Below are positions 1-64,000 of a stretch of DNA of 64,000 nt, one piece after another. Below the pieces are notes generated by a model. That model worked only from the letters and a program-made list of their open reading frames with translations. It made no database searches and was not told the DNA's origin. Both the position numbers and the translations under genes were made by a program. Source of the DNA: Bugula neritina (lineage: Eukaryota; Animalia; Bryozoa). Location of the stretch: contig OZ037769.1 in assembly GCA_964035545.1 (NCBI GenBank), forward strand, positions 2,542,001 to 2,606,000, in the 5' to 3' direction. Numbering within the stretch: position 1 is the stretch's first letter; the number at the start of each line of letters is the position of its first letter.

Positions 1-483
1 TATACTACTCTACTCTATAGTACTGCGGGGACACACTATGAGTGATGTGTACACTCTCTGGTACCTGCAGCTACTCCTCACCAACCATCACCTGGTACAA
101 GATTTAATTGCCTCGTCTACTAAATTAAGGGAAAGTCTCAAATGATGAATCAGCCGCCTTCGTTTCGCCTTTTATCTTGTAGAATTAAAATACTGCTAGT
201 TTCAATAAATATTCCAAGTCTCTTGGAGTTAGTTAGGAGTAATCTACCACACCTCAGTACACTAGTACCCGTGTGAAGGAAACTACACTTCAACTCATGT
301 ACTTTTATCTTCCATGAAGTTTTGTTTCCAGCCTTTTCCTCAAACATGCAATTTTATCAAGGGGTCTTTCTCCTGTAACATGGTGCTGGTCATCTGATGT
401 TAAGCGTGTGCTCATTGGTTAACCTTTTACGTCATCTCATTGGTCAGCCTTTCAGACGAGTATGACAATGTGTCTCTCTGTAG

Positions 484-3400
484 GAGATGCAGGAGTCGAG
501 GGAAGACTACCACGAATCTCAGCAGCAACAGCGTTCTGTCCACTCCTCCCACGGATCACTCTATGCTGCCACCCACGCTGCCTCTGCCTCCAAGTCCAAT
601 GGCTCCAGTTCCAACTGTAAGTTTTAGTCTAGTCTTGGTGACGCCCCCTCTCCCTCCCCTCCCCCTCCGGTGTTGGTTGTATGCGACTACCTAACACTGG
701 GCTATCAATCTTCAGCTCAATTCATCCTCAGACAAGAGGTTTTAATGTAACATGAATGTGGCAATAAGATTCAGTCTAAAAATAGTGAATCAGTAAGCTC
801 ACATTTTGTAGCTGAGATGTTTAATAGTTGTGCTTAGTAAAACTTGTTTAGCCTGAAACTCTACACCTCTCATTTAGTCTCATGTAGGTGCTCTGCTATT
901 TTTGTTTAATTAAATCATTGTTACATAATGCTGCCGTGAGAGTTTGAGATTTGGTTGAGAAATTTCTGCCTTGAAACTTGCAGCTGGCAGCACCAATACC
1001 CCGCCAACGGCTAGTCAGACTAAGAAGCAGGTGATGCGAAACCTGGCCCGCACCCACTCTAGTCCCCACGTCTCATTCGCTCCTCTTCCCGCTGCCTCAG
1101 TTGATGCCGAGACGCCCATCAACTTGGCCACCAAAACTGTGGTTGAGGACGCGGAGGCTACGGGGGTTGTATATGATGAGAGCATGCTCAGACACCACTG
1201 TCCCTGTCAGGACAACGCAGTGCATCTGGAGAACCCTAGCAGAATACAGGTGAGTTTGTCTCTCCTACTTACTAATGTCATTATATTACTTACTTCTATC
1301 ATATTGCTTACTTCTATCAATATATTGCTTACTTCTGTCAATATATTACTTACTTCTATCAATATATTACTTACTTCTATCATTATATTACTTACTTCTA
1401 TCATTATATTACTTACTTCTATCATTATATTACTTACTTCTATTACTGTATTGCAGAGCATATGGAGCCGGCTGAAGTCCTGTGGTCTGGTAGACAGATG
1501 TAAGAAAGTGGACTGTCGGAAAGCCACGATAGAGCAACTCCAACTTTGTCACTCAGAAAGTTATTCTATATTCTTCGGAGTCAATTTACAGAACAGACAG
1601 AAGTTAGGTGAGTTGCCTGCCCCACAATGCATTGCCTTTACCCAGAATCCTCTGCTGTCACGTAGCTACGGGACTGTTGCGTAGCTACGTGACTGTTGCG
1701 TAGCTACGTGACACAGTCACACTGTGAGGTTGTTTCTGTCGCAGGTCTCACCATGCCAGAGCTCCAATTCCAGAGGCTGTCTTGTGGTGGCATCGGTGTG
1801 GATGCTGACACTGTGTGGAACGAGGAGACGTCGCCTTTGGCAGCGCGTATGGCTGTTGGCGGCGTCGTCGAACTCTCCTCCCGCGTCTACGAGTCTCAAC
1901 TGAAGAATGGTATTGCCATAGTACGTCCACCTGGCCATCACAGTGAGAGCGGCCAAGCTATGTGAGTCGAGTTTATAAGTATCCCATAATTCCTCACTCA
2001 ATATCTATCCCATAATGCCCTCAATATCTATCCCATAATTCCCTCAATATCTATCCCATAATGCCTCACTCAATATCTATCCCATAATACACTGACACGC
2101 ATAGCTCTATGCGAGATTATCCAAAGAAGGAGATGTTGTTACGTGAGTTGCTGGTAGACGCAATGCTGAATGATTCACAGTGAAGTCTTGTGATGTGTGT
2201 TGACTCTCTCTTTGTGTGAACTGTGAACATGCTGGTATTTCCACACCTCGAGTTTCCTCTCTGTCTTACCACCTCGAGTTTCCTCTCCGTCTTACCACCT
2301 CGAGTTTCCTCTCCGTCTTACCACCTTGAGTTTCCTCTCCGTCTTACCACCTTGAGTTTCCTCTCTGTCTTACTACCTCCACGCCACATCACCGAACCGT
2401 CTTCTCGTATCTGCAGGGGCTTCTGTTTCTTCAACTCTGTCGCCATTGCCGCCAAGCACCTGAAGCACAAGCTGGGAGCCAGCAAGATTCTCATCCTCGA
2501 CTGGGACGTTCACCATGGTAACGGCACTCAGCAGATGACCTATGATGACCCCTGCATTCTGTACATATCTATACATCGTCATGACAACGGTAAGTTAGTG
2601 TGAGATGCATTGGAATCTGGCTATTGCAAGGCCGGAAGTGCTGAAGGCAGTGCTGTATATAATGTTTTTATTGTCTGTGCAATCGCAGGGTCATGCAGGG
2701 GTTTGCCTACACTCCGTTCAGCATATGACCTTGACTGCAATGAAGTGTATGCAGTGTTTAATTGTATCAACTCTTGAAACACTAGTTTGTTGTGACTGTT
2801 CTTGGTTTTTGTGCACTCAGACAGTAGCCTGCTGCAAGCTGCACTTCTATTCATCAGTGTGCAGCAGCAAAATCAATACTAGGTGTTACAGCTGGCAGGC
2901 TGTTCTAGTTTATGGCATTGTGGCCCAGCGTGAGGCAAATGTTAACCACTATTATGTAACATTTACTTTAGTCTCTCAGCCTTGCTCATTTGTAGCTTGA
3001 GTTGTCAAGCAGAGCACCTGCTGGGCATCTTCTCCTCCCACACTGCCAGCTGTAGTCAGCGTTTCCTGTCTGCTAGCTATTCCACTTTATTAGCTTGTCA
3101 GCTGTAGTATGAGACTGTATGACATTCTGTTGCTACTCGTGTGTAGGTATGTTCTTCCCCGGTACTGGAAGCATTACCGATTGCGGGGAGAAGCAAGGCC
3201 TCGGTTTCAACGTCAACATACCTTTCAGCGGCGGCCTTGAACCTCCCATGAGCGACGCCGAGTACATGGCTGCATTTCGGTGAGACCTCGCACTAACTAT
3301 ACACCTGAACACCACCTGTATGTATAACACCACTCTGTATGTGTAACACCACCTGTATGTATAACAGTGCTCTGTATGTGTAACAGTACCCTGTATGTGT

Positions 3401-4898
3401 AACACCACCCTGTATGTGTAACAGTACTCTGTATGTGTAACACCACCCTGTATGTATAACACCACTCTGTATGTGTAACAGTACCCTGTATGTGTAACAC
3501 CACCCTGTATGTGTAACACCACCCTGTATGTATAACACCACTCTGTATGTGTAACAGTACCCTGTATGTGTAACACCACCCTGTATGTGTAACAGTACCC
3601 TGTATGTATAACAGTACTCTGTATGTGTAACAGTACTCTGTATGTGTAACAGTACACTGTATGTGTAGAAGGGGTTTGCAATCAGTTATCTGTCAAGTTT
3701 GGGCTGGTTTAACCATTAATATTCCAGGTTCTCTAAATCCATTGATGTGTGTTTATTATTCAAATATGCTGGTAGGCCTTGTCTTGCTCCTGCCAGTTAA
3801 CAAACGTGATTAATTGATCACAGACAATTACTACACACACGCCCAGTTCTCGTCTATGTTCTATGACACTCTCTCATCTCGCCCAACTTGTTTGAAGACA
3901 TGAATCATTTTGCGTTGTGATGTACAGGAGTTGTCTTAACATTTACTCATGTTGTGTGCAGGTCAATAGTGATGCCAATAGTTCGGGAGTTCAAGCCTCA
4001 GATCACACTAGTCAGCGCCGGTTTCGATGGGGCCGATGGCCACGCCAACCAACTCGGCGGCTATAAGATCAGCCCGGCTGGTTTCGGTTACATGACTAAG
4101 GAGTTGATGGGGGCTTGTGACAACAAGGTCGTCTTAGTTCTTGAAGGTCAGTGTTATTGTTCAACTGGACAATAAAGGAATTATCTTTCCAATTTTAGTA
4201 CAACTAGTACAACTCTTAATTAAAACGACTTGCAATTGTTCATATGAGAGACATATTTACTCATAATTTAAAATTTTTAAGAAAATAAAAGCTAGAAAGC
4301 AAAATTTAAGAGCAGTAAACCAGTAGTATAGCTGCATATCTCATTGGATTGCGTTATATATATATAGTAATTGTTTCCACTCCGATATGTTTCAGGTGGC
4401 TACAATCTTTCCTCCATATGTGATGCCAGTGAGATGTGTACACGAGCGTTGCTAGGCGACAGCGTACCTCTGCCCAATCAGGAAGAGATTCTTAAGCTGC
4501 CATGTAAGAACGCCATCCAGGCTCTGGAAGAGTGCTCCAGAGTGCAAGGTGGGAATTCCAAACACTACCTTCACTAAACAAGAGTTGCAGCTGAACTTTT
4601 AGCGAACTAAAACGAGTTTAATATAATATTATGTTCTGTGCCTTGTGTTGATTTAGAGTAGCTGCTATACTTGTGTCACTAGTAGAGGTTGAAGTCTGTG
4701 GTAACGTTTCTCTATTACTCTTTTACAGCGCAATTCTGGCCTATGGTTGCTAAGCACCATTCTAAAATACGCATGTCCTTTGTTGATTCGCTGAGGCTAA
4801 AGGAAGCGCCGGAGAATGACACGCCCACTTCTAAGAAGCTGTCTGAAGGCAGCGGCAGCAGACAGAGTTCCACCAATGAACCAATGGAGGAGTCCTAG
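484..4898 (+). CDS. HDAC4: Class IIa histone deacetylase (HDAC4/5/7/9 family), 3' part; 5' exons lie upstream of the window
   Basis: GT-AG exons joining in frame: 484-616, 984-1249, 1457-1607, 1745-1961, 2417-2589, 3147-3279, 3962-4146, 4396-4548, 4729-4898 (stop). Motifs: 14-3-3 site LARTHSSP, class IIa zinc motif HHCPC...H and [55 protein letters not shown]. Confidence 0.95.
1262..1450. repeat. Intronic minisatellite, ~21-bp unit (tacttacttctatcattatat), filling HDAC intron 1250-1456
   Basis: About 8-9 tandem copies visible; source of the spurious ILLTSI ORF segment. Confidence 0.9.
1662..1712. repeat. Short tandem repeat, 19-bp unit (gtagctacgtgactgttgc) x~2.7
   Basis: Direct reading; lies in an HDAC intron near the acceptor. 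Confidence 0.8.
1980..2088. repeat. Tandem repeat, ~22-26-bp unit (tatctatcccataatgccctcaa)
   Basis: About 5 copies immediately after the donor at 1962. Confidence 0.8.
2243..2380. repeat. Minisatellite, 26-bp unit (cctcgagtttcctctccgtcttacca) x~5
   Basis: Direct reading; ends ~35 nt before the acceptor at 2416. Confidence 0.88.
3305..3667. repeat. Minisatellite, ~19-bp unit (ctgtatgtgtaacagtacc / ctgtatgtgtaacaccacc)
   Basis: About 19 copies starting ~25 nt after the donor at 3280. Confidence 0.92.
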
Positions 4899-5861
4899 TG
4901 TTATTTATAAGTAGATTTGATGTACATAGTATTGCTACATTACGAATGCGTAACTTTATATTATGCACATTTTAATAGCGTACAGTAGAGTTATTCCCAT
5001 TATATTACTGTAAAGAGTTTCACTCTGTAAAGACTTGTATGGTATGAACTTTGTAAATATTTTATATTCTATAATTTTTGTGGTTCATAGTTGAAAAAAA
5101 TGCAAGATGGCAGCATTTCTATAATGTACAACCATTGCAATGTGGTATGTATGAGTTTACTTTATTATGTTCACTATAAATGTGAAGTAACATTATGTAT
5201 GTGGGGATTTTGTGTCACCTACATTTAACATGCTTTCTAATGATCAAATTTTCACCAATTCTATGTTTATATGGTCGGACACGTTGTAAATTTGTTTATT
5301 TAACCATAGTTTGGCATACTTAGTTACACCCAGATATTGTATATTATTGTTACAATGTCGCAAAATATGTAAAGTACTATATATTTTAAATACAAAGTTT
5401 CTAAATAAAAATTGATTTGTTAATAAAATAATGAAATATATTGTTATTATAAACAATGCCAATCACACAATCAAAGATAAATTATATTGTACAATAGAAA
5501 GGTAGCTGATGGTGACAAATGAGCTATTTGATAGCAGTGTACACTCAGCCAGTGGCTCTGTACAAAGCATGGAGTTATTAGCTGCCTAAATTAGAGTAGA
5601 AGTGGGATTGTAAAACTCTGAATATGTGTAAAATATATAAAGGGAGATCTCAAAAGGTCAAAGTTTATAAAACGTTTTACACGCACTGAAATGTATTCAC
5701 ATTTAAATTCTAGTTTTTGGGATAAAACATTTTACCAGCATAGGTTTGGATTGCGAATAGCCACCATATTGTGTCAACATGAACCGAGACTAATGAAAAT
5801 CACTAAAACAAGACATCAAATAACTTGCACGTTTAAAATATCAAAATACTGGCAGTTTAGA

Positions 5862-8800
5862 TCATCTGATGAGTGTTTCACCATGCTGGTTGCCATTCAG
5901 ATGGTTGGCTGTGTTGAGGCCATTCACCCTCGTCTCTTCTATGTACGTCTCTTCTATGTACGGTTTCATTATCTTCCAGATCTTTCCTTCTCTGATGAGT
6001 TTTGTAACCTCTTCAATATCGGGTGCCAAGTATCTATCCTTAGGCCACGGACTAATTCAGAGATGAATTGATGTTATACACACAATATTGATAAAAAACT
6101 CTTTATATAATTTGATGTGATGCACACAATATTGACGAAACTTTGTTTCACCAGTCATAAAACTGTCACAATGAAAATCTGAAAGATAACTCACTCTACA
6201 ATAGATCTGACCAAAGCCAAGACTTTCTCTAGAGGTTCGGTAGTTTTTAGAGGTCTATGGTATTCCACAGCTAAGCATGCGGATATCAGTTCAATGGCCA
6301 ACACTACACATGGGAATAGTATGATTCAATAACATGTAAATAGTGTAATAATATCACTTTGTAAGAATGCTACGAGTTAATAATAGCACAGTTTGTTATT
6401 ATCACATGAGTAGATATTGCGAAATAATCTAATAAAATGTATAAAGGGCTGAGAATAGAACAGAAAGTTAATAAATAAACTTGCAATTGGCATATTGTAC
6501 AGTAAAATCTAAACACCCCCATATTTGAGAGTTTAGACTATGACATATTTCAAATTACAAAACTCCAGAAATACAAAGTCATCTTTCGTTATATATAATA
6601 ATACATAATATAGGTACAGGGTTCATCTACTATGATAGTATATACAGGTGTAACCTACCTTGTTATTTATACTAATAGTATATACAGGTGTAGCATACCT
6701 TGTTCTATATATACTAATAATATACAGGTGTAGCATATCTTGTTCTATATATACTAATAGTATACAGGTGTAGCATACCTTGTTCTATATATACTAATAG
6801 TATACAGGTGTAGCATACCTTGTTCTATATATACTAATAATATACAGGTGTAGCGTACCTTGTTCTATTTATACTAATAATATACAGGTGTAGCGTACCT
6901 TGTTCTATTTATACTAATAGTATACAGGTGTAGCATACCTTGTTCTATATATACTAATAGTATACAGGTGTAGCGTACCTTGTTCTATATATACTAATAA
7001 TATACAGGTGTAGCGTACCTTGTTCTATATATACTAATAGTATACAGGTGTAGCGTACCTTGTTCTATATATACTAATAGTATACAGGTGTAGCGTACCT
7101 TGTTCTATATATACTAATAGTATACAGGTGTAGCGTACCTTGTTCTACATGCTCAACAACTTTAAGGGCCTTCCTTGCACACCACCCGCCCATGGACACG
7201 TGGTCCTCCGTGCCAGCGCTGGTTGTGATAGAGTCAACACTGGAAGGATGGCAGAGAACTTTATTCTCTGAAACTACAAGCACACACTTCAACTTAGACT
7301 TGGGTCAAACATTAGATTTATAGGGGGGGGGGATTCTCTGCAAGCCCCAAACTCTGCTGCGAGTGTGCATATCCAGTAGAAGAGTTATTGGTTTGAAAGT
7401 AAGCGCGAACAGTCGTGTGATGAGCAAAAGAGCATTATTACATATAATTGTATAATATATTATATTTATTATATTGTATTACATATTTAAATATTATATT
7501 ACACTACTTTACATTATATTACACATTTATTATATTACATAACAAAAACATAAATATATATAATGGGGAATATATTATATATACTATGACATTATATTAT
7601 AAATTGTATATAATGCAGTATAATATACAATATTTTATTGTACCATATATTATATACTATATACTACTAAATATTTATATATTATATATTCAGACAAACC
7701 TAAAGCAGCTGCCGTAACATGTGCCATCATCATCCCAGAGTTCAACCCTCCTTCAGTAACTAGGAAGGCGGGAAGTTCAGAGTAGGCGGGGTTTATCAGA
7801 CGCTCAATCCGTCTCTCAGACATGTTGGCGATCTCGTGAATGCCAATGGCCAAGTAGTCCAGTGCCTACAAACCAGCAGGGGAAGATTGAACTAGATTCA
7901 GTAGAGTTCACTTAATAGACACTAGACATATGTTTTTAAAGTGCTATTTAGGATTAACATATATTTCTATTGGATCGAATAACAATATTGGTTAGTAACA
8001 AGTGGAAATGCTCATCCATAGGATTCAATTCATTGCTGAACTACACCACTGTTGTCTAAAATCAGATACTATCACATAATGAGCGAGAAACTTTATCTTA
8101 TAGCTGTAGTGTGATCGGGGCATCAAAGTGTGTGAGATGACCACACAGTAAGATATATTATAGTTGTGATGTTTACATACAAGTGTAAGCAACTCCAAAC
8201 TAACTGACCTTGGCTGGGTATTCCCCATGGAAATTTCCACCAGAAATGATCTCCTGTCGATCAGCAAAGACCATCTGAAACTAGAATTAAGGAAGCAAAG
8301 ACACAATCTGCAGAATCATGGTGAGGTAACTACCGATAAACTGGTTACAAACCAATACTATTATATCAATGAAAAATGAACATTTACAGAGCTTTTAATG
8401 CTCACATCATATGCTTTTCGAGTTGATGTCTTGCGAATTAATTTTTAAAGTTATTTTCCATAAAAACCGCGACTCAAAAGTGCCCAATTAAGAAATTAGC
8501 CACTTTAGAGTTTGTTTCCCAAAATGAAGCAACTCCAACTAAAATCCTTAAGATATTAAGTCAAGATATTTTCAAATTATCCAACTAGAACCAAGTTCAA
8601 GACTAACAACAATCCTTGTAGAAAGTGATTTTAAAGTAAAAAGTAGCACTATCCCTAAATATGGTGGGTCATGAGGCAAGACAACTTCAAATCAAACCCT
8701 TTACAACCTGCAATACTGCAGAGTGTAGACTGTAGAGTATAAAGGATACAGGATTGTCAGTTCCACTATTGACCTCAACAGTTAGTATGTTTCGCACAAA

Positions 8801-11800
8801 GTCTATTGTGTCGTATACAATGCCATGCACTTGCGGCACACACCTCAGTGTGTATGAGTCTTGGACACGCGGTTTATTGTTCTCCGAGATTTCTGACCTG
8901 TAACAGAGTTACCAGAGTTAGTTAAGAGTGAGTCACTGTACATACTATGAGCTAGTGAAGAGTAAGTCACTGTATATACTATGAGCTAGTAAAGATTAAG
9001 TAACTGTATATACTATGACCTAGTAAAGAGTAAGTCACTGCATATACTAGAACCTAGCTAAGAGTAAGTCACTGTATATACTATGACCTAGCTAAGAGTA
9101 AGTCACTGTATATATTATGAGCTAGTAAAGAGTAAGTCACTGTATATACTATGAGCTAGTAAAGATTAAGTAACTGTATTTACTATGAGCTAGTAAAGAG
9201 TAAGTCACTGTATATACTATGAGCTAGTAAAGATTAAGTCACTGTATATACTATGAGCTAGTAAAGAATAAGTCACTGTATATATTATGAGCTAGTAAAG
9301 AGTAAGTCACTGTATATACTATGAGCTAGTAAAGATTAAGTCACTGTATATACTATGAGCTAGTAAAGAGTAAGTCACTGTATATACTATGAGCTAGTAA
9401 AGATTAAGTAACTGTATTTACTATGAGCTAGTAAAGAGTAAGTCACTGTATATACTATGAGCTAGTAAAGATTAAGTAACTGTATATACTATGACCTAGT
9501 AAAGAGTAAGTCACTGCATATACTAGAACCTAGCTAAGAGTAAGTCACTGTATATACTATGACCTAGCTAAGAGTAAGTCACTGTATATATTATGAGCTA
9601 GTAAAGAGTAAGTCACTGTATATACTATGAGCTAGTAAAGATTAAGTAACTGTATTTACTATGAGCTAGTAAAGAGTAAGTCACTGTATATACTATGAGC
9701 TAGTAAAGATTAAGTCACTGTATATACTATGAGCTAGTAAAGAATAAGTCACTGTATATATTATGAGCTAGTAAAGAGTAAGTCACTGTATATACTATGA
9801 GCTAGTAAAGATTAAGTCACTGTATATACTATGAGCTAGTAAAGAGTAAGTCACTGTATATACTATGAGCTAGTAAAGATTAAGTAACTGTATTTACTAT
9901 GAGCTAGTAAAGAGTAAGTCACTGTATATACTATGAGCTAGTAAAGATTAAGTAACTGTATATACTATGACCTAGTAAAGAGTAAGTCACTGCATATACT
10001 AGAACCTAGCTAAGAGTAAGTCACTGTATATACTATGACCTAGCTAAGAGTAAGTCACTGTATATATTATGAGCTAGTAAAGAGTAAGTCACTGTATATA
10101 CTATGAGCTAGTAAAGATTAAGTAACTGTATATACTATGAGCTAGTAAAGAGTAAGTCACTGCATATACTAGAACCTAGCAAAGAGTACGTCACTGCATA
10201 TACTATGAGCTAGTAAATAGCAAGTAACTGTATATACTATGAGCTAGTCAAGAGTAAGTCACTGTATATACTATGAGCTAATAAAGAGTAAGTCACTGTA
10301 TATACTATGAGCTAATAAAGAGTAAGTCACTGTATATACTATGAGCTAGTAAAGATTAAGTAACTGTATATACTATGACCTAGTAAAGAGTAAGTCACTG
10401 CATATACTAGAACCTAGCTAAGAGTAAGTCACTGTATATACTATGACCTAGCTAAGAGTAAGTCACTGTATATACTATGACCTAGTAAAGAGTAAGTCAC
10501 TGTATATACTATGACCTAGTAAAGAGTAAGTCACTGCATATACTAGAACCTAGCAAAGAGTACGTCACTGCATATACTATGAGCTAGTAAATAGCAAGTA
10601 ACTGTATATACTATGAGCTAGTCAAGAGTAAGTCACTGTATATACTATGAGCTAATAAAGAGTAAGTCACTGTATATACTATGAGCTAATAAAGAGTAAG
10701 TCACTGTATATACTATGAGCTAGTCAAGAGTAAGTCACTGTATATATTACGAGCTAGTAAATAGCAAGTCACTGTATATACTATGAGCTAGTAAAGAGTA
10801 AGTAACTGTACTTACTATGAGCTAGTAAAGAGTAAGTCACTGTAAAGTATTTACCTGTTTGTTTCGGAATGCAGCAGCAACCTGAGATGTTTTGCAACTT
10901 TTATCTGCCCGCCGTGAGGTCTAGCTTTATGAATATCTACAACAGGTAAGTACAATGAAGAGTAAGTACAATGAAGAGTAAGTAAATGAAGAGTAAGTAC
11001 AATGAAGAGTAAGCACAATGAAGAGTAAGTACAATGAAGAGTAAGTACAATGAAGAGTAAGTACAATGAAGAGTAAGTACAATGAAGAGTAAGTACAATG
11101 AAGAGTAAGTACAATGAAAAGTAAATATAGTAATTGAAGTGTCATCATGCTCAAGCAACTCCTGAAGATATTCTGTTGAAAGAAAACAGGAAGAGCTGAT
11201 AAAGTTTTTCTTGGAACTGATATAGAGATATGAATAATATAATAATCTATTGACAGTGAGATAACAGTTCATACTATAGATATAAATAGCTGCATGAGCC
11301 TGTACTCTAACAGCAGCTGATACAGTATGTTTATCATATTAGAGATAGAAAAGAAATTCGCAAAAAAACTGCTAAATTGCTATTGATAAAAAACTTTGTG
11401 CTTTTCGAGTGTCAATATAAATTTTATGCTGCATATTAATTTTACCACTAAATTAGCTATGATACAAATATGGAATTATCCCCCTTAAAGTAGCCATGAT
11501 ACAAGCTTTCATCTCGCACATACGATATAAAGAGAGAATCTAGTGTCACCTTCATCAAAAGCTCTGGTAGTCCCTTTTAAACCTTCGAAGCTCATGGCAG
11601 CAATGGCGGTTGCTGTGTCGGCAGCTATTGTAGCTCTCTCCAGAGCTTCTACGCCCAGAGCCGTGATTAGTTGAGTTCCATTAATTAGTGCCAGGCCCTA
11701 AACCCACGTGAAATGAGATGTATAATATACATACACTATGTAATACACATACACTATGTAATACAGATACACTATGTAATACACATACACTATGTAATAC

Positions 11801-14800
11801 ACATACACTATGTAATACATATACACTATATAATACATATACACTATGTAATACACATACACAATGTAATACATATACACAATGTAATACACATACACAA
11901 TGTAATACACATACACTATGTAATACATATACACTATGTAATACACATACACTATGTAATACATATACACTATGTAATACACATACACTATGTAATACAT
12001 ATACACTATGTAATACACATACACAATGTAATACACATACACTATGTAATACACATACACTATATAATACATATACACTATGTAATACACATACACTATG
12101 TAATACACATACACAATGTAATACACATACACTATGTAATACATATACACTATGTAATACACATACACTATGTAATACATATACACTATGTAATACACAT
12201 ACACTATGTAATACATATACACTATGTAATACACATACACAATGTAATACACATACACTATGTAATACACATACACTATGTAATACATATACACTATGTA
12301 ATACACATACACTATGTAATACATATACAGAATGTAATACATATACAGAATGTAATACATATACACTATGTATTACATACACAAAACGTAATGCATATAA
12401 AATAATTCAACTAAATTTTGGCTCAGCCCCAAAATATTCACCTCTTTTGGGCCGAGTTTGATTGGTGACAGGTTGTGCATATCCAGCACTTTCTTGGAGT
12501 TTTCCCATCCTGTTTCTGGACTCCACATTTTACCTTCACCCATTAGACCGAGAGCCATATGTGATAGAGGGGCGAGGTCACCACTGGCCCCAACCGTGCC
12601 TTTCTCAGGGACCCAAGGCAAACAATTTGCTACAATCAGCATTTTATACGTTATAGAGTATGCAATATGCATGTATTGTGCCAGTATTATATATGTGTGT
12701 AGTGTAAACAGTGTAGTGTAAAGAGTGTGGTGTAGAAAGTGCAGTGTAGAAAGTGTAAAAAGAGTAAAACTGTTACCGTTAAAAGCGTCGACGAACTGCT
12801 GTAGAACTTTCACAGAAATCCCGCTGTGTCCTTTAGACAGCACATTTATTCTTAGAGCCATGAACCGTCTCACCTGATCTGGTGCGAGGGGGTCACCCAC
12901 CCCCGCAGAGTGAGAGCGAATCAAGTTTTCTTGCAGTACACTACGTAAAAAATATTCATTATATCCAAACAAGCCTGCCATACTTGTGTATAAAAGAGAG
13001 AGATAAAGTGCTAAGAAGATATAACAGATGTACTACAATGCACTTGTGGGATAGTCTGAAATACATGTATAATATAGTCTGAAATACATGAATAGCATAG
13101 TCCAAAACTTACGTCAACTCCTCTGTAGGTATCACGACGTTTGCAAATTTCCCAAATCCCGTGTTTATGCCATAAGCCACTAAAAATCAGAATCAGTAAC
13201 CAAACTCATTAACTAAAATACTCCTACAATAACTACTATCAGTCTAATAAATTACAGACAACATTTTGAAATGCCGCAATGGCAATTAGGTCTTCTCATT
13301 TTCAAGCCATTTGTGGATAGCAATGACTGAATAACTACACAAAAATATGTATTCTGTAGCACATGGTTTCAGCAGAGATACACTGGCTAATAGGCCAGGC
13401 TGCTCATCCCACCCTTTACAAATTAGAATGTAAAACAGAACTAAGGGAATCAAAGCAAAGTCTAATTTCTGAAGCAAACTGATAAAGTTGTGAAATTTTT
13501 ATCTCCATTCTCGGTATTAACAATCACATGGTGACCCACATTATAAAATGCATTGTTTTTTTTGCAATGAATTGGCTGGGAAATCCCAGATGTTAGCATA
13601 TGAAATTTTTATTATACAACTCAATGTATAGACACTCATTATATAATATCAATAAGCAGAACCCAATTTAAAGAATTAACAAATAGACACTAATGCTGAT
13701 AAGTTGCAATTCAGAGCGGTGAGAAAGTGCAGAATGGAGTAGAAGCACTGACAGATATAACAACAGTGTCCTATTTTTTACCCCTTAGCTACTCTATGAA
13801 AAGTACTATCACTTGAAACAGTTTAAATTTTGAATTACCACCTTATAGTTGGTTTGTAGAAGCATTGCACAATCTTGCTTTAAAGTACTGCAGAAATTTC
13901 TCAAATTTTTTCAATTTTGTTTTGGAGCAATTGATACAATACAATGTAGGATGGGGCACCACCAACCTTTCCCTTCCTTGAGCTTTTGCTCAATAAGATC
14001 CCTGGCTTTAGCCACTCTGGTAAGAGCTTCACCACAAACCTAAAGGTTGAATAAAATATTCAGAGAAAGTTTACATTGGCTCTCACCACATTACATGTAA
14101 TCAGATATATGATATAGTTTACAATTTCAGCATTTAAAAATTGGATTACATTTTTTTCCAAAAATTTTCCAATATCTACTTCAGGCTACAGCACATCCTA
14201 GTGCGTGTGTGTGACACCCTAATGCATAAGGGTGACACCTGGATGCCTGAATGTATCAGTAAGCTGACACCTGAATGTATCAGTAAGCTGACACCTGAAT
14301 GTATCAGTAAGCTGACACCTGAATGTATCAGTAAGCTGACACCTGAATGTATCAGTAAGCTGACACCTGAATGTATCAGTCAGCTGACACCTGAATGTAT
14401 CAGTCAGCTGACACCTGAATGTATCAGTAAGCTGACACCTGAATGTATCAGTCAGCTGTGCAGCTGACTGTATCAGTAAACTGACACCTGAATGTATCAG
14501 TAAGCTGACACCATACCTTGATCTTGTATATTCCTCTGCCAAGATCCATGACCTCATTGGTCGAGAGACTGTGGCCATCCAGAACTATGTAGTCCTGCAT
14601 ATCACTTCTGCTGTTGGATATACTGTGAGAGACGGGCTAAGGAATACTTTACTCAACTTAGTCTAACTCTTTCTACTCAACTCTAAAGTCTAACTCTAAG
14701 CTGTAATGCTGTCGCAATAATCTAAACATAAACTGATTCTATAAAATATGCTAAATTAATTTGAGGTAGGAACAAAATTGGAGTTAAATTCTAAAGATGT

Positions 14801-16824
14801 TACTCCAGTTTCAACTCTGAATGAATTTTCAGACTTGTTATTTGAAACTTAAACTGAAAATGGATGAAAAATTTAAATATTCTGAAAGCTCTAAAAGGTT
14901 CCCTACAGTTGGATTTAAAGCTGAAAAATATTATGTAATAAATATCAAACACTACTACAAACACTCATTATGACAGCTAAATGCTTACTTTGCGTCTTTC
15001 TTTACCCTCTAAACAACCCTTGACTGTGTATACATTCTCCAGCCAAGACTTGAAATGTTGGCTGAGGTATTTGTATTGATGAGCAAACATTATTTATGAT
15101 TACATAACAGTTTGAACAGATTATCGCCTCCTGGTACACCATAACCAATAGCTGTGTAGCCTTAGTAGTGAAGGGACGGTTAATGGTTGGGAGATGAGGA
15201 AACCCCCCCAAACAAAATAGCTAGCTTATATATAACGTACTAATGCAATAGCTATATTATCAATTGTCATTATTAGTACATTTTATGTAGCATGTCAATA
15301 TATTATTATAAGTAATACATATGTAATAATAATTTTATGTACTAATGTATTGGAATATTATTATCATTATAAATTATTATCAGGTATATATAAATTATGT
15401 CTTAGATGTTTAATAATTTCCTAACAATTTTTCAGTAAATAATAAATTTCAATAACACATTTAAGTTATTTTTAAGCAACAGTAGTAATTAAATTTAACT
15501 TTAAATAGCTCTGCACAATACAATTTCACTTGACTGAATCGCATGTAATCGATTTGACAAACTGAAACCTAGTCACGGCAAACAGGCTGATTTTGGCAGC
15601 TTGCCCTATTATACAGAGCAGACTAAAGGTTGGCAGTTTGCCCAAACCCATGACTGGAGGCAAGGATACAGGTTCTCCATGGAGTTGAAGGTGTAATAGG
15701 ATGCCTTTTCGTTCTGCAGCACTACAACCAAGTCCAAAGGCACAATAAATATTCTAACTTGCACGGTCAATAACAAACATTCTTGAAGTCACAGAATAAA
15801 GATGCTACACAACACAATAAGCTAAATATCTTAATGGGTACCCTTGGTGTGTTGGTTTCAGATCTTTAAAAGCAGATAAAGTTTTTTTAGCTTATGAATA
15901 TTACGCGAATGTTAACTCTAATCAATGACAAGTATAACTAAAACTGAATCATCAATCTTGCTACAACAATGCATTCCAGCATTAGTATGAAATTGTTGTT
16001 GATTGACCTTTCTAGAATAGCCTAACTAGTTGTTATTGACTTCAAGCTTAAAAATTGTCTGTTATGTTAAAGCTGGAAGCTCACACTGTACTCTTTCCTA
16101 TACCATTTAAATTTAATATTAATGTCAATATTCAGCTTAAAAGTCCAACTCCAAGAAAGTTGCCACCAACTGCGGTATACCACTTATAATCTCCATAATA
16201 TTTAAATTTTGTGACTAGAATCAGGTTTAATAGCCATAAATTAAATTAGAAGGATTATTTTTACAGAGCTTCTCTATGTCTGTTATAATTATTCTAGTAT
16301 ATCAAGTACATTTGCCAAGTTATTTTTAACCCTGTTATGAATAACTTAAACTTTCATGTGTGTGTGATTAAGTGAGCCTCATTTTTCCATTTTTGTCTAC
16401 CAACTTGGCACCATACTAAGCAAATCTTATGTATAAACTTTAGAATAAAGGGCAAGTGCATGCAAACTCTAAATTGAATATGATAAGTCATAAGAGGTCA
16501 AACTACTCATAGATTTTGGCTGTAGTTACTATTACAGTATTAGTATCACAGTGACAGTACATTAGGCTCTTATTATAGCAAGTACGTACCAACAGACACG
16601 AAATCATCATCATTGAGCACGTCTTTGATAATGTCATCTTCATCTAGCATTGCACCGCCATTAGTCCTTCTGATTTCTGAAACCTTGTTCAGTATTGACA
16701 GAGCTGATGCCTTGAACTTAGCATATCGTTTTAGTGCATTCTCTCCTAAAGTTTTAATGGTGCCTGTCCCGTCACCGCAAGGAATTGCAAATATCTCTCC
16801 CTTCACGTAAACTGATAATTTCAT
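5862..16824 (-). CDS. HAL: Histidine ammonia-lyase (histidase) with N-terminal Par3/HAL domain
   Basis: Exons (minus): 16824-16590, 15721-15670, 14622-14517, 14039-13967, 13179-13113, 12940-12777, 12629-12442, 11697-11550, 10936-10855, 8897-8750, 8274-8209, 7865-7700, 7273-7139, 6303-6195, 6051-5862 (TGA). Motifs: [22 protein letters not shown]-forming [46 protein letters not shown]. Confidence 0.96.
6640..7147. repeat. 40-bp minisatellite x~13 containing the HAL exon end plus 5' splice site
   Basis: Unit tatacaggtgtagcgtaccttgttctatatatactaatag; on the minus strand nearly every copy reads TAGAACAAG|GTA(C/T)GC. Confidence 0.93.
8275..8749 (-). other. U12-type (minor spliceosome) GT-AG intron in HAL
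   Basis: 5' site GTATCCTTT; branch TTCCTTAAT ~11 nt upstream of the AG; flanking exons join in frame (DNP|MVF). Confidence 0.9.
8926..10845. repeat. 34-bp minisatellite (~56 copies) with 476-bp (14-mer) higher-order structure, filling HAL intron 8898-10854
   Basis: Unit gctagtaaagagtaagtcactgtatatactatga; variant agaacctagcta recurs at ~9049, 9525 and 10001 (476-bp spacing). Confidence 0.95.
10947..11118. repeat. 16-bp minisatellite (gtaagtacaatgaaga) x~10 at a HAL acceptor
   Basis: Direct reading. Confidence 0.92.
11720..12385. repeat. 18-bp minisatellite (gtaatacacatacactat) x~36 filling HAL intron 11698-12441
   Basis: Direct reading; source of four spurious low-complexity ORFs. Confidence 0.95.
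14232..14511. repeat. 24-bp minisatellite (ctgacacctgaatgtatcagtaag) x~11 starting at HAL donor 14516
   Basis: Direct reading. Confidence 0.93.
14623..15669 (-). other. Probable second U12-type GT-AG intron in HAL
   Basis: 5' site GTATCCTTG; branch-like TTCCTTAGC ~13 nt upstream of the CAG; exons join in frame (ENL|ISN). Confidence 0.78.
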
Positions 16825-18058
16825 AACTTGTTCAATGCGAGAGAAACTTCTAATACTATCACGCTACTAACGGAGTCGACCACCAATAGCTAGCTAACAG
16901 TGAAGTTATATACTCAAAAACTAACTGTATGCTACGCTCTCAGCGACCAATCAAAGCACTCCATTAGCACACACACCTCTGAGCTTCTAACATGTTTACA
17001 GACAATTGTTTAGTTCATACCTATTCATAACACAATCTCATTAATAAAGCGGCTAACAAAGCATAGCAAGTTGTACACAGCTCACAAAGCTACCTTGTTT
17101 CACTGCCAGTGGCTTAGCCTGGTTTATTACTGTGGGCGCATATTTCTCTGGATCAAATCCCCATGAGTCTTAAACTTACTTTTATTTACATCTAGTTGAG
17201 AAAATACTTACACATATGGTAATTAGGAACTGACTTGCATCAAATTATCAGTTGACTTGAATTAAATTAAAAATAAAGTTATTTATATTATAGGTTACAA
17301 TATTATAAAATACTATATTGTTATTTAACATTGCTAAGAAACTTTCAGGAACCAACATTCAAGTATTCATTTTATCAAATTTCACCACATCTAAAAAACT
17401 GCAAAACCTTTGGGAACTTTTTTAAGAAGCATTTTGTGTTAGGATGGAAGAGTGCAATACAATGCACAATAGTACAGTACATGACAATAACACAATGTAG
17501 TTTCACAGCATTCAACATTTGATTCATTACTTCATAACGCTATTATTCAACAACTTCAGGTGACAATATGCCGATCTTACCACACCTCATGTGTAACATA
17601 ATAAACAGTGTTTACAAGAGACAATGCTGCTTGTTCTACAGAAGTATTTATCAGCACAGGATGCTGTTATTTGAAGAGACCGAGTCTCAGTCTAGTAAAA
17701 GTAGAAAGTGATTTATTGTTTGTAAGAATTCATACAGTGAGTGATAATTTTGTGTTGAATAGAATAGAAGGTGGGGGTAAAATTTCTTCACAAAGTGAAT
17801 AAAATATTACATAACTTGATGTTTACTGAAACAGAATCTGGAATGGTCGACATAGTATAAAGGATTCAAGTAATAAAAAGTATTATTGACAGGATTAGGG
17901 GTGTGTCACAGCTGTAAGCCAATCAAATCATCAGATACAAGCATTGCTAGTAACTTTTGACATGCATCTAACTACATTGCATCAGCAATTTGTTTAAATA
18001 TTTATGCCTCTGTAGGAATGAGGATGTGTTGGCAAAGCCCAGAGTGTCTCAACTCACG

Positions 18059-21000
18059 CTAATACTTGGGTGGGGGGCTCTGCTTTTCGTATCGGCAATA
18101 AGAAGGATCTATAGGGTTAGCATCAAGGTCTCTCCTGTAATCATGTAAAGTAGTCTAGAGGCTAGCAAAATACTGCACCTTACAAAAACATTTTAAAATG
18201 TTTATTTTTAGCAATAGAAGATGTTTCTGTATCAATAGGAGTATGTCATCATTCAAAGAATGGGTTAAGTTACTATTGTTGATTGATAACAGCTTTGAAC
18301 ATTAAGTTTTATAATTGCAAAATTTACAACTAAACACATTAATACATCAGATAAATAAGTAGAAAATATCCTGAACATTTCCCCTTATGACCTACAAAGT
18401 TCGAAGGTCAACTAACAGACAAGGGGTTAATGCACTACTGGACTGCACAACTGGCTTTTACTATAACTAAGTGACTCATCTTTTCCATACATGAGAAAAC
18501 AACTCTTAAACATTCCATGTCAAAATAGAATAGAATTTCTGGAAGAATGAAGCTAACCTGATCATTCTGCAGCGATGAGCCTCTAGCCTCACTTTCATAC
18601 TGTCCATATCGGTGGCTGTTGCGGGGCTCCACAGCCTCTCCGCAACTACCGCAGCCCTAGGCCATGTCCTTGACATCAGGTTGGTCCCGTCTACCCACTC
18701 ACCCCACATGCAGCCCTCCCCGCCCATCACTAAAGCTTTCTGCTCGGCGGTTCCATTGAAGTTCTGCAGGAAACAGTAATAACACTACACCACTTGTCAC
18801 TAACTTACTACTTGTTACTAACTTACTACCTACTACTTCATATATTGCATAGTATGACTATTACTATGTATTGTATGACTATTACTATGTACTGTATGAC
18901 TATTACTATGTACTGTATGACTACTACTATGTACTGTATGACTATTACTATGTACTGTATGACTATTACTTTGTACTGTATGACTATTACTATGTACTGT
19001 ATGACTACTACTATGTACTGTATGACTATTACTACGTACTGTATGACTATTACTATGTACTGTATGACTGCTACTATATACTGTATGACTATTACTATAC
19101 AGAGGCTGCTGCCCCACTTAGTTTGAAATTACCAAGAGTAAGAATAAGTAGAGAGAAGATGCTTAACAACACGGCCAAGTTTTGTCAAAATATCGTCTTC
19201 ACATTCTAGAGGTGTTTCCTCATAATTAAAACAACCAAAACATAAATAAATAAAAAATATATCAGATGGACTCTCACAGCATCCATGGTTACTCTATCGG
19301 CAGCAACAGTAGCTGTGGCAGCAGATCATACAAAGTAAAGTTGTGATACACACGAATATACCTGAGGATCGCACTGGTAATACTGAGCCCAATTTTCACC
19401 GTATTTGATAACATTCAAATACCAACACGCTGACGTGATAGCTTTGTAGCCGGCAGCGGTGACAAATGCAACTTCCTGTGCAGCCGGTCGGACGCCAGTT
19501 GATTTCCAGACGTTGACCACGGCATTTGATGAGAGCTGCAACCAATGAGATTGAAGAAATGAAAAAGAGGCTGTAGGTACTGACCTGTGGGTCACAAGCA
19601 TAATACGACTGCCAGTTTTCCCCGTAAGCTATTCGATTCAGGTACCAGCAAGCAGAGGTTATTGATTGGTAACCTTGACCTGTTACCTTGGCCATTTCAG
19701 CAGATGGATCGGGAGTTGTCTTCCAAATGTTAACTACAGTGTCCTTAGCAAGCTGAAAGCAACATGCAACATACACAGGCTTTCCAACATAAAAGCAGAT
19801 AATTCCTGAGCAAAGACCTGATAAGCATATAAACTCACAATCAAGGTGTGGTAACAGCTTTAAATTATAATACTGAAATTAAAAAATTTATTATTTATAT
19901 AAAAATAGTTATGTAATTAGTCAATGACTCGCTCAAACGCCTTTTATAAGGAGTTATTTTTTCTTGTTAAACACAGCTTGTGTGAGAACACAACTCTTAA
20001 ATTACTTACTAATCTTTACTAACAATGTAGGTCTTTGCTCATTGGAGGCCTGCTAGTAGAGAAAGTCATAGAAGAAATTTAGATATAACTGTATTTCATT
20101 TTCAAATTTGTAGTTTCAGTAAATTTGGACTCAAAAATACATTACTTACAATTTTTATTTTTAAAAAGCTGTGGCAAAATTAAACAGGAAAATGGAAAAT
20201 TTTCTTCACATTCCCACACATGACAGGGGACCCTTAAATCTCTTCTATGGCTTTTAGCAAAAAAGCAGGCAGGCTAAAGCTGGTAAGTGTGGCTAAAGCT
20301 AGCAGGTGTGGTTACTTTTAGTAGGTGTGGCTAAAGTTAGTAGGTGTGGCTAAAGCTAGTAGGTGTGACTAAAGCTAGTAAGCCTAGGGCCACACAGTGC
20401 GTATTTTCGCATTCGAAAATTGAAACCACGGGTAGCAAAGGTGTCCACTGTAGCGTCAGTAATGCGTGATGCGTGATAAATAAAGCTTTCATTTTTAAAT
20501 CGCACCCGCTTTCAATAAAACGCAATTTACTGGAATGTAGCATTAAAATAAAGAAATTGGGCTCGCTGAATAACTACTAGCCAATTAGGTGACGACGACA
20601 GAGACTGCTGAGCGACAAGTGCGAATGTTTTCTCAACCCGTACAGTGGACACCTTTGCTACTTGTGATTTCAATTTTCGCATGCGAAAATACGCACCGTG
20701 TGGCCCTAGGCTAAGTGTGGCTAAAGTTAGTAGGTGTGGCTGAAGCTAGTAGGTGTGGCCAAGTTTACAAACAAAAGATGTAAAAAGCGTGCACAAAGCT
20801 TCCATCTCAGAAAATATAGTCTCAAAAAGCCAATGTATGTGGAAATAGACGACAAGGTTAGAAAATAGTTAGAAACCCAAGTTCAACAGATGTAGCGCCA
20901 CACAAACAGGAAATGGTTGTCTCGCTGTCTAAACACAGCAGCATGCCATGTATGGCGCATACTGGACAGACAGACAAACTAGGGCAACGACAGCATTTAA

Positions 21001-24000
21001 GGTTTTGTATAAACATTTATAACATTACAATAGAATAACCACTGAGCAGTATGTAACCAAATGGTATGTGTATAAGCAACAGAATAGTTGATACATTACA
21101 ATTACAATAAGCTTGTTGACTGTAATACAAGTTTATAATACATAATAATACAGCACGAAATGTATTTGGACCGCCATGTCATGTGAACAAGTATGGTCAA
21201 GTAGAAGCAATGAAATCTAACATAAACTAACGCAAGTTTACAAGACATAACAAACAACACATATGTAGAGCATCTAGTAACAAGTACCTTGACACCGTTG
21301 TCAACAGGTTCCTGCCAGATTATATACTGTTTGTTCAACTTCTGCACAATGTCAGTCACTCTGGAGATGTAGTACGACTCCAGCCCGGCGTAGTCCGCAA
21401 TTCCCGCCTTCACCATGAAGGCCTTGATATCCGGATTTGATTGCCTGCACACACCACCGCAGTAAGAGTTAGAATAGTTGCTCATAGTTTCTACTCCATA
21501 TTCAAACTGATTACCAAGAAACTACACCATTAACAGCTAACAGCCACAGAACACACAGCGACTGTCCCTATAGCCCAACTTATAGCCCTATGCAAACTCA
21601 CCAGCAGGTGAAACTGACTTCGTCACCTCCCAGGTGCAGGTACTGATCCGGGAACACCTGACCTACTTCGCTGAACAACTTCTCAATAAACTCGTAGGTG
21701 GAGTTCTTAGATGGGTCGATGGGGCCGAAAGTACCATCGGGCTTTCCGTCAGAGCCATAGCATGGAGTGAGTAGGCCAGGCTGGCCCGGGCCCCAGGCGA
21801 GTGTGTGACCTGCAAGAAAATGGTGCCATAGTTAAACCGGCATAGATAAGACTCAGACTGGGTTGATAAGAGTGTCTAGGGCCCTGAATATTAGATATAG
21901 TGGTGAGTTTTATTACCCTTCACATAACTGTGATAGCTTTTCAATGTACAATGTAATCAGGTCCACATATTCAGTTGCTAAATTGTTGATTAAATTAGTT
22001 TATATGATATTCTATATTCCTATTTGTATAATACTCTATACAGTGTAATATAGTAATATATATAACATTCTATACAGTGTAATTTAGTAACATATATCAT
22101 ATTTTATACAGTGTAATATAGTAAACGTATAATATTCTATACAACTATTTGCTTGACACCCAAGTAGACAGAAGTCAACAAGCACTGACTCAGAGTGTCA
22201 ACAAGTACTGACTCTGTGTGTCAACAAGCACTGACTCAGAGTGTCAACAAGTACTGACTCTGTGTGTCAACAAGCATTGACTCTGTATGTCAACAAGCAC
22301 TTGCTCAGAGTGTCAACAAGCACTGATTCAGAGTGTCAACAAGCACTGATTCAGAGTGTCAACAAGCACTGATTCAGAGTGTCAACAAGTACTGACTTAG
22401 TGTGTCAACAAGCACTGACTCAGAGTGTCAACAAGCATTACCTGGCGTGTCAAACTCGGCTACCACCCTGATGCCCCTCTGCCTGGCGTACTCTATGACA
22501 TCAGCAACGTCCTCCGGGCTGTAGATGTGAGTTTGAGGATTGTAGGCGCCCTTCTGACTGAGATCTGGGTACACTCTGCTCTGGTAGGGGAATGACTGGG
22601 AGTCAACAATATGCCAGTGAAGCACATTGTACTTGGCCATCGACAGCGCTGACTGTAAAGTGATCAAAACTCTACATTTCAGAAATCACAGCAGGAAAAC
22701 CAAGTTGTTTTAGTTACAGCAGGAGGCTAACACTGTAATACATGAGCAGTAACAGAGTCTAAACTCTACACAATGGTATGGCTCTGTGTCTAGATTTTAT
22801 TGTTTATTTTGTGAGAGATGCTCAACATGTAAACATAATGACAACTTTGCAGGGATATACTGGTAACAAAAAGAGACAAGTTTTAATCAATAAAAACATG
22901 TTGATAAAGGGAAAGGATGTGAGGGCCCACATAACATCAGCAATATAATTTAGAAAACTCTGCTAAACTTGTGGGAATGACTTGTACATTTGGATGATCA
23001 AAGAACCATTTGGAAAATCTGAAAACTATAATTTGTTATTTTGCCCTTTACTGTTTGTCCCTATATTTTTAGCTACAACAATTAGTTGTTGTTTAAACTG
23101 CATTTCAAAAATGACACAATATTGTGAGAATAGTGGAGAATAAAAATTTGTCTCTTGTAAAGTTTTGACAAACTAAATTGTTATGCAGATAAAACTCTCG
23201 ATTCACCAGGGAAATGTAGATTAAATGACAAATACTTTAAAAACAATCACTGTGAAATTATCCCACCATCATGCAGATATTTTGGTAGGTTGAACTGATA
23301 GCTAGCTACCCTGAACTTGGCTAAAAATAAACTACAGATCTGATGATATGCTATATACAAATGGGTGGGTTGTCATGTGATCTACAAATTACATACTTGC
23401 CAGTGTATAACATCATGTTTATAACACATTAGATTAGGAATAACTGTAATTCATTGTGCAAAACTTAGCAACTGGCAAACGACTGGCATTAACTTAGACA
23501 CACTTTGTGTCTCCTCTTCTTTTAGATGAAGTGAGGGGCGACATTCAACCCCCCCTCCCCGCTGATCAAAAGATAGCGTCTCTCAGACACAGGGGAGGAC
23601 AACTGGCTATGAGATGTTTCAGTGAAGGTATAAATTATAATATTAGTACAACTATTCGTCAACTTCACACTAATAAATGTGATTTCAACAAGTTGTATAA
23701 TTGTTTAAATTCCGTCACATTATATTATAGTCTAAATACAAATGAAAATGCAGAACATGCCAGCTAGCCAGAGACAATAAACAAGAGTTGGTCGTACTTA
23801 CAGGTAAGTATACGGAGGTTTATAAACACTTACGACAAACTGGAGTAGAATATTCTTCTCTACGTAATGTCTGGATGTGTCAACCAGAAAACCTCGGTGA
23901 GGAAATCTCGGTCCATCTTCAATCATGGTCTCATTGACGTACCACTGAAAGAGACATATTAGTAACATACACTGTAGAAGCTGTAGTAACTGTACTATCT

Positions 24001-26558
24001 GTAGTAACTGTAACACTGTATTAGCTGTAGCAACTGTAACACTGTACTAGCTGTAGTAACTGTAACACTGTACTAGCTGTAGTAGCTGTAACACTGTACT
24101 AGCTGTAGTAACTGTAACACTGTACTAGCTGTAGTAGCTGTAACACTGTACTAGCTGTAGTAACTGTAACACTGTACTAGCTGTAGTAACTGTAACACTG
24201 TACTGGCTGTAGTAAATACACTAGCTGTAGTAACTGTAACACTGTACTAGCTGTAGTAACTGTAACACTGTACTAGCTGTAGTAACTGTAACACTGTACT
24301 GGCTGTAGTAAATACACTAGCTGTAGTAACTGTAACACTGTACTGGCTGTAGTAAATACACTAGCTGTAGTAACTGTAACACTGTACTAGCTGTAGTAAC
24401 TGTAACACTGTACTAGCTGTAGTAACTGTAACACTGTACTGGCTGTAGTAAATACACTAGCTGTAGTAACTGTAACACTGTACTAGCTGTAGTAACTGTA
24501 ACACTGTACTAGCTGTAGTAACTGTAACACTGTACTAGCTGTAGTAGCTGTAACACTGTACTAGCTGTAGTAACTGTAACACTGTACTAGCTGTAGTAAC
24601 TGTAACACTGTACTAGCTGTAGTAGCTGTAACACTGTACTAGCTGTAGTAACTGTAACACTGTACTGGCTGTAGTAAATACACTAGCTGTAGTAACTGTA
24701 ACACTGTACTAGCTGTAGTAACTGTAACACTGTACTAGCTGTAGTAACTGTAACACTGTACTAGCTGTAGTAACTGTAACACTGTACTAGCTGTAGTAAA
24801 TACACTAGCTGTAGTAACTGTAACACTGTACTAGCTGTAGTAACTGTAACACTGTACTAGCTGTAGTAACTACACTAGCTGTAGTAACTGTAACACTGTA
24901 CTAGCTGTAGTAACTGTAACACTATACTAGCTGTAGTAAATACACTAGCTGTAGTAACTGTAACACTGTACTAGCTGTAGTAACTGTAACACTGTACTAG
25001 CTGTAGTAACTGTAACACTATACTAGCTGTAGTAACTGTAACACTGTACTAGCTGTAGTAACTACACTAGCTGTAGTAACTGTAACACTGTACTAGCTGT
25101 AGTAACTGTAACACAACGTCACTGTACCATCTGGCCGCTGCCGCTGCTGTACACGAGCTGACTGAAAGTCTCTAAGCCGCGAAGGGCACCCCACAGGGTT
25201 TTAGCTTCTAGTTTAGCTCCGGCTGATGAAATGTTCAGCGTATCTACAATATTCAATGCTTTACAGAAAGTTCAAAAAATGGAATTGCAGACATTTAGCA
25301 TTATAAAAATACCAAGTTGCTGGCGTTTTTCTTGCAATGAGGTAAAAAGATGAAACGTGTAGAGGTGTGTTTCAAAACACACAAAATTCCACGTTTAAAA
25401 AGCTATAACTATCTCTGGGCTAAATCAAGAACAATTGTGGACCAGTTATTAAAAATATCGACAAAATAATATTGCAACTTAACTGTAATGTCTGCAAAAC
25501 TGCAGTCTTTGTGAAAAAGAAATTTACAAAAAGAAAACTTACAGTCTTCATTCATCCCAAAAGCAGGCATTGGTTTGCCAGAACAGCTAGTCTCAACATT
25601 TACATATAGAGCTGTTATGTCTCCATTCCTGTTCCAAATTCCATATTTCTGCCTGTAGGCTTTAGACCAAGAGTAATCCTGAGGTATTACAACAAAAGTT
25701 AATTTCAGTTTTAATCTCAAGTTAAACAAATTTTCCATAGCAACATACAACGACAATCATGATCATAATCAAAGGCAACACTCTTGGTTGATAGGCACAT
25801 AATTAAAATCCAAATTTATGCTGGAAAATTAAATACACCGAACTCCAAACAAACAGTCTAAGTCTTTACCCACAGCCTCACTCCTCGAAAACTTAAAACT
25901 AAAGTCAAACTGAAAAAATCAATTGTAAGGCAAAATTGGTTATACTAATAGTATTAGTAATACTATAACAGTATAAGTATAACTGTAAGTATAGAATACA
26001 GTTAATGCTATCACTGTGATTAATCATTAACTTTAAGTCAAAACGAGTGACTTATCACTAAAACTAAAAGTAAATCAAACTGATTAAATTTAATTAACTT
26101 CAAGTAATCTAAATCTAATCATAATCGCTTTATCATAATGACAATCACTATGATAATGAGTAACTGTAATCAATATGAATATGAATATCAATACCTAATA
26201 CTAATAGTAATACTAATAGTAATAGTAATTGTCAATAACTTACCTTCTCATACTTATTGAAACTTTCGCTGGGTGTATCAAATAAAATCTTATAGTAGCG
26301 TTCAAAAGCCGCAGTTAAATCATCACAGCTACTGCCAGTTGACCAAAAAACGAAACCGGAGCTTTGAACATTCAAAACTGAATTACTAGTTTTCCAAACT
26401 TTCGGTAGAGGTGTTGGTAATCCTTCTTTTACTGCAGGAGTGTCAAATGGGAAGGCATTTACAGATTTGGGAAAGTATCGATTGTCAAACTGAAATTTAT
26501 GATCTAAACTAAAGGCAAATGCTAAATAGCAAAACAAAAAAATGATTGAGCTCTTCAT
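18059..26558 (-). CDS. HEXB: Beta-hexosaminidase (GH20, HEXA/HEXB family) with a duplicated exon 8
   Basis: Exons (minus): 26558-26244 (signal peptide), 25678-25543, 25243-25128, 23944-23834, 22652-22442, 21809-21602, 21444-21288, 19752-19585 (8a) or 19535-19362 (8b), 18763-18558, 18134-18059 (TAG). Motifs: [37 protein letters not shown], catalytic [32 protein letters not shown]. The symbol denotes the family; the HEXA/HEXB split is vertebrate-specific. Confidence 0.95.
18845..19098. repeat. 21-bp minisatellite (tgtactgtatgactattacta) x~12
   Basis: Direct reading; hexosaminidase intron, near the acceptor at 18764. Confidence 0.92.
19362..19535 (-). CDS. Hexosaminidase alternative exon 8b (58 aa; WYLNVIKYG, lacks the Arg)
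   Basis: ttgcag acceptor, gtatat donor, phase 0/0, 174 nt, no stops, homologous to 8a. Confidence 0.85.
19585..19752 (-). CDS. Hexosaminidase alternative exon 8a (56 aa; WYLNRIAYG, alpha-like)
   Basis: tttcag acceptor, gtcagt donor, phase 0/0, 168 nt, no stops. Confidence 0.9.
20270..20762. repeat. 19-bp tandem repeat (taggtgtggctaaagctag) interrupted by a MITE
   Basis: Copies at 20270-20381 and 20712-20762. Confidence 0.85.
20382..20711. mobile_element. Non-autonomous PIF/Harbinger-type MITE (330 bp), ~70-bp TIRs, TAA target-site duplication
   Basis: Left end gcctagggccacacagtgcgtattttcgcat...gtccactgta; right end is its reverse complement tacagtggacac...cgcaccgtgtggccctaggc; TAA at 20379-20381 and 20712-20714. 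Confidence 0.88.
22170..22437. repeat. 23-bp minisatellite (gtgtcaacaagcactgactcaga) x~11 beginning at hexosaminidase donor 22441
   Basis: Direct reading. Confidence 0.92.
23965..25114. repeat. 26-bp minisatellite (ctagctgtagtaactgtaacactgta) with shorter variants, filling hexosaminidase intron 23945-25127
   Basis: About 45 copies. Confidence 0.95.
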
Positions 26559-27176
26559 TTTTCATCAAAAACAGCAAAATTCGATATAAACATTAGTTAG
26601 AGAATGCCAATAACTTGCAACATGAAGATTGAGCGCAACAGCCAAATACAGATTAACGCAAAATGGATAAAATGTGATGTAGTAAGAGATGATCACATGA
26701 TTGGCTAAATATTTTATGGGTGTGTCCCGCAACACAAATAATATTAGATCACAATTTGTTATTGCCAATGATAATGAATAATCAATTCCTTGCCACCTGT
26801 CCTAACCAATGTGAAAATTGGAGCATAATAAATTAATCTACAATCTAAACAGATTTAATTCTTGAATTCACAACTACTCAAAACTCTAGCTTAGGACAAG
26901 GCAAGCCTTAGGATTATCTGTCCCATATTCAATTAGTCAACTAAGAGTTTTTCACTAAACAACTGCATAGTAGTTATGTATAGTGATACATCAGACACTT
27001 TGAATACTTAGCATTTTAGTCAGCATTGTAGCACCTAATGACCAAAAATTTATGCTTTATTCAATTGCAGCCTAAGCCTTATAACTGGTCCACACTTTCT
27101 ATTTCCTTTACTTATATGCATATGGATACTATAAATAAGTATTAGGTTGTATAGTCGGATGCTTTTCATGACACAA

Positions 27177-27250
27177 CTAGTGGCAAGGACTCGAACACAT
27201 GACCTGTGTGTGACACTAGGTCAGTATTCTAACTACTAGGCCAATGCTGT
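27177..27250 (-). mobile_element. Degenerate tRNA-derived (SINE head / tRNA pseudogene) sequence
   Basis: Minus strand: A-box-like tggcctagtagttaga and B-box gtgttcgagtcc; stems imperfect. Confidence 0.5.
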
Positions 27251-27296
27251 TCCCTATTTCTTTGTTTTAATTAAATGCACCACAATAATTACACAT

Positions 27297-27509
27297 ATTT
27301 TTATATGACTGCAATGTAGGGGTGACATGCACTTAGTCAAAATATATTCGTAATACACAAACTTTATTTATATCAATCACAACAATCAACAGATATGCGT
27401 ACATTTTTATATGACTGCAATGTAGGGGTGACATGCACTTAGTCAAAATATATTCGTAATACACAAACTTTATTTATATCAATCACAACAATCAACAGAT
27501 ATGCGTACA
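27297..27509. repeat. Perfect 106-bp tandem duplication containing a minus-strand AATAAA
   Basis: atttttatatgactgc...gatatgcgtac occurs at 27297 and 27403. Confidence 0.9.
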
Positions 27510-27724
27510 GCACACAGCAAGTAAAGTGATATATAGACTTAAAACATTAACAACTTACTTTTAAAAAAAACAGAATAATATGGGAACATCTTGACAACTC
27601 AATATAATATATTATACAATTGATTGTAAAGACAGAGTGCTAAAGACAATACAGAGTATCTACGTAGAGCATGTCGGAGTCATCCTAACTGTCTCCACTG
27701 TACAGAAATCTTTAGATAATGAAG

Positions 27725-30700
27725 TTAATTGGTTATCTCCCATGTGCCAAAGCTTTGTCCATCAGCTGAAGGTGTAAATCATGCATTAAATTATATTGAA
27801 ACTCATAACTAAATATATAAGGATTATAACATTTATTTTATATATTTTCAACTACAGTATATACTGATAACTGATTTATATATAATATATATTTAATATA
27901 ATATTGTAATAATTATACTTGTAAAATTGCAACAAAACAAATTAAATACATAATGACTGTTCGCTTAGTCTAAAATAATATATTTGAGAATAATCCGCAG
28001 TAAACGTGCCATGTTATAATTTCATAGACGTATTACATGTTCCTGTTACTGTTGTTAGGATCCTGTGATATTAGTGGTGAAGTGGTTAGCACGCTAGTTT
28101 CGCAAACCAGAGGTCCCAGGTCGAAATCCCAGTAGGGGCAAAAGTTTTACAGCTACAATATAATTTCATAGACATCTTATATGTACTTTCAGAACATACA
28201 ATTTGTAATCATTACTTACTGATACAAGTGAGATTTCCTTTGAGGGAAGACAAATCCCATTCAAATCTGACGAACTTCATAGTGACATTGGGAAAGAAAG
28301 GCAATGTACTAAGATCGTCGGGCTCTCCGAGAGTCGTGGCTATTGGCTGCCATGTTTTGTTATTGGGTACTTCTTCCCAAACCGTTTTGCATCTTAGAAC
28401 TTCATACACTTTAAGATAACATACATGGCAGTGTCTACATGATATGTAGTAGTGTTGAGGTGAAGCCAATGACTATCGTAGAAAATTCTAGAACCTAAAG
28501 TAGCTGTGTCCTTACAACTCTCTAAATTCCACTCAAACGACAAGAAAACTTAAAAACTTTAAAAAACAAATTCAAATAAGAAAGACAACTAAGTTGAACA
28601 ATTTAAAATTTAAAAATGTTATTGTCTTTAAAATTTATATGAATGAAACATGCAAAGATTATAATAAATGTATAAATAGTATAATATAATATAATATACG
28701 AGTAATTATAGTAATATATGTGGTACTTATCTATGTTATTATTACACAGAATATTTGTCACGTAACGTAAGGTTATAGTGAAGACACAGCTATAATAAAC
28801 TTACACGCATCACTTTCCAAATACCCCCTAGCACACGTAGCTACAGCAACTTCAAGGTCATTGAACATGTCTCTTTGAGGGAGAAGATAGATTTCAGTGT
28901 ACTTAGATGTGATCTCAGTGGCTTTACATCCATCAATAGCTGTAATAGCAATCAGTGATTTTGGGTAAAGTCAATATTCTTGCAATGATACAACTATATA
29001 TTGTATATATATCAACTGATGTCAACATTTTGAAGATATCAATGTGAATTAACTTTACCTTTGCACTTATATAGATGCAAGTTAAGCCACCGTTTACTTC
29101 CATGGTGGCATTGAGAAATAGCAGGCGGGGAAAGTCCATCCCGGACAGGAAATAGATGATAGCCTTCTTCACAGGAAATACCCATGAGAGCGTAATCTGT
29201 ATAGTATGTTACTTCCTGAATGGCGTGTGGGAGTGTTGGTGTTGGACCACAGTCGACTGAAATTAAACATAGCTCGATGTGAGGGAAACACAAATTCTTT
29301 CACACACAAATTTGTCAATAAAATCTAAATACAACGGTTGGCAGATTTATTAAACTGTATTATACAACGTTATTCTAAATAAACTAAATAAATTAATAAG
29401 ATATAAACTAAAGTGATAAAATATGTTTCAGAGGTGATGCTAGCACACCTAAGCTGATTGGTGTTGCACAATAATTGTGTGAAATAAATTTTATTGACTT
29501 GACTGAAACTTTTTAGAAAACTGTATCTAGTTATGAGTCAAGCAAGCCTCACCATGACAGGGTTTAGTAGGGGTCCAGGTGTTGTTTGGTCCATTACAGG
29601 TGGCTTCAGGCAAGCTCCCATCATCTGATAAACCGAGACATGAATTAAGGCTAACAAAACTGTTCAAATTCCTATATGCATGTCAATATGAATTGCTGGC
29701 ACCAATTGTGATAATAAATTGCAATTCTAAACCAAGAAAAAGTTTATTATCAAAAGTTTAAAAAACTCAGAAATTAATTTTACTGCTAAACCCTTTATTT
29801 CAAACTCACCAGACATATTAGTAGAAAAGCAAGAGTTTTGTTTAAGCAGGGATGCCTTAATTAACTATGAGAGCCAGCGTTGCTACGGTTACAAACTTTA
29901 CTATAGCTACTGGCGTTACTATGGCTACAAGTATTACTATAGCTACCGGTGTCCCAAAGGTTACCAGCGTTGCTATGGTTACTGTATATACCAAGAATGC
30001 TCACTCTTCTTACCTCTTACATATCCTGGTTTACAAACACACGTCACGACAAACTCATCAAGGAAATTCCATTCACCTCGGCCAAACCTTCTGCTTGTTT
30101 CACAATCTATTCCACCAGACACGTTCACTGGTTGTGAGCAACCTCTGTCTGCAACATTACATCATAAATTCATGTGAGTTTATAGTCAACACCCCTGCGA
30201 AAACCTCTTGATGAAAAGGTTGTTTTTTTATAAATTTGATAAGAAGTTCTTCAATATTATGGCAAAGGAGAAACTATAACTGAATGCTCTTCCTAATATC
30301 ACCAATAGCTTTTGTGGGGGTTTGAGCCCATGACTTCATGCTTACTAGGCAAACGCTCTAACCCCTAGACCACGGCTGCTCTCCGCTATAGTAAAATAAT
30401 AAAAACTAATATGAAAGAATAAAAAAATAATAGAGATTAAAAACCCTCACCACATGCTGGAGGTGGATACCAAATGCCAGACACAACAGCCAACTCTAAC
30501 TTATCCGCATCAGTTGCTAAGGTTGTTGCGTTTTCAGGTACAACACACTGAGATAGCGGCTTGAATCCAGTTTCACTCTGAGAACAGTTGAGAAACGTGA
30601 TCATGCCTAGCTTACAGTCGCCATCTTCGGCACAGCGTCTTTCGTAGTACGGGTATGCGATGTCCAAGACTGACCCGGTTCTGGTGTCATTTCTTGGGCA

Positions 30701-33700
30701 TCTTATATCTATAGTATACAGTTCAGACGTAACAGATGGAGCATACAATGCAGACTTGATACATGGAGAATACAGAGCAGATACGTAGAAATGACAGTTT
30801 GAAAAAGATGACGACGCTATTTTCTTTATTTTTATTAAAAATTATCAACTCAATACGCATCACCAATAAACACGAGTTATTGATTATCAATTTAGGAGTT
30901 AGCCCGAACACAAGCCTAGTCTTGCGAAAGCCTAAAATACTACATTATACAATATTATACAAAAAAACAATGGAGAATAACTCCATACCATGACAGTCGG
31001 GTTTAACCTCAGGTTCCAGAGCTTCAAAGTGACCTAACCCATCAGGTCCTCTGTAATTGAAATGATAACACTAAACTAATGTAGGGTTCACACTGCACAC
31101 CATCACATATACTATAAGTTGTAGTATGCAATATATGTTGGGTTTATAATACATACTATAAAATATATATTACAATTTATGGATTCTATATTGTGATACA
31201 AAATGACTAAGAGATACTAAATGACAGAGAGAGATAACTGCAGTTTTACCTACACTAAGGAAACATACTTACACAGTACATCGATATGAGAGCTCATTTC
31301 TCATGTATCCCACAGTTCCTGGCGGACATACAAAGGTAAGTGTGTCATTATGTAGCACAGGTCTCGGCTCACCGATTATATGGCGGCCATATTGTAATTC
31401 GTACTCGTAGAGAGTCGGGTCAGCCATGAAATGCCAACATGTCTTGGAGCCTGCAAGTGGAATTGATCGGCATATATTGGTAAGTAGGGGAGGTGTACAT
31501 ACTCTTAAACATAACAACCTTACCAAAGTAGCACATACTCCATAGCTTTTAATGCTTGTGATGGCATAAAAGTTTATATAGGAGTAAAAGTTGCCGGTTT
31601 TTAGGCAAGCAAGAATACAAATATTATAAATTTTAGGAACAAAAATTAGAGAAAAAACTTTCATTTTAAACCACAAAACAAATATATAACCAGTTGAATT
31701 AAAGAAAGCTAAATGAAGAGTAACTTATGACAAGTTATAAAAAACATAACTATTTTAATTATAAGCAGAAATTACTCACAATACCTGTTTTTTAGACTGA
31801 AAAAAAATCAATCAAACTTGAAAAAAATAAATGAACAGGTGAATCTGAAAAAAATTAAATAAAGAGGAACTTACGGCAAGTGGGGGTGGGGACCCAGAGG
31901 CCTTCCACAGAGTCATCTGTTGACTTCACACATTCACTCACGTACTCAAAGTCTATATCAGGGCAACTAACTATAGCCTTAGTGCCTGGAAGTGCTGCTT
32001 CACTCACATTCATGGCAATGCTTTCAGGTATTAGACATTTGATAACTGAAAATACAGGTTATAAAATAAACAAAGAAATAGGTTCAATATATTTTCCTAT
32101 TGATTGCAAAGAGCACTTGTTGACAGGTCTCATGACACCTGTTCTGGCACATGACACCTGTTCTGACACATGACACCAGTTCTGACACATGACACCAGTT
32201 CTGACACATGACCAACTTCACAGTAAGCTAACTGCTTTACTCTAAAAATGAGCTAAGTGATAGTAGAAATAATTAATTAGTAATTCAATACATTTTACCA
32301 ACTTTAACATAAATCTTCTGGTTTACAACCATAACATAAGTGTTCAAAATATTAGTAATTAATTTGTTAAATAAATTTCATGTTGCACTGGCTTTCTTCA
32401 GATCAAATAAGCTCACTAAAATAATGTAAGTATAAGTGCAGAAAATTCTCTATTTGTGTAAAAAGCAGTAATGATTGGAAACACTCTTTATATTATTACA
32501 TAACAAGTATATTCATACAACGGAGCCATAATAAACAAATAGTTTGAGGCAACTTAAAGTATACGACCTACGGTGACATTCTTCCATTTGTAAGGAAGAA
32601 TTAACTTCTCTCCTAAACCCATAATTTCCTTCTTCCAACTCACTGTTATAATATTAATTCTCATAACTCAAACAAGTTGACACCATAGCAAGTTCAGAAA
32701 ACATGAGATATGCATTTTATGTTCTGCACTTTATACTTGTGACAATTTCTCCAAAGCAATTATTATATTATGCAGTGTATCATTTTATAAAGACAACTCT
32801 AGAACTACTGTACAAGCCTTTGTGTTTCAACTACTATGCTTTACTTTACTTCAGCAGTACAGATGGGGTAGACGAATAGTAATTGTATTATTGCAATTTA
32901 ATGAACTTTCTTCTTATATTTTGAGCTGTAACTATTAAACTAATAGCCATAAAAAACAGGAAATTAATTACCATGAGTTAGCTGGTTATAACTTACACGC
33001 ATGTTAAAATTTCAGTATCAACGTCAGGGTGGCTCTGCGCACTCCCATCCTGACACCTCACAACTACAGCTTCCCACAGGCTATACGGTCCATCAAACTC
33101 AATCAGCTCAGCGTAGTCTCCAAAACCGAGAGTACTCAGAGATGGCAAGGAACACATTTTAACACCTGTCAAATAACATTATTGAGTGTTGTTTGGTAGG
33201 TTCACCATTTTCAGGTCACATGGTAATATATCCAAGCCAATTACTATTTAGGCGATGATGTGAAATTTTGAAGAATAGAGTTGAAAAATAATAATTTCAC
33301 AAACAGCTTCAACATGATTGGCTAATCTTGTAGACGGAAAGGTTGCCACTCGTCCAACGATATTACACTGCATCAGTTAGTTGACATACTATATTCCAAC
33401 AAAGGAGTGTAATTTAGAGCATCTGCTGTTCATAGCAGTTAAACGTGCAGTGACAGATTGTAAAGATAACTTCAAGTATTGAAAAGACAACTTCAATTAC
33501 TCCTGGTATTGGTTATTCATTAAATTGGTTAGAATTCGTACAGAAAGAGTGCTGGATAAATACTATAGGGTATAAAGTAATAATGATTTATTGATATTAA
33601 ATTTAATTTACTCACTACAAGAATTTAGCCGTAACGCAGAATCAGAGTTTCTCTGGAATATGGCGTTCTTTTCATCATCCAACCTTAAATTGAATAAAGT

Positions 33701-36491
33701 TTAGAAATCAAACTATTATGAAATCAAAACTCATTTTCTAAACGATAAGAGTACGACTTTCATATATCCTAAATAGTACCAGCTAGATCAAGTAGATCTA
33801 CAAAATTCAATAGAATTTTCGCAACTGCTGCTGTTACTACTATTATTTGCTAAAGATATCCCAAAACATCATAGAGCTACTGTAATACAGCTTTACACTG
33901 TTGTTACAGACCATTACTATTATTTCTCTCTTCTAACATTATATAACTCAGTTTTAAAGGCTGTAAACCAATGAAATGGAAGCAGGTAACTTACTGGCAG
34001 GTAATTGTCTCGCTCTCTACTCTCTGGTTAGTTTGACTCTCACCATCTGCACACGACACATTCACAGTCTCACCTAACTGGTAGAACTCTTGCTCACTAC
34101 TGAAGACATTATTGTCAGAGAAACCGAGTAAAGCTCTGTTGGGAGTAGAGCATCTCTTTACCACTAGATATCAAAGCAAACGACACAAATAATCCTGGTA
34201 TAATAGGCTAGCAATGTGACAACCTGATTTTCCTGACTTTTCCACAAGAGTTCTTGGAACAAATGGATTAACTAGCAATAATGCTAAAGGTAAAACATGA
34301 TATAAAATAATAAGACTATCTGAAATTTTTGCCACAGATATTTCTCTTTAAAATAGAACTCTTAATACGCACTGAGAATCATTATTTAAAAGCCAAGGTC
34401 ATCTGCCATTTTGCTACTTTTATATGATAAGAAATCTTGAAATTGCTCTAATGTATATAACATACTGCATAAATATCCCATGAACCAAGAAAATAACATC
34501 TATAATATATGAGGACAATTTGCATTCACATGAAAAGATAGGTGAGATTTTTCGTTCAGCTATTTATGTCTTCTTAAATTTCATAATAATATACTAGGCA
34601 ATACTACCAAATTGTTTTTTCTAATATTACGTATGGACATGACCTAATGTACAACAGGTCATGGATGGGTTCAATCACAAGACTGTTCAAACAATTGTTA
34701 TACAGAAATTATATTTATCTCTTAGTACTTCTCACTACTTTGTATCACAAAACTCTACCGCATTCTGGAGGTGGCCGAGACCAAAGGCCATAGTTCCAGA
34801 ACCAAAATAATTTTCTCATCTTTTCAGGTTCATCACTATCTAGAAGTAGCTCAAGGTCATCTGGTGCCTCGCATATCGACCATGTTGAGTTTCCTGAGAG
34901 AGTGAGCGAGTCATTGCCACAAGCGTCTTCTGTAATATTGTACGTCTGCACGGTGCCCACTGGGTAAAAGCGTAGCTGAGTGAGTTGGACTCGCTCCAGA
35001 TCAATCTCATCTTCAAGTTCTGCTCCGTCAGACGAGTTTACCAAGATTGGGTAGTCGTAGGTGGCACTGAGTAGACTGCACACTGGCTCTATATCAACAT
35101 CCAACTTTCACAATTAACACAAATTAAAAGAAATTTCAAAAACTCTTACTTTCTTCTTAATTAAAATTTTCTACCTCACGAACTAAAACTCAGAAATAAA
35201 TGAAAATCATGAAAATATGTTTGAAGAAGTAAAGATTGGGTGCAATTCTTGAGCTAAAAGCTGCCAAACTACTACTATTGCTATTATTCACAGTTTTAAG
35301 CTTTGAAAATAGTTAACACAATGTAGTGGCGTGATTACCCAGTGGTCCCCGTGGTGTAATGGCAAGCACACTTGCTTGCGCGCCAGAGGTGTCGGATTCG
35401 ATTCCCAGTAGGGGCAATTATTTTTCACACACAGTAGTGCAAGCAATTATTTACTGCATTATAATTAAAAACTGTAAGATTTTTAAGAGGACAATAGGTG
35501 GGAAACTATATTATAGTACAAGCTAAATCTTATTTTCACCTACCGTTACCACAATTCTCGTCCAAAGAAGAGAGATCCCAATAAAACTTTAATATTTCGT
35601 ACCCATCACCATTGATTACAATAGTAGGGCTGCAGGTAGCTGTAAAACTATCCTCTGGTGGAGCTTTACGTAACACCCCTTCAACACAATCTACCTGTAT
35701 TGTCCAGCCAACTGACCTCTCCACCATTTCTTCTGGTTCAGATAGAAGTTTGACTTGAGAGAGATCATCGGCGGGGTTAAACTCGCAGTAAGAGTTGATT
35801 GAGTCTAAATGTAGCTGTCTAGCTGTGTAACTAATAGTATCAGCATTCTCCGAGCTAGTACTGTTCTCATCTTGAGCTGTAAATGTTTCATATTTCAACA
35901 TTTACTTTATATTGCTAAGAATACTTTTTAACACAGCTAAAAATGAGATCCATAAATTATGCTAATTATAGTTATATGACAATAAAGATGCCAACACAAA
36001 ACACACATTTATCATTCTAACAGAAGCAGCTATATATATCAAAACGTTCAAATGCATTTTATGTGGTTATTTGAAATTTTGAGTAGATGGAAATAGAAAA
36101 TATTATTGTCATTAAAAACCATTGTTAACACTTGTTAACAATAATGATCAACTTTAACGACAAAATATTATTAAAATATATATTATATGCTGCTTACCCA
36201 GTGTTTGCTCAGAAACTAACAGAGTGCTGTAAAGATAGAAAAACGACATACTAGATTACTACACGGTAAACGTTAAAATATAATCTTTTACATAGTTGAA
36301 GATGCCAAGGTAAAGGGGCCTAAATAATTAGTGCTTAGAACTACCAATAATTACATTAAATGCATAATCAATAGAAAACTTCATATTATACAATATAATA
36401 TATAAATATAATATTTCAACTTTTGATAAAAGAAAACTTACAAACTTATAAATGAAATGAGAAGGAAATGGTCTGAACAAGCGAGAAACAT
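27725..36491 (-). CDS. Secreted cysteine-rich protein with multiple divergent CCP/sushi-like modules (~17 exons)
   Basis: Signal peptide split over exons 36491-36442 and 36226-36198 (MFLACSDHFLLISFISFTLLVSEQTLA). Further exons approx. 35876-35550, 35088-34759, 34163-33995, 33683-33616, 33165-32997, 32612-32572, 32046-31875, 31450-31273, 31051-30990, 30709-30451, 30139-30014, 29625-29553, 29257-29059, 28939-28805, ~28488-28219, 27765-27725. Modules of form C...C...C...W..P.C (GLWSRPPPEC, GLWVPTPTC, GIWYPPPAC, VDCGPTPTLPHA...SCEEGY) mostly bounded by phase-1 introns. No transmembrane segment seen. Confidence 0.72.
28070..28148 (+). mobile_element. tRNA-Ala-like SINE head, copy 1
   Basis: gtggtgaagtggttagcacg (A-box), anticodon arm ctagt-ttcgcaa-accag (CGC), ggtcgaaatccc (B-box), shared tail cccagtaggggcaa. 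Confidence 0.65.
29872..29985. repeat. Degenerate 18-bp tandem repeat (gttactatggctac...) beside donor 30013
   Basis: Direct reading. Confidence 0.65.
30309..30380 (-). mobile_element. Degenerate tRNA-derived sequence (Thr-AGT-like loop)
   Basis: Minus strand gcagccgtggtctaggggttagagcgtttgcctagtaagcatgaagtcatgggctcaaacccccac, with A- and B-box remnants. Confidence 0.55.
32132..32213. repeat. 19-bp tandem repeat (tgacaccagttctgacaca) x4
   Basis: Direct reading. Confidence 0.85.
35345..35425 (+). mobile_element. tRNA-Ala-like SINE head, copy 2
   Basis: gtccccgtggtgtaatggcaagcac...ggattcgattcccagtaggggcaa; same tail as the 28070 copy; anticodon loop damaged. Confidence 0.65.
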
Positions 36492-37033
36492 GGCAGACAT
36501 CAAGTTCAAATAAGTCACTAAAAAGATTAATTGTTATCACGTTTTAGAACAACATAATCTACGTTAATAACAGTAAATTGCCTAAATTCCTGTGAATTCT
36601 TAGCATAACTATGTATAGACGCTGTCATAAATATTCTAATTGAAATACATTTTTAATCTAATATATTGAGACTCGGCAATAAATAAAATTCAGGGTAAAT
36701 TTTTTGTTATTGTTTAAATTAAAATGAGGTACAATTGTTATACAGTCATATACAGTTATATGTATTCTATGCTTAAAAATAATTAGAGCTATCAATTTAA
36801 TGTAATTTTTATTAGACTATGTTTTATAAATAAAAAACCTTCAAACACTTTCAAATATTTTTCTAAAACGATTTTTAACAATGCGTTAAATAGAATACCT
36901 TGTGCGAACCCATTGCAACAATTATTTTTAATATTTGGAAATGAATTTTGATTTATTAAATTTAACAGAAGCAATTTTCAAGTTTAACTTAATTTAAGCC
37001 GCACATAATTCCTTTTACAGAAATCAGACAGAA

Positions 37034-38188
37034 ATGATACCTCCGGTGTACTATCCATTATTCTTCAGCGTTGGTTTGTTACTCCTAATCTTGCTGATAG
37101 TGCTAACAAACATCTATTGCAAATTCTGCAAATATGGATCTAACAAAGGTAAATATAATCTAAACAACCCTAATCCCATGCGGAATAATGGGGCATATGG
37201 AATGATTCCTCCAAACACTGTGGTGCCAACTCCTTCCTTACCACTTCAGCCCATTTACGAGGGACAAGCAATCCAGCAAAATTACAACAACCCACCATTT
37301 GCAAGACCCGACCTTCCTCCACAAGATTCTATGAAAAGAGCGCCAGTAGGGGGTTATATGCCTATGCAAAATATGTTACCAGGCACGAACATTCCTTATC
37401 AACCACAAGGTGCTAAAAATGACCCTCAACAAGTAAGTGACATGAAATTATTAAATCCAAAAGATACTATAGAACCGATTCCGAAAATTCCTCTAAGACA
37501 AACTAACCCAACACTAACTATAAATGATAATAGAAGCAACTATTCCCCTAAGATAGCAAACACCATCGGAACGGCATCCACATTGATGTCCCAACTAACC
37601 AAAAGAAAAGACAGTCTTGAAGAAGAAAACTGTTATGAGGAAATTGAAACCGGCATGTTGAATCCTAAAATGGCTAAACTACCACCAATTGGAGCAGCTG
37701 GATTAAACCCAGCCAACAGTCAAGGTAGCGTGGTTACAGGAAGACATTCATATACCAAAACATACTACACTGCCAGAGATCCCAAGGGAGACAAACTTCC
37801 TACACCTTTACCAGAAAAATCTTCTGGCACATTGCCAAAAACATCGGCACAGAACAGTGACACAAAAATGTTTCAAAAACCAGCCAGTGCAAGCATGAGT
37901 TCGCGAATGGCTCCTATACCTTTTGCTAGACCACAAACCGGAGGAGGAAACTCCCAGCAAAGTATGGGTTCTGTTAAGCCTCAAATACAAAGGCCTCTCC
38001 CAAACCCGGATGTGAAGTCAAGCAATGATCAGAACATCACAGCTAATTCTCCACCCAAGGCTGCTGAAGTAGAAAATAACACAGCAAATGGTGTAAAACG
38101 TCGTTCTCCAAAAGCTAACTCGCCATCGAAAAAGAAGAAATTTTCAATTCCACTACCACCAACTCCATCAGAAAATCCGAAATTGTGA
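37034..38188 (+). CDS. Single-pass (signal-anchor) membrane protein with a long Pro-rich disordered tail; transmembrane-adaptor-like
   Basis: 384-aa uninterrupted ORF preceded by a ttttacag acceptor (37020). Hydrophobic [20 protein letters not shown] near the N-terminus, then CKFC; motifs YEEI, YNN, RPLPNP, PLPPTP. Confidence 0.8.
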   Translation: MIPPVYYPLFFSVGLLLLILLIVLTNIYCKFCKYGSNKGKYNLNNPNPMRNNGAYGMIPPNTVVPTPSLPLQPIYEGQAIQQNYNNPPFARPDLPPQDSMKRAPVGGYMPMQNMLPGTNIPYQPQGAKNDPQQVSDMKLLNPKDTIEPIPKIPLRQTNPTLTINDNRSNYSPKIANTIGTASTLMSQLTKRKDSLEEENCYEEIETGMLNPKMAKLPPIGAAGLNPANSQGSVVTGRHSYTKTYYTARDPKGDKLPTPLPEKSSGTLPKTSAQNSDTKMFQKPASASMSSRMAPIPFARPQTGGGNSQQSMGSVKPQIQRPLPNPDVKSSNDQNITANSPPKAAEVENNTANGVKRRSPKANSPSKKKKFSIPLPPTPSENPKL

Positions 38189-38849
38189 GGTAGTTGACGA
38201 AAATACCAGGCATGAAGAAACTGACTAATCAGTGAAAGTTTGAAGGAAAGTTTACAATCTACAGTAGAAATAGAAAAAATCCACAAAGAAGCTGAAGAAT
38301 GTTCCAGTGGTTGTGAGGCAAAAGACCACCTGGTATGTCTAAAGTAATATATTACAATGATGTCTGCAGCACAAAATGGCGCATACATAATGTGACAGAA
38401 AATTTCCTAATTCTGGTAACTTCTGGTGACAATTAGGAAATAGAAAGATCACATAGAAACCCTCCTTTTGTAATTTAAAATACCTTTAAGTTTCATTTAG
38501 TAATTAACCAATAGCCAAAATAGGTGGCTGTTTTTAACACACCGTACGTTTATAGAGATTGATGTACCTTACCCATTGCAGATAACCTTATCTAGGAGTT
38601 CAATTAATAAAATATGTAGAATTTCTCCAAACTGGTTTGTTGATTCATTGACGAAAAGTAAGAAAATTATTTAATAAGTTTAAAAATTTAAATTACTTTT
38701 TTGGTGAGATGGAGTCAAAAGGCTATGAATTTATAGTACTTTTATAATAATATTGGGTTTTTGTTCGCTCAATTTCATTATGAAGCAGCAGCAGCCATAA
38801 GATTTTGTCAAACTCATTGGTGTTGGGTGCAGTGTTAAGTTTATCCAGC

Positions 38850-38927
38850 AGCCCTTGTGATGTAATTGGTTAGCTCGCTTGCAAGCCGGAAGTCTGCTGT
38901 TTGCATCCCGGTGGGGGCAAAATTTTC
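38850..38927 (+). mobile_element. tRNA-Ala-like SINE head, copy 3 (more diverged)
   Basis: gcccttgtgatgtaattggttagctcgcttgcaagccgg...catcccggtgggggcaaaatttt aligns with copies 1 and 2. Confidence 0.55.
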
Positions 38928-39291
38928 AAACGTAATAACATGTTATTACGTTTAACAACATAAGACTAACCATCAGACAACCACTCACAGTTACCACTAA
39001 AGCAGCTACTGCTCTGCCATAGGGCAGATACAGGTACACTCAATCGTAATCTTTTTGTAAATTTTTGTAAGGAAAATGACAAGAAAGCTAGATTGAAAAT
39101 TTTATTAGCACAAATTTGGAACAAAACCAAAATAATTAAAATAAACATTAAATAACTTATCTAAATCATGCTACAAAATGTAGATAGTACACAAGATTCA
39201 AGTGTGAGAATCTGTTTAAATAAAGAATTCTACGATATAAAAACAAGTTTGGAATCAGAATAAATAGCGCATTGACAAATGGGCTAGTGAC

Positions 39292-42200
39292 TTAGGTAAA
39301 GTCATCTGTCCTGTTAAAATATTTAAGCATATTGGAAAAGAATGCTACAACATGTTTTAGATCAGAGTAGGCTATTATTCCATCGGACAGGGGATCATGA
39401 CTCCCTGTGTATTTAATCTCGAATTCACTATAAGGGAAATCTTTAAGGCAACCTACAAATTTAAAGATTTTACTATGAAAAATCTTATAACCACATAAAA
39501 TTGATTAATTTTTATGTGGTTAATTTTTCCATTAAACACCAAAACAAATTAAGGACTGAGCATTATTACACTGTAAAATGTATGTAACAATCCTACTTTA
39601 GCGTGAAAAGTAAATATACCAAAATGTACCGGCAATTTTGTTGAACCAATAATTATAACTCTGTTACCACATATAATGTACTTCACTAATTGTTATGCAG
39701 TTGCAGCAGATGTGGTGGATATCGTTATAGCAGATAGTATTACGTTATAGCAGATAGTATTATATTATAGCAGATAGTATTACGTTATAGCAGATAGTAT
39801 TATATTATAGCAGATAGTATTACGTTATAGCAGATAGTATTACCTTATAGCAGATGTGGCATAAATTACGTTGTGGTAAATGTTGTTCATTAGGTTACAG
39901 CAAATATTGTACGTATCACTTAGTAGCAAATGTTGTACATTATGCATTATGTTGTAGTAAATGTCTTTTAAAAGTCTCAAAAATTTCATGAAAAATATAA
40001 TGTAAAATATCTCTAAAAAAAGCAAATCAACATACAGGGGAAGGGGTTTGGGGTGTTTCCTAAACAGCTACAATTCAAATGCTTCATTGTCTTGAGTTGA
40101 AGTAATAAAAAGTAGAACCTTTGAAGCAAGATAAATTTGAATATTTCTATGTACCTTGATAGGATTGCAGAGCTTCAAAAATAGACCTATAGTTGAGTAT
40201 TCCCCCTCCCTGAGCTTTGAGAATGCTGTGGCCCGCACAGGTGTCCCACAAGAACACAACGTTAGACTCTAAGGTTATCACATACAGATCAGCTTTTCCT
40301 TTTGCTACAGCCAGCACCTTGTTCCCAGCTCCTGTAGGTTACAGAAGTTAGACAATAATATTCAAAACTTTTAATTAAACTATAAACCAACTTTTTAGCA
40401 ACTTTTCCAATAAAGTTTTACAATAAGTGCAAATTTAAACATTGAAGATAATCAAACTAAAAAAAATCATAATTAAACTTGTTTGCCATAAATATTTTGC
40501 AGGTCTTATTAATTTGTGTCTGCTGACAATCGTTTAATATACGACTACACCTAGTATGTCATATACTTGCATTATTACATACTATACACACACGCGCGCG
40601 CGCACACACACACACATATATACCATCAACTAATTAAGCTCTAATGTGACAGTGTTGCAAAAGCCTTTACCAATTTTAAACTATCACAAAGTAAATAACT
40701 TCTTTGGAACTTTGACATGTTTTTGTGCGAACTCAAAGCTGATCAGCAGAAAGTTTATGCCATTGTCAAAATAAATTAAGGTAAAAATTTTTTTTCATTT
40801 TAAAGACTGCACAACTTTTTACTATGGACTTACTAGTATTTTCCGATTCAAATATCCTACTTTTTACACTTCTTTGCACTTATACATACTTACATTACAC
40901 TTACATTACACTTACTTTTACTTACCCTTTGGAGAGATTCGTTCAAACAGTGGATTGTCTATAACAAAAGGCATTTTCTCGCCTCCACTAAGGGCCAATC
41001 TCATCTCACTAGACGAAGACGGGGCACGTACGCAATTCTCACTAACTAAGGAAAGTGAAGATTCAGGGTGATAACAACCCCAGTGAATAGCTGTCTCTGC
41101 TCTAAAGTCATGTATATATTACATAATTAGCTTTGATTATGTATTATTAATTATTAATTAATCATTAAATAAATACCAGTACCGAGTAAACAATAAACCT
41201 GTACAATAAACGGAGTACAAAGTAACCAAAGCAATGATCTCAAGTTTTCAAGACTTTTTTGTAAATCAAGATTTTACTTTCACTACAAAAAAATAAAAAG
41301 AACAAAATCTTTTTTGGACTTTTATCTATAATAACACCAGTAGCCTGCATGAATACAACTAAATTTAAAGCAGCAAAAAAAATGCAGACACAAATAGTCT
41401 CTACTTAATACTATGACTTTAGGTTCTATAAACCGCAACATGACGGACAGTGTTTACACCTTCTGACAGCGTTATTGCTGTGTTGCTGACAAGCAAATAA
41501 AGCATTGAATTCCGTAAGGAAACCGCCAACTGTAGGCTGCTAGCATTAAAACAGGTGTTTAGTTATTAACTGCTTTGGAAACACCGACATACTAAAAAAG
41601 AGAACGCAGCAGTTAGTGTAGACTCACTGGGAGAAATTTCCGGAATCACAAGTGTCCAAGTTGAACGGATAGCTGACAACTCCAACAAACGGCTGCCCAG
41701 TGGTGAGGTTGTAAGAGCCTAAGATGACGGTACAGCACCCTAGCCCTCGGTGTGACAGCCCGTCCACAACTACAGACTTCTTAGCGTTAACATACTCTTT
41801 GGTAGCATCTGCATACAACATAGCATCTCTAGTATTATGAAGTTATATATACTCTTTGGTAGCATCTGCATACAACATAGCATCTCTAGTATTATGAAGT
41901 TATATATACTCTTTGGTAGCATCTGCATACAACATAGCATCTCTAGTATTATGAAGTTATATATACTCTTTGGTAGCATCTGCATACAACATAGCATCTC
42001 TAGTATCATGAAGTTATATATACTCTTTGATAGCATCTGCATACAACATAGCATCTCTAGTATTATGAAGTTATATATACTCTTTGGTAGCATCTGCATA
42101 CAACATAGCATCTCTAGTATTATGAAGTTATATATACTCTTTGGTAGCATCTGCATACAACATAGCATCTCTAGTATTATGAAGTTATATATACTCTTTG

Positions 42201-43999
42201 GTAGCATCTGCATACAACATAGCATCTCTAGTATTATGAAGTTATATATACTCTTTGGTAGCATCTGCATACAACATAGCATCTCTAGTATTATAAAGTT
42301 ATATATACTCTTTGGTAGCATCTGCATACAACATAGCATCTCTAGTATTATAAAGTTATATATAAAGTAATATTATATTATGTAAAGTAACACTATATAA
42401 TATAAAATAATACTACATTATATAACATAACACTATATAATACAAAGTAGCATCATATCAACCCACCGATTGGATCGATCCACACACCGATATTAGAAAA
42501 GTCTACAGAGAGATTCTCCAACTCAGTACTGTGAGTAGAAATACCTTCCACTATATGAGCGGGTAACTCCAAGTTGGAATGTATGAGCGAGGAAATACTA
42601 TCTACCACTAGAGGGTCAGAGAGTGCCTTTGCTGTAAAAGTATTAACGAATCTTAACAGTTCGTACATGCTAAAATTATTATAAATTGAATGAAGCAACC
42701 AACCATGTACTGACAACTCCCAGTAGACACTAAGAGTTGAATTAAATTCAGTAGACCAGTAAACTACAAGCTGGTAACTAGTTTCAATAGAGCCAAACTT
42801 TTATTCCAGAGAGTTCTAAAGTCTTATAACAACTGCAGTAATCAGAGGCAAGATGGTTTTTGATTAGACGTTCATTTTTGTAGTTGTCAGTTTGAAATGG
42901 TCCAAAGAAAGACATAATTTTCACAGCATTAGTTAAAATAAAGATTCGATGAGTTTGGAGTTGTTCACCACTGCCACTTCATAAGCAACTCACATTTATG
43001 CATACAACTTTGTGTGCCTGTATTGTATTTTCTACATATTGTCTTTCATTAACAACTTCAAATTACAGCACATTGTGTCAATTACAACTTAAGACTGAGG
43101 AAGATACACTTACACAGCATAACTTTTGTATCTTCTGTATTCCCCGTAAGTTTCACCTGTACTTCTTCATCTCCGTGACTTTGGAAACTACAATTCTCCT
43201 CTCCATGTATATCCCTTATATCCGGAAACTGCAAAAATAATGTATTCATTTTGTATAAATCTCTGCCACCAATTTGAGACGTGAAAACAGACTAAAGAGA
43301 AACTTGATTAATACGTCTGCTCGACTCAAACTAGTTTGACTGTAAACTGATCAAGCTATGAAGATATTCCTAGTCAATCTTAGTAACTCACACACCAAAA
43401 AGGGAGAAAAAGAATTACCTGTCATTACCAATTATCTAAGAAGATTATATGCTACTGGTGAGAAATAGAATACCACTACTGCTATCAAGGTTAATGTTAT
43501 ATACTTCAAATTATATAACATCCAATAGAGCAATACTGCATAATGTGCAATGGTGAAAATGTAAAAAATTAAAATAGGTTGTTGAAAAAGAAAAAAATTA
43601 TGTTCTTATTTTCATATATAAGAGGAGACAATCCCAAAGTATTGAAATGCAGAAATAATGGATCATGCAGTAACGAATTGATATGCATACTTATTATTTG
43701 TAATAGAGACTCAAAATCAACGCATTTTCCCTAAAACATAAATGTAAATAACAAATTTGAGAACTCACCAACTTTCTAAGTTCATAGTCAATAACTGTTT
43801 GACAGAGGACATCGGCTAAAGTCTTGAAATCAGAACTTCCATCTTTCCTGTCTACTTTTTCTTCAGTAGCAATTCTCTGGTGAATAGATTGAGAATCTGA
43901 TCCGCCTGTCCAGTAGGCTGCCCTGATTATTCTAGTGATACGAGATGCTTTCTCTGAGGCTATAATCAAACCCTCAAGGAAGCCTTTGACTGACACCAT
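39292..43999 (-). CDS. INPP1: Inositol polyphosphate 1-phosphatase
   Basis: Exons (minus): 43999-43769, 43228-43114, 42631-42467, 41808-41628, 41101-40926, 40331-40155, 39452-39292. Motifs: DFKTLADVLCQ, IHGEE, GVWIDPIDATKEY, GVVSYPF, GAGNKVL, WDTCAGHSILKAQGG, GIIAY. Confidence 0.93.
39722..39855. repeat. 20-bp tandem repeat (agcagatagtattacgttat / ...tatattat)
   Basis: About 6.5 copies in the last INPP1 intron. Confidence 0.88.
41792..42363. repeat. 57-bp minisatellite x10 containing the INPP1 3' splice site and exon start
   Basis: Minus-strand unit ...gctatgttgtatgcag|ATGCTACCAAAGAGTATatataacttcataatactagagat. Confidence 0.95.
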
Positions 44000-44504
44000 G
44001 GTGTTGAACCAACCAGTAAATATTCACCTGTGAACACAATACAAGTTACAGAGTCAAGGCCAACAGTAAATGGACTGTGAGTATATCACAACTAAAATAG
44101 TATTAGTTACTATGATTATCAACATGTTGATCCTTCTAGGACATTTGGTGGTAATATCATTGAAACAATATTAAATTAAAAAATTATGGTCAAGTAATAA
44201 ATTTGTGAAACAGCCAATCAATTAACCAATAAATATAATAATACCCAATATAAATAATATAAGTTATATAGTTACTAATTCTAGCTTAAACTTGAAATTA
44301 ATCTTATCAACTAACTTATAACCTATAGGTTATAACTATAGCCTACTGACACTGATTACTAATAGTTACAGCTATGCCTATAGTCACACTCACAGTAAAT
44401 GTCATAGCACTGTCTACTCCTACTACTACTAATGGTAGGTCTACTACATTAATTTTAAATCATTTGCAAGAATAATAATTAATTGAGTAATTATACTACT
44501 ACTA

Positions 44505-44795
44505 GGTCTAATACGGGTACTTGTAGTATTACTATTAGTATTACTGTATTAGTACTGTAGTACTACTACTAGTAGTACTAGTACTAGCCCTAGGTCTACT
44601 TAAACTGTACTTCTAGTAGACTAGAAGTAGACGTAGTACTACTAAACGTAGTACTACTAGTACTACTACTAGTACAATAGACGTAGTAGTACTACTGTAC
44701 TAGTAGTAGTACTAGTAGTACTACTACTACTACCAATAGAAGCTGTAGACGTAGTCTAAGTCTAGTCTTCAGTACTAGTAGTAGTACTAGTACAC
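44505..44795. repeat. (TAG/TAC) self-complementary low-complexity tract
   Basis: tagtactactagtagtac runs. Confidence 0.8.
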
Positions 44796-45720
44796 TAAAT
44801 GTTTTACTTCACTATTGGCATTAGTACTCTCATAGTTCTTGTTTAAATACAATATTGTAATTATTTTAATGATGCCAAAAACTAAGGTGAAACCGCTTTT
44901 GAAATCAATAATTGATTTCCTGAGTACTTCTGCACTGGCAGGACAGCAAACTATTCTTGCAGGCAACAATAATCTTTATGAAAGTTGCTTGGAGCAGCAC
45001 CGAGTTGGTAGCCACTGAGTGCATTGCTTCAGCCTTTCAAAAGTATTGGATTTGCAATACCGTGTGTGCGCAAAGAATGTACTCAGGCACCCCTAATTTG
45101 GTGCTGTTTCTAGCAATATTTAGTAATAATTGCACTTATCAACCAACAAAAGCTATGTTCTGCTTTCAACCCATTACCGTATCTTAGAAAAGATAACTCC
45201 ACAACTTTATAGCTAGATTATAGCGGAAACTGATCGTCGTCACTGCCCCTCCCAGAATGCCAAGTTAGACTAATTTACTAACAAAAATGGACTTGTAGTC
45301 TATGACTGCAAACAACCCAAATCCTTTGCAATCTGCAAAAGAAATATTAAAATTGGTGCGACCATATAGACCTTTTATGAGGGGAGCTTATAATTATTCT
45401 TGACTTGGTCCATTTTGTCTTGCTGGGTGGTTATAACTGACGTATAAGAAAATATTCCCGTCAGTGTATTATACGGAATACGTAGCTGCCGTACTAGAAC
45501 AAGGTACGTAAGTTTTGTCACAACTTTATCTACTAATATATAAGTTCTTTTCGTTTTTGCGTGTTGTTGCTGGTATGCAATTTGATGTTTCTGCTATACA
45601 TTGACTGTTTCTGCTTTTGAAGGTGTCAAACTGTACTAAAATCATGAAATGGTTAAAATTTTGATCAAGAGAGACAACTTCTAATCACAGTCGTTCTCAG
45701 GTAATTTGTATCATTATGAT
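44796..45720. promoter_or_regulatory. Probable divergent promoter region of INPP1 and CDK12, including candidate non-coding 5' exons
   Basis: Head-to-head arrangement; plus-strand donors at ~45505 (aag|gtacgt) and 45701 (cag|gtaatt); acceptors just upstream of both ATGs (~44027 and 46475). Confidence 0.45.
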
Positions 45721-46499
45721 TATACATTATTTCAATCTGAATCTGATTCATTTCAGATAAAAGACGTGCAATAGCAATATTTGTCAGTCTAACTTAGTTT
45801 GCTAACCATGTTTTACTTTCAACTCGAATGTTCATCTTTTTTTTATAATTATTGTTGCTGTTGTAATGATAATTAATTCATAATAATAATTGAGTGTTGG
45901 ATTTGGTAGTGGTACTAGTAGTAGTACTACTACTACTACTACTCTACTAATGATTTATACTACTCTACTACATGTACTACTAAAAGTATTAAGTCTCTAA
46001 AATCTAAATCTTAGGTGGTAATACATATTCTACTAAATTTTAAATATGAAAATAGATATAATAATATCTTCCAGAGTTTGAGTCAAGGCAGTTGGCTTAT
46101 GTAAATATATTGATTCAAATTAGCATCAATCAGCTTTTCATGGTAGCATTCCAAGCGATTTATACAATTTTAATATAGTTTTGTATTTGCGAACTCTACT
46201 CCTATAATTGAAAAATGTAGAATTATATTATCTAAAAGTTATACTATTTAGTCGAAATTTTAAATGAGAAATGGTTGTTCCAGGCAGCCACCAAGAATGT
46301 GATTAGTACATTTGTGTGATTAATTTGAGGATTATTAAGCAAAGGGTTCTAACATACTAGCTAATAGTTCAATAATGGCGTGAACTAAGGATTCTCTATG
46401 CAAATAAGAGTTTTTAAATGTTTTATGCTAGAAAGAACTGTTTTAATTTGACTTCATTTCAAACTTTGATTGTAGTGGCAATTGCTAAATAGTCAAGAT

Positions 46500-49400
46500 A
46501 TGTCGAGTAACAGAAGAAAAGAACGCCATAGCAGTGGAGGCTCAAGACGGGCAGATAATCGAAAATATGATGATCATCGACATCAGGCAGTTGACCCTGA
46601 GTATGATGCCAGTACATATACACAGGATTCACATACTCTTACACCAGTTCCACAATCAGCGGCCATGACAGCAACTAGACAGCAAAAGCCAACTCTCGTA
46701 AACTATGACTATGCGTCCGATGATTCTCCAAATCCATACGGTACTTCGCATAGGAAGAAAGACCTCAAACGCAGTCCTTCCCCAACTAAAAAAGATAAAC
46801 GAGAAGCTAAGAAAAAGAAAAAGAAAAAATCTCGATCAAATTCGAGAGATAAAGAAAGTTCTGTTAGTAAAAAGCATAAACATAAAAGGCAGTCTGGTGT
46901 CTCCTCACCTCCACCAGCAGAGGCAGCTGATGATATCGGTCTGCAAGCTTCTCCTACTAAGCGGAGGGCCTCGCCTCCTAGACAATATGCACATGACAGT
47001 CCTCACCGGCACCCACCCGCCTCCCCGCCCAGAGCATATCAGTTGGTCGGTAAAAGCAGGAAAGAAGACTTTGATGTCAAACATCACAGATCTAGAGATC
47101 GCTCACCTAATCACAGGCGTTCTTCAAAATCGCCAACTAGTCCATTTGCGTAAGCTCTGAGTTTATATTTGTTCAAAAAAATTTGATAATTGCCATAAAA
47201 ATAACTCATGTGTATCAATATTCTCATAGTATAAATATAATTATATATGCTCTTTAGAATCAAAGCTAAATCTTGGAGAACACAATATCACCATAGACAT
47301 TTCTATGGTGGTAAAGTCTGGTAATGTGAACTTTGCCAACATTTATTTTTTTCAGTTTGCTGTTTAATTAAAGATTCTTGAGTTTCTAGTGTTTATATGA
47401 AGTCTCTAGTTTTCTGCTGTTCATGTCTTTTGCTCTTAATATTGCAGGAAATCACGGAGGGAAAATTGGAGGTCTCCTCTCAAGCCCAGATCTCCTAGGA
47501 GAGGACAATCGAGATCTAGGTCAAAGGAGCGAGGGGTGGCGAGGTCATCTTATGGCAGCTCCAACAGCGGAAACAGAGGCATGGCTGGCTCATCTCTAAT
47601 AGCTGAGCTTACCAAGTTCAAGAAGGGCAGAGAAGTGGTTTTCAAAAGAGAACGTCAAGACAGTCGACCAGGTTGGTGCTAATAGTGCTCCTCTTGTTTC
47701 CAAATTCATACACTGTTGTCATGATTGGTTTTTATTTGTTGATGAAATCTTGTGATTTTCCGCAATTGCACAGCTTAATTCCTCGTAATAACAAATGTCT
47801 TCAATGCAATAAAAATTGTTTCTAAATTTTTCAAGTCTGTATTTGTTTGCAATATTATTTAGTTATTTGAAAAATTCAACTTGTGATCAACCATAAATGT
47901 AAAGTGTAAGTACATTATGTCAAGGTCAATGTGCATATTATTGAAAAGATTCTGAAAATCTCAAATAGTTCATATAAATATTTGCATTATGCTATCTCCT
48001 ACCAAATATTGATGCAGCTTTTTTCCAGTCTACCATTTTCAGTATATATGCTGGTCTGTTAGGGTCTCCTGGTAACCATTCGCACCGTAAAAGAGGTCGT
48101 GACGATGTAAAGCTGGACAACATTGTCATACGTGTGGACAATGAGAAGGCACAGAACACGCCACCGCCTCCCAAACCCCCACCATCTGGTCAACCTCTCC
48201 CTCCTCAAAAGATTCCCCTCCCAGACCTACCTTCAGAGAATCATAGTAAACCCTCGGCTCCCAGCGCCAGGTGGGTATTCATCCTTCATGAGGGTATTTT
48301 AGCTCTTATATAATAGTATTCATCCTACCATAAGTTTGCTAATTGTATATACTATATACTGTAAGACAAATTAACATATTCATCCTGTCTTACATGCGCC
48401 TCTAACCTGATTAGCTAGAATATAGAAACTGCGAAATGTGAAGTATTTTAATCTGGTATCTGATTGTGTAGAAGTAGTATGTCGTTTGGTTGCCGCTGCT
48501 TTGCTGCCGACCACCAAGATGTATTTCAAAGGTTACCAGGCATGTACTATCATTTAGAAAGTGAAGGCTTGCTCCAAGGCCTGCTAGCATACATGTGTAG
48601 TGTCTCATCCACGCAATGCACTATTTACAAGATCTTACATCACCGTGTGTCATGTCTGTTTACGAGCATTGGTTTTACAGAGGGATCCGGGATCTCCCCC
48701 TTCCGCCCACCTCAAATGACGACCCATTTGATGAGCCAGAGCCAGTTAGGCCGTCATCAGTGAAGTCCACTTTTAAGCCGGCTGTCAAGAGACCAAAAAT
48801 TCTGGCCAAGTCTGGTGTGCTGGAAAAGAACAAAGTTTCCTGGGGTATGTCACTGTGTCACCATGTCACTGTGTCATCATGTCGCGATGTCACCATGTCG
48901 CTGTGTCACCATGTCACTGTGTCACCATGTCACTGTGTCATCAAGTCACTGTGTCATCAAGTCACTGTGTCATCATGTCACCGTGTCATCATGTCACCGT
49001 GTCTTCATGTTGCTGTGTCACCATGTCACTCTATCACTGTACCCGAATTTTCTTGTTTAGAAAGTAAAAATTCTCTAAGTTCACAACTCTATCCTTCCAT
49101 CTGGTGGTGGGGGGTTACGGCCAGCCTTCTTGTCACATATTATCTACTGACTACTGCTATTACGTGCAGTAATTGAATATATCAATCTAACACTTTATGA
49201 TGACCTGGGTTTTAGGGGAAAGATGCGTGGATGACTATGACATAATTAGTCAAGTAGGTGAGGGTACTTACGGACAGGTTTACAAAGCCAAAAGAAAAGA
49301 TTCTGGTGAGTCTTTTTCACTTATTTTTACTGTAGTGAAGTTTATAAGAAAAGCATCTGTGAATAGTCATGCTGGTAATAATACTAGAAGAGTCCTTTTG

Positions 49401-52400
49401 ATAAAGTTGGGAAGCAATTTTCAGTCTTCCTGACATCTCCAAACATTTGAACCACCTGGCACCGTGTGTCATGTTATGTCTCAATGAACACTGAAGCTGC
49501 CCCTGAATGTTGGAATTGTATTATGGTCAGAGTATTTCAAATGTTAGACAGTTAGACAGTTGTCATAGTAATGCAGTTGTCATGGTTACGCAGAAGTCTA
49601 ACGTTTTCCTGTTCAGTCTGCTGAGACTGAGTCCGTCTTGTTTTGCAGACGAAATGGTGGCATTGAAGAAAGTTCGGCTGGAGAATGAAAAGGAAGGGTT
49701 TCCGATCACGGCGGTTCGGGAAATCAAGATTCTGAGGCAGCTGAATCACCCGAACATCGTGAACCTGATGGAGGTGGTAACGGACAAACAGAGGGCTCAG
49801 GACTTCCGCAATGACAAAGGTGAGTTCCACATAATTTTACTGGAAGACCTGCAATAAGCGGTTTCAAACAACTGTTTCTAAAGTTTTGTTTATCAATCTC
49901 CAAGGTGACTCATCATTAGGAGATCTCATTCTGAATGACTAGAGTTGCTAGCACCTTTCTGTCGAGCTGACTGGTTGAGTGTTGTCGTGGGATGAGTGAT
50001 TTGATATGCGGTGAGCTTGTTGTATTTGTTTGACATGTTACTGCAGGTGCCTTCTACCTGGTGTTTGAGTACATGGACCACGATCTCCTGGGACTGCTTG
50101 AGTCAGGCATGGTACAATTGCATCAGGACCACATTGCCAGTTTCACCAAGCAGTTGCTCGACGGACTCAACTACACTCATAAGAAAGAATTTCTTCACCG
50201 TGATATCAAGTGCTCAAATATTCTCGTCAACAATCGGTAAAACCTCTATACACTAGAAATTTCTCACTTAACGGAAACATTTTATTTTATAAAAACATTC
50301 TTTTAATTCTGCTTTTTTCTTGATGGTTTTCATAACTAAAAATGCTAAATGTTTTAAGTAGTACAACATATGTGTGTGTTTTTGGAGTTATCTGCCATTC
50401 ACTATGCTATTTCTCATATGTATGCTGCAGTTTTCCAGTGAAACTATAGTTTTCCAGTGTCTCTGGTGGCAGTGAAACTATAGGAATACATCCTACAACT
50501 AGTTAGCCTAATATTCTCTCCTCATTGTGCAGACAATGTGACCATCACTTTTATTATTATAGGGGACAAATAAAACTAGCTGACTTTGGACTTGCTCGGT
50601 TGTACGACTCGGATGACAAGGATAGACCGTACACTAACAAAGTTATCACACTCTGGTACAGACCTCCTGAGCTGTTACTAGGGGAGGAGAGATACGGCCC
50701 TTCCATAGACATCTGGAGTGTCGGGTGAGTCTCAGTCTATCATCTCTCCTGGCTGATGTCATTACAGTTTAGTTCTCTTATTCTAGTATGTGCTACTATA
50801 ATGAATATGCTACAGAATTCTAGTAACCTGGTGTTACAGAGTAGTTTGTGTTTCAGTTGCATTCTGGGAGAATTCTTCACCAGAAAGCCGATATTTCCAG
50901 CGAATGAGGAGAGACAGCAGCTGGACCTCATATCTCGTATATGTGGCACCCCGACACCGGCCGTATGGCCAGATGTCTTTAAACTTCCTCTTTTCCACAC
51001 GATGAAACCCAAGAAGTCGTATTCTAGGAGAATCCGAGAGGAGTTTGCACGGTTTCAGTAAGTTTAAAGCTGCACTTTCTGTATTATATACAATAATAAT
51101 GCTGCCAATGTCATGTTTTGCTCTCTGAAATGGGAATTCATTCACTACTATTGTTAACCTTTTACCAAATGTATTTCATGTGAAAGAGTTTCAATATGTT
51201 GGCGTGTTGACATCCCAGAGGCAGCTGCAGTCCCTTGAGCATTGCTAAAGGTAAATAAAGTCTCCACTCGCATTGTATGTTTGTGCTGTACGTAGGATGC
51301 CCGGCTCTGCCCTTGACCTTCTAGACTCCATGCTGAAGTTAGACCCCTCCAAGAGAATCACCGCGGAGGAGGCACTACGCAGCGTCTGGCTACGAAATGT
51401 GGACCCCGAGAAGATAATTCCTCCCGTGTAAGTGTCCTTTAAATTTTGTAATGCTAACGGTGGGTTATTATTCATCTGGGAATAGAGTGGGGAGATTGAT
51501 GGCATAGGTTTGTGAATGGACTCGCTACTCAACCTCCTATATGCCATTGCGTCTGAATTCTTTTGATTATTTGTTAATTCAAATGTTGAATTGTGTTAAG
51601 AAGTGACTGTTGTGGGTCCAACGGCAAGCTTGCAACTTGCATTACTAGGCTTTAAGTATATCTTTTTTATATATCAGTGAATTATTTATACCAGTCTGAA
51701 CTATTTTTCCTCTGTTTACTGTAGACTACCCCACATTGACTGTCACGAGATGTGGAGTAAGAAGAGAAAGAAGGAAAGACAGTCAAATGCTGGTAAACAC
51801 GAGGTCTCAGCATCCGGAGAACCAGCTGGCAGCAGCAGCAGTAGACAGTCAGCCTCTGATAGTCAAAGTAACAGCAGCAAAGACGTTCCTGTCAAGGTAT
51901 TTGCTTAACTTGGCTCTTATGCTTTACAATGAAATTGTTATAATACAAATTAGTGGTCTTTATTGCTTCTTAGGTGAAATTTGAGCACATCTAGTAATAT
52001 CAGCTATTTACTTCTCTCTATTATCTTGTTATTTACTCACTGGTCCATTTAATGAAACACATTTAAAATGATGGTATTTTATCAAAGTAATTATGCATAT
52101 TTTCATAGGCATTATTTAATTAGCATATAATATAATATTTAATTAGCATGTAATATAATGCGCATATCGTTGTTGCCTCTCCTTATTTAATTTCTATTTT
52201 CGTGTCTTCAGAGTGACAACACATCAGCTAGTCATACGAATGAATCGACAAAAGAGCCCGTCATACCCGGCCTTGACATTAGTGTGAGTTCTTCATCAAG
52301 CACGTCCACCAAGCCTACAACCACCACTTCTAACTCCTCACGTCGCTCAAGTAACAAGGACAGTAGTTCTAGTAAATTCCAGCAGGCAGCGAAGAAGAGA

Positions 52401-53792
52401 AGTTTAACAGCAGACAGTAGCATGATCGGCAACCTTGACATTGCCAGTCTAGTAACTCCAGGTATTCCCCTGTGTGTACGTCACATTGTCATACTTGCTC
52501 TGTCTACGAAAAATGAAATTTCTTTTCTTGTAAGTCAGCTATTTACACCCTGGAAGCCATAAAAAGCTTGCCAAAGCTCACCACAATTGGCGATTATTTC
52601 ATTTGCTTTGACAATAACTGTGGCAAACCTCAACACTCAATTTCCAAGAGTTGAGAGGCGGCTGGTCAAATTCAGAAAAACTCAGGCGGTGTTCTTCAAA
52701 TGGTTCTATAAGCAGCTCTGACTTATGGTTGATTGAGTTCAGTAGTTTGAGTTCTCCAAGCTTCAGAATCCCAAACTACTGAACTCATTCGCTCCAAGTA
52801 GGAGTTGCTTATAGAAGCATTGATGCTCCTCAGACCATTCATATTAAGTTGTTCTTTTTCTCTTCTGTATTCACATTATTTAATACCTGAAATATTGTGT
52901 TCAATGGTTTCATTCCTCTTCAGGTAAAGCACCAACCATAGAAGAGCTGGCTACCAAACTCAATGTACCTTTGGAAACAGTCGATGACCAAACAAAAATA
53001 CTTCTAGAGAACCTTACCAAGCAACTGGGTTTAGTGGCTAGGCAAGGAGCGGCACAAACTATGAGCACTCTCCCACCCGAGCTGAGAGAGGAGCAAACTA
53101 GCGGCTCTCAGTCTAACATACCTCCAGAGCTGAGACAGGCCCCGCCCACTAACATCCCGCCTGAGCTACGATCTCAGCAGACGGCAATACCTCTGAACCC
53201 CGAGAGTGAGACTGCGAAGGAGCGCGATAGACTACACCACAAGCATTCCGTCTATAGCAATAAGTCTCACCAACACGTCGTACACTCGTACAACCAAACC
53301 CATTCAGGTATGGACTCTAGTGATGCTAGTGCCGAGTACTCCACTAGTTATCCTCCGGTGGAAATAGACGATGACAAGGTGTCGTCTATCGCAACATTGA
53401 CAGTCGAATATGGCCACGGGAAAAATCGGGTGAGAGGAAGTGATGCAACAAGCGAATCTGTTCTGACATCTTTACAGACTGATATTAGTTCAGGCATGTC
53501 CAACCATAGTAATGGCGCCGTGAACACACTCTCTTCCTCCAACACAGATAAGGATAGAATAGAGAACAGTGGTAGTCAAAGACATATGAACAGTAACCGC
53601 AGTCAGCAGGCTAAAGCTGGCAATGGCTTTCTACCTCGGCAGCTGCAAAACCGACCAAACAATAATTATGGTCGGCAGCAACAGCGACCTTTAGCCAATA
53701 GACAACCTCATCCCATGTTCAATTCTAGAGGCGGGGAGCACAACTCCCGACCCAACCAGCATCCACATGGTAATCAGACTCGAAAATGGTGA
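46500..53792 (+). CDS. CDK12: Cyclin-dependent kinase 12/13
   Basis: Exons: 46500-47149, 47448-47671, 48063-48270, 48681-48844, 49216-49305, 49649-49819, 50047-50236, 50563-50724, 50857-51051 (or 51057), 51296-51427, 51725-51896, 52212-52461, 52924-53792. RS-rich N-terminus, Pro-rich region, [62 protein letters not shown] extension. Confidence 0.96.
48847..49040. repeat. 16-bp minisatellite (catgtcactgtgtcac/t) starting at intron position +3
   Basis: About 12 copies directly after TGGG|gt at 48845. Confidence 0.9.
52696..52822. repeat. ~125-bp imperfect inverted repeat (hairpin) in the last CDK12 intron
   Basis: ttctataagcagctc pairs with gagttgcttatagaa; gagttcagtagtttg pairs with caaactactgaactc. 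Confidence 0.8.
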
Positions 53793-54718
53793 ACTTATAA
53801 ATTATCCTATTTTATGTACATCAAATAGATTTTTGTAAATAAATTCTGTATATTATTAGTACATTAAAAGGTGATCTATTGTAAAATATGTGTGGGTATA
53901 CACAATATACAAATATCTGTTGGAATTCAAGTCTAACTGGTGTCTAACACCTGGCTTATCTGAAAGGATTGACTCACACACAATACTTGTTGTAGGATAA
54001 CTTGATAACATTTTTACTATTGTTTTGTTCAAATAGAAAAACTTTAAATTGCCTGCAATTTGTAAATAAGATAACACACATTGTGCAATTCAATAAAGAA
54101 TAAAATTTTCCAACTATTCAATTTAATAAATACATTGGCATGAATTTGTTCTTGAAGTCTACTCTGTTCTAGAGGCACAATTATCTAAAATAATAATAAA
54201 TTTAACAAGTGGATTAGTTTAAGCACATTATACACTGTAAACTATAGGCTATAACGTGAAGGCAAAAAGGCAACAATTATTTGCCTCATTTTGCAAGAAC
54301 ATTATTGTAGCAACATAACTGTGGTGAATGTTGAGAAGTAATACAATATGTACAATTTAAAAAATTGAAAAAGAGTATATGTAAATATACTTTTGAAGTT
54401 TCCCGAAAAATTTACCTATTCAAAGAGTGGGATATCTCACAAAAACTAGAAAACTATTTCCACTATAGGCTCTCTTGTCATAATATTAAAAACTTTACCA
54501 GAGACTTTTAAATGCAAATCTGCTGATGAGAAATTTTACAGACATGAAAAGAACATTTATTGTTACATTTTATAATAATGGTTAATGTGTACATTAAACA
54601 GTCATGATCTGTTGTTGTCTAAGTGTCCAGTAGCTTTATCATACAAGTATATTTACATCTGGGTCAGCATAGCCTTTGGTTCTTCACAGGTTGTTCCATG
54701 GCTGTAGGTAGGATATGC

Positions 54719-57601
<2,883 letters not shown>

Positions 57602-59701
57602 GTTACAAGTAATTGCACTATCTCACAGTAAAACTTTAAAATATATATAGAAAGTAAATTCTAGTTAGGTCTTAATTTAAAGATCACGACTTTTACTTTA
57701 GGAACAAGAAAAAATAAATATGTCGTGCAATTCTTTTTATAAAATACGCTTTTTTTACTCCCGCAGTAAAGAAGCCGTTTTGCCAATACAATACCCTTTA
57801 GCACTGCGAGCTTTTGGCAGTACGGCTGTCAATCACTATAAAGTAGTATAAAAGTCTTGGTAAATACACACAACAACCAAAGGCTACATACTGGAAATCC
57901 CCACATGACGAATTGGGCTGCGAATGCTTGCATGGAAAGCGCGGAAAGCCATTATGCCTTATGGTCATACTCAACCATATTGATATTGACACAATTACAG
58001 TACATTATAATTATATAGGTTTCATATTAAGGTTCTAATAGTAATAGTATTATTGCTTTGCCTCATTGTGTTAGCATTTCTTAAACTTGCATTTGCTATA
58101 TGAGGATCATCGCTAACTTTAGGTTTAACTTTATCTTTAACTTTAAGTTTAATTAATAATTTAAAGTTTAAATTATTATTAATATTATAATTATAATTTA
58201 GCAATCTCATAATCAATAAAAATTATGAATGATTGTTTAATATCATTATAATTATGATACTGATACGTGATAAGTGATAGTAATACTCATACTGACACTG
58301 GTAGTCAATTGAATTGTTACTCATACTGATACTGATACTTACAGTTACACTTACAGTCTTCATACTGATACTAATAGTCATACTCAATGTCATAGTGATA
58401 GTTTTACTTATAGTTATACTGTTATAGTTCCAAAAGACCAAAACAGTTTTAGTTTAATTTGCTCAGCACTAGACCCAGTAATATATCTAAAACTAGTACA
58501 CACTACACAAGCGTCGTTAACGGTTTAGTGACATTCTGTAGTTTTCAAGATTTGCTGCTAATAAAGTTATAGTGATGGTGCATGTTCACATAATAAATGA
58601 TAATGTATTGTGACTAAAATTATAAACAAAATTATGATAAACACATACTATTACTAATCTGATCTGACGCATTAGTACTTTGCAGACAAATATTTAAATT
58701 AAAGTTAATAATAAATTAATATATACTTGCATCATAGGTGTTGAAGACATGATAGCCTACTGTATGTGTTGTTGAAAATAAATCAAATGTAATAACTTTT
58801 ACTAAAATTGAGTCTATTGACTAATGATGCTTAACCATTTGAAAAAACATTGCTTTTTATTTTCAACAATTTTGTAGGCAGTGCTGGGTTGTTTCACTCA
58901 ATACTTTCTACCACTTCTTTACTTTTTGCTATTGCAACTACATGAGTTTTAAAAATAATATCTTTTCATATTTTATAAATGTCACAAATATAATAAAAAT
59001 AACTTTTTTTTAAATTTTCTTCTAAGAAGCTTTTTGTAACAGTGTGGGTGTTAATAAGTTTAGAATTATCAAAACAACAATTATGGCTTGTAAATCATTA
59101 AAAAATCTCTATTCTTAAACTTTTTGCTTCTAATATATAATTATGTTGTAATGAAATTAAAGGATCTTTGATAGCAAAATATATTACATTCATTATAATA
59201 ATATTAGATTTTACAAAATCGCACCTTACGGTTTTCAAATTATACAAGTTTCAACACACTCTCTCTTTCTACCAAACAGTTCTTGAAAGGATTATAAGCA
59301 CCTGATTTCATATTACCGTTGCAAGGGTATAATTGTCCTTTTACTGTTTTCTGGGTGAAAAATATTCTATTTAACATAATATTTATAAAATGAGCATTAT
59401 AATATTTTCAGTGGGCTTTTAATTATGTTAAATTAAAATCTTTGCGTTTAAACCATCAAAATCTGTTCTAGCAAGCTCTTGAGTTGCATTTGCTATAAAA
59501 ATGTGTAAAGCACAATTAAAACGGCTCATAAGGTGATATTCTTTTCAAACAAAAAAAACAAGTAGTTTATGGCATGAGAATTTAAACTTGCTATATGTTT
59601 TACATACATCTACTATAGTTTATTGTAAGTATAATATAATGAAGTGAGTTGGCAGAATGTGCGGTTAAAGTTTAACAATAGACCTACAGTATAACCTAAA
59701 G

Positions 59702-61407
59702 CAGGGGTGTCCAACCTTTTCAGACCGAGGGCCAGTCTGCAAGTTTCAGCTTGAGCTGGGGGCCACAACATTTTTTTTGTTTTTAAAATAAATTTTCAAG
59801 ATTCATTAAACATCTGCAGGCCATATGCATTGTAATTATAAGCGAGGGCTAGGCTTTGCATGTTTATTAAAATCATAACATATTTGAATAGATATATATT
59901 ATTTATGTGTGTATGTGTGTATATATGCATTTAATTAAAATAGGTAAACAAGAAACATTTCATTTTTATTACTTTAATAATCAATAATTATATATGCATT
60001 TATGTTTGTGCATAAGAAATTATACATATATATTCATACAAAGTAAATATTCATGATTGTACATGCAAATTTAAACAAGATGTGCCAGTGCTAAGAGTCT
60101 GTACTCATATCAGTATAGTTATATTTTACAACCATCAGTGAAACACTTGTGAGTACACAGTGAGTACCGTTTGCCTTGAACAATTCTGTTAATATCTGGT
60201 TTCATATTAGAACATATAACCCTTAGTTACTGGACTAAGTGCTGACTAGTGAGTGAAGTGTAGTATTTATTTTGTGTATTTCATTTGACTGAAAATTGAA
60301 AGCTCAGAGTTCAAACCTTCAAGCCATCTCAGTGCAGCGCAGCATCCAACAAGCAGTCAAAGGTCAAAGGTCAAGGCGATTACAAATCCCAAATCATTTC
60401 AGTACATACTCGCACAAAATTCATTATAAAACAAAATTGTTTAGGCATCTAACCTTAAAACAGTATGTAAATGAAAACTAACATACATAAGAATATTTTA
60501 GTACTGCATAAATGAAGTGTGTCAGGGATTCTTCAACTACTTATCTTTCACAATACAGTCAATAAAAGTGAGATCTCAGTTATACTTTCAAAAAAGTCTT
60601 GTCTCTATATGGCCTGTCCTGGTTAAATGTCTTTGAAATACCTGTCTGCGCAGGATAGCTAAGGGCAACTTTTTAGCTGCAACTGCCTTGCTGAGGTTTG
60701 CATTGTAACTGTGTAAAAATTCAGTACCAGTAATAACAATCTTATTTAATTGAAGGCTACTAGAATCAAAATTTAAAAACTATGATGTGAATCTTATTTT
60801 TTCTCAGTGCAGCTTTTTTGGAATTTTTTCATTCTTTTGAAAAGTTATAGAAAAAAAACTGCACATTTTCGGCTAATTTTGCCTCAAAAGTTGATTTTTT
60901 TAGTACCAGTAAAATATCTTAGCAGGAAAACATGATATCTGAATAAAAAAGCAATAACTTTTAGATTTTATATAAATTGTGGATTTATACACTGGAAATG
61001 GTATATTTCTTTTCAAGTAGTAAACACTGTGCATCACTTCACACTTCAGTGAACGCGTAGAGATGAGCATATAATATAGGCAGCTACATTACTATAAGTC
61101 ACAGGCTTGCTAGCTAACAGACTATAATGACTAGCTTGCTGTAATTGGTTGTAGTTTGATCTCAGGCTAAACAATGACAAGTAGGCAACACGCATGCCAC
61201 CCACAGAACAATATTGTAGAAGAACTTAAACTACATTTTAATAGAAATTCTTAGTGGGATGCTCTCAATTATACCACGTGCTGCTGTTTCAGGCTAGTTA
61301 GCAAATTTGATGAACAAAAATTTGGAACTTGCTATACCTTTGGGGGGCCACACAAACATAGCTGGAGGGCCGGATCCGGCCCGCGGGCCGCCTGTTGGAC
61401 AGCCCTG
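59702..61407 (-). mobile_element. Decayed, internally deleted hAT (Charlie/SPIN-like) DNA transposon, 1706 bp
   Basis: TIRs CAGGGGTGTCCAAC and reverse complement CAGGGCTGTCCAAC; perfect 8-bp TSD acctaaag (59694-59701, 61408-61415); minus-strand transposase remnants LRWLEG and FSQMKYTK/NKYYTSLTSQHL..LRVICSNMKPDINRIV with a stop and a frameshift. Confidence 0.92.
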
Positions 61408-61994
61408 ACCTAAAGCAATTAGTTAACGCTGACAAGGGTTTTCATTAGTAACAAATGCTAAATGTAAAACAACCTGCATTTCATTAAACATAAGTTATTA
61501 TAGATTGTTGGGACATTAAATAAGCTTGGAAAGCTGGTTAAATAATCACAGTTTCACTTGTATTATCATAGCTATGTTAGCTATATTATGCTTTTTCTCT
61601 ATTGGGATACAAATTACAATGATTTTGGCTAGTACAAAATAGCAAACTTTTTGACTGTTAGAAAACCCAGCACTTTCTGTTATTCATTATCTTTTCTCTT
61701 TTCTTTCAGTCTGCGACAATAAACACATATACGAGATAATAAATACTTCTATATTATAATAAAACACAACAAAGATATTGGAGTTTCTTATTGAATAATT
61801 GTTTCTAAACCTAGATGTGGGCACAAAAAGCCATGACTTAATTAAAATGATGGTTTCATTGATAACTCAGCATTTTTCTTCTGTATAAAAACGACTAAAA
61901 ATAACTATTTTATAATAGTTATATAGAAATATAATAAATAAATAAGATTTTATCAAGATGGTTCTAGAATTTATTGACAAACTCTCTTTTGCAG

Positions 61995-64000
61995 GAGGCA
62001 TTTTAGATGCTGTCCATGACATTGGCAACAGCAATGTAACTCAGGTAAAAGATTCTTTAAATGAATAAAGATTACAAATAAAGTTTATTATCAATAGCCA
62101 AATGAAATCTATTCTGATTACAATTTTTTTATATATTATATAATCTAATATATAATTTAGTTAATTGGGTTCTAAATAAATTCTTATTTACATAAAATAT
62201 ATGAATATTTTACTTGTCAGCTCATTTTGTGTGTCCACTAAAACAGCTATACTAGGTTAGTGTTTTCATTTTCAGAGCTGTATATTGGGTTGTTCATGTT
62301 TGTGTTTATTTATAGAATGGAGCAGATGAGCTTTCCTATAGCAGTTCTGTGCCAGTTGGAGCCGGTCTTTCAAGTGTTGGCGCTTTTGGAAGACATAATT
62401 CCGTGTCCAACCCAGACGAAGTACTCGAGAATATACGTGCCCTTCGCAGGAATCTATTGGTGAGTATATCACTACGACCCCCCTGCTTTGTATTATGCGA
62501 AGGGTATTTTTCATTCAATGCATGAAGGCAGTGTCAATCGAATCAAATCACAATCATAGGTTAATTCGGGTTTTCATTTGATGTAATCTGTACAAGTATC
62601 CCATGCGTATTCATTCAATGCATTGAGACGTAGTGCAATAATAATAATCGAATAAAACCTGCGTCTGTGTCTATAGGCTGAGGAAAAGCACATGTCTAGA
62701 CGAAATACTCAGACTTCCGAGAATGAAAGAGAGGCTCAGTCTCTTGTTGCATCAGACAACTCTGTGGCTCAGAGCAAGATTTCTCTCAGAAGAGAGGATA
62801 ACCCCTCGTTACCTGCCTTGCAGTAAGAACTACTACTTCTTTGACACATAAGGCAGTTAATATACTGATTTCGTGGCAATATTTTAGTAAAATGTGTGAT
62901 TGGGACATTGGCTACAGTTTTCTATGCTTTCTCTCGGTGCATGTAAACAGCTGAGCTGTGGTATACTTCCAATTGCCTGTATTACGTCGTTACGTATTGC
63001 ATATTTTGTCAAGTGTCGAGTTTTGCTGTTGCAGTGAAACTCCAAAGGCAGCTGCCGGGTATTTCCTCAGTTTCCCGTTCTCCCAGCACGAGGTATGCTT
63101 GCATAACATGCTGTTTGTTTAATTTCTCTTTCACTCTGGTTAATGCTTACACATCTATATTCTTACATGTGACTAACAGTTAATAGTGACCATATAATTA
63201 CTTTTATTTTCATTGTTGATTGATTCTTCTATAGATAGTAGTAGTTACTAAAATAGAGGCGATTTAATTACCAAACATTAGTTTTACTAACTAGTTGTAA
63301 CAGATTTGTGTTCGTATCTCAGTCTGTGTTATAGCTGATCATGTAGCAGCCGTTTTACTAACTAACTTAGTAATTAATTGTAACAGACAGATTTTTGTTT
63401 GTTTTTATAGCTGCATTTTTTATTTGATTCTGCAGATAGCAAATCGGGACTCCTTAGTGTCGGATAGCGGACTGATGGTGAACAAGGAGACAGCTATCGA
63501 CTTCAGTGATATAGTACAGCTGGAGAGACAGGTACGGGGAGACGATCTACACACACTAGACGACTACATGCAGCTGGCTGTAGAGATCTCTGTGGAAGAC
63601 ACTGTCAGAGTGCACCAGGTCACAGGATCTCTAGAGGTGAACAGTAGTCAACACTTCCCGCTCAGTCACACCGTCAGCTCAGGAGACATGGTAGACAACT
63701 CCTGTCAGTGTCACCTCACGCAGCGACTCAACCTCGCTGACGCCGAGCTGCCGGAGGTAAAACTGTTTGATGTTTTTTAGCAGTTTTAAACGTCTTTCAT
63801 AATGTAAAGGCTAGTAACTGAAAATCCTTGCGTAATGTTTTAGAGAACCAGTCTGGGAGATATTCAGGCGTATCGACGACGTTTCTCTCTCAGCTCTCCT
63901 CTCCCCGACTCCAACAGTTCTGCCAGTCTGCCGGGAGTCTTGGATAAGTTTGCTTCCAACTTCACTCGCAGATTGGCTAACCAAATGCATCTGCATTCTA
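61995..64000 (+). CDS. Unidentified spliced protein-coding gene, partial; runs off the window
   Basis: Phase-compatible GT-AG exons 61995-62044, 62316-62459, 62677-62822, 63035-63092, 63436-63756, 63844->64000 form one open frame (…NGADELSYSSS…EVLENIRALRRNLL…IANRDSLVSD…). First exon not resolved; possibly ~57925-57963. Confidence 0.7.

Follow-up and report, generated by a model that had tools for sequence, protein, structure and literature searches.

Does a single bryozoan gene make two versions of a β-hexosaminidase by splicing in one of two homologous exons, and do these versions differ where the human α and β subunits differ? The glycan ranges of human HexA and HexB differ largely through two pocket residues, and this difference underlies Tay-Sachs disease (α subunit) and Sandhoff disease (β subunit). 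The same pocket difference guides the engineering of therapeutic enzymes, i.e., modified HexB and HexM. We analyzed a stretch of 64,000 nucleotides (in the following, the window), for which an original prediction had proposed that a tandem exon pair, 8a and 8b, switches one hexosaminidase between HEXA-like and HEXB-like active sites. The sequence observation behind this proposal was confirmed and its interpretation was supported in part. With a probability of roughly 0.7, we propose that 8a and 8b are a mutually exclusive pair in a GH20 β-hexosaminidase that changes the charge pocket; one gene would probably make two enzyme versions, differing at the residue that separates human α from human β.

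The gene is encoded on the minus strand and has about ten coding exons, one of them in duplicate (Table 1). Its coding sequence begins at 26558 with a signal-peptide-like segment and ends with the stop codon TAG (18061–18059). Homology searches were run exon by exon. Exons 5, 6, 7, and 9 each exceeded the 22.3-bit cut-off of the GH20 catalytic domain profile PF00728 and covered its positions 23–226 and 304–347, leaving a gap at 227–303 between exons 7 and 9 that is one exon long. The N-terminal Glycohydro_20b2 domain (PF14845) was matched by the piece 25241–25134 with 36 bits (cut-off 27) and likewise in the ortholog from L018, a close relative. A genome-wide GH20 profile search also recovered the locus. 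Judged from its sequence, the product is a GH20 β-hexosaminidase of the HEXA/HEXB type, secreted or lysosomal-type, with predicted activity. A minisatellite of 247 nt lies at 18852–19098, and an Rfam search of 18000–22000 gave no match.

Table 1 Features of the β-hexosaminidase gene in window coordinates
Feature	Position	Strand	Description and basis
GH20 β-hexosaminidase coding span	18059..26558	-	ORF list; tblastn of full-length homologues P0032, P0055, P0038; single-exon Pfam matches PF14845 and PF00728
Exon 6	21602..21809	-	HLGGDEV motif with catalytic Asp-Glu pair; PF00728 positions 102–176; RNA contig cover
Exon 7	21288..21444	-	Constitutive, 5' of the pair; phase-0 end; donor GT 21287–21286; sequence and RNA contigs
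Exon 8a (type a)	19585..19752	-	56 aa; active-site Trp, Tyr, Asn-Arg; sequence and homology
Intron 8a/8b	19536..19584	-	49 nt; candidate steric block against splicing of 8a onto 8b
Exon 8b (type b)	19362..19535	-	58 aa; same Trp, Tyr, Asn; Val for Arg; sequence, homology, RNA contig cover 19404–19529
Exon 9	18563..18763	-	Constitutive, 3' of the pair; phase-0 start
Last coding exon including stop	18059..18134	-	tblastx against relatives, 74% aa identity with L024 and L027; acceptor and frame read

Exons 8a (168 nt) and 8b (174 nt) are both of phase 0/0 and have their own splice sites, i.e., tttcAG before and GTcagt after 8a, and ttgcAG before and GTatat after 8b. Their proteins are 62% identical (BLASTP, E = 8e-25), a homology far above chance, at only 54% nucleotide identity over aligned codons, and 8b has two additional residues in the loop that follows Val-Trp-Lys. 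When single-copy homologues were searched with tblastn, one protein stretch aligned to both exons. By these alignments, 8a and 8b encode the same protein segment in two alternative forms. Because one stretch of the single-copy homologues matches both, and because the Pfam gap is one exon long, only one copy fits into the GH20 domain. The original prediction had described tandem, intact, homologous phase-0/0 exons with their own AG and GT, and this was borne out, its two translations being identical to ours. Its flanking junctions (exon 7 ending at 21288, exon 9 starting at 18763) and its codons for Arg in 8a (CGA, 19635–19633) and Val in 8b (GTT, 19412–19410) were correct as well. An assembly artefact was rejected as a source of the pair, given this low nucleotide identity and the recurrence of the pair in independent assemblies.

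In alignments with the human subunits, both exons match HEXB residues 415–468 (numbering of the full-length chain 3lmy_A) and the equivalent HEXA stretch. In both, the Trp of Val-Trp-Lys corresponds to β Trp424 and the Tyr of Trp-Tyr-Leu-Asn to β Tyr450, and Asn-Arg of 8a and Asn-Val of 8b fall on β Asp452-Leu453. The α-type pocket (Asn-Arg at 423/424) is present in 8a, as had been claimed. The β-type pocket (Asp-Leu at 452/453) is absent from 8b, and the claim of a β-like 8b did not hold in this respect. A caveat attached to that claim, i.e., that 8b keeps Asn and gains Lys two residues further on, was right; the alignment of relatives places the Lys in this lineage only. Human HEXA and HEXB (forming HexA, HexB, and HexS) belong to the same family and differ at the same residue pair of the same segment; however, they are two separate genes that differ over their whole length, whereas in the bryozoan gene one exon differs. 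The human α pair is that of 8a, in contrast to the β pair, which is not that of 8b.

That this residue pair matters for anionic substrates has been documented (PMC3129794, PMC4774620). The pocket charge is positive in human α and negative in human β (PMC4774620), and human HexB in which Asp452-Leu453 was replaced by Asn-Arg, together with a loop swap, acts on sulfated MUGS and on GM2 (PMC3129794). Either exon would supply the same 56–58-residue piece of the catalytic barrel, with the sugar-stacking and sugar-binding Trp and Tyr, the two residues that set the charge in humans, and a Tyr-Gly at the dimer interface, and each mRNA is expected to carry one of the two. The 8a version, with its human-α-like Asn-Arg pocket, would be expected to take anionic substrates, e.g., 6-sulfated or sialylated glycans. 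The 8b version, with Asn-Val and no positive charge, would be expected to prefer neutral ones. The dimer types envisaged in the original prediction and a link to a GM2 activator are hypothetical for this gene. 8b has Asn and not the repelling Asp of human β, which bears on the extent of any specificity change. In human α, the stretch 424–429 is located on the subunit interface (PMC11699244), and the 8a/8b segment also sits at the dimer interface.

RNA contigs were placed with a likeness threshold of 95% on the stretch without exon 9 and the minisatellite. A contig of run X2 joined 21288 to 19535, i.e., exon 7 was spliced to 8b and 8a was skipped, and another contig of this run lay inside 8b. 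Exon 6 was covered, with a joint at 21443/21601 in runs X1, X2, and X5. Exon 7 contigs stopped at 21288 in X2, X4, and X5 and extended two letters further in X2 and X5. Such an overrun might be expected where transcripts diverge into 8a and 8b, whose first two letters are the same; it was not counted, as it is equally compatible with a polymorphic third base in 8b. Depth on 8a was zero in all four RNA runs. This gap cannot be read as absence because contigs were filtered, because the runs were 2–3% diverged from the window, and because two of them, X4 and X5, left 8b uncovered as well, although exons 6 and 7 were deeply covered in them. A joint from 8a to 8b (19585>19535) occurred in none of the RNA contigs, none of which lay on 8a. 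The protein collection contained no transcript-derived fragments of 8a or 8b; only genomic-DNA ORFs were matched, and the collection is uninformative on expression. The predicted mutual exclusivity was hence observed by half, in the form of the joint that leads from exon 7 past 8a to 8b, and the use of 8a had no RNA support. We infer that 8a is used and that inclusion is strictly exclusive.

If both exons were normally included, the enzyme would have a duplicated internal segment. Joint inclusion (168 + 174 nt) preserves the frame, and automatic gene models from fish and moth (P0088, P0160, P0161, P0104) include both copies; a look-up of the genomic locus of the fish model P0088 gave nothing. 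However, the catalytic domain profile fits one copy only, the RNA joint skips 8a, the intervening intron has only 49 nt, and curated fish isoforms have one copy apiece. We therefore consider regular joint inclusion extremely improbable.

Searching related genomes for the exon pair, we found it in seven lineages, probably bugulid bryozoans, with 2–4 tandem copies each. In six of them, all 15 copies checked were intact in frame, length (168 or 174 nt), and AG/GT sites. The seventh, L031, has an Arg/Glu pair, and the layout of L030 is that of L024. At the position aligned with Arg424/Leu453, all seven first exons have Arg or Lys, and all later exons have Val, Ile, Met, or Glu. Type-b exons of the relatives have Asn-Ile or Asn-Met and type-c exons Asn-Glu. 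Types b and c have in common a loop longer by two residues and a conserved Arg, both absent from type a, and several other positions are also type-specific. In the exon tree, type a was monophyletic (UFboot 90, SH-aLRT 98, 98% of bootstrap trees).

Between the window and L018, 8a differs by 4 nonsynonymous and 8 synonymous substitutions (dN/dS 0.12, p ~0.001), and 8b by 5 and 9, respectively (dN/dS 0.14, p ~0.001). Identities at the three codon positions across lineages were 0.74/0.81/0.43 among type-a exons and 0.78/0.85/0.43 among type-b exons, with synonymous sites saturated across the six lineages. By these comparisons, purifying selection acts on both exons, and each is preserved as an orthologous type across lineages. 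This agrees with the selection on both exons claimed in the original prediction.

One might propose that 8b is the working exon and 8a an undecayed pseudo-exon relic, or an exon used at trace level without separate function. This would fit an RNA data set in which only 8b and its joint with exon 7 appeared, and a protein collection with no transcript-derived 8a fragment, although it held no 8b fragment either. In contrast, type a has stayed intact in six synonymous-saturated lineages, keeping its AG/GT sites and a constant length of 168 nt, and falls into one clade; dN/dS of 8a is low, and the basic residue is preserved in 7/7 first exons. Because these features are unlike those of a relic, we regard this explanation as quite unlikely.

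How might inclusion of both exons be blocked? The 49-nt intron probably stops splicing of 8a onto 8b, and such a block would lead to exclusive inclusion without need for a frameshift. No more than 39 nt separate its best branch-point-like sites from the donor. Compared with L018, it is identical at 47 of 49 positions with no indel, and neighbouring introns are 87–90% identical. L022 and L031 each have an equivalent intron of 38 nt, and the unrelated L029 has one of 44 nt. Introns of 40–50 nt do get spliced in some animals. Some relatives have 122–516-nt introns between the copies, and steric hindrance therefore cannot be the mechanism there. Frame-based surveillance by nonsense-mediated decay is excluded as enforcer because both exon lengths are multiples of three; whether both exons are included or both skipped, the reading frame is kept.

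In α-tropomyosin, exons 2 and 3 exclude each other by steric hindrance, as the intron is too short between the downstream branch point and the upstream donor. PKM exons 9/10 and ketohexokinase exons 3A/3C are mutually exclusive pairs that alter enzyme properties. Like 8a and 8b, all these pairs are tandem homologous exons of equal phase; each mRNA has one of them, as proposed for 8a and 8b. They belong to different protein families, and for 8a/8b the steric block is a candidate. Mutually exclusive enzyme-altering exon pairs are already known as a kind, of which the bryozoan hexosaminidase pair would be a new case. Exon clusters in Dscam and 14-3-3 ζ are under control of competing RNA pairing. 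In the relatives with three to four variants, L024 and L027, we found stems resembling these, which pair the 3' splice site of a variant with the downstream intron and loop the exon out. In contrast, pairing did not exceed background in the window or the other two-variant loci: duplex scans of their splice sites were not above shuffled controls, and the window region folded no better than shuffles (z = +0.41). A single shared docking site was not identified, and no intronic 9-mer was common to at least four lineages. A UGCAUG element precedes the 8a acceptor by 15 nt; L018 has two such elements, L027 has one at 35 nt, and in L023 the element is located 3' of type b. Its overall frequency is close to random expectation, and it is missing from two lineages; we treat the element near 8a as a lead only.

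The original prediction had placed the α/β switch in one locus instead of a gene duplication. A genome search for other HEX paralogues recovered a second gene of the HEXA/B type on the same contig, with Asn-Tyr in a single exon, which weakens this part of the claim. In annotation of teleost hexa (RefSeq, Ensembl), isoforms within a single species differ by one exon at the same place in the protein, with Asn-His in one version and Asp-Leu in the other, e.g., in Cyprinus carpio and in Astyanax mexicanus (X1 vs X3). Like the bryozoan pair, they have one version per isoform and change the same two residues. The teleost versions are, however, not orthologous to types a and b, the Asp-Leu version has no Ser-Tyr-Gly interface motif, and the exon choice is known from database annotation alone. 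On sequence grounds, the teleost duplication is probably independent of the bryozoan one. Another metazoan has a pair of Asn-Tyr and Asp-Asn exons separated by a 44-nt intron.

The exons could also be exclusive and yet tune traits other than pocket charge, i.e., dimer partner or stability, pH optimum, or binding of cofactors or inhibitors, through the loop after Val-Trp-Lys and the surroundings of the interface Tyr. The swapped segment includes the equivalent of the human α 424–429 interface stretch (PMC11699244), the longer loop with its conserved Arg and further type-specific positions separate types b and c from type a, and with Asn kept in 8b the human β pocket is not copied. However, the sole position that divides first from later exons in every lineage is the Arg424/Leu453 equivalent, which is positive, neutral, and negative in turn, and it is the same residue pair that distinguishes the teleost variants. 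We thus consider this explanation rather unlikely and retain the exclusive pair that changes the charge pocket.

More broadly, the charge-pocket exon of animal lysosomal hexosaminidases may have been repeatedly duplicated in tandem and spliced exclusively, so that lineages independently reached the splicing equivalent of the vertebrate α/β split: bugulids with 2–4 variants, teleost hexa, the further metazoan, and perhaps the moth. We propose this tentatively, at slightly less than even odds. The bryozoan pair and the teleost isoforms together suggest a repeated evolutionary solution; we found no published description of either in the literature searched. The case is a clean example of alternative splicing and gene duplication replacing one another. 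If an invertebrate toggles the pocket position by exon choice, it and its relatives would offer a natural series of positive, neutral, and negative variants on one scaffold, which can be directly expressed and assayed. Should the duplication indeed be recurrent, a few isozymes, along with mixed dimers of them, would arise from one gene and be tuned to anionic, neutral, and perhaps cationic glycans.

The host gene is a GH20 β-hexosaminidase on the minus strand, with a coding sequence that runs from 26558, where its start resembles a signal peptide, to the stop codon at 18061–18059. Searches were run exon by exon, not on a joined spliced model, and single exons matched Pfam PF14845 and PF00728. 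The catalytic GGDE motif lies in exon 6. The PF00728 catalytic profile was covered from 23 to 226 by exons 5–7 and from 304 to 347 by exon 9, leaving a gap one exon long. Reading the minus strand between 19200 and 19900, we reproduced exactly the two intact, tandem, homologous exons of the original prediction, 8a and 8b, with both translations and codon positions; 49 nt of intron separate them. The Arg codon CGA of 8a lies at 19635–19633 and the Val codon GTT of 8b at 19412–19410. With 62% identity between the peptides (BLASTP, E = 8e-25) and just 54% between the codons, their likeness is beyond chance resemblance. In the full-length, single-copy homologues P0032, P0055 and P0038 the same one stretch aligns to 8a and to 8b; the two exons are hence alternative versions of one structural segment.

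Coordinates of the exon pair, of tandem copies in other animals, and of further elements (window positions unless a locus is named)
Feature	Location	Strand	Description
Exon 8a	19752–19585	minus	168 nt, 56 aa; acceptor tttcAG, donor GTcagt; phase 0/0
Exon 8b	19535–19362	minus	174 nt, 58 aa; acceptor ttgcAG, donor GTatat; phase 0/0
Tandem copies, metagenome contigs named with AY690838 (Bugula neritina mitochondrial accession)	L018–L021		pair as in window; intron 49 nt
Tandem copies, Logan run ERR9287624	L022		Asn-Arg / Asn-Ile; intron 38 nt
Tandem copies, Logan run SRR7134474	L023		Asn-Lys / Asn-Ile; intron 122 nt
Tandem copies, Logan run SRR31252259	L031		Asn-Arg / Asn-Glu; intron 38 nt
Tandem copies, ENA ERZ4903308 and ERZ4903328	L024 and L030		Asn-Arg / Asn-Glu / Asn-Ile; L024 introns 516, 233 nt
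Tandem copies, Logan run SRR25569777	L027		Asn-Arg / Asn-Ile / Asn-Glu / Asn-Met; introns 155, 278, 269 nt
Tandem copies, ENA ERZ27284692 (metazoan)	L029 8046–8420		independent pair, Asn-Tyr vs Asp-Asn; AG/GT each; intron 44 nt
Stem arms, variant 3' splice site with downstream intron	L027 2188–2208 with 2496–2516; 1733–1764 with 2083–2114
Stem arms, variant 3' splice site with downstream intron	L024 1387–1402 with 1679–1694
Further paired segments	L027 2417–2443 with 2721–2747
Further paired segments	L024 1602–1625 with 1875–1898
TGCATG	19767–19762		15 nt upstream of 8a acceptor
Minisatellites in host-gene introns	18852–19098; 20272–20380; 22174–22437; 23989–25114		periods 19–26 nt
Element in exon 7–8a intron	20381–20712		about 330 nt; insertion spanning about 20390–20740
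Its inverted arms	20381–20452 and 20641–20712		72 nt, 93% complementary
Next gene downstream	16573–16824	minus	opens with Par3 N-terminal oligomerisation domain (PF12053 in orthologous contigs)

A search with 8a against 1.8 billion representative proteins returned ORFs from genomic contigs of related animals, and the contigs retrieved represent seven lineages. Each of the 15 exon copies examined closely is intact, has a length of 168 or 174 nt and lies between an AG and a GT. L018–L021 share 93% (8a) and 91% (8b) amino acid identity with the window. Type-a exons are monophyletic (support 90/98, in 98% of bootstrap trees) and the Asn-Glu exons form a separate clade (support 99/93). The single exon of the other paralogue in the window genome falls outside, and the duplication is therefore older than these lineages.

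The original prediction had also implied selection on both exons, and this was borne out by comparison with the close relative L018: 8a differs by 4 nonsynonymous and 8 synonymous changes (dN/dS 0.12, Fisher p 0.0006), 8b by 5 and 9 (dN/dS 0.14, Fisher p 0.0005). Across lineages, synonymous sites are saturated, with codon positions 1 and 2 being 74–85% identical and position 3 43%. Nucleotide identity to L018 (8a 93%, 8b 92%) is barely above that of the introns (87–90%) and below that of the constitutive exons 7 and 9 (95% and 96.5%). The alternative exons thus evolve faster than constitutive ones, yet clearly as coding sequence.

In a PDB search both exons matched chains of human HEXB and HEXA. 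When numbered along full-length 3lmy_A, the first exon residue corresponds to β 415, the Trp of Val-Trp-Lys to Trp424 and the Tyr of Trp-Tyr-Leu-Asn to Tyr450. Asn-Arg of 8a and Asn-Val of 8b align to β Asp452-Leu453, equivalent to α Asn423-Arg424, and the alignments thus place 8a and 8b on the human α/β specificity determinant, as proposed. The top match of 8a, 5bro, departs from natural β within the segment solely by Asn-Arg for Asp-Leu. Matsuoka et al. showed HexB to become active on sulfated MUGS and on GM2 once D452N and L453R were combined with the exchange of a four-residue loop (PMC3129794), and Tropak et al. described a positively charged α and a negatively charged β pocket (PMC4774620). 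8a has the Asn-Arg of human α; 8b has Asn-Val, in contrast to the Asp-Leu of human β, so that the proposed label HEXB-like for 8b is only half right. The Lys noted two residues past this Val is present, and is restricted to the window and L018. At the position aligned to Arg424/Leu453, first exons carry Arg or Lys in all seven lineages, later exons Val, Ile, Met or Glu and in no case a basic residue. Later exons also have a loop after the Val-Trp-Lys motif that is two residues longer, with a conserved Arg. On the simplest reading, the exons would determine the charge of the pocket to which, in the human enzymes, 6-sulfate or the carboxylate of sialic acid binds. Residues 424–429 lie on the subunit interface as well (PMC11699244), and an effect of exon choice on dimerisation instead is a live alternative.

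Seven RNA runs contain part of the gene, and four of them, from four studies, were aligned to 19140–21900, a stretch that ends short of exon 9. The sequences are Logan contigs 95–99% like the window and hence derive from a closely related strain or a sibling species. Three of the four runs contain the junction of exons 6 and 7, and this validates the approach. One contig of run X2 (depth 1756, shorter side 28 letters) splices 21288 to 19535 and thereby joins exon 7 directly to 8b, bypassing 8a, a junction expected from the original prediction; a second lies within 8b (19404–19529). 8b is therefore a genuine exon, and splicing can pass over 8a. No contig covered 8a in any of the four runs, and X4 and X5 lacked 8b too despite deep exons 6 and 7, so such gaps do not mean absence. 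Exon 7 contigs stop at 21288, or two letters further in X2 and X5. Such ends fit a fork into 8a and 8b, whose first two letters are the same, and fit an allelic variant at base 3 of 8b equally well.

Since 8a and 8b are both multiples of three, frame-based surveillance is excluded as the means of keeping them apart. The 8a–8b intron is by far the shortest of the gene, has branch-point-like sites no more than 39 nt away from its donor, and is identical to that of L018 at 47 of 49 positions with no indel. Inter-copy introns are also short in L022 and L031 (38 nt) and in the unrelated animal L029 (44 nt). Lengths of this order would favour steric exclusion of 8a–8b joining. Relatives with inter-copy introns of 122–516 nt need a different mechanism. 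Inverted repeats in L027 and L024 pair the Asn-Glu exon's 3' splice site with intron sequence some 300 nt further downstream, so that the exon is looped out; the stem they form closes both the MFE and the centroid folds (z = −2.9 and −2.7). In relatives with three to four variants, intron sequence following the Asn-Glu exon also pairs with the interior of the next exon. Both pairing types are kept in two lineages with one compensatory change, found in the splice-site stem at the third base of the exon. No pairing comparable to this stem was found in the window region. The TGCATG upstream of 8a corresponds to UGCAUG (Rbfox-type) in the polypyrimidine region; two copies occur in L018, one at 35 nt in L027 and two directly downstream of the type-b exon in L023. 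Overall UGCAUG counts are about those expected by chance.

The downstream Par3-type gene is syntenic in L018, L019 and L024. Intron minisatellites, the biggest of which (1.1 kb, 26/52-nt period) lies in the intron preceding the exon at about 23940, differ in copy number from L018. The inverted-arm element, absent from the orthologous L018 intron, looks like a MITE. RNA-run contigs stack on it to depths of as much as about 250,000, which presumably reflects many further genomic copies.

The original prediction derived both subunit types from one locus. A second HEXA/B-type gene, however, lies on the same contig at about 4.297–4.302 Mb (genome 216 Mb), in which the corresponding exon is present only once, as an Asn-Tyr version 44–45% identical to 8a and 8b. 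Two further, distant GH20 genes lie on contigs C1 and C7, and the organism is thus not dependent on one locus alone. Contig C105 of the assembly (G000) holds two tandem GH20 genes (L001/L002, about 13007–18474) with in-frame TAA/TAG exactly where Glu is expected, examples being the GGE and WGE motifs and the catalytic GGDE. The pattern points to a code in which TAA/TAG stand for Glu, as they do in peritrich ciliates. C105 may hence be an epibiont contaminant of the assembly.

Taken together, 8a and 8b are probably a mutually exclusive exon pair, conserved and under selection, through which a portion of the active site is exchanged together with the charged residue of its pocket; the predicted functional consequence of this charge swap is plausible. 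Two copies of the segment were also found in proteins of other animals, namely in gene models from fish and a moth and in metagenome contigs, and L029 holds an independent tandem pair. Many teleost hexa isoforms were retrieved when the Labeo rohita model served as query in a region search. According to the alignment, these have, within single species, either an Asn-His or an Asp-Leu version of exactly the exon at the 8a/8b position (P0166/P0180, P0186/P0189, P0173/P0177), the former with and the latter without the Ser-Tyr-Gly interface motif. The automatic gene models P0088, P0160 and P0161 carry both versions in tandem. Teleost hexa is thus annotated as swapping one exon at the same place, with Asn-His versus Asp-Leu where the window pair has Asn-Arg versus Asn-Val. 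A full-text literature search found no paper linking hexosaminidase, teleost hexa isoforms included, with exon duplication or mutually exclusive exons. The teleost isoforms are an interesting parallel to the window exon pair, which is a new member of a kind of system already known.
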